Assembly: GCA_965279165.1 (NCBI GenBank)
Contig: OZ257140.1
Coordinates: 24,262 to 88,261, forward strand
DNA from: Bacteroidia bacterium
GTDB lineage: Bacteria; Bacteroidota; Bacteroidia; UKL13-3
Length of the DNA stretch: 64,000 nt
Direction: 5' to 3'
The position numbers and the translations under genes are program-made. Numbering within the stretch: position 1 is the stretch's first letter; every line of letters starts with the position of its first letter. Positions 1 through 64,000 of this stretch are shown piece by piece. Below the pieces are notes generated by a model. That model saw only the letters and a program-made list of their open reading frames with translations, was not told the origin of the DNA and ran no database searches.

Positions 1-884
1 AAAGGCGCACATCCTGTTTGCAGATCGGATGTAAAAAGTGCTTTAGGATCGTGCACCTTTATTCGGTTTGGTTTGGTTAAACTACGTTTACAACCTGCAG
101 CATTAGTGACCGTTAAGGATACCGAATACAATCCTTTTTTATCAAAAACCTTTAACGGACTCTTTTGTGTTGAGGTGGTACCATCACCGAATTGCCATAA
201 ATATTGGTAAACTCCGGCCGGTGTAGTTCCATCATAAAAATTCACAGCTATAGGAGCCCTGCAGGTAACCGAGTCGCTTGCGGTAAAGTTTACCTTCTGT
301 GCAGGTGTTATTTGAATAAGGTTGTTTCGTATGATGGTATTCATACATCCATTGATATCTGTAATTACCAGTGAAACCGAAAAGGTATCAGAAAATGTAT
401 AAATATTACATGGGTTGTTTACAACAGAACTATTGCCATCGCCAAAATCCCACGACCATTTGTTAATCATTCCGGTTCCTTTAATAGATAAATCAGTGAA
501 GCAAATTGTATCGCCTTCACATCCACCGGAAAAGTTATTGGTGAAATTAGCAATAGGATTCGCAAATACAGTAAAGGTTTTTACAACCGAATGCGATCCT
601 GTATTATCAGTTGCAGTAAGTTTTACCTGATAAGTACCTGCAGTGATAAAAGATGCTGCAGGATTGGTGAGCGTAGAAGTATTGCCATTTCCAAATTCCC
701 AATAATAAGTAGGAGAGTTACCTGTTGATGTATTGCTGAAGGTAACCAGTAATGGACTGCATCCTGAAAATTTATTGGCAGTAAAATCTGCATTGGGTAG
801 TGCATATAGTTCTATTGTTGACAACACAGCGGCTATCAATATCGAAAAGGAAAGGATTCGGTATAACAAATATATCCGATGCAC
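1..884 (-). CDS. PKD-repeat secreted protein, N-terminal part (gene runs off the window start)
   Basis: Absent from the ORF track because there is no stop inside the window. I checked every minus-strand codon in the frame of GTG 884 (TTG 890 is an alternative start) down to base 3 and found no stop. N-terminus VHRIYLLYRILSFSILIAAVLS looks like a signal peptide. Three in-frame PKD signatures: YYWEFGNGN (W codon at 701), WSWDFGDGN (452), WQFGDG (197). Confidence 0.7.
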   Translation of the reverse strand, partial: MHRIYLLYRILSFSILIAAVLSTIELYALPNADFTANKFSGCSPLLVTFSNTSTGNSPTYYWEFGNGNTSTLTNPAASFITAGTYQVKLTATDNTGSHSVVKTFTVFANPIANFTNNFSGGCEGDTICFTDLSIKGTGMINKWSWDFGDGNSSVVNNPCNIYTFSDTFSVSLVITDINGCMNTIIRNNLIQITPAQKVNFTASDSVTCRAPIAVNFYDGTTPAGVYQYLWQFGDGTTSTQKSPLKVFDKKGLYSVSLTVTNAAGCKRSLTKPNRIKVHDPKALFTSDLQTGCAP

Positions 885-969
885 CCTCAAATATACTTAA
901 TTGCCTGAAATAAAATTATTTAAATAAGTAATTATAGGGAATTAAGTAAATTTTAATATGCTTAATATT

Positions 970-2898
970 CTATTTGATAATTGCTGTACCAAATAATTTT
1001 GTTAGCTCTTTACGCATTTCTTTTAATTGCATATCTGCTTGCTGTAACCCATAAATTTCTTCATCTGTTGTAGCTTTTCTAAAATCCTCTTGGTTATGAG
1101 CAATCATCTTTTCTATATGCTTCAGTTTAAGTCTTGCTATTGCTGAACGAATGTCAAGTTTATAATGTTCTTCTGCTGTTTCAATGATGATATCAAATTT
1201 CCTTTCCCAAACCGGGCTCAACTCATGTTTTTCAGTTAGTATTTCGGTAATAACAGCTGCAAGTCGATTGTCTGGCTGTTGCAGCAGTTTCATCGGGTCA
1301 AATTTATTTTCAACCAATTGTGTATGCAATAACTCCAAAAGTTCGTGAATCACCGGATTTTCAATTTCTATTTCTTCGGCGGCTATTTCTTGAAATATGA
1401 ATTGTGCAGCATTTTCAAAACCTTCATACGGATGGTCGCCAAATTTGATTAATACCCTTAATAAATCCTTTTCTTGGCTATCCTGGCTATTAATTTCTAC
1501 CAGTTCTTTTATTTCATCAATATAATTTAATCCCTGATCTTCTGGAGCTTCAATTTGGGTTCTGGCTTCGCTTGCGTGCCGGTTCCGAAGCATTTTGTTA
1601 GCTTCATTTACCAGCAATTGTTCATCTGTTTTAAGCAGACTGCTACACTCTTTTATAAAATTAGAACGTTTAAATGCATCCGGAATTTTTACGATGCTTT
1701 CAACTATTCCTCTAATCAATTCTGCTTTTTTAACAGGATCGTTTCCCGCCTCCTTGCTTAATAATCCCGTTTTAAATAAAATAAAATCCTGTTTGTTTTC
1801 TTGTAAAAATGCCTCAAAAGCCACAGGACCTTGCTTCTTGCAATAGCTATCCGGATCTTCTCCGTCGGGAAACAAAACTACTTTTACATTCAATCCTCCT
1901 TCCAGCAACATATCTATTCCCCGAATGGATGCTTTGATTCCGGCCGAATCTCCATCATACAAAACACAAACATTATCCGTGAATCGTTTGATTTGTTTAA
2001 TTTGATTTTCTGTTAAGGATGTACCGGAAGAAGAAACTACATTCTCAATGCCGGCCTGACTTAAACTAATAACATCGGTATAACCTTCAACCAGATAAAC
2101 CGAATCGTTTTTTAAAATGGATGTCCTGGCAAAATATAAACCGTATAATTCGTTGCTTTTATGGTATAATTCGGTTTCAGGTGAATTAACATATTTGGGA
2201 CTTTTTTCATCTTTCGCCTTTAAAATTCTACCGGCGAATGCAATCGGCTTGCCATTGATACCGTGGATGGTAAAAATAACCCGATTGCGATAAGCATCAT
2301 ACAATTTGCCTTGTTCACTTCTTTTTACCAATCCGGAAGCAACCAGTAAATCCGGGTTGAAACCTTGCGCAGTGGCCGTTTCTGTAAAATGATCCCAGTT
2401 TTCCTTGGCGTATCCGAGTTTGAATTTTTTAATGATCTCGGGACGAAAACCACGTTCTTCAAAATAGGAGAGACCTATGGTTTTTCCTTCTTCATCTTCT
2501 TGAAGAATCTCAGCAAAATAATTCTCAGCAAAATTGTTGATGATTTGAAGGCTTTCTTTTTCACTGCGCTTTCTTTTCTCTTCTTCTGCTTCTTCTTCTG
2601 TTACTTGTATTTCCGGCCATTCGATTCCGAATTTTTCAGCAAGGTGTTTGAGCGCTTGAATATAATTAAGATGCTCATACTCCATGATGAAATTAACCGA
2701 ATTTCCACCTTTTCCGCAACCAAAACATTTGAAAATACCCCTGCTAACCGAGACATTAAAAGATGGTGTTTTCTCGTTGTGAAAAGGACATAATCCCAGC
2801 AAACTGGATCCTCTTTTTTTAAGTGAAACATATTCTCCAACCACATCCTCTATGCGCGCTGCATCTACAATCTCTTCTATTTTGCTTTGGGGAATCAT
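970..2898 (-). CDS. dnaG: DNA primase
   Basis: 642 aa. CHC2 zinc finger CPFHNEKTPSFNVS..CFGCGKGG, TOPRIM region VEGYTDVISL..YDGDSAGIKA, C-terminal helical domain. Confidence 0.95.
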   Translation of the reverse strand: MIPQSKIEEIVDAARIEDVVGEYVSLKKRGSSLLGLCPFHNEKTPSFNVSVSRGIFKCFGCGKGGNSVNFIMEYEHLNYIQALKHLAEKFGIEWPEIQVTEEEAEEEKRKRSEKESLQIINNFAENYFAEILQEDEEGKTIGLSYFEERGFRPEIIKKFKLGYAKENWDHFTETATAQGFNPDLLVASGLVKRSEQGKLYDAYRNRVIFTIHGINGKPIAFAGRILKAKDEKSPKYVNSPETELYHKSNELYGLYFARTSILKNDSVYLVEGYTDVISLSQAGIENVVSSSGTSLTENQIKQIKRFTDNVCVLYDGDSAGIKASIRGIDMLLEGGLNVKVVLFPDGEDPDSYCKKQGPVAFEAFLQENKQDFILFKTGLLSKEAGNDPVKKAELIRGIVESIVKIPDAFKRSNFIKECSSLLKTDEQLLVNEANKMLRNRHASEARTQIEAPEDQGLNYIDEIKELVEINSQDSQEKDLLRVLIKFGDHPYEGFENAAQFIFQEIAAEEIEIENPVIHELLELLHTQLVENKFDPMKLLQQPDNRLAAVITEILTEKHELSPVWERKFDIIIETAEEHYKLDIRSAIARLKLKHIEKMIAHNQEDFRKATTDEEIYGLQQADMQLKEMRKELTKLFGTAIIK

Positions 2899-3104
2899 GT
2901 ATTTACCTACAGGGTGAAATTAATTTTTTTTTGAATCTGTACAAAGATAATCTGCATTGGACTCCCTTTATAGCAAATTGACTTTTATTGTTTATACAAT
3001 ATTAATGCTCTCTTAATTTGATTCAAACGATTGAATTAAAATTTTGTTAATGAGATACTTATCTTAATTACCATGCTAACTTTGGGTTATTAATACCAAC
3101 GAAT

Positions 3105-4082
3105 ATGAAAAGCAAGATTTCATTTTTGACTTTATTTTTAGTCCTTGTTTTATTTTTGAAAGCCCAAAACAATTTTGTTCCATTAACCGGGTTGGTAGGT
3201 TATTTTAAACTGGATGGAAACGCAAACGATTCATCCGGATTTAACAACCATGGAACGGTGAATGCCTCACCGGCAGTTTCCAATCGATTTGGGCAAGCAA
3301 GCAGTGCATCATACTTTAACGGCAGTTCCAGTTATATGTTAATTCCAACCAGTGCTTCTTTACAGCCCAATACAGCAGTAAGTATATCAGCCTGGATAAA
3401 ACCCGAACAAACAACCTTGCCTGCAACAGTGGTTTCAAAAAGATTCTCAGTCGCATCCAATCCGCTCAATTCTTATGCAATCACCACTTCACCCGATACT
3501 CCCATTTCTAATAAATGGAGCTTTGCCCTTTCTAAAGGATTAACAGGAACCGAAAAATTATTAACTGCAAAAAACTTTCAACCGTTTGGCGTATGGATGT
3601 TTATAGCAACCACCTATGATGGTTCACTAATGAAAATTTATATCAATGGTGTTTTAGATACCGGCATGGCATTTACCGGAAATCTTGGTTATAGTGCCAT
3701 GGGACTTGGTATAGGTTATTCGGGCAACGGGGTTAATGATTATTTTAAAGGAGCCATCGACGAAGTTACTATCCACAACCGGGCTTTAACTGAATCTGAA
3801 GTGAATGCAATGTACCATGGAACAGTAGGGATAAGTGATATCGAAACTATACGCCATACCAACCATATTTATCCAAATCCGGTTAACGATGTCCTTGTTT
3901 TGGATTTTGATGCAACACAAACCCGTAACATTTCCATAACCGATATTGCAGGTAAACAAGTGATAGAGCAACCGGTTGCAAAACAAATTTCAACAACCAA
4001 TCTCCATCCCGGCATCTATTTTATTCATTTCATCAGCTCCGACCAAACCAAACAACAAACCTTTCGATTTGTAAAAGAATGA
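3105..4082 (+). CDS. LamG-like (Laminin_G_3) lectin-fold protein with T9SS C-terminal sorting domain
   Basis: 325 aa with signal peptide. LamG-type blocks SAWIKP, YDGSLMKIYINGVL, FKGAIDEVTIHNRALTESEV. C-terminal domain IYPNPVNDVLVL...GIYFIHF. Confidence 0.75.
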   Translation: MKSKISFLTLFLVLVLFLKAQNNFVPLTGLVGYFKLDGNANDSSGFNNHGTVNASPAVSNRFGQASSASYFNGSSSYMLIPTSASLQPNTAVSISAWIKPEQTTLPATVVSKRFSVASNPLNSYAITTSPDTPISNKWSFALSKGLTGTEKLLTAKNFQPFGVWMFIATTYDGSLMKIYINGVLDTGMAFTGNLGYSAMGLGIGYSGNGVNDYFKGAIDEVTIHNRALTESEVNAMYHGTVGISDIETIRHTNHIYPNPVNDVLVLDFDATQTRNISITDIAGKQVIEQPVAKQISTTNLHPGIYFIHFISSDQTKQQTFRFVKE

Positions 4083-4300
4083 TTTATTTATTAAGTAGTA
4101 TGTGTTTTGGTGCTTAGTGTTTTAGTTCGTGATTCTTTAGGCATTTCGGTTGTTTAAAGATGTGTTGAGGTGTTGAAGTGTTGAAATTGGTGCAAATAAA
4201 TTACATAGTTTCAAATGAAATACCGCCTCAAACCCCTAACCCCTAATCCCTAGTCCCTAACTACTACCCCCTTTCCCTTGCAACCCTATCCCCAAAAAAG
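4083..4300. repeat. Strand-asymmetric word-repeat intergenic tract
   Basis: Reiterated 7-12-nt words (gtgttttggtgcttagtgttttag; gtgttgaggtgttgaagtgttgaa; cccctaacccctaatccctagtccctaac). The reverse complement shares word content and order with 50967-51174. Confidence 0.8.
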
Positions 4301-4345
4301 GGGACTACCATTTAACTTTCCACCAATAAAGGTATTTTTGAATTT

Positions 4346-6268
4346 ATGAATCGTAAATTATTCCTTCTCTCATGCTTATTTATTTATCTGGGTAATGTTT
4401 CTGTAAAGGCACAATCCGTTTGTGCAATGGTAAAATCCTCGGGTTTAACCGGTACAGATGCAACACAAGCCGACATAGCCAAAATGCACCAATATGATGT
4501 ACATTATTACAAACTGGATTTGCATATTGAAAACAATACCCGATTTATTCATGGAAATGCGATTGCTATGGCCACGGTTGTCGGTGATTTAAATACGATG
4601 GTTCTGCAATTACATCCTTCCTTAATTGTCGATTCTGTTTTTATCAACGATAGTTTAACATCCTTTAGTCGCGTTACGGATGCTTTAAGTATTGAATCAG
4701 CAAAGTTACTCACTGCAAATTCATTGGTCAAAACACAGGTTTATTATCATGGAACACCGCCTACTACCAGTAATGGTGCCATAGGCCTTGGCTTTTCAAA
4801 TAATGCTGCAAATAACGTCACATGGTCTTTAAGCGAACCATATGCCGCACTCGAATGGTGGCCATGTAAACAAATATTAACGGATAAAGCCGATTCATCC
4901 GAAGTATGGATAACAACCGACTCTGTGAATAAAGCAGGATCAAATGGTTTGCTGAAAAGTGTCACGCCAATGGGAGGCTCAAAAGTGAGATACGAATGGA
5001 AATCGACTTATCCAATTGCCTATTATTTAATTTCGGTTGCTGTGGCACCTTATGAAGAATATAATCTGTATGCCCATCCGGCAGGTGCCGATTCTATTTT
5101 GATTCAAAACTATATTTATAAAAATGCCGCATCGGATGTAAAAATGTCCATTGATTATACTCCGGCGATTTTGGAAGTGATGTCGGATAAATTTGGGATG
5201 TATCCATTTGCCGCCGAAAAGTATGGACATTGTCAGGCTGAAATAGGAGGCGCCATGGAGCATTCTACCATGACCACTATTGGGTATTTTGATTTCGATA
5301 TTATTGCACACGAATTGGGACACCAATGGTTTGGAGATTATGTTACTTGTGGCAGCTGGACCGATATCTGGCTTAACGAAGGATTCGCCAGTTATAGTGA
5401 ATATGTGGCTATAGAAGGAATAAGACCCGAATTCAAAAGAAATTGGCTACTCAATTCCATGAACACAGCAAAGAATGCCGAAGGTACTGTTTATGTAACC
5501 GATTCTTTGAATGTACCTGTTGTATTTGACCCTTATTCAACCTATGCCAAGGGAAGTGTTTTATTGCACATGTTACGATACGAATGCAACAACGATTCTT
5601 TATTCTTTAAAGGAATCAGAGATTATTTGCAAGATCACGAACACAGCAACGCTTTTGCATTAGATTTTAAAAACAGAATGGCTGCAACCATGGGTAAAAA
5701 TCTGGATTATTTTTTCGACCAATGGTATTACAATCCGGGTTTTCCAATAATAAATGGAAAATGGAACCAAAGCGGCAACCGAATGTGGTTACTATTAAAG
5801 CAATCGCCAACTGTTGGAAATACCATTTTCAAAACATCCATCGACATCACATTCCAACATTCAACAGGAGATACAACCATCCGTATTTGGTTTGACCAAC
5901 AAAGCCAAGAGTTTCCTTTCGACATGGGAGCCTATAAAATAGAGTCGATAAAGATTGACCAACAAAATAATCTACTTAAAGAAGTAATCAGTATCGCAAA
6001 GGATGTAACCTTGGGAATATCGGAAGGGGAATTTGCTGCCATATCTAATATCTTACTTTATCCAAACCCTTCCAATGATAGAATAAATATTCGTAATGGT
6101 AAAGGGGGTAAAATGGAAGTTTTTGATATGTCGGGCAAACTAAAAGAAGAACAAGTTTTAACCGGAGATGATACAGGTTTATCGGTTAAAGATTGGGATA
6201 ATGGTATCTATTTAGTGAGGTTCAGTAAAAACGAAAAAGTTTCCCATCTCAAATTTGTAAAAAATTAA
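4346..6268 (+). CDS. M1-family zinc metallopeptidase (aminopeptidase N-like) with T9SS C-terminal domain
   Basis: 640 aa with signal peptide. GAMEH (GxMEN-like), HELGHQWFGD and WLNEGFASY (HExxH-x18-E). C-terminal domain LYPNPSNDRINI...GIYLVRF. Confidence 0.85.
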   Translation: MNRKLFLLSCLFIYLGNVSVKAQSVCAMVKSSGLTGTDATQADIAKMHQYDVHYYKLDLHIENNTRFIHGNAIAMATVVGDLNTMVLQLHPSLIVDSVFINDSLTSFSRVTDALSIESAKLLTANSLVKTQVYYHGTPPTTSNGAIGLGFSNNAANNVTWSLSEPYAALEWWPCKQILTDKADSSEVWITTDSVNKAGSNGLLKSVTPMGGSKVRYEWKSTYPIAYYLISVAVAPYEEYNLYAHPAGADSILIQNYIYKNAASDVKMSIDYTPAILEVMSDKFGMYPFAAEKYGHCQAEIGGAMEHSTMTTIGYFDFDIIAHELGHQWFGDYVTCGSWTDIWLNEGFASYSEYVAIEGIRPEFKRNWLLNSMNTAKNAEGTVYVTDSLNVPVVFDPYSTYAKGSVLLHMLRYECNNDSLFFKGIRDYLQDHEHSNAFALDFKNRMAATMGKNLDYFFDQWYYNPGFPIINGKWNQSGNRMWLLLKQSPTVGNTIFKTSIDITFQHSTGDTTIRIWFDQQSQEFPFDMGAYKIESIKIDQQNNLLKEVISIAKDVTLGISEGEFAAISNILLYPNPSNDRINIRNGKGGKMEVFDMSGKLKEEQVLTGDDTGLSVKDWDNGIYLVRFSKNEKVSHLKFVKN

Positions 6269-6271
6269 ATC

Positions 6272-7840
6272 ATGCAGTATTACCAAAAATATTTAAGCAA
6301 AATGTACCGTTCAATATTCTTATTATACATGCTAATTGGCACTGCTGATTTTGCGAAAGCACAACTTCCCGGCACACTCGATTTATCTTTCGAAGGAAAA
6401 GGATTTGTCCATTTTCCGATGCAATGGAAACCGGATGATTATTTCTACCTCGACAATTATACCATGCAACGGGATGGGAAATTACTCGCTATAAACACAA
6501 ACTATACCTATATCGATTCGATAGATGCATATAACGCAACGCTCTTGCTTTATCGATTTTTACCCAATGGAACACCGGATCCAACCTTTGGAACAAATGG
6601 TGCATCAAAATTACCTTATCCGGTAAGCAAAATATTATTACCTGAAGATGGTTCCATTTTATTGGTAGGATCTGTAGATGATGTATTTGTTGCAAAATTA
6701 AATCCAAATGGAATTATTGATTCCACCTACGGAACAAATGGAATAGTAAGGACAGGATTATTTTCAAATAGTTACGCTGCAGCGCTTGGACTTGGCAACA
6801 AAATAGTGGTTAGCGGTTCTGTTTTAGCGAGTACCAAAATAATGGTTGCTTGTTTGATGGCAGATGGTAGTCGCGATTTTAGTTTTGGCGAAGATGGTTA
6901 TGTATTGGTTGATTTAGATTCAATCTATTCCGAATGGCCATCCACCATCATGTTTCAGCCGGATGGAAAAATTTTGTTAAGTGGATATATTTACAAAAAT
7001 GGTTACGTAACGGCCTTATCGCGTTTATTGCCAAATGGATCATCAGATCCGACCTTTAGTTCGGATGGAAAAATGGCTATAGGATATGTTGGTTTTATGA
7101 TGGCCAATATGGTTTTACAAGGCGATAACAAAATTGTATTAACCGGTTATTATAATTATAACAACGGAGCAAGAGCCAGCGGATTGGTTTGCAGGGTAAA
7201 AGAAAACGGTAACCAGGATAGTACTTTTGGAGTAAATGGTGTCCGAACATTAAATTTTAACGGACAACAAGATATGTTGCATGATTTGGTAATGCAGCCC
7301 GATGGAAGAATTTTAACCTGTGGTACATCCGATGGTAAATTTGCGGTTGCACGATTAACAACCGCCGGAATTTTAGATCCTTCATTTAATACCACCGGAA
7401 AAACAACCACTAATTTATCAATACCGCCCATAGTATACGCCAGCGGAGCAAATCATATTTCCCTATTGCCGGATGGTAAAATATTGTTGGCCGGATTTTC
7501 ACAACAAAACGATTCGATGGGAGCTTTTAGCATGGCACATTACCATACCGGAATAAATGTTGGTTTAGAAGAAACAGAAACAGAAATTTTTGCATCGGTT
7601 TACCCTAATCCGATACAGAATGAAATAAACCTCGGTATTCATTTATTGGAACCGGGTAATGTCTCTGTTACTTTAATGGATATAACAGGAAAAGAAATTG
7701 CGTCATATAGCTTGAAAAACCGCATAGCCGGTCATCACAATGAGGTGCTTGGATTGCCGGTAAATATGTTACCCGGCATGTATTTTTTAACAGTGACAAA
7801 TAACAAAACTAGCAGGACAATAAAGTTGTTAAAAGAGTAG
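6272..7840 (+). CDS. delta-60-repeat-like beta-propeller protein with T9SS C-terminal domain
   Basis: 522 aa. Motif (P/L/I)D(P/S)(T/S)(F/Y)G(T/V/E)(N/D)G recurs about every 50-60 aa (PDPTFGTNG, IDSTYGTNG, RDFSFGEDG, SDPTFSSDG, QDSTFGVNG, LDPSFNTTG). C-terminal domain VYPNPIQNEINL...GMYFLTV. The start may be ATG 6302. Confidence 0.65.
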   Translation: MQYYQKYLSKMYRSIFLLYMLIGTADFAKAQLPGTLDLSFEGKGFVHFPMQWKPDDYFYLDNYTMQRDGKLLAINTNYTYIDSIDAYNATLLLYRFLPNGTPDPTFGTNGASKLPYPVSKILLPEDGSILLVGSVDDVFVAKLNPNGIIDSTYGTNGIVRTGLFSNSYAAALGLGNKIVVSGSVLASTKIMVACLMADGSRDFSFGEDGYVLVDLDSIYSEWPSTIMFQPDGKILLSGYIYKNGYVTALSRLLPNGSSDPTFSSDGKMAIGYVGFMMANMVLQGDNKIVLTGYYNYNNGARASGLVCRVKENGNQDSTFGVNGVRTLNFNGQQDMLHDLVMQPDGRILTCGTSDGKFAVARLTTAGILDPSFNTTGKTTTNLSIPPIVYASGANHISLLPDGKILLAGFSQQNDSMGAFSMAHYHTGINVGLEETETEIFASVYPNPIQNEINLGIHLLEPGNVSVTLMDITGKEIASYSLKNRIAGHHNEVLGLPVNMLPGMYFLTVTNNKTSRTIKLLKE

Positions 7841-7943
7841 GGGATTTTAAACTTTTTTAATTGGTAACATGGCATTTATTATTGTGAATAAAATGGCCAT
7901 AGTGCGCAGGTTAACTTTCCCTGTTAACACCTTTTCCAAAAAA

Positions 7944-8279
7944 CTAAATGTCTAAAACGATTCTGAGGTTTTCTTTTAAGTTTACTTGTTGGTCTTTTGT
8001 TAACTTACCGAGTCGGTTAATTAGTCTTTTGTTGTCAATTGCGCGAATTTGATCAACCAAGATATCACTTAACTTGTCGAGTTGATTTTTTCTTAAATGA
8101 ACTCTTAAGATGTCAATATCCGTTTGCACATTTGTCGTAATTGGACAAACAATCGTCGAAGGATGTATGTCATTTAATAAGTCTGTTTGTACGATAACAA
8201 CAGGACGAGTCTTGCCGGGTTCGGTTCCCCGACTTGGATTAAGGTCTGCAAGCCAAATGTCGAATTGATTAATTTTCAT
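7944..8279 (-). CDS. MazF/PemK-family type II toxin (endoribonuclease)
   Basis: Signature FDIWLADLNPSRGTEPGKTRPVVIVQ. Start placed at ATG 8279 (MKINQF), which overlaps the antitoxin stop by 11 nt. The track's upstream ATG 8300 is also possible. Confidence 0.8.
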   Translation of the reverse strand: MKINQFDIWLADLNPSRGTEPGKTRPVVIVQTDLLNDIHPSTIVCPITTNVQTDIDILRVHLRKNQLDKLSDILVDQIRAIDNKRLINRLGKLTKDQQVNLKENLRIVLDI

Positions 8280-8499
8280 CCAGTATCTTTTCAAATTCAT
8301 GAAGAATATTCATAGAATCTTTACTAATCAATAGTGATTCTTTCGTCAGTTGTTTTTTTAGCAGACGTCTTTTATTAACTCGATTGTAAATACTAACAGC
8401 TTCATTAATATAACGATTTCGAGTTAAATGTAGCTTACTTGTAATTTCTTCAGTTTCATTAAATATTTCGTCATCTAATTTTAAAGATAAATTTTTCAT
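8269..8499 (-). CDS. Ribbon-helix-helix-type antitoxin
   Basis: 76 aa directly upstream of and overlapping the MazF-like gene. N-terminus MKNLSLKLDDEIF...RNRYINEAV fits an RHH/CopG-like beta-strand plus helix. Confidence 0.65.
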   Translation of the reverse strand: MKNLSLKLDDEIFNETEEITSKLHLTRNRYINEAVSIYNRVNKRRLLKKQLTKESLLISKDSMNILHEFEKILDEN

Positions 8500-8575
8500 A
8501 CTTCAAAGGTATATATTTTTAGTATATACTCAATTCATTTTTTATAATTCGTTTCTAAAAGTGTTCAGCAATCAG

Positions 8576-8691
8576 CGGTCAGTAAAAAGTAAATGTTAAT
8601 TGGTAATAATGAGGCTGAGATCCTTTGCGTTCTCTGCGAAAAATCTTCGTGTGCTTTGCGGTTAAAAATCTGTTTAATCTGTGGCTATAAA
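8576..8691. repeat. Flanking unit (type X) of the 105-bp repeat array
   Basis: Starts gcaatcagcggtcagt and ends aatctgtggctataaa, like the 105-bp units. The core differs: cctttgcgttctctgcgaaaaatcttcgtgtgctttgcggttaaaaatctg. A sister copy lies at 9112-9215. Confidence 0.8.
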
Positions 8692-9111
8692 GCGGTCAGT
8701 ATTCAGGGGATAGTGGTTAGTGAAACCGCTCACATTTTGGCTTCATGCCAAACGAGAGAATTCTTCTGTGTAATCTGTGAAATCTGTGGCTAAAAAGCGG
8801 TCAGCATTCAGGGGATAGTGGTTAGTGAAACCGCTCACATTTTGGCTTCATGCCAAACGAGAGAATTTTTCTGTGTAATCTGTGAAATCTGTGGCCAAAA
8901 GGCGGTCAGCATTCAGGGGATAGTGGTTAGTGAAACCGCTCACATTTTGGCTTCATGCCAAACGAGAGAATTCTTCTGTGTAATCTGTGAAATCTGTGGC
9001 TAAAAAGCGGTCAGTATTCAGGGGATAGTGGTTTGTGAAACCGCTCACATTTTAGCTTCATGCCAAACGAGAGAATTCTTCTGTGTAATCGGTGAAATCT
9101 GTGGCTAAAAA
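8692..9111. repeat. Tandem repeat, 4 x 105 bp
   Basis: Copies start at 8692, 8797, 8902 and 9007 (period exactly 105 bp) and differ by only a few substitutions. Each contains the hairpin tttggc-ttcat-gccaaa and a gcggt...accgc pairing. Three of the four copies end in an in-frame taa. Confidence 0.95.
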
Positions 9112-9215
9112 GCAATCAGCAGTCAGTCAATGGTCATACGGTGTCTGCAATCCTTAGCGCCCTTTGCGTAAAATCTTCGCGTCCTTTGCGGTTAAAAATC
9201 TGTGGCTAAAAAAAG
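9112..9215. repeat. Flanking unit (type X) of the 105-bp repeat array
   Basis: gcaatcagcagtcagt ... ccttagcgccctttgcgtaaaatcttcgcgtcctttgcggttaaaaatctgtggctaaaaa. Direct repeat of 8576-8691. Confidence 0.8.
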
Positions 9216-9347
9216 GACCTAGTTGTATCCGTTAATGACATTTCGGAAGTAAATAATGTAAGTATTACCGCTATTATGTAACAAATTCGGTTTCAGCTAA
9301 TATTAATCTTGTTTGGTTTCTAATCCAATAAACCCAAACTGAATAAT

Positions 9348-10178
9348 ATGGCAATTACCTATCATATGTTACAAATTCCGGCCACTTTGTTGTTTAACCT
9401 AATGGTATTAACAATTGGCATTGCTGCTGGATTTGGGACCTACTTTTTCAATAAATATATCCGAATAAAGCTAATGCGATCGCATAACGAAGTAACCGGA
9501 TTCCTTTTTCTTGCTATTGCCAGCTTTCAGTCTTTGCTTTTGAGTTTTGTGGTATTTTTGGTTTGGGGCGAGTTTATCGAAACCCAAGCAAATATGACCA
9601 AAGAGGGTAGCTCGGCGATGGGACTTTACCGTGATATCAAAAATTACCCTGAAATAGTCGATTCGAAAAAATTAATGGTGACTTACTTGCATTTTATTTT
9701 TTTAACGATAGAAGATGAAATTCCTGCAATGAAAGTACTCAAGCCTAGTCCAAAAACCGACGAAGCATTTAATAAAATGTTTTATGAAATGGAAAGAATA
9801 CAACCTAAAAATAACATGGAGGTTCAATTGGTATCCGGTATGTTTCATCATTTAAATGAAGTTTCTAATTTGCGAAGCATGCGCATTTCATCGGTGGAAA
9901 AAGAAATTCCTGCTCCATTATGGTTGCCAATGGTTTTGGGTGCTATTATTACCATCCTTTGTGCCATGTTATTGGATATTGAGCATGCGAGAATGCATGT
10001 GGTATTGAATACCATGTTGGGTATGTTTATAGGACTTATTTTTTTTATGATCATCCTTTTAGACCATCCATTTACCGGAAGTTTATCCATCAATCCAACT
10101 TCTTACAAACAAATTATCCTTTTAGAAAAATCGACCCAGGATGCTATAAAACCGATCCTAAAATCAACATACCAATGA
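9348..10178 (+). CDS. Multi-pass membrane protein (possibly DUF4239/bestrophin-like)
   Basis: 276 aa with several hydrophobic helices. The family assignment is recollection only. Confidence 0.55.
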   Translation: MAITYHMLQIPATLLFNLMVLTIGIAAGFGTYFFNKYIRIKLMRSHNEVTGFLFLAIASFQSLLLSFVVFLVWGEFIETQANMTKEGSSAMGLYRDIKNYPEIVDSKKLMVTYLHFIFLTIEDEIPAMKVLKPSPKTDEAFNKMFYEMERIQPKNNMEVQLVSGMFHHLNEVSNLRSMRISSVEKEIPAPLWLPMVLGAIITILCAMLLDIEHARMHVVLNTMLGMFIGLIFFMIILLDHPFTGSLSINPTSYKQIILLEKSTQDAIKPILKSTYQ

Positions 10179-10660
10179 CCAATTTACATTCCTCTTTGTC
10201 TTCCATTTCAATTACATTATTTGTTTTTGTAATCAGTTTAAGCATGGTAGGCGCCTGCGAATCCGACTTGTCTAAATCGGATAAAGCGTATGAAAGTGTA
10301 AATGAACAAGAGCTTTTGGCTAAGAATGCCAAAACAATAAAATCCGCATCCATTCACATACCGTTAGTTCATAAAGCAACAACAGATTCTTTGGATCCTG
10401 TTTTGGTTATGAAGCTCAAAATGGAATCGAATAAAAATAAATTTATGGCCTTAAAAAGAAGGCCGGGAATTGAAACCCGGGAATTTAGAAAGGCAGAAAA
10501 TCTATTAGAAGAAAACGCTGAACTAGAGCAACTATTAACTACTTTCCTTAAAACAGAAAAGGAAAACCACGCAAGATTTAACCAAAAATTACAAGATGAT
10601 TTATTGGAACTCGACAAACAATATACTGCATTGTCGATTAAAGAGAAGTCGTTGCAATAG
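10175..10660 (+). CDS. Hypothetical exported coiled-coil protein
   Basis: 161 aa. ATGA overlap with the upstream gene, hydrophobic N-terminus with Cys (SMVGAC), and a charged helical remainder. Confidence 0.5.
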   Translation: MTNLHSSLSSISITLFVFVISLSMVGACESDLSKSDKAYESVNEQELLAKNAKTIKSASIHIPLVHKATTDSLDPVLVMKLKMESNKNKFMALKRRPGIETREFRKAENLLEENAELEQLLTTFLKTEKENHARFNQKLQDDLLELDKQYTALSIKEKSLQ

Positions 10661-10784
10661 GAGATATATCAATACAATGACGTTGGACTGACTTTAACTT
10701 TATAATCCCAAAACAAAAAAGGATTTTAAATTTGGACTATTGGGCTACGAATAATTAAAGTGAGAGTCCCGATAGATATCGGGA

Positions 10785-10866
10785 GAGTGCGTGTGTGAGG
10801 TAAAATGATTGTAAAATGCTTTAGTCTTACACTCTAATCTCACACCCACACTCATTTTGTAGTCCC
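10785..10866. repeat. 82-bp nested-hairpin element, copy A
   Basis: About 89% identical by eye to 13354-13435. Outer inverted repeat gagtgcgtgtgtgag / ctcacacccacactc. Abuts the tRNA-like relic exactly as copy B abuts the real tRNA. Confidence 0.85.
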
Positions 10867-10925
10867 TCGACGACAATATTCGAACCATTGCAGGACGATT
10901 TGATTCTAACTTTCGCTCTAAAACC
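10860..10925 (-). pseudogene. Decayed tRNA-like relic related to tRNA-Arg(TCT)
   Basis: Aligns in the same orientation with 13429-13502. It shares the 3' end gggacta, the T-loop ggttcgaat, a gctcta D-arm remnant and a 5' ggt. About 8 nt are missing and the acceptor and anticodon stems no longer pair. Confidence 0.55.
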
Positions 10926-10933
10926 ATATTATT

Positions 10934-11164
10934 ATGCTGTTCGTCGATGATTGGAAGGGATTTCAATCATTAACTTACTTGATCACAAGTTCTATTCGTA
11001 TCATTGATATAAGCGGTAAAACCGAATCTCGCCGAAGTAAGATTGCCTCAGGCGTTAATAAGCATGTATTGCCGACGCAAGGGCTTGCAAAAGGAATTTA
11101 TTTTGTAACTTTGAGTAATCAGGACAATCTAACGATTGCCCGACTTAAATTGATATTAAAATAG
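10934..11164 (+). pseudogene. Orphan T9SS C-terminal sorting domain (gene remnant)
   Basis: The 76-aa ORF consists almost only of a CTD-like tail (IRIIDISGK...LPTQGLAKGIYFVTLSNQDNLTIARLKLILK). It has no signal peptide or passenger domain and begins inside the tRNA-like relic. Confidence 0.55.
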
Positions 11165-11218
11165 AAACCTTCCAATAGAATAGGAGAAAATCAATCTCCT
11201 ATTCTATTGTTTTAATTT

Positions 11219-13309
11219 ATGGTGCCGGTAAATAGAATATTCAAGTTATTGTTTTATACTTTTTTAATGCAGGGAGCACTCTCTGTAAACGGGCAGAATA
11301 TGATTAAAAATGGAGGGTTTGAAAGTTTTCCAACATCAGTACCACCTAATTCAAATCCATGTACATCATTTGGCTGGAAATGCGATAACCGTAGCATTAA
11401 TCCATGTGGATTGACTAATAGGATATTAAATCTAGTATATGATGTTGGGGCTTATACTTATTTCGACTCGACTTATTTGTCAGGGAATGAAAGAAACAAA
11501 ATCTTTGCTGATACTACCTGCACTTTTATACCAAATCCAAAAGCTTTTAAAGGATTTTGCGGGCAAAGATTTGCAGGAGTCCAGACACGGCAAAAAACAT
11601 GGCCAGATGTCAATTACAATTATATTTTCCAAAGCGGATTCACTTTCTATCTTAACAAGTCAATTGACTCTTCTAAGAAATACTTAGTTCGTTTCTCTCT
11701 TTTAACTGTGGATTCAAACACTATTCCAGTCTACAAAAGTCCTTCGGGAACTCCTGTTTATAATAGCACTTCTGTTGATAGTTTTAGTATAAGTATTGCT
11801 CATACAGATTCATCACTTGGAACTGTACTTTTTGCACTAAAACCGGTTTTTGATAAATGGACCCATTACACCCGGATTTTTATCGCACCAGATAGTGCTA
11901 GTTTCCTTGGAGCCGGTAATTTGGGTATTACGAATGGAACTAATTATATGGACAATTTCCAGCTTTTTGAATACAAAGGCAGTCAAACAAATTATCACTC
12001 AATTTGTAAAGGCGATAGCATTAATCTGACTACCACAGATACTGGTACATTTTATATCTGGAATGACAAAGACAGCACAAGAAATATTTGGGTATCGGAT
12101 TCCGGCTGGTATATCGGATATACACAAAGTAATTACGGGGTTTTTATTGATAGTATACATGTTGGATTTGGTGCACTTTTAAAAGGCGGATTAGCAACAA
12201 AAGATACAACTATTTGTAGATATGACCCGGTCCAATTCATCAGCAACTATTCCACTAATGTCACTTGGAATTGGAGTTCCGGTGATACAACGGAAAAGAT
12301 TGTTCCTGCTGATTCAGGAACATATTGGTGTAAAGCAATATACCCTAATACTTGTTTTGCAATTGATACCTTCACACTTCATTATGCATCGATCCTTCGC
12401 AGTCATTTCAACCACGACACCACCATATGCGAGAATCTTACAGCACAACTGAAAAGCTCATTTGCTGGTTGGTCATCATACATATGGAACACGAATGAAA
12501 TGACCAATGCAATTACGCCAACTTCAACTGGAGGCTATTGGTGTAAAGCAATTGATAATAGCAATTGCTATTCAATTGACAGCTTCAATTATACAAAGGA
12601 AATTATATCCCCTTTACCTTTAAAAGGCGACAGTTCTTTTTGTAGCGGTTTAATAATTACGCTTGACGCTTTTAATGCCCAGTATAATAAATATCTATGG
12701 AGTACAGGAGATACAAGTAGAAGTATTATAATCTCTAAAGGAGGACTTCATACTGTCACTGCAACCAATGGAATTTGCACAACGGATGCTACTGTGAATA
12801 TGCATGAGCTTCCTTTACCTCAATTGCATCTTACAAGAGATACTTCAGTTTGTTTTGATGAATTGAAAGCGATTTTACTTGATGCAGGTCAATGGAAATC
12901 ATATACGTGGTATCCAACGGGTGAACATAGTAGAACTATCCATGCAACTTATCCAGAGATTTACAGAGTAGTGGTTGCGGATAGTAATGATTGTATTGGG
13001 ACTGACACGGCTTTGATAGAAGAAGAATGTCCTGATGGCATTTACATGCCAAATGCGTTCACTCCTAACACTGATGGAATAAACGATACTTTAATGGTTC
13101 AGGGTACTGGTATAAAAGAAATCGAATTGCATATTTTCGATAGATGGGGCTTGGAAGTGTTTAGAAGCACAGAATTAATAAAGGGTTGGGACGGAAACTT
13201 TAAGGGCCAGATAGCACCCGAAGGTGTTTATTCATATAACCTTATTTACAAATTGAGAAAAAATAACAGCACTCATAGTAAATCAGGTACAGTAACTCTT
13301 TTAAGATAA
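11219..13309 (+). CDS. Repeat-rich adhesin-like protein with CHU_C (gliding-motility-associated) C-terminal domain
   Basis: 696 aa with signal peptide. Five ~75-aa repeats (C.GDS..L....YIW....T..I.....G.Y). C-terminus YMPNAFTPNTDGINDTL..FDRWGLEVF..GWDGNFKG..PEGVYSYNL. Confidence 0.8.
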   Translation: MVPVNRIFKLLFYTFLMQGALSVNGQNMIKNGGFESFPTSVPPNSNPCTSFGWKCDNRSINPCGLTNRILNLVYDVGAYTYFDSTYLSGNERNKIFADTTCTFIPNPKAFKGFCGQRFAGVQTRQKTWPDVNYNYIFQSGFTFYLNKSIDSSKKYLVRFSLLTVDSNTIPVYKSPSGTPVYNSTSVDSFSISIAHTDSSLGTVLFALKPVFDKWTHYTRIFIAPDSASFLGAGNLGITNGTNYMDNFQLFEYKGSQTNYHSICKGDSINLTTTDTGTFYIWNDKDSTRNIWVSDSGWYIGYTQSNYGVFIDSIHVGFGALLKGGLATKDTTICRYDPVQFISNYSTNVTWNWSSGDTTEKIVPADSGTYWCKAIYPNTCFAIDTFTLHYASILRSHFNHDTTICENLTAQLKSSFAGWSSYIWNTNEMTNAITPTSTGGYWCKAIDNSNCYSIDSFNYTKEIISPLPLKGDSSFCSGLIITLDAFNAQYNKYLWSTGDTSRSIIISKGGLHTVTATNGICTTDATVNMHELPLPQLHLTRDTSVCFDELKAILLDAGQWKSYTWYPTGEHSRTIHATYPEIYRVVVADSNDCIGTDTALIEEECPDGIYMPNAFTPNTDGINDTLMVQGTGIKEIELHIFDRWGLEVFRSTELIKGWDGNFKGQIAPEGVYSYNLIYKLRKNNSTHSKSGTVTLLR

Positions 13310-13353
13310 TAACAGCAAAATTGCTTTTTGCAAAATCTCAAAAGGCAGTAAAT

Positions 13354-13435
13354 GAGTGAGTGTGTATGGTAAAATGAGTGTAAAATGCTTTTATCTCACA
13401 CTCTAATCTCACATCCACACTCATTTTGTAGTCCC
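13354..13435. repeat. 82-bp nested-hairpin element, copy B (3' flank of tRNA-Arg)
   Basis: Immediately downstream of the tRNA 3' end, overlapping its last 7 nt. Inverted repeats aatgagtg..gtgtgt / ctcacatccacactcatt and an inner pair gagtgt/acactc. Confidence 0.85.
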
Positions 13436-13502
13436 AGCAGGATTCGAACCTGCGACCTACGGTTTAGAAAACCGGTGCTCTATCCAGCTGAGCTATGAGA
13501 CC
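13429..13502 (-). tRNA. tRNA-Arg (anticodon TCT)
   Basis: Cloverleaf read by hand: GGTCTCA TA GCTC AGCTGGATA GAGC A CCGGT TTTCTAA ACCGT AGGTC GCAGG TTCGAAT CCTGC TGGGACT A. G1-U72 wobble and a 27-43 mismatch noted. No encoded CCA. Confidence 0.85.
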
Positions 13503-13739
13503 ATTACGTTATTTACGTATTTAGGGTTGCAAAGAAATACAAATATTGGCTGTGATGCAAATGTATTTGAATAAACGTAAATGGGAATTGGTAATTAGGT
13601 AATTGGCCGCGTCGCATCCTTTTCGAATCACGCAACCCCAATCCGTCATTCGCAATAATCATAGCCCGCAACCCAAATTCGTAATTCCCAATCCGTAATA
13701 ATTGTATTCCGCAACCCAATCCGTAATAATACTTAAACC

Positions 13740-14165
13740 TTATTTCTTCGGCTTAATCGCATCCTCCACATTTAACACAAATGGCAACATTGTCGTTTTC
13801 CCACCTTGAACAGTTAGAATCACTTTGGCATATTTGCCCTTTAATGTGATTGATGTTAAGTTACTTATACTTGGAATAATCCAAGGGGATTTGCCTTTAT
13901 ATTTGGTAAAAAAAGTGGTTCCTGTTTTAGGAATGAAAAGTATATTCCATTTTAAAGTATCCTTTTCGTTTCCAAATCCTTCAAGATCCATACGCAAAGT
14001 ATCGTTTTGAAAGAATGAGTTATCTACAGTGAATGGTAGGTTTTTGGGATGTTTGGCTGCTTCATAAATTGTAATTTCTTTGTTCCCACAACGGAACCTA
14101 ACCGTTTGGGCAGAACCAACCACCACAACCAAGTTTACTAAAAACAACAGCTTTAGATGCTTCAT
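13740..14165 (-). CDS. Hypothetical secreted protein
   Basis: 141 aa with signal peptide MKHLKLLFLVNLVVVVGSAQ. No recognisable domain. Confidence 0.55.
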   Translation of the reverse strand: MKHLKLLFLVNLVVVVGSAQTVRFRCGNKEITIYEAAKHPKNLPFTVDNSFFQNDTLRMDLEGFGNEKDTLKWNILFIPKTGTTFFTKYKGKSPWIIPSISNLTSITLKGKYAKVILTVQGGKTTMLPFVLNVEDAIKPKK

Positions 14166-14455
14166 ATCGACTACAAGGTATACTAAAATAACGTTTTAAC
14201 ACATTGGATATTTCATTTCTAAAGGATGTAATTCTAACCATACCCATAAAATCCTTTATCCTTCTTGGCACTTAGTGATGGATATTTAAATAATCCTAGC
14301 CATTCAAATTTAGTTATACAAAAAAATCAAAACTATAGTCATTCCTCGCGTCGTCCAAATCCGTAATCCGTAATTCGTAATAATCATAGCCCGCAACCCC
14401 ATTCATAACTCATAACTCATAATTCATATCTCTTTAATTATATTTGCCGCCTCAC

Positions 14456-16228
14456 ATGCAAATCGAACAACAACTTAAAGAACATATATCACAAGCACTT
14501 AAAGCGCTGTATCAGATAGATAGTCCTCCAATTTCCATCGAGCCAACCAAAGATGATTTTGAAGGGGATTATACCTTTGTGGTGTTTCCTTATCTTAAAC
14601 AAAGCCGTAAAAATCCGGAGCAAACTGCAGAAGATATTGGGAAGTATTTGATCGAAAACATGCCGGAAGCAGGAGCTTATAATATCATTAAAGGGTTTTT
14701 AAATATCAGTTTAAAGGATAGTGTATGGACCGGGTTTCTTCAATCGAATTGCAATAACCCACAATTTGGTTTTAATACAAATCCAACCAAACAAAAAATT
14801 GTTGTCGAGTATTCGTCGCCAAACACCAATAAACCCTTGCATCTCGGACATATACGCAATAACTTATTGGGATTTTCGGTGGCTCAAATTCTGAAGGCTA
14901 ACGGACATGAAGTAAGCATGGTTAACCTGGTAAACGACCGCGGGATTCATATTTGCAAAAGCATGTTGGCTTGGTTAAAAACAGGCAATGGCGAAACACC
15001 GTCAACCTCGGGATTGAAAGGCGACCACCTGGTTGGAAAGTATTATGTGGCATTCGATAAACTATATAAAACCGAAGTTGCTACTTTAGAAGCAACAGGA
15101 TTAAGCAAAGAAGAGTCAGAAAAACAAGCTCCAATTATATTGGAAGCCCAGGAAATGTTGCGCAAGTGGGAGGCAGGTGATGAAGAAACAATTCAAATCT
15201 GGAAAACCATGAACGATTGGGTTTACGCCGGATTCGACGTTACCTATAAAAATCTTGGGGTTTCATTCGACAAATATTATTATGAAAGCAATACCTACAT
15301 TTTAGGAAAAGAAAAAGTGCAGGAAGGTGTTGCCTCAGGTGCGTTTTATACCAAACCGGATGGTTCAGTTTGGATTGATTTAACGGCCGACGGATTGGAT
15401 CAAAAATTATTGTTACGTGCTGATGGAACTTCAGTTTACATCACACAAGACATAGGAACAGCCGAATTAAAATACAACGACTTTCATTACGATAAAAGCA
15501 TTTATGTTGTAGGAAACGAGCAGGATTATCATTTTAAGGTGCTTAAACTCATTTGTAAGAAATTAGGGAAACCCTTTGCCGATGGCATATTTCATTTGAG
15601 TTATGGCATGGTTGAATTGCCTGAAGGTAAAATGAAAAGCAGGGAAGGTACTGTTGTGGATGCCGATGATTTGATTGCTGAAATGGTGAATACCGCACGC
15701 GAAACAACCATTGCTCTTGGCAAAACAGAAGGATTATCCGAAGTAGAGCTCGAACAACTATACCAAACTATCGGACTAGGGGCACTTAAATATTTCCTGT
15801 TAAAAGTTGAACCAAAAAAGAAAATGATGTTTAATCCGGCCGAGTCGATCGATTTTCATGGCAATACCGGACCGTTTATTCAATATACACACGCTCGCAT
15901 TCGGTCTATTTTACGCAATGCCATGCCGGACGCAGACATGGTAACCAATTCCATAGAATTACTTCCACTCGAAAAAGAAGTGATTCGAATTTTAAGCCAA
16001 TACCCAAAAGTAGTTGCCGAGGCAGGAGAGGAGATGAGTCCGGGACTAATTGCAAATTATGTGTACGAGTTATCGAAAACGTTTAGTCATTTTTACCACG
16101 AATTATCGGTACTCCGCGAACCTGATTTACAAAAAAGGAATTTGCGGTTACAAATAGCGTTACTAACGGCAACGGTAATTCGTTCGGGATTTGCTTTGCT
16201 TGGTATCCATGTTCCTGAAAGAATGTAA
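14456..16228 (+). CDS. argS: Arginine--tRNA ligase
   Basis: Class I HIGH motif (PLHLGHIRNNLLG), length and C-terminal anticodon-binding region typical of ArgS. ATG 14456 preferred over the track's TTG 14444. Confidence 0.93.
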   Translation: MQIEQQLKEHISQALKALYQIDSPPISIEPTKDDFEGDYTFVVFPYLKQSRKNPEQTAEDIGKYLIENMPEAGAYNIIKGFLNISLKDSVWTGFLQSNCNNPQFGFNTNPTKQKIVVEYSSPNTNKPLHLGHIRNNLLGFSVAQILKANGHEVSMVNLVNDRGIHICKSMLAWLKTGNGETPSTSGLKGDHLVGKYYVAFDKLYKTEVATLEATGLSKEESEKQAPIILEAQEMLRKWEAGDEETIQIWKTMNDWVYAGFDVTYKNLGVSFDKYYYESNTYILGKEKVQEGVASGAFYTKPDGSVWIDLTADGLDQKLLLRADGTSVYITQDIGTAELKYNDFHYDKSIYVVGNEQDYHFKVLKLICKKLGKPFADGIFHLSYGMVELPEGKMKSREGTVVDADDLIAEMVNTARETTIALGKTEGLSEVELEQLYQTIGLGALKYFLLKVEPKKKMMFNPAESIDFHGNTGPFIQYTHARIRSILRNAMPDADMVTNSIELLPLEKEVIRILSQYPKVVAEAGEEMSPGLIANYVYELSKTFSHFYHELSVLREPDLQKRNLRLQIALLTATVIRSGFALLGIHVPERM

Positions 16229-17610
16229 TGAAAGACACAAAATTGCGTTTAAAGGATATTCGAAAAAGTAATTTTATATATGCCGCTTTTGCGTTGTTGT
16301 TCCTCATAAATATTGGTTGCAATCCTGCAAAAAAGTATACCCAAACCGGTGACAAGCTAGCTGCTGCAGGCAATTATGAAGACGCCACCGGATATTATTA
16401 TACAGCTTTGCTAAAAAAACCGGGGTATGCACCTGCACAATCCGGTTTAAAAATCAATGCGCAAAAAGTGTTGAACGATAAGTTTGAAATATTCCGCAAA
16501 CAAGTGCAAGATAACCAGATTGAGCCTGCTATTAAACAATACCAGAATAACCAGAAGTTCTTTGATAATGCAGAAAAAACGGGAGTGCATTTAGAATGGA
16601 AACATGAATTTGATGAGGTGTATACAGAAATCAAACATGAATACGCAAGAACACTTTTTGATGATGTAATTCATCTGATAAACCAAAAGAAGTTTGATCA
16701 GGCAGAACGACAATTACACGAATTGGCATTGTTGGATACTGCATACAGTTCTGTTTCGGTACTGCGCATGAATACTGTATTACTGCCTTTGTACAAGGAA
16801 GGAGTAACCCATTACCAGCAAGGTAACTTTAAAGAGGCATACGCTACTTTTTCTAAGGTTGCAGAAATTGATGACCAATTTGAAGAGGTAATTACCTATC
16901 GAGAGAAATCATTAACAAAAGCTACGATTAGATATGGAATTTTTCCGGTTCATAGCGAGGATCAAATGGTTATGGAGAATCTGGATGAATTGTTGGATCG
17001 ACAGTTGAATAAAAGAAAATCTACTTTTACCGAAGTGAATGGTTACCGCAAAGTGCAATCCATGTTGGAATCACGCGGATGGAATCGCATTAAATCGCCA
17101 CAGGATGCAATACAGGCAGCTAAAAACCTCGGTTTACAAAATATAATCTTTATCGAAGTGAAAACATTGTTGGATCAAGTTCAACCCCGCATTGCCGAAA
17201 AAAAATCAGCCTACGAATCCTTCACCGAAAATATACCCAATCCATATACCGACACCTATACCTATATCACAAAGTTTAAAAAGGTGGAGTATACCGATGT
17301 TTCGGAAGGCCAAAGAATTAAATACAATGTAAGCATCCAAATATTGGATGTTGCAACCGGCTTGCCAATTTTTAGCGATAATTTTGACATGAACCGTGTC
17401 GACGAATTGCATAAACTCGAATGTAAATGCAATATCAATAACCTTTACCAGGACTTACCCGAGGGAAATTATTTACCTCCTTCAAACAAAGAATGGAGGG
17501 AACAATTTACGGTTGGTAAAGCGGCTTTAATGCCAAAAAATACGTTCAAACTTTCGATTCTGACAGAAATGGCAAGTCAGATCTCCGCAAAACTGAAAAA
17601 CAAATATTAA
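16228..17610 (+). CDS. Hypothetical lipoprotein with TPR-like N-terminal region
   Basis: 460 aa. Lipobox-like LFLINIGC. 1-nt overlap (TAATG) with argS. Confidence 0.55.
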   Translation: MKDTKLRLKDIRKSNFIYAAFALLFLINIGCNPAKKYTQTGDKLAAAGNYEDATGYYYTALLKKPGYAPAQSGLKINAQKVLNDKFEIFRKQVQDNQIEPAIKQYQNNQKFFDNAEKTGVHLEWKHEFDEVYTEIKHEYARTLFDDVIHLINQKKFDQAERQLHELALLDTAYSSVSVLRMNTVLLPLYKEGVTHYQQGNFKEAYATFSKVAEIDDQFEEVITYREKSLTKATIRYGIFPVHSEDQMVMENLDELLDRQLNKRKSTFTEVNGYRKVQSMLESRGWNRIKSPQDAIQAAKNLGLQNIIFIEVKTLLDQVQPRIAEKKSAYESFTENIPNPYTDTYTYITKFKKVEYTDVSEGQRIKYNVSIQILDVATGLPIFSDNFDMNRVDELHKLECKCNINNLYQDLPEGNYLPPSNKEWREQFTVGKAALMPKNTFKLSILTEMASQISAKLKNKY

Positions 17611-17732
17611 TCAGTCAATCTGGCTGCAAAAATCATATCATTGCATGAAATTAGTCAATTAACCGACATATTGTCTGTCTTTTTTGATTGGAATACCTTT
17701 TGAAGGTTTATAAATATCCAATAAAAAACAAT

Positions 17733-18182
17733 ATGACACTTATAAAATTTAAACCTACCCGCGAGTTGCTGAGGGATTCAGTGATTCCGTCTGAAATGAT
17801 GAATTTATTCGACAATTTCTTTAATGATTCTGTTGGAAAATTTGAACGCAATGTATTTTTCACCCCACGTGTAGATGTGATTGAAAAAGACAAGAAATTT
17901 GAAGTACATGTTTCTTTGCCAGGTCTGAAGAAGGACGAAGTTAAAGCTGAAATCGATGGCGATCGTTTGCATATCAGTGGAGAACGCAAATTTCACAACG
18001 AAAACAAAGACGACAAATACCATATGGTAGAAAACTATTATGGTTCCTTTGCACGATCGTTTACTTTACCTGAAAATGTAGATAAAAACGGTATGGTTGC
18101 CGAGTTAACCGATGGCATTTTAAAAATTGAAATTCCGAAAACACCGGTAAAAGAAACAAAAACCAGCATAGAGATTAAGTAA
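17733..18182 (+). CDS. Hsp20/alpha-crystallin-family small heat-shock protein
   Basis: Alpha-crystallin core PRVDVIEKDKKFEVHVSLPGLKKDEVKAEIDGDRLHISGERK...GILKIEIPK. Start placed at ATG 17733 (MTLIKF). Confidence 0.85.
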   Translation: MTLIKFKPTRELLRDSVIPSEMMNLFDNFFNDSVGKFERNVFFTPRVDVIEKDKKFEVHVSLPGLKKDEVKAEIDGDRLHISGERKFHNENKDDKYHMVENYYGSFARSFTLPENVDKNGMVAELTDGILKIEIPKTPVKETKTSIEIK

Positions 18183-18214
18183 GCGCTGGAGTTCGAATAA
18201 CTATACGTAAATTG

Positions 18215-18247
18215 CCGGGGGAGCAGAAATGTTCTCCCGGTTTTTTA
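18215..18247 (+). terminator. Rho-independent terminator after hsp20
   Basis: ccgggggag-cagaaatgtt-ctcccgg followed by tttttt. Confidence 0.8.
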
Positions 18248-18347
18248 TTTCAAAATGAATAAAAACAGCAGTAAAAACGGTGTTCTTGCAAATTCGTACC
18301 CGGTAAAAGCCTTGATTTACAGCAGAAATATTCATAAATAATCCCAA

Positions 18348-18383
18348 TTGAATTGGTTTATTCCCAAATAAGGCCTATTTTTG
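18348..18383 (+). promoter_or_regulatory. Candidate Bacteroidota-type promoter of the rpsF operon
   Basis: tatttttg (TAnnTTTG -7 box) at 18376-18383, with TTG about 20 nt upstream (18353-18355). The box ends 26 nt before the rpsF ATG. Confidence 0.4.
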
Positions 18384-18408
18384 CGCTCCTTTATATAAAA
18401 CCCAAATA

Positions 18409-18810
18409 ATGGCGGCTAAAACAAAAACCAACGAAAAAGTTGGCCTAAACGATTATGAATCTGTGATAATTTTCACACCCGTACTCTCAGATGAGCAGCT
18501 GAAAGATGTTGTCTCTAAATTCCGTAACATGATTAAAGAAAACGGAGGAGAGCTGGTTCATGAAGAAAATTGGGGGTTAACCAAATTGGCATATCCTATT
18601 GAAAAGAAAACGACCGGTTTTTACCACATTTTCGAATTCAAAGCCAATCCTGAGTTTATCTCTACCTTCGAACTGGCATTCCGACGCGACGAAAGAATCA
18701 TGCGTTTCTTAACTACTGCATTAGACAAACATGCATTAATCTACAACCAACGCAAACGCAATGGTGAATTTAACCAGGGCAAAAAAGACAAACAACAGGA
18801 GGGAAAATAA
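18409..18810 (+). CDS. rpsF: 30S ribosomal protein S6
   Basis: 133 aa. [22 protein letters not shown] pattern and rpsF-rpsR-rplI synteny. Confidence 0.9.
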
Positions 18811-18811
18811 C

Positions 18812-19090
18812 ATGAGCAAACCACACGGACAAACAAATCCAGCCATGGTGTTTAACACAACACCTGAGGCTCCGCAAAAAAAGAAATACTGCCGCTTCAA
18901 AAAAGCCGGTATCAAGTATATCGATTACAAGGATCCTAACTTCTTAATGAAGTTTGTGAACGAGCAAGGTAAAATTTTACCAAGACGTATTACCGGTACT
19001 TCCTTGAAATACCAACGTAAAGTGTCGCAGGCAATCGCCCGTGCCCGTCACATTGCAATCTTACCTTATGTTGCAGATCAATTAAAATAA
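18812..19090 (+). CDS. rpsR: 30S ribosomal protein S18
   Basis: [15 protein letters not shown]...[35 protein letters not shown] 18812 follows the rpsF stop directly. Confidence 0.9.
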
Positions 19091-19105
19091 CAGGAGAAAA
19101 GGAAC

Positions 19106-19546
19106 ATGAAGATTATTTTAAAAGAAAACATGAAGAACCTTGGTGCGCAAGGTGATGTTGTAACTGTAAAAGACGGTTATGCAAACAATTTCCTTTTTCC
19201 TAAAGGAATGGCATTAATGGCAACTCCTTCTAACATGAAAATGATGGAAGAAAACAACCGCCAGGGTGCTAAAAAACGCGAAAAACTAAAAGTGGATGCA
19301 ACGGATATGGCAACCAAATTGGAAGGAATGACCATTACCATCGGAACAAAAGCCGGTGCAAATGATAAAATCTTCGGTTCCATTACCCCGTTACAAATTT
19401 CCCAAGCTTTAAAAGCCAAAGGAATTGAAATCGACCGCCGTAAAATTGAAGTTGCTGATATTAAATTATTGGGCAAATACGACGCTACCCTTAACCTACA
19501 CAGAGATGTAAAGGTGAATATTGGTGTAGAAGTTGTTGCTGAGTAA
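19106..19546 (+). CDS. rplI: 50S ribosomal protein L9
   Basis: 146 aa. MKIILKENMKNLGAQGDVVTVKDGYANNFLFPKG is the canonical L9 N-terminus. Confidence 0.92.
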   Translation: MKIILKENMKNLGAQGDVVTVKDGYANNFLFPKGMALMATPSNMKMMEENNRQGAKKREKLKVDATDMATKLEGMTITIGTKAGANDKIFGSITPLQISQALKAKGIEIDRRKIEVADIKLLGKYDATLNLHRDVKVNIGVEVVAE

Positions 19547-19571
19547 TATAATACCACACATAACTATTATA

Positions 19572-19599
19572 AAAGGCTGCCTTCGGGTGGCCTTTTTTT
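19572..19599 (+). terminator. Rho-independent terminator after rplI
   Basis: aaggctgcc-ttcg-ggtggcctt (with G-U pairs) followed by ttttt. Confidence 0.75.
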
Positions 19600-19643
19600 A
19601 TGGGTATTTTATTGTAATCTTGAATAACATCAAATCATGATCG

Positions 19644-20180
19644 ATGAATAAAATCATACTTGCCTTGTTACTTTTCGTATGTTTAATTTCCTGTCGCAGG
19701 AACACTTCAGATAAAAGCAAGTTGTCAATCAATGATAGTTTATTCAAGTACTATACAATTATTACCTCCTCACCTAATTATTTTCTATTGACATACAAAA
19801 CAGATAGTACAGATAAAGGCGTGCAAATATGCGTAGATACAGAGAGATTCGGTAAAGTTATCAAACGCAATCATCTTAAACATTTCTTGCAATTTGATGA
19901 ACACAAAATGCCTTATATTATTGATAGTGCGAGTTTCTTTTATAAAAAACTAGCCGTTGCTTATTATGATTTTACCTTAGTCGACAGCCTGGATAAATTT
20001 CTGCTTCCAACTATAGCTGATTCTATTCGCAAGGAAAGTATTAATCCGCATCCCAAATTATTATGGGATTACTATATCAAATTCGACAAATACTTTATTC
20101 ATGCTTTATTGCGCCATCAATTTTCTGTTTACCAAAATAAAATAACAGGATTCCCGATGTTACTTGAAAACAAGAAATAG
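19644..20180 (+). CDS. Hypothetical lipoprotein
   Basis: 178 aa. Lipobox LLFVCLISC. Confidence 0.5.
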   Translation: MNKIILALLLFVCLISCRRNTSDKSKLSINDSLFKYYTIITSSPNYFLLTYKTDSTDKGVQICVDTERFGKVIKRNHLKHFLQFDEHKMPYIIDSASFFYKKLAVAYYDFTLVDSLDKFLLPTIADSIRKESINPHPKLLWDYYIKFDKYFIHALLRHQFSVYQNKITGFPMLLENKK

Positions 20181-20280
20181 GATTATCCATTCGGAAAAGC
20201 GTGTTTTGAATGGTAGTTTTAACATTATAGTATATCTAAATTAAAAGGTAATATTGTATTATATGCTTCGTTTATCAACC

Positions 20281-21000
20281 ATGAAATTCCTCCTAATTTT
20301 ATTTACAGTTTTAACGGTAGTCTCCTGTAAAAAGGATGGAACAGGATCCGGCGGCAATTACAACCAAGACCAATATCCTCTAAAAGTTGGCAACAAATGG
20401 ACCTATTATACTTCTATTAAGGATACCTTAGGGAATACTTTACATAGCTATAATTTATTTTGGGAAGTAATTAGAACGGATACTGCCTTAGGGAAGCAAG
20501 TTTTCGTATTGGAACAAGTTTTGCATTCCGTTAATGCCAATACATATGATACAGTATATGAGTACCTGTTGAACGACCAAACGGGATTATTTGGAATAGC
20601 AGTGCAAGGCAATGGTGGTTTTAGTTTTTTTAAAGCCGGTGGTCAATCCTTTTCCAAGTTTTTCGGGTCTGATTCAATCGGACGATCAAACGAAAAATTT
20701 TATCCACCCGGTGGTGCGATTCAAATTCTGAAATATCCTTATAAAGTAGGTGTTAGATGGAACCGGTTCAAAGCAGAACATTCCCTTTGGTTTACTTATA
20801 TTTCGTTAAATGAGAATATTGAATATAATGGAATGAATAATAAAACAATAAGGATGGATTTAGAAGGTGGGAGAGAACATTATATCGATAAGGAAATTGG
20901 TCTTTTATTGGAAAAAGAAGTTTTGTGGCAAACCGATCTTAATGCAAATAGTAAGAAAGTAATTTATACGAATACCCTTGTGTCGCATAGTGTTCGGTAG
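20281..21000 (+). CDS. Hypothetical lipoprotein
   Basis: Start placed at ATG 20281 (MKFLLILFTVLTVVSC lipobox). No recognisable domain. Confidence 0.5.
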   Translation: MKFLLILFTVLTVVSCKKDGTGSGGNYNQDQYPLKVGNKWTYYTSIKDTLGNTLHSYNLFWEVIRTDTALGKQVFVLEQVLHSVNANTYDTVYEYLLNDQTGLFGIAVQGNGGFSFFKAGGQSFSKFFGSDSIGRSNEKFYPPGGAIQILKYPYKVGVRWNRFKAEHSLWFTYISLNENIEYNGMNNKTIRMDLEGGREHYIDKEIGLLLEKEVLWQTDLNANSKKVIYTNTLVSHSVR

Positions 21001-21197
21001 ATGTTAGTCATTAGTCAATGGACATTAGTAATTAGTCAATGGACATTGGTCATTAGCTATTCGGTAATAAAATTATCCTTAAAAAGATTCGCGACGCGTG
21101 CCTAATTACTTCCCGCATGTAAAAACTACGTCGTACCTCCTTGTTTTTATCGCGCGGGATTTTCAACATTTACTCATTTACCCAATTACTCATTTCC

Positions 21198-21329
21198 TTA
21201 AATCCGGATGTCTTCGAGAGCCTCAGACACCTTCATTCTGATTACTATTAAGCCTAACTTTTTAACGAGTTTTCCTTTGGTGTCATCATTGGCCAAATCA
21301 TCTATCAACTTTTCAAGCGACGTCGACAT
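21198..21329 (-). CDS. Possible 43-aa small protein downstream of phoH2
   Basis: Below the track cutoff. Translates as MSTSLEKLIDDLANDDTKGKLVKKLGLIVIRMKVSEALEDIRI. Flanked on both sides by the word repeat tttactcatttac(c/t)caattactcatttcct. No homology evidence. Confidence 0.25.
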   Translation of the reverse strand: MSTSLEKLIDDLANDDTKGKLVKKLGLIVIRMKVSEALEDIRI

Positions 21330-21366
21330 ATTTACTCACTTACTCATTTACTCAATTACTCATTTC

Positions 21367-22698
21367 CTACAACAATTGGTTTGCCAAATTCGCCAACTCA
21401 CTTCTTTCCCCTTTTTCTAACGTGATATGCGCATGCAAAGGATTATCGCGTATGCGGTCGATTAAATAGGAGAGTCCATTGGATTGTGAATCCAAGTAAG
21501 GTGTATCAATTTGGAAAATATCGCCGGTAAATACAATTTTAGTTCCTTCTCCGGCACGGGTAATGATGGTTTTTACTTCAAGCGGAGTGAGGTTTTGCGC
21601 TTCATCAATGATGAACATGATATTGGATAAACTTCTTCCACGTATATATGCCAAAGGTGTAACCAGCAATTTTTCCTGGTTAACCATATCTGTAATTTTT
21701 TGGTATTCCTTGTCGGTTTCTTTCCATTGGTTTTGAATCAATTTTAAATTATCCCATAATGGTTCCATGTAAGGATTAATTTTTGATTTGATATCGCCCG
21801 GTAGAAATCCAATATCTTTATTGCTTAATGGAATGATTGGACGTGCTAAATAAATTTGTCGGTAGTCTTGTTTTTGCTCCATGGCAGCCGCAAGTGCCAG
21901 CAATGTTTTTCCGGTACCTGCAACACCTTGTATGGTTACCAGTTGTACATGTGGATTAAGCACAGCATGCAAAGCAAACGTTTGTTCTGCATTGCGTGGT
22001 TTAATTCCATAGGCATTTCGTTTGTCAATTCGTTCTATACTTTCGTTGATTGGATTATAATAACACAATACAGAAGCTTTAGCGGTGCGCAACAAATAAT
22101 AATGGTTTGCAACCGGTTTTTCGTCAAACAACAAATCAAACGAAATAAAACCTTCGGCATAAATCCGATCAATTACCGATTGCTTTACATTTTCGATAAT
22201 GGTTTTCCCGGTATGTAAATGGTCTACATTCTTAATCTTACCTGTTTCATAATCTTCTGCCAAAAGGTTTAATGATTTAGCCTTTAAACGCAGGTTAACA
22301 TCTTTGGTAACCATGATTACTTTACGGCCCGGAAATTCTTCCCGCATTGCCAAAGCAGCATTCAGAATACGGTGATCTGCCTTGCGTTCGCCAAATACTT
22401 TTTCGGCGTCGATGCTCGCGCTTTGTTGCATGACCACTTTAAACTTACCACGACTCCTTCCATTAATCGGAATCCAATCGCTAAGGGTATATTCTCCGGA
22501 TAGTTTGTCGAGGTAACGGATAAATTCCCTTGCCTCAAAATTGATGGTATCGTTGCCTTTTTTAAAATTATCTAATTCCTCTAATACCGTGATTGGGATT
22601 GCTACATCGTGTTCCTGAAAATTCTTTATTGCATTGTGATCGTAAAGTATAACAGAGGTATCGAGTACAAATATTTTTCTCTCTTCTTTTTTCGCCAT
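21367..22698 (-). CDS. PIN-domain/PhoH-family ATPase fusion (PhoH2/YlaK-like)
   Basis: 443 aa. N-terminal PIN-like KIFVLDTSVILYD. PhoH ATPase with Walker A GVAGTGKT and IIDEAQN. Confidence 0.85.
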   Translation of the reverse strand: MAKKEERKIFVLDTSVILYDHNAIKNFQEHDVAIPITVLEELDNFKKGNDTINFEAREFIRYLDKLSGEYTLSDWIPINGRSRGKFKVVMQQSASIDAEKVFGERKADHRILNAALAMREEFPGRKVIMVTKDVNLRLKAKSLNLLAEDYETGKIKNVDHLHTGKTIIENVKQSVIDRIYAEGFISFDLLFDEKPVANHYYLLRTAKASVLCYYNPINESIERIDKRNAYGIKPRNAEQTFALHAVLNPHVQLVTIQGVAGTGKTLLALAAAMEQKQDYRQIYLARPIIPLSNKDIGFLPGDIKSKINPYMEPLWDNLKLIQNQWKETDKEYQKITDMVNQEKLLVTPLAYIRGRSLSNIMFIIDEAQNLTPLEVKTIITRAGEGTKIVFTGDIFQIDTPYLDSQSNGLSYLIDRIRDNPLHAHITLEKGERSELANLANQLL

Positions 22699-22856
22699 GG
22701 TTTAAATCAATAATAAGTTCAAGATATAAGGTGCAAAATCAAGATGCCCTAAAAAGTTGTAAACAAATGTGCAAAGCTTGTAATCGCGTTAAATACAAGT
22801 AACGTGGTGTTAATACATTCTAAGATATTATATACATTTACAGCCAATTCACTTCC

Positions 22857-23807
22857 ATGAAATTCAAACTAGATTTTGAAATACCTGCTTCTAAGCAACA
22901 AATAAGTATTAAGAAACCAATATTACTGGCAGGTTCGTGTTTTGCCGAACATATCGGAAACAGATTACAAACCAGTAAATTTAATGTGGTCCTTAATCCG
23001 AATGGAATTTTATTTAACCCTATAAGTATTTGTAAAAGTATTGTAGATATTGTGGAAGAATCAATCCCTTCTGGGTTGGATTTATTTGAATACAACGGAG
23101 TTTGGTATTCGTGGCAACACCATGGAAAGTTTAATGCGCCAACAAAAGAAGTGCTTTTTGAACGTATTGTAAAGGAAAGAAAAGAGGCATTAGAACAGTT
23201 TAAAAATGCGGATTGGTTGGTAATTACATTTGGTAGTGCTTGGGTTTATGAACTTAAAGACAGCCATCATATAGTAGCAAACTGCCATAAGGTTCCTCAA
23301 AAACAATTTAACAAACGGTTATTGACCATTGAAGAGATTTCAAATGCATGTAAGTCGATATTAGAACATGAAAAGCTAAAAAATAAGAAAATTTTGTTTA
23401 CGGTAAGTCCGGTAAGATATATACGCGATGGATTGGTGGAAAATAACAGAAGTAAGGCCCACTTACTTTCTGCTGTCCACCAGATTTGTAGCACCTATTC
23501 AAATGCGTATTATTTTCCTGCGTATGAGATAGTTTTGGACGAACTACGGGATTACCGTTTTTTTGAAAAGGATATGGTACATCCGAATGAATTGGCAATT
23601 GATTATGTATTTGAAAAATTTGTTGAAACTTATGTGGATGCAGAAACGCAATTATTCATAAAAAACTGGACTGAAATTCAATTGGCCATGCATCATCGGC
23701 CAATTCATCCCGAATCAAATCAACACAAGGAGTTTATACGCAGTTATCAATCAAAATTAGACCAAATGATAATAAAGTATCCGGAACTGAATCTAAAGCT
23801 GCATTAG
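22857..23807 (+). CDS. GSCFA-domain protein
   Basis: 316 aa. Contains the eponymous motif LLAGSCFAEHIG near the N-terminus. Confidence 0.75.
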   Translation: MKFKLDFEIPASKQQISIKKPILLAGSCFAEHIGNRLQTSKFNVVLNPNGILFNPISICKSIVDIVEESIPSGLDLFEYNGVWYSWQHHGKFNAPTKEVLFERIVKERKEALEQFKNADWLVITFGSAWVYELKDSHHIVANCHKVPQKQFNKRLLTIEEISNACKSILEHEKLKNKKILFTVSPVRYIRDGLVENNRSKAHLLSAVHQICSTYSNAYYFPAYEIVLDELRDYRFFEKDMVHPNELAIDYVFEKFVETYVDAETQLFIKNWTEIQLAMHHRPIHPESNQHKEFIRSYQSKLDQMIIKYPELNLKLH

Positions 23808-23879
23808 GATACTCTTCAACGCATGAATAGGGTAGAGGTGCAATGGATATGATTTGAAATAGCTTTTGTCCATTTTAAG

Positions 23880-24041
23880 CCTTAAATTCGCCCCACTTTA
23901 TTGGTCTCGTAGTACAACGCCTGCCCGACCGACATAGTCGGGCGGGGATAGTATACCTGCCTGCTAATAAGCAGGGAAGTTTCCGAAGCTTTTGATTCAG
24001 GTTCCCTGCCCGACTGCGTCACGCAGGCGGGGATTCCTGAC
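23880..24041 (+). pseudogene. Disrupted copy of tRNA-Arg(CCG): leader plus nt 1-64, split by three hairpin insertions
   Basis: Same 23-nt leader (ccttaaattcgccccactttatt) and same tRNA segments as 24303-24389. Interrupted at 23920-23946, 23956-23975 and 24005-24031 by cctgcc...g(c/g)(a/g)gg hairpins. The 3' acceptor strand is missing. Confidence 0.8.
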
Positions 24042-24056
24042 AAAATCAGTAAAATT

Positions 24057-24302
24057 ATGTTCATAGTTTATATCATAGAAAGTGAGAAAGATGGAATCTG
24101 GTATACTGGATTTACACAAGACCTTCAAAGAAGAATCAAAGAGCATAACACAGGTAAATCAAAATTCACTTCAGGTCATATGCCTTGGAAACTAATTTAT
24201 TCGGAAACAGTTGAAGAAAGAATTGACGCAAGAAAGAAAGAAAAATATTTTAAGAGCGCAGCAGGTAAAAAGTATATTTCAATACAAATTTCAAAAAGTT
24301 AA
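24057..24302 (+). CDS. Small GIY-YIG nuclease-family protein (UPF0213/COG2827-like)
   Basis: 81 aa. FIVYIIES..GIWYTGFTQDLQRRIKEHN is the GIY-x10-YIG-type motif plus a conserved Arg and Glu. Confidence 0.8.
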   Translation: MFIVYIIESEKDGIWYTGFTQDLQRRIKEHNTGKSKFTSGHMPWKLIYSETVEERIDARKKEKYFKSAAGKKYISIQISKS

Positions 24303-24325
24303 CCTTAAATTCGCCCCACTTTATT

Positions 24326-24397
24326 GGTCTCGTAGTACAACGGATAGTATAGAAGTTTCCGAAGCTTTTGATTCAGGTTCGATTCCTGACGAGACCA
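24326..24397 (+). tRNA. tRNA-Arg (anticodon CCG)
   Basis: Cloverleaf read by hand: GGTCTCG TA GTAC AACGGATA GTAT A GAAGT TTCCGAA GCTTT TGAT TCAGG TTCGATT CCTGA CGAGACC A. Perfect acceptor stem. No encoded CCA. Confidence 0.85.
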
Positions 24398-24442
24398 CAT
24401 ATTTATTCTTGCGTAAGCGCTTAACATAAAAGATTATTTCAA

Positions 24443-24690
24443 TTCAGGTTCCCTGCCTGACTGCGTCACGCAGGCAGGGATTCCTGACGAGACCACGATT
24501 TATTCGCGCATAAGTTCTAAGAATAAAAGCAACTTTCAATTCAGGTTCCCTGCCTGACTGCGTCACGCAGGCAGGGATTCCTGACGAGACCACGATTTAT
24601 TCGCGCATAAGTTCTAAGAATAAAAGCAACTTTTAATTCAAGTTCCCTGCCTGACTGCGTCGCGCAGGCGGGGATTCCTGACAAGACCAC
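24443..24690 (+). repeat. Three 97-bp repeats of the tRNA-Arg(CCG) 3' half with a hairpin inside the T-loop
   Basis: Units start at 24443, 24540 and 24637. Each reads ttcaggttc + cctgcctgactgcgtcacgcaggcagg + gattcctgacgagaccac + a ~45-nt trailer homologous to the trailer of the intact tRNA (24398-24442). Confidence 0.9.
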
Positions 24691-24750
24691 ATGAATCAGA
24701 GTGAGAGTGAGAGTGGGAGCGGTTCCAACGATTGAATTGTATCAGAAGAA

Positions 24751-24789
24751 GTGTGAATCATGTAATTTAATTACTTGATAATGTAATAC
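24751..24789 (+). promoter_or_regulatory. Bipartite motif GTGTGAATCATGTAA-N16-TGTAATAC (site 1)
   Basis: Starts 99 nt upstream of ATG 24850. The same architecture occurs at 25441 and 35105. Confidence 0.5.
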
Positions 24790-24849
24790 CCCAACAAAAC
24801 TTGAAGCAGACATTTGGAAGGTGAAAATATTTTCACAAACATCATCCAA

Positions 24850-25347
24850 ATGAAAATTATACTTCGCCTTGTGTTGAGCCTGTTTCTTTATATGCCAATA
24901 CTAAATGCCCAGGTTTCTGTTCAAATAAATATTGGTAGTCCTCCAATGTGGGGCCCCGTAGGTTACCAGGAAGCACGTTATTATTACATTCCGGATGTGG
25001 AGGCTTACTATGATATCCATACCTCTATGTTCATTTACTACAGTGGCGGAATATGGATGCATCGCAGCTATCTGCCAGGTCGTTATCGGAATTATGATTT
25101 GTACTCAGGTTACAAAGTGGTTTTAACCAATTATCATGGCGATAGGCCATATTCAAATTATTCGCATCACAAACACCAATATGCGAAAGGCTATAAAGGT
25201 TCGTACCAACAAAATAGAGGTCATAAGCCGGGAAATAACAATGGCAATGTACACCAAAACAGTTCATCAAATCACGATCAACATGCAGGAAATAATGGCA
25301 ACAAAAATCAAAAACAATCTAACGGTAAAGGAAAAAGCCAACACTAA
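24850..25347 (+). CDS. Hypothetical secreted protein with Asn/Gly/His/Gln-rich tail
   Basis: Start placed at ATG 24850 (MKIILRLVLSLFLYMPILNAQ signal peptide). Tyr/Trp-rich core and a low-complexity C-terminus. Confidence 0.6.
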   Translation: MKIILRLVLSLFLYMPILNAQVSVQINIGSPPMWGPVGYQEARYYYIPDVEAYYDIHTSMFIYYSGGIWMHRSYLPGRYRNYDLYSGYKVVLTNYHGDRPYSNYSHHKHQYAKGYKGSYQQNRGHKPGNNNGNVHQNSSSNHDQHAGNNGNKNQKQSNGKGKSQH

Positions 25348-25404
25348 CAAGTGAGTTAATCTTTATTCAATTTCTTATCCCCTCATACGCTTTAATTAAA
25401 CCAA

Positions 25405-25436
25405 ACACCCGGTCAGATTGCCCGGGTGTTTTTTTT
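25405..25436 (+). terminator. Rho-independent terminator
   Basis: acacccgg-tcagattgc-ccgggtgt followed by a T8 run. Confidence 0.85.
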
Positions 25437-25440
25437 AAGG

Positions 25441-25479
25441 TGTGAATCATGTAACTAGTTTTATTAGTTCTATAACACT
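25441..25479 (+). promoter_or_regulatory. Bipartite motif GTGTGAATCATGTAA-N16-TATAACAC (site 2)
   Basis: Starts 101 nt upstream of the csbD-like ATG 25542, directly after the preceding terminator. Confidence 0.5.
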
Positions 25480-25541
25480 TGGAAGAGCATATACCCTCAC
25501 TTTTGAATCTTAATTAACCATTTCAATAAAAATCAAATACA

Positions 25542-25730
25542 ATGAAAAACACAACAGAATTAACAGGTAACTGGAATGAAATCAAAGGGAAGCTAAAGCA
25601 AAAATTTGCCTTGTTAAGCGACAATGATTTATTGCTTGTGGAAGGTAAGAACGAAGAGTTGCTTGGCCGTCTGCAAATTAAATTAGGCAAAACCAAAGAC
25701 GAATTAGCTAAACTAATCTCGGAATTATAA
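25542..25730 (+). CDS. CsbD-family stress protein
   Basis: 62 aa. [36 protein letters not shown] matches the CsbD pattern. Confidence 0.8.
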
Positions 25731-25758
25731 ACATTAATCAAGTTTTAAAAATAACACC

Positions 25759-26316
25759 ATGAAAAAATCATTTTTAATTATATTACTTATTCTGTCTGGA
25801 TTAGGTAAATCACATGCCCAAGAGAGTTATGGCAATACTTTAAACTTCGGAATTGGGGTAGGCGGATACTCCGGGTATTACGGTTATGTTAATCGTTCAA
25901 TGCCGGTATTGCACCTTAACTATGAGTTTAATGCTGCAAAAAATTTCACCCTGGCTCCATTCATTTCTTTCTACACATACACCAATACTTATTGGTGGGG
26001 AAATAACAACAGACCGTATGCATATTATACTTACAGAGAAACCGTTATTCCAATTGGCCTAAAAGGTACATTTTATGCCGATCAATTGCTGGCCTTAAAC
26101 AACAAATGGGATATTTATTTGGCCGGATCCTTAGGATTTGCATTGGTAGAAGCTTCTTGGGAAAATGGGTATGATGGAGATAAGAATTATTACCATAGAG
26201 GTAGTAACTTATTTCTTGATATTCATATTGGTGCCGAATACCATTTTAGCAAGAGAATAGGTGGCTTTGTTGATTTATCAAGCGGAGTTTCTACGATTGG
26301 AATTGCCATTCATTAA
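25759..26316 (+). CDS. Small outer-membrane beta-barrel protein
   Basis: 185 aa with signal peptide. Alternating aromatic/glycine beta-strand pattern and a C-terminal aromatic-rich strand. Confidence 0.6.
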   Translation: MKKSFLIILLILSGLGKSHAQESYGNTLNFGIGVGGYSGYYGYVNRSMPVLHLNYEFNAAKNFTLAPFISFYTYTNTYWWGNNNRPYAYYTYRETVIPIGLKGTFYADQLLALNNKWDIYLAGSLGFALVEASWENGYDGDKNYYHRGSNLFLDIHIGAEYHFSKRIGGFVDLSSGVSTIGIAIH

Positions 26317-26330
26317 TAAAATTAAATAAT

Positions 26331-26489
26331 ATGAACAACTTACTTTATGCAATTGCCGTAATTCTGGTTATAGCATGGGCCATTGGATTTCTTGGCTATA
26401 ACTCAGGTGGTATCATCCACATCTTATTGGTAATTGCCTTGATTGCCATCATACTTAGGATTATTCAAGGAAAGAAAATTATCGATTAA
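26331..26489 (+). CDS. Small two-helix membrane protein (lmo0937-family-like)
   Basis: 52-aa ORF below the track cutoff: MNNLLYAIAVILVIAWAIGFLGYNSGGIIHILLVIALIAIILRIIQGKKIID. Family assignment from recollection of the pattern. Confidence 0.5.
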   Translation: MNNLLYAIAVILVIAWAIGFLGYNSGGIIHILLVIALIAIILRIIQGKKIID

Positions 26490-26514
26490 CAACTCTCATC
26501 TAACAATCATTATC

Positions 26515-26811
26515 ATGAAAAAAATAACAAAAATAATTCTGGGACTTAGCATTTGCCTGTTGGTTAATGCACCTTTAACATTTGCAGGGTCGGCTCAACC
26601 GGTAGATTCGAGAACCCAAAGCATTGTGCTTATTCATCGTTTAGATCAAATTCAAAAAATGGATAAGTCAAAATTAACTTCTGTTGAAAAGAAAACCCTT
26701 GGCAACGAAGTGAAAAGCATTCATAAATCTTTGAAAACTATGGATGGGGGAATCTATATTTCAGTAGGTGCTATCATTATCATTCTGCTTTTATTAATCA
26801 TTTTATTATAA
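26515..26811 (+). CDS. Hypothetical exported protein with C-terminal membrane anchor
   Basis: Start placed at ATG 26515 (MKKITKIILGLSICLLVNAPLTFA). C-terminal hydrophobic IIIILLLLIILL. Confidence 0.5.
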   Translation: MKKITKIILGLSICLLVNAPLTFAGSAQPVDSRTQSIVLIHRLDQIQKMDKSKLTSVEKKTLGNEVKSIHKSLKTMDGGIYISVGAIIIILLLLIILL

Positions 26812-26865
26812 AGTAAACCCAGGATATTCTTAACATTAATCTATAACAAAATTAAAACAATCAAT

Positions 26866-27111
26866 ATGAACAACTCAAACAACAGCGAAAAGCTGATAGG
26901 AGCATTATTAATAGGTGGTGCAATTGGCGCTGCCCTTGGAATTTTATTTGCACCGGATAAAGGTAGTGAAACACGCCGTAAAATAGCGGCTAAAAACGAT
27001 GAACTTACGGATGCAATGAAGCAAAAACTCAATACTACTATCGAAGAAATTAAAGAGGAAATGAATGCGATAAAAGAGAAGACAAGAGATCTCATGGAAG
27101 AAACAGCCTAA
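26866..27111 (+). CDS. YtxH-domain protein
   Basis: 81 aa. [31 protein letters not shown] is the typical YtxH N-terminus. Confidence 0.7.
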
Positions 27112-27168
27112 CACGCTATGGCAAAATTCTGACACCTATTAAAAGCAAAACCACAAACCAAAGGTAAA

Positions 27169-27507
27169 ATGGAAACACAATTAAAACTATTTGAACCCCT
27201 TATTAAACACCTCGAATTGTATGGAAAACAAAGCATCGAACTGGTAAGGTTAAAAACAATCGATAAAACAGCCAATTTGTTTTCAACTTTGTTTGCAAAA
27301 GTGTTGTTGTTTTCATCCTTATTGTTAGGTCTGGTTATTTTAAGTATTGGAGGTGCTGTTTTTCTTGGTGATTTTATCGGTAATATGGCATTTGGCTTCG
27401 TTATTGTCGCAGCATTTTATCTTATTATTGGCTTGATTCTATTGCTAATACAGCCTACTTTAAAATCCTCTTTTTACAATTCATTGATTGAGAAACTAAA
27501 CCATTGA
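27169..27507 (+). CDS. Small membrane protein (holin-X/DUF1469-like, uncertain)
   Basis: 112 aa with two long hydrophobic helices. Position after a YtxH gene is typical of such clusters (recollection). Confidence 0.4.
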   Translation: METQLKLFEPLIKHLELYGKQSIELVRLKTIDKTANLFSTLFAKVLLFSSLLLGLVILSIGGAVFLGDFIGNMAFGFVIVAAFYLIIGLILLLIQPTLKSSFYNSLIEKLNH

Positions 27508-27923
27508 ACCAAATGAAAAAAGTAAACCATATTAATGAACTGAAACAAGAAATTTTACGATTGGAATCTGATCAGGAGTTTACCAAATTGAGATTAAACG
27601 CAGTGCTTGGCGATACAATGGAACAATTAAATCCATTGCAGATGCTTAAACTATCCCTCAACGATTCAGGTAACTCAAAAATACTTAAAAGTGAAATTTT
27701 AGGGGCAACTGCCGGTTTAACCATCGGAGCTGTTGCTAAATTTTTACTTGTAGGTAACTCTAAAAATCCTTTACGTATCGTATTCGGTAATTTAGCACAG
27801 GTGGGCTTATCAGTACTTGTGGCTAAAAATCCAAAGACAGTAGCCAAGGTTACAACCGGTATCATAGGGATGATTAAGAATTATGCAGAAAATGTGCTTG
27901 AAAAACATCCTGTAAGAGAATAA
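27504..27923 (+). CDS. Hypothetical protein
   Basis: 139 aa. 4-nt overlap with the upstream gene. An amphipathic N-terminal helix followed by a hydrophobic segment. Confidence 0.45.
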   Translation: MNQMKKVNHINELKQEILRLESDQEFTKLRLNAVLGDTMEQLNPLQMLKLSLNDSGNSKILKSEILGATAGLTIGAVAKFLLVGNSKNPLRIVFGNLAQVGLSVLVAKNPKTVAKVTTGIIGMIKNYAENVLEKHPVRE

Positions 27924-27982
27924 TTCCAGGATTTCAGACTGCTTTTTTTATGGTTAAAAATTGCTTTACGTATTTGAAATGG

Positions 27983-29827
27983 ATGAATTTGCGTATACTT
28001 TTTATCTGTATAATTGTAGGCGTCGCTTTCTTTTTTCCATACCAATCTCAGGCGCAAAATGGAAAAGATTCGGTTGTATTTTACAAAAGACTCTTTGAAA
28101 AAGCAAACAAGCATGCATGGTCACGATGGTTATATAATATTACCATTAAAAGTTCAGTCGTAAAAGGAAAAGACAGCGTTTTTATAGCAGTTGTAAAAAA
28201 CAAAAAAAATCCCTTTCAGTCAAGTAAAGGAAAATATATCCGGAGTATTAATATAGTTGTACTCGATCCTTTCGGGTATTCTGTTGATGAATTTGTCGGA
28301 ACCAAACCTTCCTATATGGAAAGGGTTGGTAATAAACTACACAGTACATCTAAAGAAAAGATGATAAATAATATGCTTCTTTTCAAAGAAGGAAGCATAG
28401 CAGATCCACTAAAAATGAGCGAATCTGAACGTTTACTTCGCCTTTCTCCTTATGTTTATGACGCACGTTTGTATGTTTATAAACTTAAAAAATCGTCTAA
28501 GGACTCAATAGATGTATTGGTGCTTGTGCAGGATAAATGGACCACTTTTGTATGGAGTAGTTTCAATATTACGGTACCAAATTTAACCATCAAAGAGTCC
28601 AATTTTCTCGGTCTCGGACATCAGATCGAAGAAAATGTGAGTTGGCAAACCGGTAGGGGATATATAGAAACCAGAGGTAAATACTCAATTTACAATATAA
28701 AACGCTCGTACATACAATCCGATTTGTTTTATGCCGACTTAACCGATAGGCAGGAGTTTGGTGCCGCTTTGAATCGACCCTTTTACTCCCAATTGGCAAG
28801 ATGGGCAGGTGGTATAACTACAATTAGAAACAATACAATTATTGCCCCGTTGAATATTGAAGGTAGTATCGTAACTCCCTATGCCATCAATTATAACACT
28901 TTCGATGTTTGGGGTGCAGTAGGTTTTGCCGTCAAAAAACCACTTATACCTGTTGCCGATCTTCGCATCATTAGACTATTAACAGGGGCTCGTTACTATA
29001 ATAAAACATATATTAAACGCCCTTCATTTGATATAGATACCGGGCTATACAATCAAAATGAAAATTTGTACCTAATCAATTTCGGAATCACTAAACAATC
29101 TTATTACAGGGATAGGTATTTGTTTCGCTTTGGTGCCAATGAAGATATTCCTGAGGGGGCTTACTTTGAAATCTTACCGGGTTATTTAACCAAAGAATTA
29201 TCTGTTCCATTGTTTTATACCGGATTCAATATTGGAATAGGAAACCATATTGAAAAATTTGGCTATCTATCCACCAATTTAGGTTTCGGAACCTTTTATG
29301 AAAATGGAAATGCCAGAAATGGAGTGCTCAATTTGAGCGCTCTTTACTTTACTGATTTACTACGCATAAACAGATGGCATTTTCGACAATTTGTTCGTTT
29401 CAAATTTGTAAATGGATTTCGCCAGACCAATAATGCAATGCTCTTGTTTAATAGCGATGAAATGTATGGACTTTCCAGCGACCTTATAAAATCAAAATCG
29501 AAGGTGGTGCTCAATTACGAATTTCTGATTTATGCACCGTACAAATTACTTGGATTTCAATTTGCACCTGTTTTGTTTATAGGTTTGGCAGGATTGGCAA
29601 ATGACTACAATTTATTGCTTAAAGGTCAGATTTATCATGCCTATGCCATCGGTATCCTCATACGGAATGAATACTTAATTGCAGGTACCTTTCAAGTGTC
29701 TATTGGAATATATCCCTATATGCCCGGCAGCTCTGATTTTCTCATCAAAACCAACCCAATATCCAACTACAATGTCAGGGCTAGGGATTTTAGAATCTCA
29801 AAACCTGAATTGGTACCTTACAACTAA
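27983..29827 (+). CDS. Outer-membrane protein, POTRA-like segment plus beta-barrel (Omp85-superfamily-like)
   Basis: Start placed at ATG 27983. Signal peptide ends SQAQ. POTRA-like block IRSINIVVLDPFG..LLFKEGSIADPLKMSESERLLRLSPYVYDARLYV..DSIDVLVLVQDKW, then ~400 aa of beta-strand-like sequence. Confidence 0.45.
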   Translation: MNLRILFICIIVGVAFFFPYQSQAQNGKDSVVFYKRLFEKANKHAWSRWLYNITIKSSVVKGKDSVFIAVVKNKKNPFQSSKGKYIRSINIVVLDPFGYSVDEFVGTKPSYMERVGNKLHSTSKEKMINNMLLFKEGSIADPLKMSESERLLRLSPYVYDARLYVYKLKKSSKDSIDVLVLVQDKWTTFVWSSFNITVPNLTIKESNFLGLGHQIEENVSWQTGRGYIETRGKYSIYNIKRSYIQSDLFYADLTDRQEFGAALNRPFYSQLARWAGGITTIRNNTIIAPLNIEGSIVTPYAINYNTFDVWGAVGFAVKKPLIPVADLRIIRLLTGARYYNKTYIKRPSFDIDTGLYNQNENLYLINFGITKQSYYRDRYLFRFGANEDIPEGAYFEILPGYLTKELSVPLFYTGFNIGIGNHIEKFGYLSTNLGFGTFYENGNARNGVLNLSALYFTDLLRINRWHFRQFVRFKFVNGFRQTNNAMLLFNSDEMYGLSSDLIKSKSKVVLNYEFLIYAPYKLLGFQFAPVLFIGLAGLANDYNLLLKGQIYHAYAIGILIRNEYLIAGTFQVSIGIYPYMPGSSDFLIKTNPISNYNVRARDFRISKPELVPYN

Positions 29828-29848
29828 CACATTTAAAACAACTAAGAA

Positions 29849-30601
29849 ATGAAAACGATAAAACTAAATGATTGGTCCACTATGCCACCATCTACCGCTG
29901 ATAAAGAAACATTGAAAAAGGAATCTAAAAAGCTGGTTGTCGATTTAGCTTTGCTTCAAGAAAAGCTATTCGCACAGCATAAATATTCTGTATTAATAGT
30001 CATTCAGGGAATGGATACTAGCGGTAAAGATAGTGCAGTTAAGCATGTGTTTTCAGGGGTAAATCCTGCGGGTTGTGCTGTAAAATCATTTAAAAAACCA
30101 ACTGAACTTGAATTGAATCAGCATTTTTTATGGCGTATCAGCAATAGTTGTCCTTCTACCGGAATGATGCAGATTTTTAACCGGTCACATTACGAAGATA
30201 TTTTAATTCCCTTATCTCGAGATACTATTTCAACTAAGGCTTTACAGGCAAGAATGAAGGAAATAGAATCGTTTGAAAAAGGGTTGGTAGAAAACAATAC
30301 CTTATTGTTTAAGTTTTATTTGCATATTTCTTACAAGGAACAACTGATACGACTTGAATCCCGGAAGAGCAATCCAAATAAGCAATGGAAGCTGAACAAA
30401 GAGGATAGTAAAGATATTAGTAAACATAAGACCTATCGGAAGATTTACGAATATATATTGTCGCAAAGCAACAAAGTACAACCATGGGAAATCATCCCTT
30501 CGGATTGTAAATGGTATAAAAACCATACCATACTTAATTCTCTGGTAAATCGATTGGGTAAAATGGATATCGAATTTCCAACTTTATCTAATGAAGCATA
30601 A
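29849..30601 (+). CDS. Polyphosphate kinase 2 family protein
   Basis: 250 aa. VLIVIQGMDTSGKDSAVKHVF (P-loop-like), FLWRI, NRSHYEDIL. Confidence 0.85.
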   Translation: MKTIKLNDWSTMPPSTADKETLKKESKKLVVDLALLQEKLFAQHKYSVLIVIQGMDTSGKDSAVKHVFSGVNPAGCAVKSFKKPTELELNQHFLWRISNSCPSTGMMQIFNRSHYEDILIPLSRDTISTKALQARMKEIESFEKGLVENNTLLFKFYLHISYKEQLIRLESRKSNPNKQWKLNKEDSKDISKHKTYRKIYEYILSQSNKVQPWEIIPSDCKWYKNHTILNSLVNRLGKMDIEFPTLSNEA

Positions 30602-30680
30602 TTATGTAACAACTAAAATTTCTTATGTAACATACTTTTATATAAATAAGTAAACATTCGTGTTAACAGATTTATAAATT

Positions 30681-31445
30681 ATGAAAAGGAAGTTAGAAAA
30701 CAAAACAGTTGTTATTACTGGTGGTTTATCAGGAATTGGAAAAGCCTGTGCTATGGCTGCTGCTCACGAAGGGGCAAATATTGTACTGATAGATATTTAT
30801 TCGGAAGGAGAGGTTAATATTATGAACCAACTGCGTACAATTAACCCAAATGCCATTTTTTTAGGCTGCGATGTGTCATCGTATGATAGGGTGTTAAATA
30901 CCATGGATAAAATTACCGATCATTTTGGAGGTATTGATATTGCTTTGAACAATGCCGGAATTGGCGGAGAGGCCAATAAGGTAGGGGATATGACTGAGGA
31001 GGCTTGGTTGAAAGTAATAGGTGTAAACTTAAATGGGGTGTTTAATTGTATGAAACACGAATTGAAACAAATGGTTAAACAACAACAGGGAGTTATTGTA
31101 AATATGTCTTCTATACTCGGCAAAGTTGGATTTGCCTCTTCAGCGCATTATGTAGCCGCAAAACATGGTGTAATCGGATTAACCCAATCTGCCGCCATCG
31201 AATATGCCTCAATGGGCATTCGCATAAATGCAATTTGCCCGGGATTTATCAATACCCCACTGTTAACCAAAGGTGGTATAAATGACAATGCAGATATTAA
31301 ACAAGCTATTATGGATATGCATCCAATGAAACGATTTGGAGAAGCAGAAGAAATTGCCAAAGGATTTATTTTTCTCGCCTCAGCTGATAGTTCGTTTATG
31401 ACAGGTACATGCCTGGAAATAGATGGAGGTTATTTGGCTGTTTAA
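30681..31445 (+). CDS. SDR-family oxidoreductase
   Basis: TGGLSGIGKA cofactor motif, NNAG, catalytic YVAAKHG. Confidence 0.85.
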   Translation: MKRKLENKTVVITGGLSGIGKACAMAAAHEGANIVLIDIYSEGEVNIMNQLRTINPNAIFLGCDVSSYDRVLNTMDKITDHFGGIDIALNNAGIGGEANKVGDMTEEAWLKVIGVNLNGVFNCMKHELKQMVKQQQGVIVNMSSILGKVGFASSAHYVAAKHGVIGLTQSAAIEYASMGIRINAICPGFINTPLLTKGGINDNADIKQAIMDMHPMKRFGEAEEIAKGFIFLASADSSFMTGTCLEIDGGYLAV

Positions 31446-31501
31446 TTAATTTTTTTATAAAAAACAAAACAGAATCTTTCTTCTCTATAATAAAATGTAA
31501 A

Positions 31502-31975
31502 ATGATACTACAAATACCAAAAGCGGCTCCTGCGATAACCAAGTTACAATGGAAGGCCGGAATATTAATTTTTATTTCTTATGTACTGTACTTTCTTGCA
31601 ATGAAATATGCCGGTTTGCTTGAAAGTATTTTAATCAGATCTTTGAATTTTCTAATTCTAATTGTCGGTATTTTATTGGCATTACGCAAGTACAAATCAA
31701 TCAACAATAAGCCAACAATGTATTTATCGGGTTTATGGTTTTGTTTTATAACCGGATTTATCAGCGTTGTGCTATTCTCTTTATTTATTTCATTGTACTT
31801 TAATTATACTGATTCGGAACTTTTGTTGCGAATAAAAGATAATTCATTAATGCTGGAAAATTACACTTCACCTTTCTCTATTTTTATAACAACAATGATA
31901 GAAGGTGGATGCTCTGTTTTGGTCATTTCCTTTTCTATGATGCAGTTCTTTATAAATGATCGTACCCATCAGTAA
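31502..31975 (+). CDS. Hypothetical membrane protein
   Basis: Start placed at ATG 31502 to avoid overlapping the SDR gene. About 4 hydrophobic helices. Confidence 0.45.
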   Translation: MILQIPKAAPAITKLQWKAGILIFISYVLYFLAMKYAGLLESILIRSLNFLILIVGILLALRKYKSINNKPTMYLSGLWFCFITGFISVVLFSLFISLYFNYTDSELLLRIKDNSLMLENYTSPFSIFITTMIEGGCSVLVISFSMMQFFINDRTHQ

Positions 31976-32144
31976 GGATATCGATTTTGCTTTTTCTATC
32001 CCCGAAATAAATGTGGCAATTATATAACTATTAATTGCTTAAATGTAAGCGAATAGCAGCTCGTAATCTTCAATTTTGAAGTGATTTACGACTCTTATCC
32101 AAGATGAAGAAATCACAACTGTTTTAATAATAATAACAAAAAAA

Positions 32145-32618
32145 ATGAAACCCGAAATTGGAATTAAGGAGAAATACTTGCGTTTAAGTATCGACTCTCT
32201 TACCATCATTCTAGCAGATGAGATGACCCTTTATGTGAAGCTCCGTAAATTTCATTGGAATGTATCCGGAGAAAGCTTTATGGAATTGCATAAATTATTT
32301 CAAAGCCAATACACAGAATTGGAATTGTCTATTGATTTGATTGCAGAAAGAATTAACAAACTTGGTGGCAAAACCATCGGTACAATGTCCGAATTTTTGA
32401 ACTCAACCCGTCTCCATGAATCGGTAGGAAAGTACCCTTCACAGAAAGAAATGTTGAAAGAAATATTGATGGACCACGAAACAATTATTATCGGACTAAG
32501 AAAAGACATTGAAGAATTGAATGTAAAGAATAAGGATGTCGGAACATCCGATTTTATTACCGGTTTGTTAGAAGAGCATGAAACAAATGCCTGGATAATC
32601 CGAAGATATATCAGTTAA
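32145..32618 (+). CDS. dps: Dps-family DNA-protection/ferritin-like protein
   Basis: 157 aa. LRKFHWNVSGESFMELHKLFQSQY..DLIAERI pattern of Dps ferroxidase-site helices. Confidence 0.85.
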   Translation: MKPEIGIKEKYLRLSIDSLTIILADEMTLYVKLRKFHWNVSGESFMELHKLFQSQYTELELSIDLIAERINKLGGKTIGTMSEFLNSTRLHESVGKYPSQKEMLKEILMDHETIIIGLRKDIEELNVKNKDVGTSDFITGLLEEHETNAWIIRRYIS

Positions 32619-32636
32619 TCTAAAGGTGTTATTCAT

Positions 32637-33467
32637 ATGCAATTATCCCAGCAAAATAAAACAAAGAATATACTAAGTAAGTTACCTAAAGCTATTGGCA
32701 AGAGGTACAATCTTATGCAATCATTTTTTTTAAAGGTTGCTGATTTTTCACTTTTTACCGGGCGTTATTTCAAATTGTTGTTTCAACCTCCGATTGAATT
32801 CAACGAATTGCTCAAACAAAGCTATTTAATAGGATATAAATCCTTGCCTTTGGTTGGCATAACCGGCTTTATCATGGGTCTTGTATTAACCATTCAATCC
32901 CGACCAACATTGGCAGAGTTTGGCGCCGAATCGTGGCTACCAGCTATGATTTCCGTTTCAATTGTACGTGAAATAGGACCTGTAATTACCGCCTTAATCT
33001 GTGCCGGTAAAGTTGGTTCAGGTATCGGTGCTGAATTGGCTTCAATGAAAGTTACCGAACAAATTGATGCAATGGAAGTATCCGGATCAAACCCCTTCAA
33101 ATATATTGTTGTAACCAGGGTAACAGCAAGTATGTTGATGTTGCCCTTATTAACCATTTTCAATGACGCTATTTCTATGTTTGGTTCTTTTGTAGGAGTC
33201 AATATAAAAGGTGACGTTAGTTTTCATTTGTTTTTTGCCCAGGCATTTACCCAATTAAGCTTTACCGATATTATACCTTCTCTGGTTAAAACTATTTTCT
33301 TCGGTCTTGCTATTGGACTTATTGCAAGTTACAATGGTTATTACGCCAATAAAGGTACGGAAGGAGTCGGGGCCGCAGCAAATTCTTCGGTGGTACTTGG
33401 GTCATTAATGGTATTTATACTGGATATAATAGCGGTACAGGTAACTGCATTATTTGTGGTTCAATAA
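32637..33467 (+). CDS. MlaE-family ABC transporter permease
   Basis: REIGPVITALICAGKVGSGIGAELASMKVTEQIDAMEVSG is the MlaE signature. Followed by ATPase and MCE genes. Confidence 0.85.
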   Translation: MQLSQQNKTKNILSKLPKAIGKRYNLMQSFFLKVADFSLFTGRYFKLLFQPPIEFNELLKQSYLIGYKSLPLVGITGFIMGLVLTIQSRPTLAEFGAESWLPAMISVSIVREIGPVITALICAGKVGSGIGAELASMKVTEQIDAMEVSGSNPFKYIVVTRVTASMLMLPLLTIFNDAISMFGSFVGVNIKGDVSFHLFFAQAFTQLSFTDIIPSLVKTIFFGLAIGLIASYNGYYANKGTEGVGAAANSSVVLGSLMVFILDIIAVQVTALFVVQ

Positions 33468-33475
33468 ATTCGATT

Positions 33476-34228
33476 ATGGAAACAAAAGCGGAGAAAAGCG
33501 AGGGAAATAGTATCATTCGGATTAAAAACCTGCAAAAATCTTTCGGTTCAAAGCAAGTTCTTGTAGATATAAATCTGGAGATACCAAAAGGGCAGAACCT
33601 TGTGGTATTAGGTAAATCAGGAAGTGGCAAATCGGTTTTAATTAAATGTATGGTAGGCTTGATTGAACCGGATAATGGTTCTATGGAAATTCTTGGAAAG
33701 GATGTAGAAAGTCTCAATATAAAAGAACTGAATGATATGCGTAAGAAAATCGGATTCCTCTTCCAAAGTGGAGCCCTGTATGATTCAATGACCGTAGGCG
33801 AAAATTTAGCCTTTCCACTACGGGATAGCAAAACCATCGACAAAAAAGAAACCAACCGACTGATAGAAGAAGTTTTACAAAATGTTGGACTTTCAGATAC
33901 TATCGACAAAATGCCCTCTGAATTATCGGGGGGTATGAGAAAACGGATTGGATTAGCAAGAACCCTCATTTTAAAACCTGCAATTATCCTTTATGATGAA
34001 CCAACCACAGGGCTTGATCCTATCACATCAGGTGAAATGAGTCAGCTTATTTTAAGCATTCAAAAACAATACCAAACAACCAGCATTATTATCACTCACG
34101 ATATGGAATGTGCCCGTATAACAGCTAACCACATGGTTATACTAAAAGATGGATTAATCCACTCTTCAGGTACCTATAAGGAATTGTCTGAATCAAAAGA
34201 TCCATGGGTACACTCTTTCTTCAACTAA
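33476..34228 (+). CDS. MlaF-like ABC transporter ATP-binding protein
   Basis: Walker A GKSGSGKS, signature LSGGMRKRIGLARTL, Walker B ILYDEPTTGLD. Confidence 0.88.
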   Translation: METKAEKSEGNSIIRIKNLQKSFGSKQVLVDINLEIPKGQNLVVLGKSGSGKSVLIKCMVGLIEPDNGSMEILGKDVESLNIKELNDMRKKIGFLFQSGALYDSMTVGENLAFPLRDSKTIDKKETNRLIEEVLQNVGLSDTIDKMPSELSGGMRKRIGLARTLILKPAIILYDEPTTGLDPITSGEMSQLILSIQKQYQTTSIIITHDMECARITANHMVILKDGLIHSSGTYKELSESKDPWVHSFFN

Positions 34229-34240
34229 AAATAAATTACC

Positions 34241-34921
34241 ATGAAAACCGAATCAATCAATAAAATAAAATTAGGTGCCTTTGTAACTTTGGGTATTATC
34301 ATTCTTGGAACAGGTATCTTTTTTATGGGAGATACCAAAAAACTATTCAGTACTACTTTTCGTATAAGTGCTGTTTTTAAAGATGTAAATGGTTTACAAG
34401 TGGGCAACAGTGTGCGGTTTGCCGGTATAAATGTTGGAACCATTGATGCCATCGAAATCATGACAGATACCGTGATTAAAGTGGATATGGTCATCGATGT
34501 AAAAACACAAAAATTTATCAAGAAAGACGCCAAAGCCACCATCGGTTCAGATGGATTAATGGGAAACCGCATCATGAATATTTCACCGGGAACTACCCCA
34601 TTTGAAAAAATAGAAGACAATGATTTAATTGGTACAACCATTCCGGTAAGTTTTGATGATATGCTGTTAACCTTTAAGGAAACGGTTGATAATACAGCCC
34701 TCATAACAGGCGACCTCGCAACTATTATGGGTAATATCAAATCGGGTAGGGGTACCATTGGTAAACTTTTTATGGATACCGTTTTTGCAGATAACCTCGA
34801 TAAAACTATCCTGAATGTAAAACAAGGTACAAAAGGCTTTAAACAAAATATGGATGCTGCACAGCATAGTATTTTGTTGAGGGGATTTTTCAAAAAAACA
34901 GACAAAGCAAAAAAGAAGTAA
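34241..34921 (+). CDS. MlaD/MCE-family substrate-binding protein
   Basis: N-terminal TM helix then an MCE fold pattern (F.DVNGLQVGNSVRFAGINVGTI). Third gene of the Mla-like operon. Confidence 0.8.
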   Translation: MKTESINKIKLGAFVTLGIIILGTGIFFMGDTKKLFSTTFRISAVFKDVNGLQVGNSVRFAGINVGTIDAIEIMTDTVIKVDMVIDVKTQKFIKKDAKATIGSDGLMGNRIMNISPGTTPFEKIEDNDLIGTTIPVSFDDMLLTFKETVDNTALITGDLATIMGNIKSGRGTIGKLFMDTVFADNLDKTILNVKQGTKGFKQNMDAAQHSILLRGFFKKTDKAKKK

Positions 34922-35104
34922 TTCTTCCATTCTGATTTTTTTACGTATTCTGCTTCAATCGATTTCAAAAAATACTTAAGAACTGCCCTTTTGAATAGGG
35001 ATTCTCAATCAAACAACCTGTATCTTATATTCTGTTTTCTGGCCAATAGATGCATTAAGTTTCATTGATAACAACAGTTCTTACTACAACATTCCCTTTT
35101 CAAT

Positions 35105-35143
35105 CTGTGAATGATGTAAATCAAAATCAAAGTTCTGTAATAC
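35105..35143 (+). promoter_or_regulatory. Bipartite motif CTGTGAATGATGTAA-N16-TGTAATAC (site 3)
   Basis: Starts 103 nt upstream of the OmpA/TSP3 gene start (GTG 35208). 13/15 match to sites 1-2 in box 1. Box 2 is identical to site 1. Confidence 0.45.
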
Positions 35144-35207
35144 TTAATCTTAGGTAATAAGGGATTTTTGAAACGTAATAAATTCATTACATCTAATACA
35201 ACATATT

Positions 35208-36911
35208 GTGAAAATACATCAACCAACTTTTTCAACTTTATGGAATACCAAATTCTATAAACAATTCTTTTTTACCCTGCTATTTTCCACTCTGATAATA
35301 AGTTCTTTTGCACAAACAAGCGATAGGAAATATAACTTTGGGTTGGTAGCCGGTATTAGTACCTATTCCGGAGATTTAGGAAGTGGAATTTTTAATTTTA
35401 AATCGAGGGATTTCCAACAAAATATATTAGGAGGAGTTACATTTTCCAGGTATATCAATAAATCATTTGATGCAACATTAATGGCCACATTTGGCACCTG
35501 GGGTTATTATGATGCAAAGGCTCCTGCGCAAAACTTTAAGGCTTATATGCTGCAAAGCAATATTGCGGTTAAGTATAAATTTAACAATGGTTATCTGATT
35601 CCCGAAAATTCAAGAATTTCACCTTATGTTTTTGCTGGTTTAGGTTTTACCAGTTTAACCGGCGACCGCGTTAATAACGATATTAGTTTTCCATTGGTAA
35701 CTGGTGGTGGACTTAAAGTACGGATCAACGAAGTGCTTAATTTTAGCTACCAGGCAACCCTTGGTTTTATGGGCTCGGCTCATTACCACCCGAATGATCT
35801 AAATCCCCCAACCGGAAATGATATTTTTCTTTTACATACAGTCGGACTTGATTTAAATCTAGGATCAGGAAAGGATGCGGATAAAGATGGTATTGCAGAC
35901 AGAATGGACAAATGTTCCGGTACGCCTGCAGGTGTTAAAGTGGATGCAAATGGTTGCCCACTAGATAGAGACCAGGATGGCGTTTTAGATTATTTAGATA
36001 AATGCCCGGATACGTATGGTTTAAGCAACACTTCCGGTTGTCCCGATTCTGATAAAGATGGAGTTTCTGATAAAGAAGATTTATGTCCTGCCGAATTTGG
36101 ACTTGCATCTTTACAAGGTTGTCCGGATGCTGATGGCGATGGAATTATGGATAGCAAAGACAAATGCCCAAATGTTAAAGGTACCCTTGCTTTCGATGGC
36201 TGCCCGGATAGAGATGGCGACGGGGTTAGAGATGAAGAAGATTTATGCCCTGACGTTAAAGGTGTAGTAATGTTTAAAGGTTGTCCGGATACCGATAGCG
36301 ATGGAATTGAAGATACAAAAGATATGTGCCCAACTTTAAAAGGACCGGTGTCAACCAATGGTTGTCCGGATACAGATAACGATGCGGTACACGATGGAAT
36401 TGATAAATGCCCTCAAGTTGCCGGTGATCCCTCACATAAAGGTTGTCCGGATACCGATTTGGATGGCGTGTTTGATGATATCGACAAATGTATTACCATC
36501 CCGGGAACTGCAACTAATTTTGGTTGCCCTGAATTGAAAAAATCAACCAAATTATTGTTCCAAAAAGCTTTACAAGGTATTCAGTTCGAAACCGGAAAAG
36601 CTATCATCAAACCTGTTTCATTTGGTATATTGAATGCTATTGTGAATGTAATGGCCGAAAATCCAAGTTATAAATTATTCATCTCCGGTCATACCGACAA
36701 TGTGGGTGATGACGCAATGAATATGACTTTGTCGCAAAACAGAGCATCTGCTGTAGCCGATTATCTTATTAAACATGGAGTAAGTCCTCTACGGGTTACT
36801 TCAGAAGGTTATGGAGAAACCGCGCCTGTTGATACCAACAAGACTGCTAAGGGTAAAACCAGAAACAGACGTGTTGAATTCAGGGTTGAATTTATGGAAG
36901 TAGCAAAATAG
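35208..36911 (+). CDS. OmpA-family protein with thrombospondin type-3-like calcium-binding repeats
   Basis: 567 aa. N-terminal beta-barrel-like region, about 9 repeats DxDxDG(I/V)xDxxDxCP, and a C-terminal OmpA domain (..TDNVGD..NRRVEF). Confidence 0.85.
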   Translation: MKIHQPTFSTLWNTKFYKQFFFTLLFSTLIISSFAQTSDRKYNFGLVAGISTYSGDLGSGIFNFKSRDFQQNILGGVTFSRYINKSFDATLMATFGTWGYYDAKAPAQNFKAYMLQSNIAVKYKFNNGYLIPENSRISPYVFAGLGFTSLTGDRVNNDISFPLVTGGGLKVRINEVLNFSYQATLGFMGSAHYHPNDLNPPTGNDIFLLHTVGLDLNLGSGKDADKDGIADRMDKCSGTPAGVKVDANGCPLDRDQDGVLDYLDKCPDTYGLSNTSGCPDSDKDGVSDKEDLCPAEFGLASLQGCPDADGDGIMDSKDKCPNVKGTLAFDGCPDRDGDGVRDEEDLCPDVKGVVMFKGCPDTDSDGIEDTKDMCPTLKGPVSTNGCPDTDNDAVHDGIDKCPQVAGDPSHKGCPDTDLDGVFDDIDKCITIPGTATNFGCPELKKSTKLLFQKALQGIQFETGKAIIKPVSFGILNAIVNVMAENPSYKLFISGHTDNVGDDAMNMTLSQNRASAVADYLIKHGVSPLRVTSEGYGETAPVDTNKTAKGKTRNRRVEFRVEFMEVAK

Positions 36912-36927
36912 TTTTTGAAAGAAAATT

Positions 36928-36959
36928 AAAAAGGTGCGGGTTTTTCCTGCACCTTTTTT
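36928..36959 (+). terminator. Rho-independent terminator after ompA-like gene
   Basis: aaaaaggtgcggg-ttttt-cctgcacc followed by tttttt. Confidence 0.8.
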
Positions 36960-37020
36960 CATTTTAACGAATACCCATTCACAAAATGAAGAAGTTTAGC
37001 CGTTTTATACAATTGAATAT

Positions 37021-37329
37021 ATGAAAGCATACGATACCTTATCTGAAACTCTAGAGGTTCTGGCTTACAATGGATATATACTCGATTTTAACCTGATAAC
37101 CCGACAAACATTTAATAAACAGGGTAGCTTACCAATCGATGATTTTGAAATAATTCATATATTTAGATTCGAAAACAATAGTGATCCTGCAGACGACGCA
37201 GTTCTTTATGTTATCATTTCAACAAAACATCAGATGAAAGGAACACTTGTAAATGGTACCGGAATCTATTCAGATTCTTTAACAAATCAGTTTCTTGATA
37301 GTATTAACAAACAAATGGATAAAACCTAA
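37021..37329 (+). CDS. Hypothetical protein
   Basis: 102-aa ORF with good coding appearance. No motif recognised. Confidence 0.45.
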   Translation: MKAYDTLSETLEVLAYNGYILDFNLITRQTFNKQGSLPIDDFEIIHIFRFENNSDPADDAVLYVIISTKHQMKGTLVNGTGIYSDSLTNQFLDSINKQMDKT

Positions 37330-37529
37330 GATATAACTACAAAGTTGCTGCTATCTTAAGTTTACAATTCAAATTAAATCAGGTTTGAAACGCAAACTAA
37401 TTGACACCAATAGTAAAAAGTCTTCATCATTTATAAATCATATTGGATTGACAATATGAATTTTATATATTTTATGTGGAATTATTCTAAATAATAGAAT
37501 AAGTTTGTTCAACCTAATTTAAACAAACC

Positions 37530-38390
37530 ATGAGATTCTTTCATCCATATAAAGTCGGCATTTTTTCATTTTTGATAGTTTTACTTTTTATGCCGATAGG
37601 ACATGCCTTAATGGTACTAAATGAATTATTGTTTCATCATGGGAAATTTATTGGCGCATTTTTTATCGGATTGCTAGGTATCCTTTGTTTGGTATTTGGG
37701 TTGATAAAAAACAAGAACCATGGACTGGCTACCATACTTGGATTTTTAGCAGGGGTTTTGGTTTGGACAGGTTGGGTTGAATTTTCGTTTGTATGGATAG
37801 CAGAAAAATTACAAGTACAACCATTGGTTGAAAATGGGGAAGTAGTAACAAAACCAGAGTATCTCATAATGTTATCTTCCTTGGGATTAATGATATCTGT
37901 GCTGGTTTACTTTATATTCAGCGTTACCAAATGCCAGTTTTTTATTTGGATACAAAAGGCAGTTGGTTTACGCAATAATTTTCAATCTACAGTAAATCCA
38001 AACAAACCAATTTCTACTACCACCTTTATCGAAACCATCATGATCCTATGGATTTTCTATTTGATTCTGTTGCTGGTTTACGACAAAGAAATTGCAGGCG
38101 ATAAACATCCTGCCACTTATATCGTAGCATTTGGCTCTCTTATTTGGTCTGTGTATTTATTTCTGAATCTGGTTCGTATTACAAAATATGATTATGCCAT
38201 TAGATATGCTGTTCCAACAGTTATAATTTTCTGGAATTTTATAGAAGTAATAGGAAGATGGAATTTGTTCAACGAAATTTGGATTCACCCGTTCGAACAT
38301 TGGTTTGAAAACATCATTATACTGGTTATTCTGGTTGCATTTGTTACCTATTATTTACGAGAGACTTTTTTACTGAAGAAAAAAGTTTAA
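37530..38390 (+). CDS. Hypothetical multi-pass membrane protein
   Basis: 286 aa with about 7 hydrophobic helices. Confidence 0.5.
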   Translation: MRFFHPYKVGIFSFLIVLLFMPIGHALMVLNELLFHHGKFIGAFFIGLLGILCLVFGLIKNKNHGLATILGFLAGVLVWTGWVEFSFVWIAEKLQVQPLVENGEVVTKPEYLIMLSSLGLMISVLVYFIFSVTKCQFFIWIQKAVGLRNNFQSTVNPNKPISTTTFIETIMILWIFYLILLLVYDKEIAGDKHPATYIVAFGSLIWSVYLFLNLVRITKYDYAIRYAVPTVIIFWNFIEVIGRWNLFNEIWIHPFEHWFENIIILVILVAFVTYYLRETFLLKKKV

Positions 38391-38523
38391 AGCAGCTCAA
38401 ACCATAATCACTTGCTTTCTTTGAAGTGGTAACATTATTCTTATTCTTTGAGAATCAGAACATAGTGTATTTTCATAACCGTAAGTAAGCAATTTTAACA
38501 TCCTGAATAATAAATTCGGGTCT

Positions 38524-39678
38524 GTGGAATTTAAAGGAACTGTAAAATCGAAGCTGCCTAAAACAGGTACAACCATCTTTTCTGTGATGACATCACTGGC
38601 AAACGAACACAAGGCAATAAACCTTGCCCAGGGATTTCCTGATTTTGCCTGTTCGCCACAATTAATTGAAAACGTAAACCATTATATGCAGGCAGGGTAT
38701 AACCAATATGCACCCATGCCCGGTGTCTTAAAATTACGAGAAAAAATTGCCCAAAAAACAGAAGAAATTTATTCGGCCAAATACAATCCGGAAACAGAAA
38801 TTACCATCACACCCGGTGGAACACATGCTTTGTATGCTGCCATTTCGGCCTTTGTGCACGAAGGGGATGAGGTAATTGTAATCGAACCATGTTACGATTC
38901 CTATGTGCCTGCAATCGAATTAAATGGTGGGCGTCCTATTTTTGCCGAACTCAAATTCCCGGATTATAAGGTAGACTGGAACGAATTAAAAAAACTGGTG
39001 AATTACAAAACCAGAATGATTATCATCAATACGCCACATAATCCAACCGGAACGACGTTGAACGCTCAAGACATGATGCGTTTAGAAAAAATGGTGAAGA
39101 ATACCGAAATCATTATTTTGAGTGATGAAGTTTACGAGCATATTATTTTTGATCAGCTCGAACACCAAAGTGTTGCACGATATCCGGCATTGGCCGAACG
39201 AAGTATCATCGTTTCCTCCTTTGGAAAAACTTACCATACAACGGGTTGGAAAATGGGATATGTTTTAGCTCCCAAAAGTATAACTGCAGAATTCAGAAAG
39301 GTACACCAGTTTATGTGCTTCAGTGCCAATACTCCCGTTCAATATGCCATCGCTGATTACATGGATAACAAACAGGCATACCTCGAACTGTCGGCCTTTT
39401 ACCAAGAGAAAAGGAATCTATTTCAGAAACTATTAAAAGGTTCAAGATTTAAACTCATGCCATGTGAAGGTTCCTATTTTCAATCCCTTAATTATACCAA
39501 AATTACCCAGGAAAAAGATACCGATTTCGCTTCTCGTTTAACCAAGGAATTTAAAGTGGCTAGCATTCCAACTTCGGTTTTCTACCATAAAAAGAACGAT
39601 AACCAAGTGCTTCGTTTTTGTTTTGCAAAACAGGATGAAACTTTGGAGAAGGCAGCCGAACAATTGCATAAAGTTTAA
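38524..39678 (+). CDS. Class I/II PLP-dependent aminotransferase (YbdL/methionine aminotransferase-like)
   Basis: 384 aa with GTG start. NPTGT motif. PLP-lysine context SSFGKTYHTTGWKMGY. Confidence 0.75.
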   Translation: MEFKGTVKSKLPKTGTTIFSVMTSLANEHKAINLAQGFPDFACSPQLIENVNHYMQAGYNQYAPMPGVLKLREKIAQKTEEIYSAKYNPETEITITPGGTHALYAAISAFVHEGDEVIVIEPCYDSYVPAIELNGGRPIFAELKFPDYKVDWNELKKLVNYKTRMIIINTPHNPTGTTLNAQDMMRLEKMVKNTEIIILSDEVYEHIIFDQLEHQSVARYPALAERSIIVSSFGKTYHTTGWKMGYVLAPKSITAEFRKVHQFMCFSANTPVQYAIADYMDNKQAYLELSAFYQEKRNLFQKLLKGSRFKLMPCEGSYFQSLNYTKITQEKDTDFASRLTKEFKVASIPTSVFYHKKNDNQVLRFCFAKQDETLEKAAEQLHKV

Positions 39679-39680
39679 GA

Positions 39681-40460
39681 ATGCTAAAAGTAACACTGAT
39701 ACAATCCGAATTAGTATGGCAAAATATTGATGCCAATCTTGCTCATTTTACCCGGCTAATCGACCAACTGGATGAAACGACGGATTTAATTGTATTGCCC
39801 GAAATGTTTACCACCGGTTTTAGTATGGAACCCGAAACCTTTGCCGAAGGTATTGAGGGAAGAGCCATGCAATGGATGAAGAATATGGCGATATTAAAAA
39901 ATGTGGCAATTACCGGAAGTGTGATGTATTCTGAAGAAGGAAAGTGTTTTAATAAACTGGTGTTTATGTTTCCGGATGGCAATTTTCAATCCTATAATAA
40001 AAAGCATCTATTTAGTATAGGAGATGAAACCAACCATTATACTGCAGGAAACAGACAAGTAATGGTAGAATTTAAAGAGTATAAAATATTTTTAGCTATA
40101 TGCTACGACCTACGGTTTCCGGCTTGGTTACGCCGCACGGCTGAATATAATTACGATGTAATGTTGCTGGTTGCCAATTGGCCCGAACGCCGCAGCAACC
40201 ATTGGAAAACACTTATACAAGCCAGGGCAATCGAAAACCAGGCTTATGTTATTGCCGTTAACCGAATTGGAAACGATGGCAATGATGTACATCATTCAGG
40301 TGATTCGGCTTTAATCAATGCCAAAGGAGAATTAGAATTTCCATTTACATCGGAAGCTTTTGTTAAAACATTTACCATAAATAAAGAAGAAACACAAGCT
40401 TATCGCAACTCCTTTAATACGATTGCCGATGCAGATACGTTTAATTTAGAGATTCAATAA
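39681..40460 (+). CDS. Carbon-nitrogen hydrolase (YafV-type omega-amidase-like)
   Basis: 259 aa. Glu (LPEMFTTGF), Lys (KKHLF) and Cys (AICYDLRFP) of the nitrilase-superfamily triad. Confidence 0.75.
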   Translation: MLKVTLIQSELVWQNIDANLAHFTRLIDQLDETTDLIVLPEMFTTGFSMEPETFAEGIEGRAMQWMKNMAILKNVAITGSVMYSEEGKCFNKLVFMFPDGNFQSYNKKHLFSIGDETNHYTAGNRQVMVEFKEYKIFLAICYDLRFPAWLRRTAEYNYDVMLLVANWPERRSNHWKTLIQARAIENQAYVIAVNRIGNDGNDVHHSGDSALINAKGELEFPFTSEAFVKTFTINKEETQAYRNSFNTIADADTFNLEIQ

Positions 40461-40506
40461 TCCCTATCTTGCAACCTAATTTCGATTAATTTCATCCATA
40501 ATTGAT

Positions 40507-41646
40507 ATGATCAAACAAATTCTGGTATTATTTACCTCCGTTTTTCTGATACAACCATCATTCGCTCAAAAAGCAATACCTAAAACCAAACCTTTACCTG
40601 CTTTCAAAGGTGCTCCTTTTTTCGAAACTACTGCATTCAATTTCGGACAAATTGAAGAACAAAATGGCAAGGTGGCAACCCAATTTAAATTTACCAATAT
40701 TGGCAAAGGTAATTTAACCATTAGAAGTGTTGAAACCTCCTGTGGATGTACTGTGTCAGATTGGCCAAAAGAACCGCTTAAACCGGGTGCAAAAGGTATA
40801 ATAACAGTAGAATATGACCCGTTAACCAGAATTGGCGAATTCAATAAAACTTTAACTGTTGTGTCGGATGGTGATCCCGGAATCGTATTTCTTACAATTA
40901 AAGGAGAGGTATATACCGAAACAATGGAGGTACGCACCATGTATCCTTTATCCCAGGGTCATTTGCGTTTTACCAATTATAACCTGCAACTTCGAGATGT
41001 TTCTGAGTTCGAAAAAGACTCCATTGTTTTTACCGTTTACAATGCATCAAAAAGGGATTTGATGATTACCAAAATTGTTACTCCCGAACATATCACCACT
41101 AAAGTATACCAAAAAATGCTTACTCCGGGCAATGTAACAGATATCATCTATTACTTTGATGCTGCCAAAGCCGCCGACCTTGGACCACGTATTGATCAAA
41201 CATTTATTTATACCACAGATGATACGCTTGCTAAAAAACTGGTTACCTTAAAAACCAATATTAAGCAAGATTTTAGAAATGTATCGGAAGAACAAAAAAA
41301 GTATCCTCCTGTTGCAGCTTTTAAACAAAATACATTTGACTATGGGGAAGTATATTATGGGGAAATAGTATCACATGAATTTGTAATTGAAAATAAAGGC
41401 AAATCAGATTTACGCATACGAAAAGCAGAGTCTACATGCGGTTGCACGGTAAGTTCGTTTAGCAAGGAACCCATCAAAAAAGGCAAAACAGGTAAAATTA
41501 AAGTAACATTCAATGCCGGTAAACTTCGTGGTGTGCAAGAAAAATCCATTGTAATTTACACCAACGATCCGTCAAATCAATTCATCACCTTGAAGATAAA
41601 AGCAAAAGTAGTGTTGCCCGGTGTCGATCCCCTCACAGGAAAATAA
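40507..41646 (+). CDS. DUF1573-domain protein (two copies)
   Basis: The pattern F.FG.I......V...F.F.N.G...L.I..VE.SCGCTV occurs twice (around 40620-40760 and 41330-41450). Confidence 0.75.
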   Translation: MIKQILVLFTSVFLIQPSFAQKAIPKTKPLPAFKGAPFFETTAFNFGQIEEQNGKVATQFKFTNIGKGNLTIRSVETSCGCTVSDWPKEPLKPGAKGIITVEYDPLTRIGEFNKTLTVVSDGDPGIVFLTIKGEVYTETMEVRTMYPLSQGHLRFTNYNLQLRDVSEFEKDSIVFTVYNASKRDLMITKIVTPEHITTKVYQKMLTPGNVTDIIYYFDAAKAADLGPRIDQTFIYTTDDTLAKKLVTLKTNIKQDFRNVSEEQKKYPPVAAFKQNTFDYGEVYYGEIVSHEFVIENKGKSDLRIRKAESTCGCTVSSFSKEPIKKGKTGKIKVTFNAGKLRGVQEKSIVIYTNDPSNQFITLKIKAKVVLPGVDPLTGK

Positions 41647-41850
41647 ATTGTTCTCGCGCAATTGTAATGGCTTTCACGCATTTGTAATGCGTGATTAATT
41701 TACATTACCGTGCATTTACAATGCACGATTTGCCAAACATTATTTATTATTCGTAAATCCCTTGAACTTTTCCGTTTCGATACCTTATTTTGCAACAAAA
41801 TGGTTCCTTTAGGCGTTACCATTTCTTAGCTAATAATTACTACAGCATCC

Positions 41851-43296
41851 ATGAAGAAATTAATTTACTTTGTTTTAATCGCGTTTGTTAGCGGAATCGT
41901 CGGCGCATTTGCCTTTCATTTGTTATTACCCAAATATGTTTTAATGCAATCCGGTGCATCCATACCAAACAACGAACCCTCTATCAACAATGCATCCTAC
42001 CAACAGGCACTTTCTTCCAGCGAGGATATGATAAAGGCTTCTCAGGTAAGTACACCTTGTGTAGTGTTTATAAAAACGATAAGCCAACAACAAATGTATA
42101 ACGATCCTTTCACCGACTTTTGGTCGAATATGGATTTCTTTGGTAGAAGAGGCCCTGTTACCAGCTCAGGATCCGGTGTTATCATTTCAGCAGATGGGTA
42201 TATTGTAACCAATTTGCATGTGGTTAAAGATGCCGATCAAATTGAAGTAATTACCAACAACAACAAACATTCATACAAAGCAAAACTTATTGGCTCCGAT
42301 GGCTCAACCGATTTGGCCCTTTTAAAAATTGAAACCAAAGGCCTTGCCCACATGTCGTTTGGGAATTCCGATAACTTGAAAATAGGAGAGTGGGTACTGG
42401 CAGTTGGAAATCCATTTAACCTTACCGCAACAGTAACAGCCGGTATTGTGAGTGCTAAGGGTCGAAATATCAATATTGTAAATAATCGTTTCCCAATCGA
42501 ATCCTTTATCCAAACCGATGCTGCAATTAATCCCGGTAACAGTGGAGGAGCCTTGGTAAATCTACAAGGCGAATTAATCGGAATCAATACTGCTATCGCA
42601 AGCAATACAGGCTCGTATAACGGTTACGGATTTGCCATTCCTGCCAATATCGTTTCTAAAATTGTGAAAGATTTGGTAGAGTTTAAAGAGGTTCAACGCG
42701 GATTTACGGGAATGGATGTGAAAGATATCGATGCTGCAATGGCCGACAAATTAAGCATCAATGATAACCTCGGGGTGTTTGTACAGTATGTATTACCCGG
42801 CGGACCAAGTGCTGATGCTGGTGTACAAAATGGCGATGTGATTGTTAAAGTGAATGAAAAACCAATTGATAGCAAAGCTATATTCGATGAACAGATCAGT
42901 TACTATCGTCCGGGCGATAAAATTAAACTTGGCTTATTAAGAAATGGAAAACCAACCGAAGCTTATGTCAAATTAATCAACCGTGAAGGCAATACAGCAA
43001 TCGTTAAAAAACAAAGTGTTGGTTCTGAATCCATGGGCGCCGATTTTCAGGTAATTTCGAAAATGGAAGCCGAAAAATATGGCGTACGTTCCGGTATCAA
43101 AATTATTAATGTGCGCAATGGCAGAATAAGAAATATGGGAATCCCGGAAGAATTTATTGTAACTTCCTTCAACCGCAAAGAATACCAAAAAGCAGAAGAC
43201 CTGATAAAAGATATGGAAACCGCTCGTGGACAAATATTGATAGAAGGAATACATCCCAATGGTTCTCGAGGTTTCTATTCCTTTTATACCAATTAA
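41851..43296 (+). CDS. HtrA/DegP-family serine protease with PDZ domains
   Basis: Catalytic contexts TNLHVV, DLALLKI, GNSGGALVN. Two PDZ-like regions. N-terminal TM anchor. Confidence 0.87.
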   Translation: MKKLIYFVLIAFVSGIVGAFAFHLLLPKYVLMQSGASIPNNEPSINNASYQQALSSSEDMIKASQVSTPCVVFIKTISQQQMYNDPFTDFWSNMDFFGRRGPVTSSGSGVIISADGYIVTNLHVVKDADQIEVITNNNKHSYKAKLIGSDGSTDLALLKIETKGLAHMSFGNSDNLKIGEWVLAVGNPFNLTATVTAGIVSAKGRNINIVNNRFPIESFIQTDAAINPGNSGGALVNLQGELIGINTAIASNTGSYNGYGFAIPANIVSKIVKDLVEFKEVQRGFTGMDVKDIDAAMADKLSINDNLGVFVQYVLPGGPSADAGVQNGDVIVKVNEKPIDSKAIFDEQISYYRPGDKIKLGLLRNGKPTEAYVKLINREGNTAIVKKQSVGSESMGADFQVISKMEAEKYGVRSGIKIINVRNGRIRNMGIPEEFIVTSFNRKEYQKAEDLIKDMETARGQILIEGIHPNGSRGFYSFYTN

Positions 43297-43299
43297 ATA

Positions 43300-44019
43300 A
43301 TGGCAAAAACACCGCCCTTTAAACAGATGATTATCCATGAAGATGAAAATCTGATAGTGATCAACAAGCCTTCCGGAATATCATCTCTCGACGAACGCAA
43401 CAACGAATCTCCTTCTATATTGAGTTATGTGCGTAAATACGAACCAAATGCACAATTATGCCACCGTATCGACAAAGAAACATCCGGTATTCTTGCCATT
43501 GCCCGTAACCCTGAAACATACCGCGAAATGGCTATCTTATTCGAAAAAAGAACGATTCAGAAATGTTACCATGCAGTGGTGAATGGACAACTTGCAGTAA
43601 ATAACCAGGTGATTTTGTTACCCCTTGCTACCACCAAAAATGGTTTGGCAAAAGTAGATATGAAAGAAGGTAAACCTGCCGAAACCATCATTAACACACT
43701 TAAAATTTATAAGCATTATACCTTATTAGAATGTAAACCCATTACAGGAAGATTGCATCAAATAAGAATCCACCTTGCATCCCAAAATTTTCCTTTGGTA
43801 GGTGATGTAAGTTATGGAGGAAAAATACCATACCTGTCAAAACTGAAACGCGATTTTAAAACATCAAAATGGGAAAACGAACAAGGCATGTTCCAGCGTG
43901 TTGCATTGCATTCCTATCAGTTACAATTTACCTTGTACGAAAAGGATTATAATATCATTGCTCCTTACCCAAAAGACTTTGATGTTCTCATCAAACTTTT
44001 AGAAAAACACGATAGCTAA
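43300..44019 (+). CDS. RluA-family pseudouridine synthase
   Basis: HRIDKETSGILAIA catalytic-Asp motif and GRLHQIRIHL motif. 239 aa with no S4 domain. Confidence 0.85.
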   Translation: MAKTPPFKQMIIHEDENLIVINKPSGISSLDERNNESPSILSYVRKYEPNAQLCHRIDKETSGILAIARNPETYREMAILFEKRTIQKCYHAVVNGQLAVNNQVILLPLATTKNGLAKVDMKEGKPAETIINTLKIYKHYTLLECKPITGRLHQIRIHLASQNFPLVGDVSYGGKIPYLSKLKRDFKTSKWENEQGMFQRVALHSYQLQFTLYEKDYNIIAPYPKDFDVLIKLLEKHDS

Positions 44020-44100
44020 TGGTATGCTTATAAAGCTTTGCAAAAAAGTATGCTGATTTGAAAATAATGCCAATCATACTTGTCTCATTTACTAATACAA

Positions 44101-45257
44101 ACCATTAAGCTTGACTTGTCAATCGTCTTATAATCCCTTCAGTTTTTAAACATTGATATTTTATACACCATTAAGCCTTGCTTACCACTCTTCTTATAAT
44201 CCCTTCAAAGATTAAACACGATTAAACCTGAATTCCCATACGTCTTAAAATCCCGTCAGGTATTAAACATTGATATTTCATATACCATCAAGCCTCGATT
44301 GCCATACGTCTTATAATCCCTTCGGTTATAAAACAGTGATAGTTTAAACAAGATTAAGCCTCACTTGCCACTCGTCTTATAGTCCCGTCAGCGATTAAAC
44401 AATGATTGTTTTAAACACGATTAAACCTGAATTCCCATTCGTCTTAAAATCCCTTCAGGTATTAAACAATGATTGTTTTAAACACGATTAAACCTGAATT
44501 GCCACTCGTCTTATAATCCCTTCAGGTATTAAACAGTGATAGTTTAAACAAGATTAAGCCTCACTTGCCACTCGTCTTATAATCCCGTCAGGTATTAAAT
44601 ATTGATATTTCATACACCATTAAGCCTCACTTGCCACTCGTCTTATAATCCCGTCAGGTATTAAATATTGATATTTCATACACCATTAAGCCTGACTTGC
44701 CACTCGTCTTATAATCCCGTCAGCGATTAAACATAGATAATTAATATACCATTAAGTCTGACTTGCCTCTCGTCTTATAATCCCGTCAGCGATTAAACAT
44801 AGATAATTAGTATACCATTAAGCCTCATTTACCACTTGTCTTATAATCCCGTCAGGTATTAAATATTGATATTTCATACACCATTAAGCCTCACTTGCCA
44901 CTCGTCTTATAATCCTGTCAGGGATTAAACATAGATAATTATATACCATTAAGCCTGACTTGCCACTCGTATTATAATCCCGTCAGGGATTAAACATAGA
45001 TAATTAATATACCATTAAGCCTCACTTACTACCCGTCTTATAATCCCGTCAGGGATTAAATATTGATATTTCATACACCATTAAGCCTCACTTGCCACTC
45101 GTCTTATAATCCTGTCAGGGATTAAACATAGATAATTATATACCATTAAGCCTGACTTGCCACTCGTATTATAATCCCGTCAGGGATTAAACATAGATAA
45201 TTAATATACCATTAAGCCTCACTTACTACCCGTCTTATAATCCCGTCAGGGATTAAA
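44101..45257. repeat. Tandem array of 18 units of ~66 bp, each with the palindrome AATCCCGTCAGGGATT
   Basis: Unit anchors (attaagcc / attaaacc) at 44104, 44170, 44221, 44288, 44353, 44420, 44487, 44553, 44619, 44685, 44751, 44817, 44883, 44948, 45014, 45080, 45145, 45211. No ORF of 60 aa or more on any frame between 44020 and 45401. Confidence 0.95.
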
Positions 45258-45285
45258 CATCGGTAACCGATGCGGAACGCATCGG
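45258..45285. other. Two overlapping, mutually exclusive GC-rich hairpins at the array boundary
   Basis: catcggt-a-accgatg (45258-45272) and ccgatgcg-gaa-cgcatcgg (45267-45285) share 45267-45272. Confidence 0.8.
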
Positions 45286-45309
45286 ACTAACTAACCTGCG
45301 ACAAGATCG

Positions 45310-45325
45310 AATCCCGTCAGGGATT
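45310..45325. repeat. Isolated 19th copy of the palindrome AATCCCGTCAGGGATT
   Basis: Perfect copy 56 bp beyond the last array unit, outside the 66-bp register. Confidence 0.9.
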
Positions 45326-45401
45326 CTACATCGCCGTAATCATTAAAAAACAGATAAACATAATCCGTCGTGTAGACTGTTTAAATATCTCCTAAACCCA
45401 T

Positions 45402-46898
45402 TCAATTTACTTCATCTACCAACGCAACCACCATCACTTCCTCATTTCTAAAAATCTCTTTTTTGATAAATGGCGTCCATCTTGTATCCTTCATCTCTGC
45501 ATTATCCGTCACATATGCATACTTAGCACCTCGCTCAATAGCATCTTCTATAAAAGTTTTGCCATTCCATTGCAATGCAAACGCATCCCCGGGTTTATCA
45601 AAACAAAATCCTTTCTTATGTAAGAAATAAAAATTAATACATCCCGAAACATCAGGCCCGGTTACAATAAGTTCTTTGTTGCCGATTAAATTTTCTAATG
45701 CGGCTCTTGTTTTCGGTTCGTAAAAACTGGCTTTAATTCCTTCCTGGCCCTTTGCCCATCGTGCAGGGATAATTCTAATGGAAGCAAAAATAGGGGATAG
45801 CAAGAGCAAAAGAATTGCTACCCACTTTAACTTTTCTTTCAAATAAGAAAATCCAAGTGCTGCTACCAAAAACAACAATGGAAAATAAGGAAGCATATAA
45901 TATTGGTGAACGCCCATCTGACCCAATTCAATGAGGTGATAGACAATTAAAGCAATAGTCCATACCAATATTGGTTTAAATAAAACATGTTGCCTTATAT
46001 TCTTTTTAAAGAAAACATATACACCAGCTGTAAAAAGAATAAACGAGGAATAACCAAGCAACAGTTCAGGTAAATCGCTAACCAGGTTTTGCTTTAAAAT
46101 ACCCAAACCTTTTATCAAATCTGTTTCAGGATGAAAAACAATTCCCACATCCTGTAACCCTGATTGATTAATCAAATACCGAGCGTAAATGTACCAGGAA
46201 ACACAAGCTGTAACGCCAATCAATCCGGTAATCAAGGCAATAAATATGGATTTGCCGGAATACTTTTTTTTAAGTATATCTTGTATAAAAACCACAAATA
46301 CCGGAATCCCTGCTGCTAAATATTGTAGCTTGGTTAAACCAGCCAAACTAATCAGCAAAAGCGAAGCAACCAATGCTAGATAAGATTGTTGATTTGTTCG
46401 GAATTTAAAAAAGAAATACATCCCCCAAATACTACAAGCCATTGCCAAAATATCGGGCATGGCATTAATACCATGGTAAAAAAGTTCCGGACTAAAGGCC
46501 AATAAAAAACTTCCTGCAAATGCGGTGGTTTCATTTAATGCTATCGATTGTAACCAGCGATAAAAGCCAATAATGGCCAATAAATACAATGCAAGACTGA
46601 ACCACCGACTAATATTTTCATGTATGCCAAAAATCTTGTACAGCAATGCCAGCAGCCATTCATAGCTTAAAAACTGACTTCCGGTAATTCCTTTGGTATC
46701 CATTCTCCGATCTACTTTTGGCTCCAGAATTTGCATCCCTTCTTCTACAAAATTCCGCGCCATAGATAAGGTTAACGTTTGTCGCCAAACATGGATGCTC
46801 CTTGGAGGTTCTTGCATAAATGGAAGATGCAATAAAGTGGCCAATGCAACCAACCAAAATAGTTTTCTGTTGCCGGCAAAAATCCTGCTTAACTGCAT
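45402..46898 (-). CDS. Polytopic membrane glycosyltransferase (GT39/ArnT-PMT-like, uncertain)
   Basis: 498 aa with about 11 hydrophobic helices. N-terminal loop SIHVWRQTLTLSMARNF resembles ArnT-like enzymes (recollection). C-terminal soluble domain. Confidence 0.5.
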   Translation of the reverse strand: MQLSRIFAGNRKLFWLVALATLLHLPFMQEPPRSIHVWRQTLTLSMARNFVEEGMQILEPKVDRRMDTKGITGSQFLSYEWLLALLYKIFGIHENISRWFSLALYLLAIIGFYRWLQSIALNETTAFAGSFLLAFSPELFYHGINAMPDILAMACSIWGMYFFFKFRTNQQSYLALVASLLLISLAGLTKLQYLAAGIPVFVVFIQDILKKKYSGKSIFIALITGLIGVTACVSWYIYARYLINQSGLQDVGIVFHPETDLIKGLGILKQNLVSDLPELLLGYSSFILFTAGVYVFFKKNIRQHVLFKPILVWTIALIVYHLIELGQMGVHQYYMLPYFPLLFLVAALGFSYLKEKLKWVAILLLLLSPIFASIRIIPARWAKGQEGIKASFYEPKTRAALENLIGNKELIVTGPDVSGCINFYFLHKKGFCFDKPGDAFALQWNGKTFIEDAIERGAKYAYVTDNAEMKDTRWTPFIKKEIFRNEEVMVVALVDEVN

Positions 46899-46907
46899 AG
46901 AGATGAA

Positions 46908-48614
46908 TTAAAAATCATACCGTCTTTCTGCAATATTCCACCGTAAACTGGTATTGATAAAAATGGCTTCACTTCTAAATTGTATATCATCGCTGCTTGT
47001 TTTGCGGTAATAAACTTGAAAGTCGAGAAATACATTGTGCTTTACCATCCAACTTACCATGAGGTCGGTTAATAATAAATCTGTTCGAACTCCTTGTCCG
47101 ATATAGTTTCCGTATTCGCGGTGCGGATTGGTATAACTCTTACGAATATCTTTACCCCAGTTGCTGTTGGCTGTATCGTTACCATAATAGCTATAATTAA
47201 AAGTGGCTTTTAAAAACACCCGATTCATGGGTTGAAAACGAACCACGCCAATCCATTCCCTGAAATTAGCACCATAAGGATGAGCCATATTCTGGTTGTA
47301 ATTTGCCCAGGCATTTTTCGAGTCGAAAGAGGTATACATATACGGACGACACACATTGTATTCAGCTTGCAAATCTAAATTTTGAACGCCAAAGGCATCA
47401 ATATACTTCAAACCTGCCTGCACCGCCATTTTGTTACCCCACCATCCATTTGCAGCTAGAACTTCATCCATCACAAATTCCGAAATCACAAATTGTCCAT
47501 AGGCCGAAAAATGCTGTAAAAAATTGTATTTCATATCCAGTCCAAGAATCGCTTTATCCGGACTGTTCAATCCATTTTCAATAGGCTTATATAATATAAT
47601 TGGATTTAAATATTCAACATCCATACCACCATTTGCATAACCACTGTCGCGCTGGTAAGATATGGTTTGAAAGATTCCGAGGTTGAAGTTCTTGGTGAAG
47701 TTCATCGACAAATGCGTGGTGGCATAATAATGTCGTTTCGGTTGATTTCTTTGATTAGGGTTTGTATAATCATACATCATTCCCCAGATATTGGTGTAGT
47801 TAATTTTCCATATATGGGTATTGATCCTCGTAAAAAAATGATTCCTCGAAAAATCAGATAAATAAAAGGATCGATATCCATTCCCTAAAAAGTTACTGCC
47901 ATGTCCGAATTGAATATCGATATACTTGCTTACATCAAAAGTGATATAACCACTCGCCAACCAATAGTTGAATGTGCGTAGGTCATCTGTTTTCATAAAA
48001 CCAACGCCGGGTATTACGGAGTCTTTATGGTAATAATCCATCACCCAGCTGTGGGGTGTGTTAATTTCATCGCTAAACTGCGTGTAAAAACCAACCACTC
48101 CTTTTATCGATCCCCGAATTTCAAGACCGCGGTTATTAAGTAAAATAGTTTCTTTTAACCTGTTATCGTATCCTGCCGATAAATAGGTAATCGGATTAAT
48201 TACCAAGTTAAAATCCGGATTTTGGAATTCGTATGCTGCTGCTTTGTGGCGAAAAAACGGACCCAATGGCTTTTTGCTTTTGGTGTTTTCTGAATTGCTC
48301 CACTCAAAATTGTCGTTTTGCAGATAATCTAGGTTAAAATAATCCTGCTTGCTTAGTTTTACTCCCGAAACATTGAAACTGTCTACATACGATGCAATAG
48401 ATTGTCGACGGTAAGCTTTGGTTAAGGTGTTAAAAACAATGGCCTCTGTTAACTTACCCGATTTTATCTCAAAGCGGTCCATCATGTGCATACTTTGTGA
48501 ACCCAATGGTAAATAGGCACTTTGCCCTTGTAAGGAAGGTACAAACCATATAAATAATCCGGCCAGTAGTAAACAGAAATATCGCATCAAGCAAAAATGC
48601 AGCAATAATCCCAA
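46908..48614 (-). CDS. Outer-membrane beta-barrel protein (possibly Wzi-like capsule-assembly family)
   Basis: 568 aa with signal peptide. Aromatic-rich alternating strands and C-terminal ...RRYDF. The family call is tentative. Confidence 0.4.
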   Translation of the reverse strand: MGLLLHFCLMRYFCLLLAGLFIWFVPSLQGQSAYLPLGSQSMHMMDRFEIKSGKLTEAIVFNTLTKAYRRQSIASYVDSFNVSGVKLSKQDYFNLDYLQNDNFEWSNSENTKSKKPLGPFFRHKAAAYEFQNPDFNLVINPITYLSAGYDNRLKETILLNNRGLEIRGSIKGVVGFYTQFSDEINTPHSWVMDYYHKDSVIPGVGFMKTDDLRTFNYWLASGYITFDVSKYIDIQFGHGSNFLGNGYRSFYLSDFSRNHFFTRINTHIWKINYTNIWGMMYDYTNPNQRNQPKRHYYATTHLSMNFTKNFNLGIFQTISYQRDSGYANGGMDVEYLNPIILYKPIENGLNSPDKAILGLDMKYNFLQHFSAYGQFVISEFVMDEVLAANGWWGNKMAVQAGLKYIDAFGVQNLDLQAEYNVCRPYMYTSFDSKNAWANYNQNMAHPYGANFREWIGVVRFQPMNRVFLKATFNYSYYGNDTANSNWGKDIRKSYTNPHREYGNYIGQGVRTDLLLTDLMVSWMVKHNVFLDFQVYYRKTSSDDIQFRSEAIFINTSLRWNIAERRYDF

Positions 48615-48664
48615 ATTTTTATCGCCAATTTTTTACTTTATAAAATTAAAATTGCTGATAAACA

Positions 48665-48716
48665 ATGATTTAGATTAATCACATTGCTAAATCATGTACT
48701 ATGTATTGCATAGTAC
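48665..48716. promoter_or_regulatory. Two adjacent inverted repeats upstream of padR (candidate operators)
   Basis: atgatttag-N13-ctaaatcat (48665-48695) and gtactatg-tattg-catagtac (48696-48716). They end 45 nt before the padR ATG. Confidence 0.5.
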
Positions 48717-48760
48717 TAAAAGTTCTAATACCTTTGTTCTGTCATTAAGAATAAAAGCAC

Positions 48761-49090
48761 ATGAATCTGGAAAACGCAAGGCAACAAATGAAAAAAGGGG
48801 TTCTCGAGTATTGTGCTCTATCTATTATTTCGAGAGGAGAAGTTTATGCCTCCGATATTTTGGAAGAGATGAAAACTGCAAATTTAATTGTGGTAGAAGG
48901 AACCTTATATCCCATGTTAACCCGTTTAAAAAATGAAGGTTTGTTAACGTATAAATGGGTTGAATCCAAATCAGGCCCTCCACGCAAATATTTTCAATTA
49001 ACCGAACAAGGAACCTCTTTTATGCACGAATTAAAATCTACCTGGAACGAATTGGTAGAAGGTGTTCAAACAATTACAAACAACAAATAA
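48761..49090 (+). CDS. PadR-family transcriptional regulator
   Basis: 109 aa. GVLEYCALSIIS..YASDILEEM...EGTLYPMLTRLKNEGLL winged-helix pattern. Confidence 0.87.
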   Translation: MNLENARQQMKKGVLEYCALSIISRGEVYASDILEEMKTANLIVVEGTLYPMLTRLKNEGLLTYKWVESKSGPPRKYFQLTEQGTSFMHELKSTWNELVEGVQTITNNK

Positions 49091-49100
49091 TCTAACCCAT

Positions 49101-50966
49101 ATGAATAAAGTAGTAAACATCAACCTCAATGGTTTCATTTTTACCATTGATGAACAAGCTTACGAGTTACTAAAGAATTACTTGGAAAGTTTAAACAAGC
49201 ATTTTAAAGACAATGAAGGAGCACCCGAAATTGTTTCTGATATCGAAACCCGAATCGCCGAATTACTACAGCAAGGATTATCCAATGCAACGCAAGTAGT
49301 TCAAATATTGGATGTACAACGCGTAATTAAATTAATGGGCGAACCATGGCAAATAGAAGGAGAAGAAACCAAATCGGAACAACAACAATATACCGAAACG
49401 TCGAATGCTGCAAGCCACACTACTTACAAATTGCGTCGCGACCCTGCCAATAAGGTAATTGGTGGTGTATGTGGTGGAATTGCTAATTACCTGAATATCG
49501 ACCCGATTATTTTTCGGATGATTTTCGCTGTTTCATTTTTCATTTTTGGAAGTGGATTCCTGTTGTATTTGATACTTTGGATTGCAATTCCTAAAGCAAA
49601 ACCAGGAGAATTAAATGCGACTTCATTAAAAAACAGAAGAATGTTCCGTGATCCGGATGATAAAAAAATAGGAGGGATTTGCGGTGGACTTGGTAACTAT
49701 TTCGGAATCGATCCGGTTTGGTTTCGTATCGGATTTCTGGTGTCGTTTTTTGTTTATGGTTCCGGATTCTTGTTATACCTGGTATTATGGATTGCAATTC
49801 CTAAAGCCAGAACTGCAGCCGAAAAATTACAAATGAAGGGCGAACCGGTTGATATCAACAACATCGAAAGGGTGGTAAAGGATTCATTCCCAAAAGCCGG
49901 CGATAATATCAATCGCGCCGGCAATTTAATTACCGACTTGCTTAAAAATATTTTCGGATTAGTTGGAAGATTTATCGGTTTTATTTTTGTTTCAATCGGT
50001 ATTTTCTGTTTGATACTTTTATTCATGATTTTGTTTAATCATGAGGATATTGGTCACTTAACAACCCTCTCCAAACTGGCTCTTAATTCCTCTATCTATT
50101 GGTATGCAAAACTTGGAATATCCTTAATACTTGTTTCGTTTTGTGTAATGATTCTAATTTCCGGATTAAAATTACTATTCAATATCAACTTCAAATCCCG
50201 CATATTATACCTCATATTTGGTGTATTGTTTTTGGTTGGATGTGTGTTTCAAGGCATAGCCGTTTCCAAAACAGTTTATCGTTTTCATGCCGATGCATCT
50301 AAATCAGAAAGGAGAACTTTCGATAGTTGTCCGGATACCCTTTACCTGCATGCTTTTCCCGGTGATACTTCCTTGGTCACAAAAAAGTGGTCGATGGACA
50401 CCGACAAAGGCTCTTGTAATATAGCTTTTCATGAAGACAAAGCAGTTGTATCTGTTAGCTTTCAAGAGTTAAATATAGTGGCATCCAAGGATGGAAAAAT
50501 GCATATTGATGTTTACAAATCAGCAAGAGGCGCATCCAAAGTTGAAGCAGTTAAACACGCAAACGACCTGATTTATTTGTTTGAAGTGAAGGATAACCAA
50601 ATTTGGTTGAGTAATAGTTTAACCATTGATGAATCAAACCCGTTTTATTTTCAGAATGCCAATATTAAATTGAAACTTCCGGCTGGAACCATAATAATTG
50701 CAGACGAACAAATTTCTGAAATGATCGACAACAGCGAAGCCTACGACGATGAAAGCAATTGTTCCATCTATAAAGTAACACGTGATGGCCTCGAATGCCT
50801 TAGCTCTTCAGAAAATGAAGATGATTCGGAAGGCGATAACGAAGATGAAATTCATGTTAAAATAGAAACCACCGAAGATGGTGTAAAGGATAGCTCAGAA
50901 GTTATTATCAAAAAAGAAGACAAGGAAATAAAAATTATCAAACGCAAGAAAGGGAGTAGGGAATAG
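49101..50966 (+). CDS. PspC-domain membrane protein (two PspC domains, acidic C-terminus)
   Basis: LRRDPANKVIGGVCGGIANYLNIDPIIFRMIFAV and MFRDPDDKKIGGICGGLGNYFGIDPVWFRIGFLV. Start placed at ATG 49101. Confidence 0.78.
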   Translation: MNKVVNINLNGFIFTIDEQAYELLKNYLESLNKHFKDNEGAPEIVSDIETRIAELLQQGLSNATQVVQILDVQRVIKLMGEPWQIEGEETKSEQQQYTETSNAASHTTYKLRRDPANKVIGGVCGGIANYLNIDPIIFRMIFAVSFFIFGSGFLLYLILWIAIPKAKPGELNATSLKNRRMFRDPDDKKIGGICGGLGNYFGIDPVWFRIGFLVSFFVYGSGFLLYLVLWIAIPKARTAAEKLQMKGEPVDINNIERVVKDSFPKAGDNINRAGNLITDLLKNIFGLVGRFIGFIFVSIGIFCLILLFMILFNHEDIGHLTTLSKLALNSSIYWYAKLGISLILVSFCVMILISGLKLLFNINFKSRILYLIFGVLFLVGCVFQGIAVSKTVYRFHADASKSERRTFDSCPDTLYLHAFPGDTSLVTKKWSMDTDKGSCNIAFHEDKAVVSVSFQELNIVASKDGKMHIDVYKSARGASKVEAVKHANDLIYLFEVKDNQIWLSNSLTIDESNPFYFQNANIKLKLPAGTIIIADEQISEMIDNSEAYDDESNCSIYKVTRDGLECLSSSENEDDSEGDNEDEIHVKIETTEDGVKDSSEVIIKKEDKEIKIIKRKKGSRE

Positions 50967-51174
50967 TAATTAGGGGTTAGGGAACACTGAGTACTTAACA
51001 CTAATTAAGGCAAGAAGCTGAAAGCATAATTTTTGTACTTAAAGTTTGATTTGAGAGGGACTTAAACACATAAACACTCACTACTAAGTACTAGACTGGC
51101 AGAAAGTATAACCTTTGCACTTAAAAGCTTGAATCTAGAAGGACTAAAACACCAAAACACTAAGTACTAAAACA
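50967..51174. repeat. Word-repeat intergenic tract (inverted relative of 4083-4300)
   Basis: attaggggttagggaac ... cttaaacacataaacactcactactaagtac ... ctaaaacaccaaaacactaagtactaaaacac. Lies between convergent genes. Confidence 0.75.
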
Positions 51175-51591
51175 CTAGATAAAAACAATCTTATGCTCAA
51201 TCGTACAAGCTTTCCGCAACATAATAGTTACCCCACAATATTTCTCTTGCGATAGGTCAACTGCTTTAAGCATTTTTTCTCTATCCTCATCGGCAACCTT
51301 AATGGTATAAGTAATCAGTATATGGGTATAAACTTTAGGAACTTCTTCGGATAATGTACCAACTACATCTATGGTGAAATCAGAATAAGGAACACGCATT
51401 TTATCCAAAATAGAAATTACATCAATACCGGTACAACCCGAAATTGCGGTTAACAAAAATGGTTTTGGCATTGGTCCTGAACCTTGTCCGCCACCTTTAA
51501 CACTATTGTCCATTCTAACTATGTGCTCACCGATATGTGCATCAAATGCCATTCCTCCGGCCCAAACAGATTTTACTTCATGTGTCGACAT
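51175..51591 (-). CDS. OsmC-family peroxiredoxin-like protein
   Basis: GGGQGSGPMPKPFLLTAISGCTGIDV..SQEKYCGV, the two-Cys OsmC pattern. Start placed at ATG 51591. Confidence 0.8.
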   Translation of the reverse strand: MSTHEVKSVWAGGMAFDAHIGEHIVRMDNSVKGGGQGSGPMPKPFLLTAISGCTGIDVISILDKMRVPYSDFTIDVVGTLSEEVPKVYTHILITYTIKVADEDREKMLKAVDLSQEKYCGVTIMLRKACTIEHKIVFI

Positions 51592-51699
51592 AATATTCTT
51601 TTTTTTATGGAACAAAAGTAATCATCCGATGCGTTTTCAATTGTGACTAATGATACAAAAGACTCATAATTCAGATGAGTTTTGTCATCCTAAATGGAA

Positions 51700-51729
51700 A
51701 AGGGCATCCCAATTGCTCGGAATGCCCTT
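51700..51729 (-). terminator. Hairpin downstream of rnpB
   Basis: On the minus strand: aagggcat-tccgagcaattggg-atgccctt followed by a T-rich stretch. Confidence 0.5.
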
Positions 51730-51734
51730 TGTCT

Positions 51735-52142
51735 TTTGTAAAACTATAAGCCGGGTTCTGTGATTATCCGGTGTTGCAAGCAACGTTGGATAACTTCTGT
51801 CATTTATCTGGCCTCGAAATCACTTTCGAGATCTTGCAGTCTACCCATTACACGATATTACAGCGAGTAACTGTATCCGTCCGTCAGCTGACAGACGGAG
51901 TGTAACCTATTTGACCTTGCAATCCGTGAGGTTTGCCATGCCTCTGTTATCACTAACAGACCGGTGGTCTCTTACACCGCCTTTTCACTATCACCCCAAC
52001 GAATCGAGGCTACATATTTTCTGCGGCACTTTCTGTTAACCTGCCATTATAGCAAATTACCTACCCGTTAGGTAGCACGGTACTCTGTATTGCCCGGACT
52101 TTCCTCTTCCAACAAGTTAGAAGCGACAGAACATTTTACAGG
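51735..52142 (-). ncRNA. rnpB: RNase P RNA (bacterial type A)
   Basis: On the minus strand: GAGGAAAGTCCGGGCA (P4 5' strand), GGGGTGATAGTGAAAAGGCGGTGTAAGAGACCACC (P10-12 region), ACAGAACCCGGCTTATAG (P4 3' strand). P1 pairing TGTAAAA/TTTTACA gives the approximate ends. Confidence 0.9.
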
Positions 52143-52155
52143 GCAAAGATACAAT

Positions 52156-54240
52156 TTAAATTGAATTGTGTTTGTGTTTCAAGTAATCGTAGGTTTCGTA
52201 TTGGGCACGATGTTTAACCGCATCAGTTGTAGGAATATATTTGTTGTTAAACTCATTGTCGATGAGTCTTGCCTTTGTATTATCCCGCAATTGTATATCT
52301 ATTAAATCCCGAATTTCTTTCTTTAAATCTTCTTGATAAACCGGAAAGGCACATTCAATTCTTCTGAATAAATTCCGTTCCATCCAGTCGGCCGACGACA
52401 TATAAATTTTTTCATTTCCGTCATTTGCAAATATAAAAATGCGGGCATGTTCTAAATAACGGTCAATAATACTGATGATACGAATATTTTCACTTAAACC
52501 GGTAATGCCCGGTACTATTGCGCATATTCCACGTATGATGAGATCAATTTTCACTCCGGCTCGGCTTGCATCATATAGTTTCTTAACAATATTAGCTTCC
52601 ATCAAACTGTTCATCTTGGCTATAATATAGGCCTTTTTACCGGCCTTTGCATGGATAATTTCCTGGTCAATTAAGGCTATAAATTGTTTCATCATATCAT
52701 CCGGTGCAACTATCAGGTGGTTAAATTTTTGTTTCCGCGGACTTTGAAACAACATATCAAATAGCTTATCGGCATCTTCGGCTATACGCTCGTCAACCGT
52801 AAACAATCCGTAGTCGGAATATAATTTTGCAGTAACACCATTATAATTGCCCGTCGACAAATGAATATATTTTTTAGGCTTGCCATCTTCCGTTCGGTTA
52901 ATCATACATATTTTGCAATGTACCTTTTGCCCGGGCTTGCCAAAATGAACCCTGGCTCCGGCTTCCTGCAATTGATTGGTCCAGTAAATATTCGATTCTT
53001 CATCAAATCGGGCTTGCAACTCCATTAAAACAGTAACTCGTTTCCCGTTGCGGATGGCATTAATTAAAGCATTCACAACATTTGAGTATCGCGCAACACG
53101 ATACAATGTAATTTTAATCGACTGTACATTCGGATCAATCGCTGCTTCACGCAACATCCGAATCAAATAGTCAAAACTTTGATATGGATGGTGTAGTAAA
53201 ATATCCCTTTTCGCAACGATTTCAAACATGGTCTTTGCTTCATCTAATTCAAGAACAGTAACAGTAGGCAACGATTCGTAGTAATCCGAACTGTTTCCTA
53301 CTTTAGGGAAATCCATAAAATCCTTGAAGTTGTGGTAACGACCTCCGGGAATTAAATTAACATTCCGCAATTGTAACTTATCAATCATTAAATCAAGCAT
53401 ACTTTTAGGCATGCTGCTATCGTATATAAATCTGGTTGGACTCCCTTTGGATCTTTGTTTGATGCTTTTTTGGATTTTATCCAAGAAATTACTTTTTATT
53501 TCGCTGGTATCTTCGTTGTCAAGGGTAAACTCAGCATCACGGGTAATCTTTATCGTGTATGCATCAAAGGTGTCGTAATCAAAGATTGCGAATACCTTAT
53601 TCAATGAATGACGGATGATATCATCCATATACATGATATAGGTTTTATTATCCGTTTTTGGCAATAGATAAAAGCGGGAGAGGGGTTGCCTTGGAATTTC
53701 GAGCAAAGCATATTTAGGTGCAATATTGTTTTTGCTGTTACTCATCCTTACGGCAAGGTATATCGAGGTATCTTTGAGTTGTGGCGCCTGCTTTAGACCT
53801 TCAATCATTACAGGAAATACATAAGGAAGAATGTCTTTGATGAATAAATTAGAGGCTATTTCTCTTTGTTTTTCATCCAGTTCTTGTTCATTGCAAATGA
53901 AGATGTTTCTGGAAGCTAATTCGCTGATAATATTATGGTAAACTTTATTAAATCGTTCTTGTTGTATTACGGAAATACGTTGGATTTCGCCCAATACCAC
54001 ATCCGGATGAAACTGATATTCGTTCATGTCCTTCGGTTTACTCAGCTTTTGTAACCTCCGAATGGAGGCAACCCTAACACGAAAAAACTCATCGTTGTTG
54101 GAGGAAAAAATAGCCAGAAATTTCAATCGCTCTAACAAGGGTACTTCCGTATTCTCAGCTTCCTGCAGCACACGCTCATTAAATAGCATCCAGCTGATTT
54201 CTCTATCCTTAAACAAATACCCTTTACTTTCTTTTATCAT
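52156..54240 (-). CDS. ppk: Polyphosphate kinase 1
   Basis: 694 aa. N-terminus FKDREISWMLFNERVLQEA, two PLD-like HKD-type regions, typical PPK1 length. Confidence 0.9.
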   Translation of the reverse strand: MIKESKGYLFKDREISWMLFNERVLQEAENTEVPLLERLKFLAIFSSNNDEFFRVRVASIRRLQKLSKPKDMNEYQFHPDVVLGEIQRISVIQQERFNKVYHNIISELASRNIFICNEQELDEKQREIASNLFIKDILPYVFPVMIEGLKQAPQLKDTSIYLAVRMSNSKNNIAPKYALLEIPRQPLSRFYLLPKTDNKTYIMYMDDIIRHSLNKVFAIFDYDTFDAYTIKITRDAEFTLDNEDTSEIKSNFLDKIQKSIKQRSKGSPTRFIYDSSMPKSMLDLMIDKLQLRNVNLIPGGRYHNFKDFMDFPKVGNSSDYYESLPTVTVLELDEAKTMFEIVAKRDILLHHPYQSFDYLIRMLREAAIDPNVQSIKITLYRVARYSNVVNALINAIRNGKRVTVLMELQARFDEESNIYWTNQLQEAGARVHFGKPGQKVHCKICMINRTEDGKPKKYIHLSTGNYNGVTAKLYSDYGLFTVDERIAEDADKLFDMLFQSPRKQKFNHLIVAPDDMMKQFIALIDQEIIHAKAGKKAYIIAKMNSLMEANIVKKLYDASRAGVKIDLIIRGICAIVPGITGLSENIRIISIIDRYLEHARIFIFANDGNEKIYMSSADWMERNLFRRIECAFPVYQEDLKKEIRDLIDIQLRDNTKARLIDNEFNNKYIPTTDAVKHRAQYETYDYLKHKHNSI

Positions 54241-54427
54241 CGCGATTTCGATGCAAATTTAATCGAATTCTTCTTTTTTGAATACCTCCAAACATACAAT
54301 TAAACAGGTTTCTTCTGTATTTATACCCTCGAAACCGAAAAATTAATATTAAGATAACATGTAAAAATCATGTGGAAAGATGCCATAACTTCGTTTAAGT
54401 TTGCAAAAACTAAAAAGACCCGTAAAT

Positions 54428-55810
54428 ATGAAGAAGTTACTTGTTTTGTTATTGGTATTTGGAATACTCGATTCCTTTGCCCAGAAAAGCAATATTGAAA
54501 GCGCAGTAATCTACCTGAGAAATTCGGAAATAGAAGATGCCAAAAAAGCCATCGATGAAGCTGCTGTGAATGCCGATACCAAAGACGATCCAAAAATGTG
54601 GTCGGTTCGCGCCGCAGTATATGATTCAATATACCGCAACCCGGAACTTAAAGGCTTGGATAACAATACGGAGGAGAAATTTGTAACCGCATGTATCAAA
54701 TGCATGGAAACCGATGTAAAGAAAAGATACGAAGATTATTGTGGATTTGCAGTTATAAACGGGGCATTCGCTGCTTATAACAAAGCAATCGAATATTACC
54801 AGAACGACGATGCCGCTAATGCACTTAAATACTTTCAATATGTAATTGATGTTTTTCCTTACGATAAAAATGGCGACCTGAAAAAGAATAATATCAACGA
54901 AAAGACCATTACCTTAAATATGGCTAGTCTGGCCCTAAAAACCAAAAACAATACGGATGCCAAAAAGCATTTGCAAAAACTTATCGACCTGGATTATAAC
55001 GACCCGATTATTTATCTCCTAATGGCAAATGTGTATTATACCGAAGGCGATACAACCAATGGTTTGAGTTATACTGAAAAGGGCAGATTACGTTTTCCTT
55101 CCGACAAGGATTTAATTAACCAGGAGCTAAACATTTATTTGGCACAAGGCAAACAAAATATTCTGATGGATAAGCTGAACGAAGCATTGGCGCAAGATGA
55201 AGAGAATGCGACATTGTTGTTTGTAAGAGGAAATGTATATGATAACTATTCGGTTACTGCACAAAAAGAGTATAAGCATGCACGCGACACGGTAGCCAAA
55301 TTAAATAGCAAAATGAAAGTTGAAAAGGTGGCTGTCAATAAAATCAAACTGGATGCCTCTATAAAAAAATACAACAAAAATGCTGACTCTTTAAGTAAAG
55401 TACAAAAGCAATTTAGTGCATTGGCTGAAAAGGATTATTTGAAAGTAGTTGAAATTAATCCGGAATACCTAGATGGATATTACAACCTTGGTGCGTTAAA
55501 CAACAATAAAACAACCGAAATCGTTGAAAAAATGAATGCGGTTACATCAACCAACCAAGCCGAGTACGATAAGAAGTGGGGCGCATTAAAAAAAGTACAG
55601 GATTCAATTCTTAATGTTTCTGTTGGTTATTTTATGAAAGCATTGGAACTTGCCGAAAACTTGCCATCAGATGATGCCGAAAAGAAGAAATATAAAAACG
55701 CTACCTTAATTAGTTTGTACTATAGTTTACAACAAGTATATGCCAATTTAGGTAACGAGAAGAAGACCGTTGAAATGATGAAGAAACGGAAAGAACTCGA
55801 AAACGAATAA
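54428..55810 (+). CDS. TPR-repeat protein, secreted
   Basis: Start placed at ATG 54428 (MKKLLVLLLVFGILDSFAQ). Repeated A..Y...I......A...L helical pairs. Confidence 0.6.
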   Translation: MKKLLVLLLVFGILDSFAQKSNIESAVIYLRNSEIEDAKKAIDEAAVNADTKDDPKMWSVRAAVYDSIYRNPELKGLDNNTEEKFVTACIKCMETDVKKRYEDYCGFAVINGAFAAYNKAIEYYQNDDAANALKYFQYVIDVFPYDKNGDLKKNNINEKTITLNMASLALKTKNNTDAKKHLQKLIDLDYNDPIIYLLMANVYYTEGDTTNGLSYTEKGRLRFPSDKDLINQELNIYLAQGKQNILMDKLNEALAQDEENATLLFVRGNVYDNYSVTAQKEYKHARDTVAKLNSKMKVEKVAVNKIKLDASIKKYNKNADSLSKVQKQFSALAEKDYLKVVEINPEYLDGYYNLGALNNNKTTEIVEKMNAVTSTNQAEYDKKWGALKKVQDSILNVSVGYFMKALELAENLPSDDAEKKKYKNATLISLYYSLQQVYANLGNEKKTVEMMKKRKELENE

Positions 55811-55925
55811 CCTATAAAGGAGGATACTATAACATGTATTCTCCTTTTTCTTGCTATAGTCTATTTAACATAATGTAAATTATGAGAATAAACAACATCT
55901 TGTAAATGCCTATCAAGCTTGGATT

Positions 55926-56390
55926 CTATCCGTGTTTACTTAATTGCCTTTTCAATACCAAATATACAATTGTGGTTGAAACGAGTCCAATTGTTCCATA
56001 CCATGTGAGGTAAGAAAATAGAAATGGTAAAAAGGGTGTTTGAAAATTTTTAACATGTGAATGATCAAAGCCGGGTACTTTAAAATACAAAATAAGATAA
56101 TCCAGTGTCGCTATTCCAATGCCGGTTGCCAATGCAAAAAGTACTCCGGCAATCAGAATCCTCCAAAATTTAAGTTGATAATTCCAGTGCAAGGCCACTA
56201 ACTTTTTCATGGTCATATAAAGCATAATCGGCATGATAATAAGAATTAAAGTAAACAACTTGTATTTCCAAGTTGTTTCAAGCTGCTCCACCAATAAACG
56301 GTACACAGGAATTGCCACTAATGTTTTACACAGTCCTGCTGAAAAAATTAAAAAGACCTTTCGGTTATTCAAAAATGCTTGTAAATTCAT
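55926..56390 (-). CDS. Hypothetical 4-5-TM membrane protein
   Basis: 154 aa. Overlaps the upstream LuxR-type gene by 26 nt, so likely the same operon. Confidence 0.5.
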   Translation of the reverse strand: MNLQAFLNNRKVFLIFSAGLCKTLVAIPVYRLLVEQLETTWKYKLFTLILIIMPIMLYMTMKKLVALHWNYQLKFWRILIAGVLFALATGIGIATLDYLILYFKVPGFDHSHVKNFQTPFLPFLFSYLTWYGTIGLVSTTIVYLVLKRQLSKHG

Positions 56391-56796
56391 TTCGGTTGGT
56401 ACAATTAGCCTTTTTATAAATGTTTCGTATATGGGTTTTTAAGGTATTGTGTTCTATATAAAGCTCACCGCAGATATCTTTGTTTGATTTTCCTGCAATT
56501 ACCAGTGTAGCTATTTCTTTTTCACGTTTAGTAAATGCAGACTGCAAGGCATGTTGCTTTCCGTTTATTGCGAATTTGTCGCGCCAGGCATGTCCTACAA
56601 GTAAACAAGAAATACCAGTTACGGCCGAACCAACCCACACCTGTATAGGAAGGTGAAAATTCCAAGGTTGGCCCAGACCGAATTGGTTAAGTATGCAACC
56701 AAAAATCAATAACAACACATAGTACTTCCAAACAATATGTAATGCCTTACCATTTATATTCATGCAACAATTAGGGAGCCAGAATTTTTTTAACAC
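56365..56796 (-). CDS. Membrane-anchored LuxR-family HTH regulator
   Basis: 143 aa. Two N-terminal hydrophobic helices then REKEIATLVIAGKSNKDICGELYIEHNTLKTHIRNIYKK (LuxR/GerE HTH). Confidence 0.7.
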   Translation of the reverse strand: MLKKFWLPNCCMNINGKALHIVWKYYVLLLIFGCILNQFGLGQPWNFHLPIQVWVGSAVTGISCLLVGHAWRDKFAINGKQHALQSAFTKREKEIATLVIAGKSNKDICGELYIEHNTLKTHIRNIYKKANCTNRNEFTSIFE

Positions 56797-57700
56797 ACCT
56801 CTCCCCGTTTACAAGTGTTATTTCTGCATAAAATAGTTGGCTATCGGATGGCAAAGTTAAATCGCCCCCTCCTTTTTGAACCAAAACCAACTTGCCTGTT
56901 ACAGAATAGATTTTAATTAGACCAATAGTTTCTGGTGATGAAATATGAATCTTCTTGTCGATGGAAGGATTAGGGTAAATTCGGATTCCCTCAACTCCTA
57001 CAGCCTCTTTCATACCCACACTTGTACGTTTTCGGAAGGTATATAGCTGATTTGGAGCCGGAATGCTTGTCATACGAGCGTAGTTGCTGCTATACAAGGG
57101 GTTTGCCGGGTTGCCCGAAAGGGTGTTGAACTCATAATAGTTACTGAAATCTGGATAAAGTAATACTAACATTACCTCCGGACCTGTATTTGACGGATTC
57201 ATAAATGCGCTGTCGTTACTTATTCTCACATAATTGGAAGATCCGTAATGGTAAGTTACCGTTTCCTTGCTAAGGCTAATACTTACTTGGAAATTAAGGA
57301 ATTCATTGTCAGGATGCCCCTTCAAACCTATTTGTTTCCATTGCACCAACAATAGTGTATCTGATGAAGTGATGATTTCCTTAATACTCACGCTACTTTG
57401 TCCGGGAATTTTCCTGAATACGGTACCCATCATTGGATCTAGTGCAAATCCATATTGTGGACTTGCTGCCACGAGATATCCGGTTTCAACTCCTATCGAA
57501 AAGGAAGTTATCCCTGTTTTACCGAAAATTTTAAACGGATGATCCGGCAAAAAAGAAATATAATCTTGCATCGCTGTGTCGATAATATCAGCTCCTGTGA
57601 TATCTGCATAGTTTTGAGTAGATTTTGAAAAAGAATAATACTGCGCTTTGGCCGACATACCGAATGACAAGCCAATAATGAGGTAAATGAATTTTTTCAT
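56771..57700 (-). CDS. Secreted protein with T9SS C-terminal sorting domain
   Basis: 309 aa with signal peptide. C-terminal domain IYPNPSIDKKIHISS..IYSVTGKLV..FYAEITL. Confidence 0.65.
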   Translation of the reverse strand: MKKFIYLIIGLSFGMSAKAQYYSFSKSTQNYADITGADIIDTAMQDYISFLPDHPFKIFGKTGITSFSIGVETGYLVAASPQYGFALDPMMGTVFRKIPGQSSVSIKEIITSSDTLLLVQWKQIGLKGHPDNEFLNFQVSISLSKETVTYHYGSSNYVRISNDSAFMNPSNTGPEVMLVLLYPDFSNYYEFNTLSGNPANPLYSSNYARMTSIPAPNQLYTFRKRTSVGMKEAVGVEGIRIYPNPSIDKKIHISSPETIGLIKIYSVTGKLVLVQKGGGDLTLPSDSQLFYAEITLVNGERCVKKILAP

Positions 57701-57908
57701 GTTAGATTTTATTTATGCTGGAGTAGACACAAAGAAAACCTTCAACGTTCTGATTTAATACAAATATTGAGGGGTGAAATTAGGGTGAGATATTGGTAAT
57801 GAATGAGTTAAATTACCAATCAGATACAATCTTTCTTTATCATACATAAATGAATCGATATAATCGCATTGGTATTAAAATAACCTATTCAATGAATAAT
57901 GGTTATTA

Positions 57909-59123
57909 CTAGCCTTTACTCGAATGATTTTTTCCGTGGTTGCTTTTGCCTTTATAACCTCCTACTGATTTGCTGTTGGAGGAATTCCCTCTCGGCTTAA
58001 ATGTCCTTGCAATTCTTTTTTCGGGTTCGTATAATGGCGCTTCTCCAAGCGATGCCGGTAATGCCAATTTTGGAATTTCTTTGCCTATCAAACTTTCGAT
58101 TTCAAAAAAACGACGTTGGTCTTTTTCGTTGATGAAAGTTATTGCAGTTCCGGTGTTTTCCGCTCTAGCTGTTCTTCCAATTCTATGTATATAATCCTCA
58201 GGATCGGGTGGCACATCAAAATTTACAACCAAACTGATACCATCCACATCAATTCCCCTCGATAAGATATCGGTTCCAATTAAGGCTTGGATCTTTTTAT
58301 TTTTAAAATCCTGCATGATCACTTCCCGCTCGGCTTGCTCTAAATCGCTGTGAAATGCTTTAATGGTAATTCCCGAACGACTTAACTCACGGTTTAATTC
58401 CTTGACTTTTTCCTTGGTACCACAGAAAATGATGATGCTATCGTGGCTTTTCTCCTGAAGTAAATAACGCAACAAGGCAACTTTTTGGCTGTCGTATGCC
58501 AAATATGATTGTTGTAAGATGCCTTCTGCAGGCTTACTCAAGGCTATATTAATTTGTTCAGGTTCGTTTAAAATTCTTTGTGCGAGTGTTCTGATTTTAG
58601 GCGGCATAGTTGCCGAAAACAACAAGGTCTGTCGTTTTGCCGGCAAATACGTTATGATTCGCATGATATCGTCATAAAATCCCATATCCAACATTCGGTC
58701 TGCTTCATCTAAAATTAAATGTTGCAAACTGGATGTGTCAACCGAGCCTGCTTGGGTTAACATAGCCAACAACCTTCCGGGAGTTGCAATGATAATATCC
58801 GCACCTTCTCGGAGTGCTTTTTGTTGCTTATCCCAAGCTGCGCCATCTCCCCCACCATAAACCGGTATCGAACTTACACCTACAAAATACCCAAATCCTT
58901 CAATTTGTTGGTCGATTTGTTGTGCTAATTCACGGGTTGGTGCAATAATTAAGGTATTTAACTTACGCGCCGAATGGTCGCTCTGAACAATCTTGTTTAG
59001 TACAGGTAAAACATAAGCTGCCGTTTTCCCTGTACCGGTTTGTGCACAGGCAATAAGGTCTTTGTTCTGCAGAATTAAGGGAATTGCTAGCTCTTGAATC
59101 GGGGTTGGTTTATCGTAACCCAT
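57909..59123 (-). CDS. DEAD-box ATP-dependent RNA helicase (N-terminus probably extends to 59177-59189)
   Basis: Motifs PTPIQ, AQTGTGKT, PTRELA, DEAD, SAT, HRIGRTAR, and a basic Gly/Ser/Lys tail. The frame stays open upstream of ATG 59123 and encodes the Q-motif aromatic context (see findings). Confidence 0.9.
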   Translation of the reverse strand: MGYDKPTPIQELAIPLILQNKDLIACAQTGTGKTAAYVLPVLNKIVQSDHSARKLNTLIIAPTRELAQQIDQQIEGFGYFVGVSSIPVYGGGDGAAWDKQQKALREGADIIIATPGRLLAMLTQAGSVDTSSLQHLILDEADRMLDMGFYDDIMRIITYLPAKRQTLLFSATMPPKIRTLAQRILNEPEQINIALSKPAEGILQQSYLAYDSQKVALLRYLLQEKSHDSIIIFCGTKEKVKELNRELSRSGITIKAFHSDLEQAEREVIMQDFKNKKIQALIGTDILSRGIDVDGISLVVNFDVPPDPEDYIHRIGRTARAENTGTAITFINEKDQRRFFEIESLIGKEIPKLALPASLGEAPLYEPEKRIARTFKPRGNSSNSKSVGGYKGKSNHGKNHSSKG

Positions 59124-59245
59124 GGAATCTAATCCATCCAGAAGACTTTGGTCGAAATTAAAATCAGTAAATGTCAGAAAGGTAATTATTTAGGTGTGCA
59201 AGATACAAGATATTGTGGGTTTATCGCATTAAATACCCCAATCGT

Positions 59246-60136
59246 TTAAGAAACCTTCTGAAAAGTTCGGTTAATTAAATATACGCCACCAATGGTTAAC
59301 ATTACTGCAATAGCCATAACGGCATTCAATTTCTCATCCAACCATAACCAGCCTAACAATACCGCAACAACGGTATTTAAATATGCATAGGTAGAAACAA
59401 TTGTAGCCGGCATATGCTTTAATATATACATATAAGCACCATAAGCAATTACTGATCCGAAAATAACCAGATATGCCAATGCAATTATGGCGTCTTTTTC
59501 CGGATGCATTTGACTCCATTCTCCCATAAATGTTCCAAAAACGTCCAAAATAAAACCGCCCACTATCATTTGGATCCCTGCACCAAATAAAGGATTTACT
59601 TCTGATTTATGGTTTTTAGCATAAACCGAACCCAATGCCCAAGATGCATTCGCAATCAATATAAATATTATACCTAGTGTATAATCCCTGTTGGCAAAGT
59701 CTTTCATATTGTCATGAAAAATCAGAAATTGTCCGGTTAAACAAATTGCCAGACCTGCAATTACCTGCAAGGTTAATTTCTCTCTGTGGCCGCTTAATGC
59801 GGTAAATGCAACAATCCAGATTGGAGTTAAGGAACATATCAATGCTGCCAAACCACTGCTAACATATATTTCGGCCCAGGTTACCAACCCATTGCCAATC
59901 ACAAGCATCAAGAATCCATTGATAGCAAAAACCTTAAGCGATTTAAGTGGAGGGATCGAATATCCTTTGATTAAGAAATAAGAACAAATTAGGATACCAC
60001 CAATCGAATGCCTGAATCCGGCCATGAGAAAGGGCGGAAAACTGGTAACCCCAATTCGTATAACCATAAAGGTTGTTCCCCAGAAAAAACAAACTGCTGC
60101 AAAAGCCAACCACGCATTACCCGATATCTTATTCAT
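59246..60136 (-). CDS. EamA/DMT-family transporter
   Basis: 296 aa with 10 hydrophobic helices in two EamA-like halves. Confidence 0.75.
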   Translation of the reverse strand: MNKISGNAWLAFAAVCFFWGTTFMVIRIGVTSFPPFLMAGFRHSIGGILICSYFLIKGYSIPPLKSLKVFAINGFLMLVIGNGLVTWAEIYVSSGLAALICSLTPIWIVAFTALSGHREKLTLQVIAGLAICLTGQFLIFHDNMKDFANRDYTLGIIFILIANASWALGSVYAKNHKSEVNPLFGAGIQMIVGGFILDVFGTFMGEWSQMHPEKDAIIALAYLVIFGSVIAYGAYMYILKHMPATIVSTYAYLNTVVAVLLGWLWLDEKLNAVMAIAVMLTIGGVYLINRTFQKVS

Positions 60137-60149
60137 TTTCTATCCCGCA

Positions 60150-61019
60150 TTAGGCTATATGCCTTTCTGCATGGTAAGAAGAACGTACCAATGGTCCGGA
60201 TTCTACATATTTAAATCCCATTTTCAATCCTTCTGTTTTGTAAAAATCAAATTCTTCGGGCGTCACAAATCTTTCAACATTCAAATGCATTTTGGTTGGT
60301 TGTAAATATTGACCCAAGGTAATCACGTCACAACCATTAGCCACTAAATCCTGCATAACCTCCAAAACTTCCGATTCGGTTTCGCCCAACCCCAACATCA
60401 CACCTGATTTGGTGCGTAATCCCCTAGTTTTTGTTTTTAAAATTTGCTCCAAACTACGGTCGTAGCGGGCTTGCGGACGAACTTTTCTGTATAAACGTTT
60501 TACCGTTTCCATATTATGGGAAACTACTTCCGGTTTTTCGTCGATAACCTGATAAAGCAAATCCCATTTTGCCATAAAATCCGGAATCAAGGTTTCCATG
60601 GTCGTTCCCGGACTTAATTCTTTTACTTTTCGAATGGTTTCTGCCCATACCCATGCTCCTTTATCCGGTAACTCATCTCTGTTTACGGAAGTTAATACAG
60701 CATGCTTCACCTTCATTAATTTGATGGCGTCGGCAACGCGTTCCGGTTCCGATTGATCGTAAGCGGCATTTCGGCCGGTTGCAACTGCGCAAAAGGAACA
60801 ACTGCGGGTGCAAGTATTTCCTAATATCATAAAGGTGGCTGTTCCTTCGCCCCAACATTCGCCCATATTCGGACAATTACCACTTTCACAAATCGTGTGC
60901 AGTTTATAATGGTCAACCAGATTTCTTACCCGTCTGTAGTTTTCACCGGTTGGTAATTTAACTTTAAGCCAAGATGGTTTTTTAATGCGTTCTTCGGTTA
61001 GTACCGGTAATTCTATCAT
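60150..61019 (-). CDS. lipA: Lipoyl synthase
   Basis: N-terminal cluster [13 protein letters not shown] and radical-SAM CTRSCSFC. 289 aa. Confidence 0.95.
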
Positions 61020-61020
61020 G

Positions 61021-61785
61021 TTACTTATTTATGCCGTATGTGTATCCTACAAATAAAATAAAAAATAAACTCCTGCGAGGCGAATTGGCCATCAAAGGTA
61101 ATGGGTCAGGAAAAACATCCACCGTACATCCCGCCTCAATGGTATGAAACTCATCGGGATATTGACCAAATTGTACCGATAAACTGGTTCGTCCATACCC
61201 GCCAAACTTGGCCATGGTATTGCTTGCTCCATAAAAAAAGGAAGCATTGCCCAAAATATTTTGTGGATTGTTATGTACATCCGGATCGTAGCGAACCGAC
61301 GAAACATAACTACTACCCGAACCCGTATTATCATAAGTAATATTCAGATAATCGATATAAATTGGTTTGAGGATAGCAGTAGTAAGTCCAATATTGTAAT
61401 TAAAATGCAATGCAATGGCGTTTTTATATGGCCGATCCGTAATGGTGTAATTTCTTCCAAATCCGGTTCGTAAAAAAAATGCCATATATATCCGGTCGTA
61501 GGTGTAGCGTTGTGGATTTTCCGACGCTCCATATACCCTAGTTTCTTTGCTGTCGCGAACCCTTGCAAGCTCTAGGTCCAGAATGTTTTTTATTCGGTCT
61601 GTTTTATGCCAGCCAAATTTGAGGTTCAATCCCCCAATCCCGGTGCTGTTTAAATTTGCCCCATATTGAATTTGCTTGCGATACATCAACTGAGGTTCCG
61701 TTATCGCTTGATTTTGCGCATACGTTTGGTGCAAGGTAGAAGATACCAATAATGCAAAAACAACCAACCTATCCTTCGTCAACAT
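61021..61785 (-). CDS. Hypothetical outer-membrane beta-barrel protein
   Basis: 254 aa with signal peptide ..LHQTYAQ. Aromatic/Gly-rich strands. 1-nt gap to lipA. Confidence 0.5.
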
Positions 61786-61833
61786 GAGAATAATTCAAAA
61801 GTAAGAAATTTTTTAGATAAAGATACCTATTCT

Positions 61834-63381
61834 CTATAACAAGGTTGTATGGAATTGGTTTAATACTATCGGTAAATTTTCAATCAAATCAGAAGCAAGC
61901 ATGGTTGCTTGATTTTGTCGTGTTTCATCACCGGCTAACCCATGTAAATATACGCCGAAAAGTGCTGCTTCTTCCTTGTTAAATCCTTGTGCAAGCAGGG
62001 AACCCAAAATCCCCGTAAGTGCATCTCCGCTTCCGGCTGTGGCCATTGCGACATTCCCTGTCGAATTAAAATATACGGTTCCATTAGGCATAGCGAGAGA
62101 GGTATGTGCTCCTTTTAAAACCACCACAATTTTATACTTTACAGCAAAGTGGATTTGCTTCTCCAATCGCTCATAAGAGTTGACAGAAATTCCGGCAAGC
62201 CTGTCGAATTCTTTTGGATGAGGTGTAATAATGCAGTTGGCAGGAAAAGCAAAAGTTTCGTGGTGCTCTAAAATGAGTCGGGAACAAATATTTAGTGCGT
62301 CGGCATCTATCACACACGGTAATTGAATGGTTGGTAACCATCGGTAAAGTGCTTGGATGGTTTTTTCGTGCAAACCAAGTCCGGGGCCAACGCATATTGC
62401 ATTATAACCGGATAACTCGTTTGGAAAATGCCTTATTTCGGTCATTTCATCACCGGTTAAAACCATGCATTCGGGAATCGATTGTTGGAGAATGGTATAC
62501 CCTACTTTCGGAACAAAGGCAGTAACCAATCCACACCCCGTTCTTAAAGCTGCTTTATTCATTAACACAGAAGCACCCATTTTACCGTAGCTCCCACCTA
62601 TGGTTAATAAATGACCGAATATACCTTTATGACCAAATTTACCTCGCGGCTTAATGAATTGGTTTACTGTTTCAGCATCGGTGAAATAATATCGAAAATC
62701 CTTTCCGGAAAAGAATCGCTTTTCTAACCCAATATCCAGAACCTTGAATTCACCAACAAATTCGGCACTTTCGGCATGCATGAAACTAAATTTAGGTGCT
62801 TGAAAGGTTAGCGTAATATCCGCTTTAATGATTGGTAAACGCTCTAGATGAACATGATCTGCTACTTCACCCGGTAAACCGGAAGGCATATCGATTGCTA
62901 TAATTTTACTTTTAAATGTATTGATATGACGAACCAAATCTGCACTTAATCCGTTAAGCGGACGATTAATACCTGTTCCGAACAACGCATCAATTACCAA
63001 CGTGTTTGCTTCTGGAATTGGAAAATTGTCGGGTTGTTTCAGGTATACTTTACGGATATTATTTATAGTATCCAGCTTCTTCTCATTGGCAATAAAATCA
63101 TCGCTCGCACTATCAATGTATTCCAGTATATAAACTGTTATCGGAATCGAACATTCTTTGGAAAGTAACCTGGCTATAGCCAATCCATCTCCTCCGTTAT
63201 TTCCTTTTCCACAAAAAATATAAATAGATTCAAATGGCTTTTGAGAAGCAAACAACATCTGTGTGATGGCTGAGGTACAAGCGTTCGCAGCCCTTTCCAT
63301 CAAATTTAAAGAGGTAATGGGTTCGTTGGTAATGGTAAACTTATCCCATTCTTGTATTTGTTGTGTGGTAAGCAATCTCAT
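61834..63381 (-). CDS. nnr: Bifunctional NAD(P)H-hydrate repair enzyme (epimerase/dehydratase)
   Basis: 515 aa. YjeF_N region CGKGNNGGDGLAIARLL and a C-terminal carbohydrate-kinase-like region GSGDALTGILGSLLAQG. Confidence 0.87.
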   Translation of the reverse strand: MRLLTTQQIQEWDKFTITNEPITSLNLMERAANACTSAITQMLFASQKPFESIYIFCGKGNNGGDGLAIARLLSKECSIPITVYILEYIDSASDDFIANEKKLDTINNIRKVYLKQPDNFPIPEANTLVIDALFGTGINRPLNGLSADLVRHINTFKSKIIAIDMPSGLPGEVADHVHLERLPIIKADITLTFQAPKFSFMHAESAEFVGEFKVLDIGLEKRFFSGKDFRYYFTDAETVNQFIKPRGKFGHKGIFGHLLTIGGSYGKMGASVLMNKAALRTGCGLVTAFVPKVGYTILQQSIPECMVLTGDEMTEIRHFPNELSGYNAICVGPGLGLHEKTIQALYRWLPTIQLPCVIDADALNICSRLILEHHETFAFPANCIITPHPKEFDRLAGISVNSYERLEKQIHFAVKYKIVVVLKGAHTSLAMPNGTVYFNSTGNVAMATAGSGDALTGILGSLLAQGFNKEEAALFGVYLHGLAGDETRQNQATMLASDLIENLPIVLNQFHTTLL

Positions 63382-63392
63382 CGCTTATATTT

Positions 63393-63854
63393 GTGCAGAT
63401 TTACATGAGCAAAAATACCATAAATATAACAAACAGAAGGGTAACTTACGAATATCATATAATCCAGAAATACACAGCAGGGATAATACTTCAGGGTACT
63501 GAAATAAAGTCGGTTAGAGATGGCAATGTGAATTTATCCGAAGGTTTTTGCTTTTTTAAGGATGGGGAACTGTTTATCAAAAATTTGCAAATCAGCCAAT
63601 TCAAACAAGGAAATATTGCTAACCATGAACCCCTGCGTACCCGAAAACTGTTACTTAAAAAAGTTGAACTAAGAAAAATAAAGAGTAAAACCGAAGAACA
63701 AGGAATGGCAATTGTGCCCGTTCGAATGTTTGTTTCGGAAACCGGATACGCAAAAATTGAAATTGCTGTAGCAAAAGGCAAAAAGGTTTTCGACAAACGA
63801 GAAGACATCAAGAAGCGCGATGTTGCAAGAGAAATAGCCAGATATACAAATTAA
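63393..63854 (+). CDS. smpB: SsrA-binding protein
   Basis: 153 aa. NRRVTYEYHI..YTAGIILQGTEIKSVR...RTRKLLLKKVE pattern of SmpB. Confidence 0.9.
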   Translation: MQIYMSKNTINITNRRVTYEYHIIQKYTAGIILQGTEIKSVRDGNVNLSEGFCFFKDGELFIKNLQISQFKQGNIANHEPLRTRKLLLKKVELRKIKSKTEEQGMAIVPVRMFVSETGYAKIEIAVAKGKKVFDKREDIKKRDVAREIARYTN

Positions 63855-64000
63855 GTTGGTACTTTTTTTACTTTAATATGATACCCTTCTATATAAATTT
63901 TACGTTAAGCCGTTAAAAAATAGATTTTTTTCCCTTTTTTCGCACTTCTCAACTCAGACATAAATATTAAATCCAATAACATGAACAAAGTTCAAACTCC

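Follow-up and report, generated by a model that had tools for sequence, protein, structure and literature searches.

The window (the whole stretch of DNA analysed, 64,000 nt) carries at 23880-24691 a tRNA-Arg(CCG)/GIY-YIG locus, in which all the elements listed in a preliminary description (a disrupted tRNA copy, a nuclease gene, an intact tRNA and three 97-bp repeats) are indeed present. The features, all on the + strand, are arranged as follows, with a slash marking the point of insertion between two tRNA nucleotides:

23880..23902, +, leader copy 1, 23 nt (CCTTAAATTCGCCCCACTTTATT), identical to 24303-24325
23903..24041, +, disrupted, redundant copy of tRNA-Arg(CCG): four blocks covering nt 1-65, with three palindromic inserts between them
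23920..23946, +, palindromic insert 1, 27 nt (CCTGCCCGACCGACATAGTCGGGCGGG), D-loop, between nt 17 and 18
23956..23975, +, palindromic insert 2, 20 nt (CCTGCCTGCTAATAAGCAGG), nt 26/27, D-stem/anticodon-stem junction
24005..24031, +, palindromic insert 3, 27 nt (CCTGCCCGACTGCGTCACGCAGGCGGG), T-loop C56/G57 (GGTTC/GATTCC)
24042..24056, +, linker, 15 nt, starting with AAAATCAG
24057..24302, +, GIY-YIG nuclease gene, 81 aa, predicted catalytic domain only, UPF0213/Slx1 type
24303..24325, +, leader copy 2, 23 nt, CCTTAAATTCGCCCCACTTTATT again, beginning immediately 3' of the ORF stop codon
24326..24397/8, +, intact tRNA-Arg(CCG) (ARAGORN; Rfam RF00005, 61.8 bits)
24399..24691, +, three tandem 97-bp units (repeat analysis, which puts them at 24401-24691; tRNA alignment)
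24452-24478, 24549-24575 and 24646-24672, +, T-loop palindromes of the 97-bp units, 27 nt each
24692..24722, +, native tRNA trailer (TGAATCAGAGTGAGAGTGAGAGTGGGAG), common to the relatives L001, L204 and L191

The ORFs at 21.3-27.1 kb encode PhoH/PIN, GSCFA, GIY-YIG, CsbD and YtxH proteins together with small proteins of no known family, and leader copy 1 borders the ancestral upstream flank, the GSCFA gene. According to the ORF annotation, no recombinase gene lies within 2.5 kb on either side of the locus in the window. An Rfam scan of 22500-26000 (E<=1) matched the tRNA model alone, the hairpins corresponding to no known RNA motif. Within leader copy 1 we find TAAATTCG, which we take to come close to the -7 promoter box of Bacteroidota, TAnnTTTG; the equivalent position in L204, a relative with an empty tRNA-Arg(CCG) site, reads TAAATTTG.

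The disrupted copy consists of blocks of 17+9+29+10 nt that, once rejoined, match the intact gene over nt 1-65 at 100% identity; the 8-nt acceptor 3' strand with which the tRNA ends (GAGACCAC) is missing. The three hairpins and the identity of the segments had been described correctly, but the copy runs to nt 65 and not to nt 64, and the second leader, placed previously one nt past the ORF stop, follows it directly. Insert 3 occupies the site used family-wide. The first 8 nt of the linker, AAAATCAG, equal the native tRNA trailer at the L204 empty site and resemble the trailer past repeat 3, a match that is suggestive only. Each 97-bp unit is composed, in order, of a spacer, tRNA nt ~41-55, the T-loop palindrome and tRNA nt 56-73, and the outermost unit, which abuts the native trailer, is the most diverged of the three. 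A derivation of the spacer from the 3' end of the ORF was considered and rejected, since the similarity is weak for unit 1 (15 of 500 shuffles score equally) and nothing significant appears for unit 2.

The 81-aa product matches the Pfam GIY-YIG family (PF01541) with E=2.3e-16 and 60.3 bits, against a cut-off of 22.6. Residues Y5, Y16, G18, R26, H30, N31 and E62 are invariant among 30 homologues, and the catalytic Tyr, Tyr, Arg, His and Glu (Y5, Y16, R26, H30, E62) are canonically spaced, presumably as in I-TevI (Y6/Y17/R27/H31). An AF2 model of the protein (pLDDT 93.8) has as its nearest PDB structures 1ZG2 (E=3e-11) and 1YWL, both UPF0213, and then Slx1 (TM ~0.67), with I-TevI and UvrC as more distant matches. 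By sequence and predicted fold, the protein is assigned to the UPF0213/COG2827 (Slx1-like) branch of the GIY-YIG superfamily, in line with the type proposed earlier, and is a predicted structure-specific nuclease domain. Neither Pfam nor the AF2 model reveals a DNA-binding module for a long, specific recognition site, the protein being the catalytic domain alone.

The gene is intact and under purifying selection: values of dN/dS range from 0.10 to 0.26 with dS saturated, and are ~0.1 where the carriers compared share the tRNA-Arg(CCG) arrangement. The family comprises 5,781 clusters at E<=1e-10, and ~10 of 101 copies of the nuclease gene are truncated. PADLOC, PHROGs and NCBIfam gave zero matches, placing the gene outside the catalogued defence and phage families. 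Frequently the ORF begins just past the terminator of the tRNA, or its end coincides with position +1 of the tRNA, and both arrangements imply co-transcription; co-oriented with the tRNA, the gene is probably expressed from the tRNA promoter or via terminator read-through. A second GIY-YIG-like match in the window (48694-48936, E=8.5e-4 within the window) was discarded as due to chance, as it overlaps a PadR-like ORF in another frame.

The hairpins had been attributed to decay of the displaced 5' part of the tRNA. They correspond instead to a conserved palindrome, inserted precisely: its excision restores the exact tRNA sequence and leaves no target-site duplication. The termini CCTGCC[Y]GAC...GTC[R]GGCAGG enclose a variable interior, giving inserts of 20-108 nt, and the long versions (53-108 nt) keep the same ends. 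In the 64-kb window, CCTGCCYG occurs 10 times against 1.4 expected, beyond what chance would give, and 8 of the 10 are inside the locus. All these arms belong to complete hairpins and none separately flanks the ORF, so that a TIR-ORF-TIR transposon was rejected. As DNA, the window inserts form hairpins whose folding z-scores versus shuffles are -3.9 to -5.3 (insert 1, -10.6 kcal/mol and z -4.5; insert 2, z -3.9; insert 3, z -4.4), and their G+C content is 55-78% compared with 37% for the whole window.

A BLAST-based census counted 43 distinct T-loop inserts at C56/R57, followed by the D-loop site 21/22 (~11), with the remaining ones at 9/10, 17/18, 26/27 and 44/45. About 60 of 65 insert sites are loops or loop-stem junctions, immediately 5' of a G, and palindromes are found in both orientations as well as nested and in tandem. 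In 1.2 Mb of collected DNA, tRNA loop contexts account for 181 of 240 palindromes, the rest being mostly tandem or nested at the same sites; neither there nor in the 64-kb window did we see dispersal to unrelated sites, the contexts being tRNA-derived only. The real unifying signature is the insert site: T-loop C56/R57, then D-loop 21/22, and almost always an unpaired position of the cloverleaf. The breakpoint after position 64, noted earlier, is no family-wide trait, as the 5' copy in the closest relatives ends at ~47 in L207, 57 in L208/L209, 61-62 in L003 and 65 in L001 and the window.

Palindrome-bearing tRNA fragments and tandem tRNA units also occur with no nuclease gene between them. 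Such a gene is missing from the vicinity of 29 of the 35 well-flanked palindrome loci, and one 18-kb contig holds a solo palindrome locus at one tRNA and a nuclease-bearing locus at another. Hence two parts make up the element, with the 97-bp repeats falling in the gene-free class. We found no other conserved ORF (e.g. an HUH/Y1 transposase) beside the palindromes, the associated gene being GIY-YIG.

That small GIY-YIG genes lie next to tRNA genes, as stated in the preliminary description, is borne out very strongly by our survey: among 80 protein-selected loci, the nuclease gene has a tRNA on its own strand less than or equal to 200 nt away in 68, and one on the opposite strand in only 1. The set covers 21 anticodons and includes Bacteroidota, Ignavibacteria, candidate-phyla-radiation (CPR) bacteria and Planctomycetes. 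Jiulongibacter sediminis JN14-9 (L055) and Flagellimonas alvinocaridis SCR12 (L073) are carriers available in culture. Partial tRNA duplications, as foreseen, flank the gene almost everywhere; it is almost always bordered by one intact tRNA and redundant pieces of that local tRNA. These pieces are mostly 100% identical to the local tRNA, can be as short as 15 nt, and are in nearly every locus broken at nt 55/56 (counted on a 73-nt tRNA). In the majority layout (50 loci) an intact tRNA lies upstream, followed by the ORF and a palindrome-bearing 3' fragment; the layout of the window (disrupted 5' copy, ORF, intact tRNA) is a minority of 18 loci. The redundant copies have their T-loop split by the palindrome, but are accompanied by an intact, presumably cleavable tRNA; the retention of an intact gene beside a displaced, disrupted copy noted at the window locus stands. 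An exception is L044, where the intact copy has been lost to palindromes. Tandem whole-tRNA units without any ORF (L150, L191) carry the palindrome at C56/R57 too. Across loci the repeats are spaced by 92-324 bp.

Among 2.9 million viral contigs, only 2 contain the T-loop palindrome pattern, neither with a tRNA or the nuclease gene. A homologue is present in just 11 phage records, at <=40% identity, and in those inspected it never adjoins a tRNA. As the element is nearly missing from the phage and virus collections, they point to no transfer vehicle. As a side observation, many matches lie at contig ends, the loci of the element break assemblies, gene callers extend ORFs into the tRNA sequence, and tRNA calls at such loci can be false or missed (L029, L143).

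The comparison with empty sites proposed earlier did reveal presence/absence polymorphism. L204 keeps the same tRNA, trailer and PhoH-GSCFA neighbourhood with no ORF, fragments or palindromes, a comparison of empty and filled sites (L001, L204) that applies at order/family level only, since the nearest GSCFA homologue of the window organism is just 53% identical. In L203 and L205 the tRNA itself is missing at the equivalent site. Proteins 76-82% identical are located at the genes for Glu-TTC, Gln-TTG, Leu-CAA and Leu-GAG tRNAs, in each case next to pieces of the respective local tRNA; tandem arrays of 2-4 units are present among the loci, and the closest relatives vary in palindrome count, palindrome position and truncation point. 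The system is dynamic, as seen in its empty sites, tRNA-identity moves, tandem arrays, pseudogene copies and lineage-specific palindrome positions.

Taken globally, these data lead us to a tentative hypothesis, to which we give slightly less than an even chance: a two-part selfish element, made of a nuclease gene and a palindrome, would reside in tRNA transcription units and spread via nuclease-stimulated recombination. We found no published description of this tRNA/GIY-YIG/palindrome arrangement in the literature searched, and the element is apparently both widespread and undescribed. Its first part would be the minimal 81-aa Slx1/UPF0213-type GIY-YIG nuclease gene and its second part the short CCTGCC...GGCAGG palindrome. 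Mechanistically, the nuclease would nick or cut tRNA-gene DNA at loop positions with a consensus of ~GGWTM/GA (the slash marking the cut), possibly on cloverleaf or cruciform DNA, as expected of a structure-specific Slx1-like enzyme. Recombinational repair could then produce tandem duplications of tRNA plus terminator with the nuclease gene between the copies, and the palindrome would be copied into the redundant copy, splitting the target site and inactivating that copy, while selection would preserve one intact tRNA. Under this tentative hypothesis, the original tRNA-Arg(CCG) of the window would survive as the palindrome-riddled 5' copy on the left flank and the outermost 3' fragment on the right flank, and between those remnants would lie the ORF, leader copy 2, the intact tRNA and the other two fragments.

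Several observations speak against this selfish-element hypothesis. It is doubtful that a protein lacking a DNA-binding domain could by itself achieve sequence-specific homing, and if the T-loop is the target, then the adjoining intact tRNA and all other tRNA genes of the cell would be targets as well. Simple homology cannot copy inserts into sites other than the T-loop, ordinary homing gives no reason to expect the duplications of the new local tRNA that accompany identity moves, and the 29 gene-free palindrome loci also count against it. That the gene has long persisted under purifying selection at one and the same tRNA agrees equally well with drive and with a maintained function. A variant that we consider a long shot assigns the palindrome-split tRNA fragments (as transcript or single-stranded DNA) a role as guides for structure-specific cutting. 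A fragment would anneal to the complementary strand of the intact tRNA gene and form a three-way junction with the conserved hairpin as third arm, exactly at the insert position; the Slx1-like nuclease would recognise hairpin and branch point and cut there, making the system programmable. Such guiding would explain why hairpin-split pieces of the local tRNA, even of 15 nt, lie beside every nuclease gene, why the hairpin termini are conserved with freely varying flanks, and why solo fragments persist without the gene.

Among the other explanations, one that we regard as rather unlikely is that the nuclease gene is maintained as useful to the host or addictive, that it is co-transcribed with tRNAs and that its product possibly processes R-loops, cruciforms or branched DNA at these very highly transcribed genes, the fragments and palindromes being by-products that do not serve spreading. 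Carriers that share the tRNA-Arg(CCG) arrangement have saturated synonymous sites and a dN/dS of ~0.1, which agrees with such a function, as do the strict co-orientation with the tRNA, the co-transcription implied by an ORF abutting the terminator or tRNA +1, the very large family (5,781 clusters) and the kinship to Slx1 and cellular UPF0213 proteins. However, presence is patchy (L204 is empty, L203 and L205 have no tRNA there), the gene moves between tRNA identities, arrays and pseudogene copies exist, the loss of the intact tRNA to palindromes in L044 looks harmful, and neither NCBIfam nor PADLOC has a match. A further reading, in our view unlikely, turns the relation around: the palindrome would be a mobile, TIR-only mini-transposon and the GIY-YIG protein a trans-acting, transposase-like nuclease whose target is single-stranded cloverleaf tRNA-gene DNA, so that tRNA duplications and arrays would be collateral repair products and the nuclease gene would hitch-hike beside its substrates. 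Precise insertion without target duplication, conserved termini around an interior of 20 to 108 nt, nested and tandem insertions in both orientations and the ~60 of 65 sites at loops or loop-stem junctions directly 5' of a G are what this would produce, and the many solo palindrome loci, the 18-kb contig with solo and nuclease loci at different tRNAs and the predicted Slx1-like, structure-specific fold are compatible with it. GIY-YIG enzymes are hydrolytic nucleases, though, and to our knowledge no strand-transfer activity and no GIY-YIG transposase have been described. Moreover, the palindromes stay out of other intergenic sites, unlike REP elements or MITEs, and arm-to-arm inversion can flip their orientation without re-insertion.

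Two conventional explanations appear highly improbable. The partial repeats could be attL/attR scars of tyrosine-integrase elements crossing over in the T-loop, with the GIY-YIG gene as leftover cargo. T-loop crossover with a regenerated tRNA 3' part is reportedly classical for integrases, and the common layout of intact tRNA, insert and partial 3' copy mimics attL and attR. Yet the window has no recombinase within 2.5 kb on either side of the locus, the 'element' measures only ~300 bp, and the repeats are 92-324 bp apart. The mirrored 5' layout, the D-loop and 9/10 inserts and the conserved palindrome are foreign to integrases, and none of 200 loci showed an integrase-bearing island bounded by the palindrome. 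An ordinary tandem tRNA duplication older than the nuclease gene and now decaying, which the preliminary description had named as the scenario opposed to its own, could draw on the ORF-free tandem whole-tRNA units (L150, L191). Those units still carry the palindrome at C56/R57, however, the blocks between inserts are 100% identical to the intact gene, contrary to random decay, and the same architecture recurs at 21 anticodons in several phyla, all of which disfavours it.

If the selfish-element hypothesis is true, bacterial chromosomes contain a further class of minimal selfish elements, very abundant (thousands of protein clusters) and aimed at the most conserved genes of the cell, which escaped notice because its units measure only ~300-800 bp each. 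The large, uncharacterised UPF0213/COG2827 family gains a concrete candidate substrate, tRNA-gene loops plus a defined palindrome. The element would also be a bacterial counterpart of archaeal fragmented or intron-bearing tRNA genes and of yeast mitochondrial mobile GC palindromes, and, should the fragments act as guides, the nuclease would be among the smallest programmable ones known. A practical consequence concerns annotation: broken assemblies, ORF calls running into tRNA, and false or missed tRNA calls.

In terms of known systems, Slx1 and the bacterial UPF0213/COG2827 proteins (YhbQ, BH0048, EF2693) are closest to the window protein in sequence and fold. Slx1 cuts branched DNA, flaps and stem-loops at single-/double-strand junctions and requires Slx4; the literature searched contained no description of a tRNA linkage or palindrome partner for any of these proteins. 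REP/RAYT systems and the PATE/MITE derivatives of IS200/IS605 are alike in that short imperfect palindromes without target duplication flank a small dedicated nuclease gene, but they depend on HUH tyrosine transposases and have many intergenic copies, whereas the loci described here involve a GIY-YIG protein and redundant tRNA pieces only.

SegB, a GIY-YIG enzyme of the T4/T6 tRNA cluster, cuts within tRNA-gene DNA and drives homing (PMC2330249), and it also brings about the tandem amplification, by way of homologous recombination, of the tRNA-plus-segB unit (PMC13096335). The likeness lies in a GIY-YIG nuclease gene placed among tRNA genes. SegB is phage-borne and has a C-terminal DNA-binding region, while the window protein is chromosomal, a bare 81-aa catalytic domain by prediction, and of the UPF0213/Slx1 branch; window-type loci involve many tRNA identities and a conserved palindromic insert not reported for SegB loci.

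In fungal mitochondria, mobile GIY-YIG/LAGLIDADG ORFs insert at gene ends together with a replacement gene terminus, and in yeast mtDNA short GC-rich palindromic clusters in AT-rich DNA behave as mobile elements. The mitochondrial ORFs resemble the present case in being inserted with a partial target copy, the intact gene being regenerated and the displaced part left as a fragment; their targets are organellar protein-coding genes, as opposed to bacterial tRNA genes with a palindrome tied to tRNA loop positions. Thermoproteales archaea have non-canonical tRNA introns, short inserts that form hairpins, at 9/10 and 25/26, in the D-loop and the variable loop, and at 56/57; reportedly they are mobile and break up target sites. 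These introns are spliced by EndA and lie within a functional gene, whereas the inserts of window-type loci occupy truncated, redundant bacterial copies with an intact copy alongside.

The tRNA-Arg(CCG) locus of the window holds the parts that the preliminary description had listed (leader pair, split copy, ORF, tRNA and repeats), at the coordinates it had assigned to them:

23880-23902 and 24303-24325, 23-nt leader, two identical copies
23903-24041, disrupted 5' copy of tRNA-Arg(CCG), in four blocks of 17, 9, 29 and 10 nt
24057-24302, ORF of 246 nt with a GIY-YIG domain
24326-24397, intact tRNA-Arg(CCG)
Downstream of the intact tRNA, three 97-bp units

Rejoined, the blocks of the 5' copy equal nt 1-65 of the intact gene at 100% identity, one nucleotide beyond the extent of nt 1-64 first proposed, and the second leader begins immediately past the stop codon rather than after a gap of one nucleotide. 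The 5' copy lacks the 8-nt acceptor 3' strand. The inserts between its blocks (27, 20 and 27 nt) fold as hairpins (z about -4 to -5), with 55-78% G+C against 37% in the surrounding DNA. The octamer CCTGCCYG is found 10 times in the window versus 1.4 expected, 8 of them at this locus; this concentration of octamers and hairpins is not due to chance.

The left-hand tRNA copy adjoins the ancestral upstream flank, while the outermost 3' fragment (24595-24691), the most diverged one, abuts an ancestral trailer common to the window and to the related loci L001, L191 and L204. The linker past the 5' copy opens on AAAATCAG; the same 8 nt open the trailer at the empty site (L204). This suggests that the copy was formerly a whole tRNA with its trailer and lost the 8-nt acceptor strand afterwards. 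The most fitting description of the locus is therefore a small tandem array of tRNA units that includes one ORF, and in which just one unit has stayed free of palindromes. Since the leader holds a near-consensus Bacteroidota -7 promoter box, the whole array probably lies within the tRNA transcription unit.

The GAGTGA-rich trailer (GAGTGAGAGTGAGAGTG) stands 3' of tRNA-Arg(CCG) in the window (24692-24722), L001 (3372-3400), L204 (3590-3620) and L191, an unusual conservation for a tRNA trailer given that the GSCFA proteins of distant relatives are only ~50% identical. No nuclease gene, fragment or palindrome lies close to the second tRNA of the window, tRNA-Arg(TCT) (13428-13502, minus strand); not all tRNA genes of this genome are occupied. 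An 80-aa ORF at 48694-48936 (plus strand) gave a weak family-profile match (E=8.5e-4 within the window) that is probably due to chance; it overlaps a PadR-like ORF (48761-49090) in a different frame.

The 81-aa product is a GIY-YIG catalytic domain alone, with no DNA-binding module. Residues Y5, Y16, G18, R26, H30, N31 and E62 are invariant in 30 homologues, and the AlphaFold model is confident (pLDDT 93.8). By sequence and fold, the product is closest among solved structures to BH0048 and EF2693, both UPF0213 proteins, and next closest to the nuclease domain of the structure-specific endonuclease Slx1, with I-TevI and UvrC farther away. The protein thus belongs to the UPF0213/Slx1 branch of the GIY-YIG superfamily, in a large family (5,781 clusters at 50% identity, E<=1e-10). 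Comparison with the closest relatives gives dN/dS of 0.10-0.26 with synonymous sites near saturation, which indicates that the gene is functional and its association with tRNA-Arg(CCG) old. The window nuclease is 83% identical to that of L207 and 74% to its L001 counterpart, whereas the GSCFA homologue P0061, probably from the same genome as the L001-like nuclease P0005, is only 50% identical to the window GSCFA protein (22857-23807). This gap may reflect stronger constraint or a more recent transfer of the cassette. L207 shares its sample with L203, a GSCFA locus without the tRNA.

A family scan with one genome per species yielded 492 confirmed loci. Among the best 80 of these, 68 have an intact same-strand tRNA within 200 nt of the gene (upstream in 50, downstream in 18), and only one has an opposite-strand tRNA at that distance; in 7 of the 12 exceptions a contig end is about 230 nt or less from the gene. 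The tRNAs represent 21 anticodons, and hosts include Bacteroidota, Ignavibacteria, Planctomycetes, Marinimicrobia and several candidate-phyla-radiation lineages. At nearly all loci examined, a second, partial copy of the local tRNA lies on the other side of the ORF, in mostly 100% identical blocks, with the alignment interrupted at nt 55/56 of a 73-nt tRNA, inside the T-loop. Both the tRNA adjacency and the partial duplications anticipated for small GIY-YIG genes are therefore borne out.

An ORF upstream of a fragment commonly reads through the copied T-stem and stops inside the palindrome. The copied T-stem (GGTTC) and the palindrome (CCTGCCYGAC TGA, stop codon included) encode a recurrent C-terminal tail, GSLPD/A/E, in L004, L005, L010, L012, L019, L038, L040, L047 and others, though not in the window. 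For many family members, gene callers lengthen the ORF upstream by 20-60 aa, into sequence derived from the tRNA, and ARAGORN wrongly calls palindrome-bearing fragments as tRNAs (L029 'tRNA-Ser', L143). In a large share of matches (L012-L080, L083-L202) a contig end is no more than a few hundred bases away, so that these repeat-rich tRNA loci break short-read assemblies.

The T-loop inserts have the termini CCTGCC...GGCAGG and sit exactly between C56 and R57 (GGTTC|GAWTCC). The protein-selected loci contain 43 distinct T-loop inserts, about 11 at the D-loop/D-stem boundary 21|22 (GGWTA|GA), and a few at 9|10, 17|18, 26|27 and 44-46. With perhaps one exception, each occupies an unpaired cloverleaf position immediately before a G. 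Once an insert is taken out, the exact tRNA sequence is recovered; hence target sites are not duplicated. The most frequent 27-mer is present in two orientations (window and L039 versus the reverse complement in L011, L016, L040, L043 and L057); inserts may be tandem (L006, L026, L029, L051) or nested (L037), and long ones of 53-108 nt (L002, L018, L023, L051, L060) have the same termini and are AT-rich inside. Across the 1.2 Mb of DNA retrieved, palindromes were found essentially only in tRNA-derived contexts.

A Melioribacter roseus MAG (L080, 2700-2770) has another palindrome (TCCCGAAGGGATCCCTTTGGGA) at C56|R57, so that insert placement in the T-loop seems more conserved than insert sequence. 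The arms CCTGCCTGAC/GTCAGGCAGG (window 23920-24031, 24452-24672) resemble the tRNA-Arg(CCG) T-stem plus first acceptor base (TTCAGG ... CCTGAC), which hints that the palindrome derives from an Arg tRNA T-arm duplicated by fold-back.

Palindromes also occur without the gene. Scanning metagenomes for T-loop palindromes returned at least 120 loci, and many among the matches listed consist of an intact tRNA, a short spacer and a palindrome-bearing 3' fragment, the structure of the window's 97-bp units. Among the listed matches, 35 are flanked by at least 1 kb on each side, and only 6 of these have the nuclease gene, a count biased by the tendency of assemblies to break at gene-bearing loci. ORF-free tandem arrays are formed by whole-tRNA units in L150 (278 bp) and L198 (five of 92 bp), and by 300-bp tRNA-Arg(CCG) units with a window-like trailer in L191. 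Both kinds coexist on one 18-kb contig, which has a solo palindrome locus at one of its tRNAs and an array with the gene at a second tRNA.

The comparison with relatives revealed an empty site: L204 keeps the window-like PhoH/PIN and GSCFA neighbourhood, and its tRNA, identical to that of L001 and followed by the GAGTGA-rich trailer, has no ORF, fragment or palindrome. In Chitinophagaceae, proteins 76-82% identical reside at four tRNA genes (Glu-TTC, Gln-TTG, Leu-CAA, Leu-GAG), each with pieces of the local tRNA and of the local terminator on its flanks; homology between these elements runs from the ATG, directly past the terminator T-tract, to near codon 78. Arrays contain 2-4 units (L005, L006, L009, L025), L066 and L068 differ by one unit, and truncation or interruption affects about 10 of 101 gene copies. 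The window's layout recurs in the five closest Arg-CCG loci, with varying palindrome positions and 5' copy ends.

Palindrome positions (between tRNA nucleotides) and end of the 5' copy in the window and the closest Arg-CCG loci
Window: 17|18, 26|27, 56|57; end 65
L207: 21|22; end about 47
L001: 21|22, 56|57; end 65
L208/L209: 9|10, 15|16, two at 44|45; end 57
L003: 9|10, 25|26, 56|57; end 61-62

In L208 (1280-1960) and L209 (880-1560), an identical double palindrome at 44|45 is found both in the 5' copy that precedes the ORF and in the 3' fragment that follows the intact tRNA; either an ORF-plus-tRNA segment split a palindrome-bearing tRNA, or gene conversion homogenised the flanking pieces. 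In Lacibacter (L044, 2770-3300) both tRNA-Leu(CAA) copies have a T-loop palindrome, the upstream one with an additional ~45-nt insertion, and there is no intact tRNA to be found within 6 kb; a dispensable isoacceptor may here have been inactivated by the element.

The anatomy, tRNA association and turnover of these loci are established, and the explanation that we tentatively prefer is a selfish element of two parts, nuclease and palindrome. Mechanistically, a structure-specific GIY-YIG nuclease would nick or cut tRNA-gene DNA at loop positions, and recombinational repair would make and enlarge tandem tRNA duplications, nuclease gene included. Copying of the palindrome into redundant copies would split the target and leave these copies inactive, with one copy kept intact by selection. 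Tandem duplication through recombinational repair has experimental precedent at phage tRNA genes with SegB, another GIY-YIG enzyme (PMC2330249; PMC13096335). Of the selfish ~360-bp insertion initially envisaged, the tRNA association, duplications and empty site stand, but not the breakpoint after position 64, as 5' copies end at about 47 to 65 in the closest Arg-CCG loci. Against the two-part element stand the missing DNA-binding domain, the apparently cleavable intact tRNA adjacent to the gene, palindromes inserted also at sites without homology, and local duplications that arise once the element has moved to a different tRNA.

A maintained cellular or addictive function of the nuclease, in line with the dN/dS values and the strict co-transcriptional geometry, appears unlikely to us. 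Quite unlikely too is that the palindrome is the true transposon, served by the nuclease as its enzyme. It is very improbable that hairpin-interrupted fragments guide the nuclease through three-way junctions on intact tRNA genes, and scarcely credible that the tRNA repeats are integrase scars or products of plain duplication and decay.

Within the journals covered, full-text searches turned up no account of UPF0213 genes linked to tRNAs or of bacterial T-loop palindromic inserts. Two features that define MITEs, target duplication and genome-wide dispersal, are absent from the palindrome, and the system lacks the HUH transposase of REP/RAYT systems. The proposed two-part element resembles mitochondrial endonuclease ORFs, which bring a replacement gene end, and the GC palindromes of yeast mitochondria. 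One defining feature of classical homing endonucleases is a DNA-binding module, which the window protein lacks, and the closest likeness in how the element works is to free-standing GIY-YIG homing endonuclease genes such as SegB. The element would belong with such free-standing, nuclease-driven selfish elements, with a possibly new mechanism of insertion.

Follow-up and report, generated by a model that had tools for sequence, protein, structure and literature searches.

What kind of sequence fills some 1.2 kb of gene-free DNA between two convergent genes, in a neighbourhood that is otherwise typical housekeeping chromosome (DnaG, ArgRS, Ppk and RNase P RNA)? The window, i.e., the whole stretch of 64 kb that was analysed, contains one locus with this element, according to searches with both its palindrome and the covariance model R1 described below. 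Manual parsing resolves the stretch into 18 contiguous units (44104-45251) followed by a 19th hairpin copy at 45310; the units are 65–67 bp long, with the single exception of one truncated to 51 bp (U2, 44170-44220). TRF calls the interval 44212-45260 with a period of 66, 15.9 copies and 85% matches, and additionally reports a higher-order period of 197 bp (×5.1). No ORF of at least 40 aa is found between 44019 and 45402. The preliminary description of this locus, which reported a non-coding interval of 1.38 kb, 18 head-to-tail units including one of 51 bp, a tail module in about four discrete versions and a lone perfect palindrome at 45310-45325, is borne out on all these points by TRF, manual parsing and the unit alignment. 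The stretch is a genuine tandem array of hairpin-bearing units (Table 1).

Table 1. Features of the array and its flanks (window coordinates).
Feature	Position	Strand	Description	Basis
RluA-type pseudouridine synthase gene (left flank)	43300..44019	+	PF00849 (PseudoU_synth_2), 1.1e-29; marks the insertion site, outside the element	Pfam
Units U1-U7	44104..44552	+	probably oldest, most degenerate; hairpin pairs 3-5/6	alignment, per-unit counts
Units U8-U12	44553..44882	+	intermediate; core identical to the consensus at 43-46/47; one broken hairpin pair (GGG>GGT or GCG)	
Higher-order block 1 (U13-U15)	44883..45079	+	tail types B', B, A	TRF period 197
Higher-order block 2 (U16-U18)	45080..45276	+	U18 is the most canonical family sequence, TATAATCCCGTCAGGGATTAAACATCGGTAACC	
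Terminal spacer of the array: two alternative hairpins that overlap	45258..45285	+	CATCGG-TAA-CCGATG and CCGATGCG-GAA-CGCATCGG	read from sequence
19th, solitary copy	45303..45350	+ (same orientation as array)	GAATCCCGTCAGGGATTC then TACATCGCCGTAATC; perfect palindrome 45310-45325	
PMT_2/GT39-type glycosyltransferase gene (right flank)	45402..46898	-	PF13231; outside the element	Pfam

Each unit combines a conserved part of ~47–50 nt, with TATA 5' of the stem and an unpaired 3' flank (AAAT/AAAC...), and a tail module of ~16–22 nt that recurs in four main versions. The palindrome AATCCCGTCAGGGATT occurs 17 times with up to three mismatches, always within 44198-45325, versus 0.55 occurrences expected by chance, and a search of the window for other hairpin families of the GTCCC...GGGAC type found none. 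The GC skew of the array is -0.30 on the plus strand, G being enriched on the minus strand, the sense strand of the PMT_2 gene. The two terminal three-unit blocks are 100% identical across their first 178 bp.

The 16-bp palindrome had been assigned to every unit, which goes too far: the palindrome is perfect in only five of the 19 copies, namely U14, U15, U17, U18 and the solitary copy. U13 and U16 carry one C>T change in the palindrome, U3 and U5-U12 retain four or five of the six hairpin pairs, and U1, U2 and U4 three or four; the loop is changed from GTCA to TTCA in U1, U2, U6 and U7, and reads TTCG in U4. Disruptions of the two inner C-G pairs affect six or seven of the 15 distinct units, among which no compensatory change, i.e., a pair altered on both sides, is present. 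Both hairpin integrity and model score rise from left to right along the array, and judging from these sequence differences, the left-hand units are probably older copies, decaying with no selection to keep the hairpin.

In L020 and L021, the two closest relatives found, the PMT_2 homologues show 56–58% identity (compared with ~43% in Hymenobacter), and the pseudouridine synthase gene overlaps or directly adjoins the PMT_2 gene, leaving no intergenic DNA. Because the same convergent genes adjoin each other directly in both relatives, the array is a lineage-specific insertion. Of the 46 window ORFs listed at 150 aa or longer, the Pfam scan took in 39 (the other seven being five right-end ORFs, from 60150 onward, and two that overlap in antisense), and among these 39 ORFs, no Cas, ParA/ParB, Rep, HTH partner, recombinase or Y1 transposase domains were detected. 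Exact look-up of both flanking proteins and of P0001 returned no record, and a tblastn search of the 64-kb window with the Y1 protein of locus L022 (see below) gave no match.

The hairpin does, nevertheless, belong to a family that extends far beyond this locus. A metagenome scan with a 21-mer yielded 31 loci that share ATAATCCCGTYAGGGATTAAAT followed by a GGTAG/ATAG-AAA tag, a comparison that is biased in its central part by the origin of the 21-mer in the window, the bias being partly offset by the loci retrieved through their proteins. Many of these 31 loci are short tandem series with a period of ~47–57 bp. The stem is 5–7 bp long, and in the outside copies the tag, (G)GTAG/ATAG-AAA, lies ~8–9 nt 3' of it. 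Copies comparable to U18 include ...GGGATTAAATATCGGTAGAAAC in L045 and ...GGGATTATATCTGGGTAACCAAC in L053. Most of the window units lack the conserved GGTAG tag, and nothing among the outside copies corresponds to the left 41 nt of the unit (ATTAAGCC...CGTCTT).

The covariance model R1, built from 31 outside copies none of which contains the search 21-mer, matched 13 array units, all on the plus strand, with E-values from 4e-6 to 0.034, the next best match in the window having an E-value of 0.54. The scores reach 37.5 bits at 45166-45213 and 34.7 bits at 45232-45279 (E 1.9e-5); the solitary copy scores 24.7 bits (E 0.005, plus strand) and U8-U12 score 21–24 bits (E 0.007–0.034). Among U1-U7, U3 was matched with an E-value of 0.029 and U7 with one of 6.2, and the rest were not found. 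A scan of a genome collection with TAWAATCCCKTCAGNNATTAAA gave 19 single matches and no array; most of these look like chance matches in unrelated, probably coding, sequence, and the real relatives among them are L007 and L018 alone. A scan of viral contigs gave 0 matches.

What links this family to a mechanism is its genomic company. In four of the loci (L022/L028, L027, L029 and L030), the motif has a 153-aa Y1_Tnp ORF (Pfam, 1.9e-31) no more than ~110 bp away, and in L022, four units are located on one side of the Y1 gene and seven inverted units on the other. In six loci that were fetched by protein alone (L053, L057, L059, L060, L061 and L063), all R1 matches lie no farther than ~850 bp from the Y1 gene, and the remainder of the 14–20 kb has none; L060 carries TAATCCCGTTAGGGATTA at -84 relative to the Y1 gene, and L063 contains the exact palindrome of the window, AATCCCGTCAGGGATT, 320 bp downstream of it. 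Altogether, hairpin copies flank the Y1 gene in ten loci from other genomes (L022, L027, L029, L030, L053, L057, L059, L060, L061 and L063), with copies in both orientations in L022, L053 and L060. A gene-free gap of 3.2 kb upstream of the Y1 gene in L057 contains no tandem array, and four metagenome loci on long contigs (L031, L038, L046 and L051) carry the element with no Y1 gene nearby. By sequence comparison, the hairpin family is a widespread repeat that flanks genes for predicted 153-aa IS200-like Y1 proteins, either singly or in tandem series of ~50 bp.

The Y1 proteins themselves can be placed with some precision. The 153-aa ORFs of L022, L027, L029 and L030 contain the motifs DHIH or NHxH, WQEGYG, and YIKNQETHH or YINNQEKHH, and fit the descriptors of TnpA-Y1 subclass 1.2, namely an HuH motif of DH[IV]H, a W motif of WQ, a Y motif resembling YIKNQKEHH and a length of ~148 aa (Quentin et al., 2018, PMC6006769, Table 1 therein). 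The proteins linked to the repeats share with this subclass the DHIH, WQ and YIKNQETHH motifs, the size of ~150 aa, the Bacteroidota-type hosts and a stable single locus across samples: the neighbourhood of the Y1 gene is shared by several samples, and the gene does not occur in many identical copies. Their closest sequences are the TnpA proteins of ISDra2 and IS608. They score 83.6 bits with the IS200/IS605 model NF033573, above its cut-off of 55, and 32 bits with the RAYT model NF047646 (REP_Tyr_transpos), below its cut-off of 80; hence we use the term REP here in a functional rather than the canonical sense. The protein group comprises at least 8000 protein clusters from Bacteroidota, Ignavibacteria and other phyla. 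Subclass 1.2 was listed without REPs in the 2018 survey (PMC6006769), in contrast to the genes described here, which have hairpin repeats beside them, often as tandem series.

Given that the same hairpin adjoins a Y1/HUH transposase gene in other Bacteroidota-type genomes, the array is most likely REP-like mobile DNA. We consider it probable that the interval is an atypical REP-like cluster of 19 head-to-tail copies that was seeded by Y1 insertion and grew by unequal recombination or slippage. The units share with canonical REPs the short, imperfect extragenic palindrome that can fold into a hairpin, and resemble the REP/BIME clusters and REPtrons of E. coli, Pseudomonas and Stenotrophomonas in the conserved unpaired sequence that borders such short hairpins outside genes. 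As with REP/BIMEs, the location is between convergent genes or downstream of genes; as in REPtrons, copies of the outside family occur in both orientations around a single-copy Y1/HUH gene; and as in REP clusters, whose units recur in tandem along with the DNA next to them (PMC3733652), the window unit is reiterated with its neighbouring sequence. The differences are equally clear. The GT[AG]G tetranucleotide that lies 0–2 nt 5' of the foot of the canonical REP hairpin (PMC6006769, PMC3733652) is absent here, its place being taken by TATA; the tag of the outside family is instead on the 3' side of the stem, and most window units do not have it; the stem measures only 5–7 bp; all units of the array point the same way, head to tail, in contrast to the alternating orientation of BIMEs; and the linked enzyme is of the IS200-like subclass 1.2 (Y---Q--HH) rather than a class 2 RAYT (Y---NP). 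By analogy with the subterminal hairpins of IS200/IS605 elements and with PATEs, the Y1 enzyme might recognize the hairpin in single-stranded DNA, although, unlike in those elements, there is no left-end/right-end pair bounding a mobile unit, and the repeats form a series of many hairpins.

The preliminary description had been unable to match the array to any described repeat family; this is superseded by the assignment to a REP-like family, and, the array being REP-like, a match to a known class of repeat elements has essentially been found. The array thereby moves from an unmatched sequence to a recognizable class of selfish or domesticated DNA, and further guesses at a centromere, a CRISPR array or an ncRNA become unnecessary. 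Of the roles suggested earlier, only the loosest version of the first, a recombinase-binding array, comes near, in that the hairpin family flanks Y1/HUH genes; the reading as a centromere-like site for protein loading is not supported.

Under the REP-like reading, we propose that one or two copies, possibly the canonical-looking U18 and the solitary copy at 45310, inserted between two convergent genes that would otherwise adjoin each other, a putative Y1 enzyme encoded elsewhere in the genome having acted on the hairpin as it folded in single-stranded DNA. As the sequence shows, a hairpin copy with ~40 bp of adjoining DNA then multiplied into units of 66 bp, probably through unequal recombination or slippage during replication; the latest step was the duplication of the 197-bp three-unit block at the right end, and the older units toward the left are decaying, with no selection for the hairpin. 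Any present role, e.g., in spacing or terminating convergent transcripts like the REPs of E. coli, would be secondary.

A bolder proposal, which we advance tentatively and do not expect to hold in full, is that the hairpin-plus-tag repeats are unrecognized REP-type substrates of Y1 subclass 1.2, that the enzyme itself builds the series, and that the window contains the longest series seen here, a polar insertion record at the glycosyltransferase end. Our results suggest that hairpin repeats in a REPtron-like arrangement belong to a widespread group of small Y1 proteins of the IS200-like type, which had been described without REPs. If confirmed, REP-type systems would reach beyond class 2 RAYTs, and the hairpin with AAATNTNGGTAGAAA would provide a simple substrate for a biochemically unstudied subclass of HUH enzymes.

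IS200/IS605-type enzymes insert beside a short target that is regenerated by their own end (the biology of the family is summarized in PMC6006769). The array could have grown by repeated Y1-catalysed head-to-tail insertion beside an existing hairpin at the right end, the whole forming a polar record of transposition rather than a product of recombination or slippage. Polar decay, with intact copies on the right and degenerate ones on the left, is compatible with such growth, as is the frequent occurrence of regular head-to-tail series of ~50 bp next to Y1 genes in other loci. We nevertheless judge it unlikely: the newest event is a 197-bp duplication of three unit types, with 178 bp of identity, which insertion of one unit at a time does not yield; the conserved tag, presumably required for cleavage, is missing from most units; and ~40 bp of the 66-bp unit lie outside the family element.

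Another reading is that the array is selected at the RNA level, as structured RNA modules or as a long structured 3' UTR of the glycosyltransferase gene that serves in stabilization or in termination between the convergent genes. The array is located downstream of both convergent genes, the PMT_2 sense strand is G-rich, the terminal 106 nt (45240-45345) fold well (z-score of -3.5 on the plus and -2.6 on the minus strand), and a preprint describes E. coli REPs as acting as 3' UTR elements (bioRxiv 10.64898/2026.03.23.713779). Against this, single units fold no better than shuffled sequences (z-scores from +1.3 to -1.7), many pairs are broken and none is changed on both sides, the relatives L020 and L021 do without any spacer, and Rfam finds nothing in the array at gathering scores in a scan of the whole window, chance-level matches (E above 3) in a scan of the array up to E 10, and no match in 18 related loci. 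A tRNA/tmRNA scan found nothing in the array, and a scan for promoters and terminators found no terminator-like site and promoter-like sites that are rarer than in shuffles. With no Rfam match, no covariation and weak per-unit folding, the earlier structured-RNA reading loses its footing, and we consider it distinctly improbable.

The copy number could, alternatively, be an assembly artefact, the real locus having far fewer units. Short-read assemblers mis-size arrays of this kind, the two 178-bp blocks are identical, and many contigs with family members are ~1 kb long, which suggests that assemblies break at these repeats; in MAGs of Bacteroidota, such arrays account for breaks in the assembly and for gaps that lack genes. 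In the present case, however, U1-U12 differ at many positions and can be uniquely ordered, and the window comes from a 3.28-Mb contig, making an artefact of this extent very improbable. The doubt on copy number touches only the last duplication.

Slightly less probable still is a double-stranded DNA site for protein loading (a centromere, an iteron array or a nucleoid-organizing site), at which the palindromes would bind a dimeric protein as in sopC of the F plasmid. The array shares with sopC and iteron arrays the tandem direct repeats, each with an inverted repeat, and E. coli BIMEs bind IHF and gyrase (cited in PMC6006769). Yet the palindrome is perfect in just five of 19 copies, with inner pairs broken in six or seven of the 15 distinct units; the 64 kb are housekeeping chromosome with no ParA/ParB, Rep or HTH partner among the 39 scanned ORFs; L020 and L021 lack the array at the syntenic site; and in other loci this hairpin accompanies a transposase of the single-strand-DNA type. 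The plasmid analogy of the preliminary description is not supported: unlike sopC and iterons, the array is chromosomal, decayed, without partition or replication genes in the scanned ORFs, and part of a transposase-linked family.

Finally, a degenerate or orphan CRISPR-like array, for which one could cite a minus-strand unit that begins with GTTTAATCCCTGACGGGATTATAAGAC and resembles a CRISPR repeat, a regular period of ~66 bp that is typical of repeat plus spacer, a hairpin in the conserved part and polar decay, is hardly credible, as had been recognized before, because ~47–50 nt are conserved and the variable 16–22 nt recur in four versions, the Pfam scan of the 39 ORFs revealed no Cas domain, and the outside family adjoins Y1 transposase genes, not cas genes.

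Two minor structural features deserve mention. A second hairpin 3' of the main one, seen in L022, L045, U18 and tail types A and C, seemed to covary; across 63 family copies, however, its median z-score is ~0, with values below -2 in only 11%, and it is therefore regarded as an occasional feature of the family and not a defining one. The solitary copy at 45310 is the one copy in which CTAC directly follows the stem on the 3' side, equivalent to GTAG on the other strand.

Tandem repeat analysis (TRF) recovered the array at 44212-45260, with a period of 66 bp, 15.9 copies and 85% matches, along with a second, higher-order period of 197 bp. Hand parsing resolved the stretch 44104-45251 into 18 contiguous units (U1, left, to U18, right), each of 65-67 bp except one truncated unit. 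The tandem organization and the ORF-free interval of the preliminary description both hold, the latter with no ORF of at least 40 aa from 44019 to 45402. The 16-mer AATCCCGTCAGGGATT, allowing up to three mismatches, occurs 17 times, always within 44198-45325 (chance expectation 0.55). Palindrome-type hairpins do recur, but to say that each unit is built around a 16-bp palindrome was too strong, given that it is perfect only in U14, U15, U17, U18 and the solitary copy. Most imperfect units have one broken hairpin pair, and U1, U2 and U4 retain three or four of the six. Each of the two inner C-G pairs is disrupted in 6-7 of the 15 distinct units, and no compensatory (both-side) change was found in the hairpin pairs of these units, which indicates that the hairpin of the older units is decaying without compensation or maintenance.

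Coordinates of individual features in the window
Feature	Position	Details
Truncated array unit	44170-44220	51 bp
Solitary copy	45310	same direction as units; GGGATT then CTACATCGCCGTAATC
tRNA-Arg(CCG)	24326-24398	followed by three 97-bp tandem units (region 24326-24700)

Both hairpin integrity and the score of a covariance model of outside copies (R1) fall from right to left along the array. The last two three-unit blocks (U13-U15 and U16-U18) show 100% identity over 178 bp; the array last grew by the duplication of a block, and if the copy number were an assembly artefact, only this last duplication would be at risk. The right-most unit, U18 (TATAATCCCGTCAGGGATTAAACATCGGTAACC), is nearest to the canonical family copies, such as ...GGGATTAAATATCGGTAGAAAC (locus L045) and ...GGGATTATATCTGGGTAACCAAC (locus L053). 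U1-U17 all have the hairpin and its immediate flanks in common; their tails have diverged into four versions, as first described, mostly without the GTAG tag, and a ~40-bp part of each (ATTAAGCC...CGTCTT) has no counterpart among the outside copies.

The window is ordinary Bacteroidota chromosomal DNA (~37% GC) encoding DnaG, ArgRS, polyphosphate kinase, RNase P RNA, several type-IX-secretion sorting domains, DUF1573 and PspC. The best named relatives of the array-adjacent glycosyltransferase come from Hymenobacter (~43% identity), and its two closest relatives (56-58%) from L020 and L021, syntenic loci that both keep the gene order for more than 15 kb. In these loci the PMT_2 gene meets or overlaps the pseudouridine-synthase gene at the 3' ends (11497 vs 11477 in L020; 9961 vs 9958 in L021), and R1 has no match. 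Compared with these nearest relatives, the array is an insertion and, judging by the lack of a gap there, the 1.38-kb spacer is specific to the lineage and not a conserved regulatory region.

Outside the window, a collection of species-representative genomes that lacks the source genome yielded single matches only, mostly chance-like in appearance. Two Bacteroidota MAGs (L007, L018) have a 25-mer in common with the window that reaches past the hairpin into both flanks, and 31 further loci were obtained from metagenomes with ATAATCCCGTYAGGGATTAAA as query. In these, a conserved tail resembling AAATRTYGGTAGAAA follows the hairpin; as the query was a piece of the window repeat, the comparison is biased over its central 21 nt. 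The copies are often arrayed in tandem as short runs with a 47-57-bp period, some with variant stems (GTCCC/GGGAC, TGCC/GGTA) in which the loop is still GTA, GTTA or GTCA. The array is the longest series in this sample (19 copies vs at most 11 elsewhere). At L022 (780-806), L045 (minus strand, ~6417), L007 and L050, the tag GTAGAAA forms part of the loop of a second hairpin, with arms that vary by locus (AATGTTG/CAACATT, ATCGGTA/TACCGAT); only a minority of family copies have this hairpin, and it is not a general feature (63 copies, median z ~0, 11% with z < -2). In L018, a G+C-rich simple repeat at 4770-4880 (GGGTTGGGAGAGGTCT, 2.9 copies, with inverted CCCCTC/GAGGGG pieces) adjoins the solitary hairpin copy and represents another extragenic repeat type of that MAG.

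In locus L022, four units in one direction and seven in the other bracket a 153-aa ORF that belongs to the Y1_Tnp family of IS200-like HUH transposases (Pfam, E 1.9e-31), and homologs (61-76% identity) occur in L027, L029 and L030, no more than ~110 bp from the motif. As a piece of the window's own repeat had served to find the metagenome loci, the link was checked from the protein side, using six loci found solely via Y1 homologs (L053, L057, L059, L060, L061 and L063); among them are MAGs that carry the labels Ignavibacteriaceae, Sphingobacteriales and Chitinophagales. Hairpin-plus-tag elements adjoin the Y1 gene in all six, e.g., TAATCCCGTTAGGGATTA at -84 in L060 and an exact AATCCCGTCAGGGATT 320 bp downstream in L063. 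R1, built from 31 outside copies all devoid of the search 21-mer, matches these loci only within ~850 bp of the Y1 gene and nowhere in the remaining 14-20 kb of each. In the window, R1 matches 13 array units, all on the + strand, with E-values from 4e-6 to 0.034 (rough, owing to shortened calibration); the next best match in the whole 64 kb has E 0.54. The window repeat is a member of a family with a physical link to a Y1/HUH gene.

In L022 (repeats at 764-925 and 1426-1741), L053 (region 9670-10632) and L060 (region 9729-10855), hairpins facing both ways bracket the Y1 gene, much as in a REPtron. Stems vary within a single locus (ATCCC/GGGAT, GTCCC/GGGAC, GTGCT/AGCAC, TTATTCC/GGAATAA), and the GT(N)A loop and ...GGTAGAAA tag are kept. 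Directly upstream of the L053 Y1 gene lies a defence-type cluster (4714-9681; D12 methyltransferase, DpnII-like endonuclease, DndB, N6_N4 methyltransferase), a layout found in four samples.

Several of these Y1 proteins are labelled "REP element-mobilizing transposase RayT" by JGI, which appears to be a general name for Y1 transposases. Scored with NCBIfam models, they clear the one for IS200/IS605 transposases with 83.6 bits (cut-off 55) and fall short of the one for REP-associated tyrosine transposases, with 32 bits against a cut-off of 80. Among solved structures, those of ISDra2 and IS608 TnpA are nearest. Their motifs (DHIH, WQ, YIKNQETHH) are those of subclass 1.2, which is listed as having no REPs (Quentin et al., 2018, PMC6006769). 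The array works like a REP/REPtron; however, canonical REPs carry GT[AG]G at the 5' foot, which the array lacks, and their enzyme is a class 2 RAYT, unlike the one linked to this family. On these two counts, we class the array as REP-like but atypical, outside the REPs proper. A limited literature search, which is not proof of novelty, found no later description of subclass-1.2 repeats, and the general point that REPtron-like hairpin repeats accompany subclass-1.2 Y1 genes, which comes from about ten loci, may be new.

IS200/IS605 TnpA and E. coli TnpA-REP bind folded single-stranded-DNA hairpins and cut at a nearby short motif (PMC6006769). From this we propose that a putative Y1 enzyme encoded elsewhere in the genome seeded the site with one or two canonical copies, and that replication slippage or unequal recombination then amplified a 66-bp segment comprising the element and adjoining DNA. 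Repeated insertion by the enzyme may also account for the growth, but both the duplication of a multi-unit block and the loss of the tag count against it. The array might have a secondary REP-like effect on both convergent transcripts, whereas the suggested role as RNA modules or a structured UTR was not borne out: there is no Rfam match, no covariation across units and no terminator-like site, and the units fold no better than shuffles. The comparison with a centromere or iteron fares no better, given the decayed palindromes, the absence of the array from relatives and the lack of partner genes among the scanned ORFs. These were the window ORFs of at least 150 aa, all but five at the right end (from 60150) and two antisense overlapping ones, and they yielded no domain of a Cas protein, ParA/ParB, a recombinase or a Y1 transposase. 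That this is not a CRISPR array was correct, since the "spacers" recur, the conserved part is too long and cas genes are missing from the same ORFs.

The window contains a second intergenic tandem array (8667-9126; 105 bp, 4.4 copies, 94% matches) that holds ATCTGTGAAATCTGTGGCTAAAAA and a hairpin, TTTGGCTTCATGCCAAA, with related ...CTTTGCGGTTAAAAATCTGT... sequences on either side. It belongs to another repeat family, so that this genome seems prone to intergenic tandem arrays. Each 97-bp unit next to tRNA-Arg(CCG) has a G+C-rich hairpin (CCCTGCCTG...CAGGCAGGG) and, after it, a terminal copy of the tRNA 3' end (GATTCCTGACGAGACCAC). The downstream ORFs (24814-25347, 25759-26316, 27950-29827) have no Pfam match; the units look like reiterated attachment-site copies left by integrative elements at the tRNA gene. 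At 26716-26789 (minus strand), Rfam places snoR160, a plant C/D-box snoRNA, barely above threshold (43.6 bits vs gathering threshold 42, E 5e-4); for an AT-rich intergenic region of a bacterium, a false positive is the likeliest explanation.
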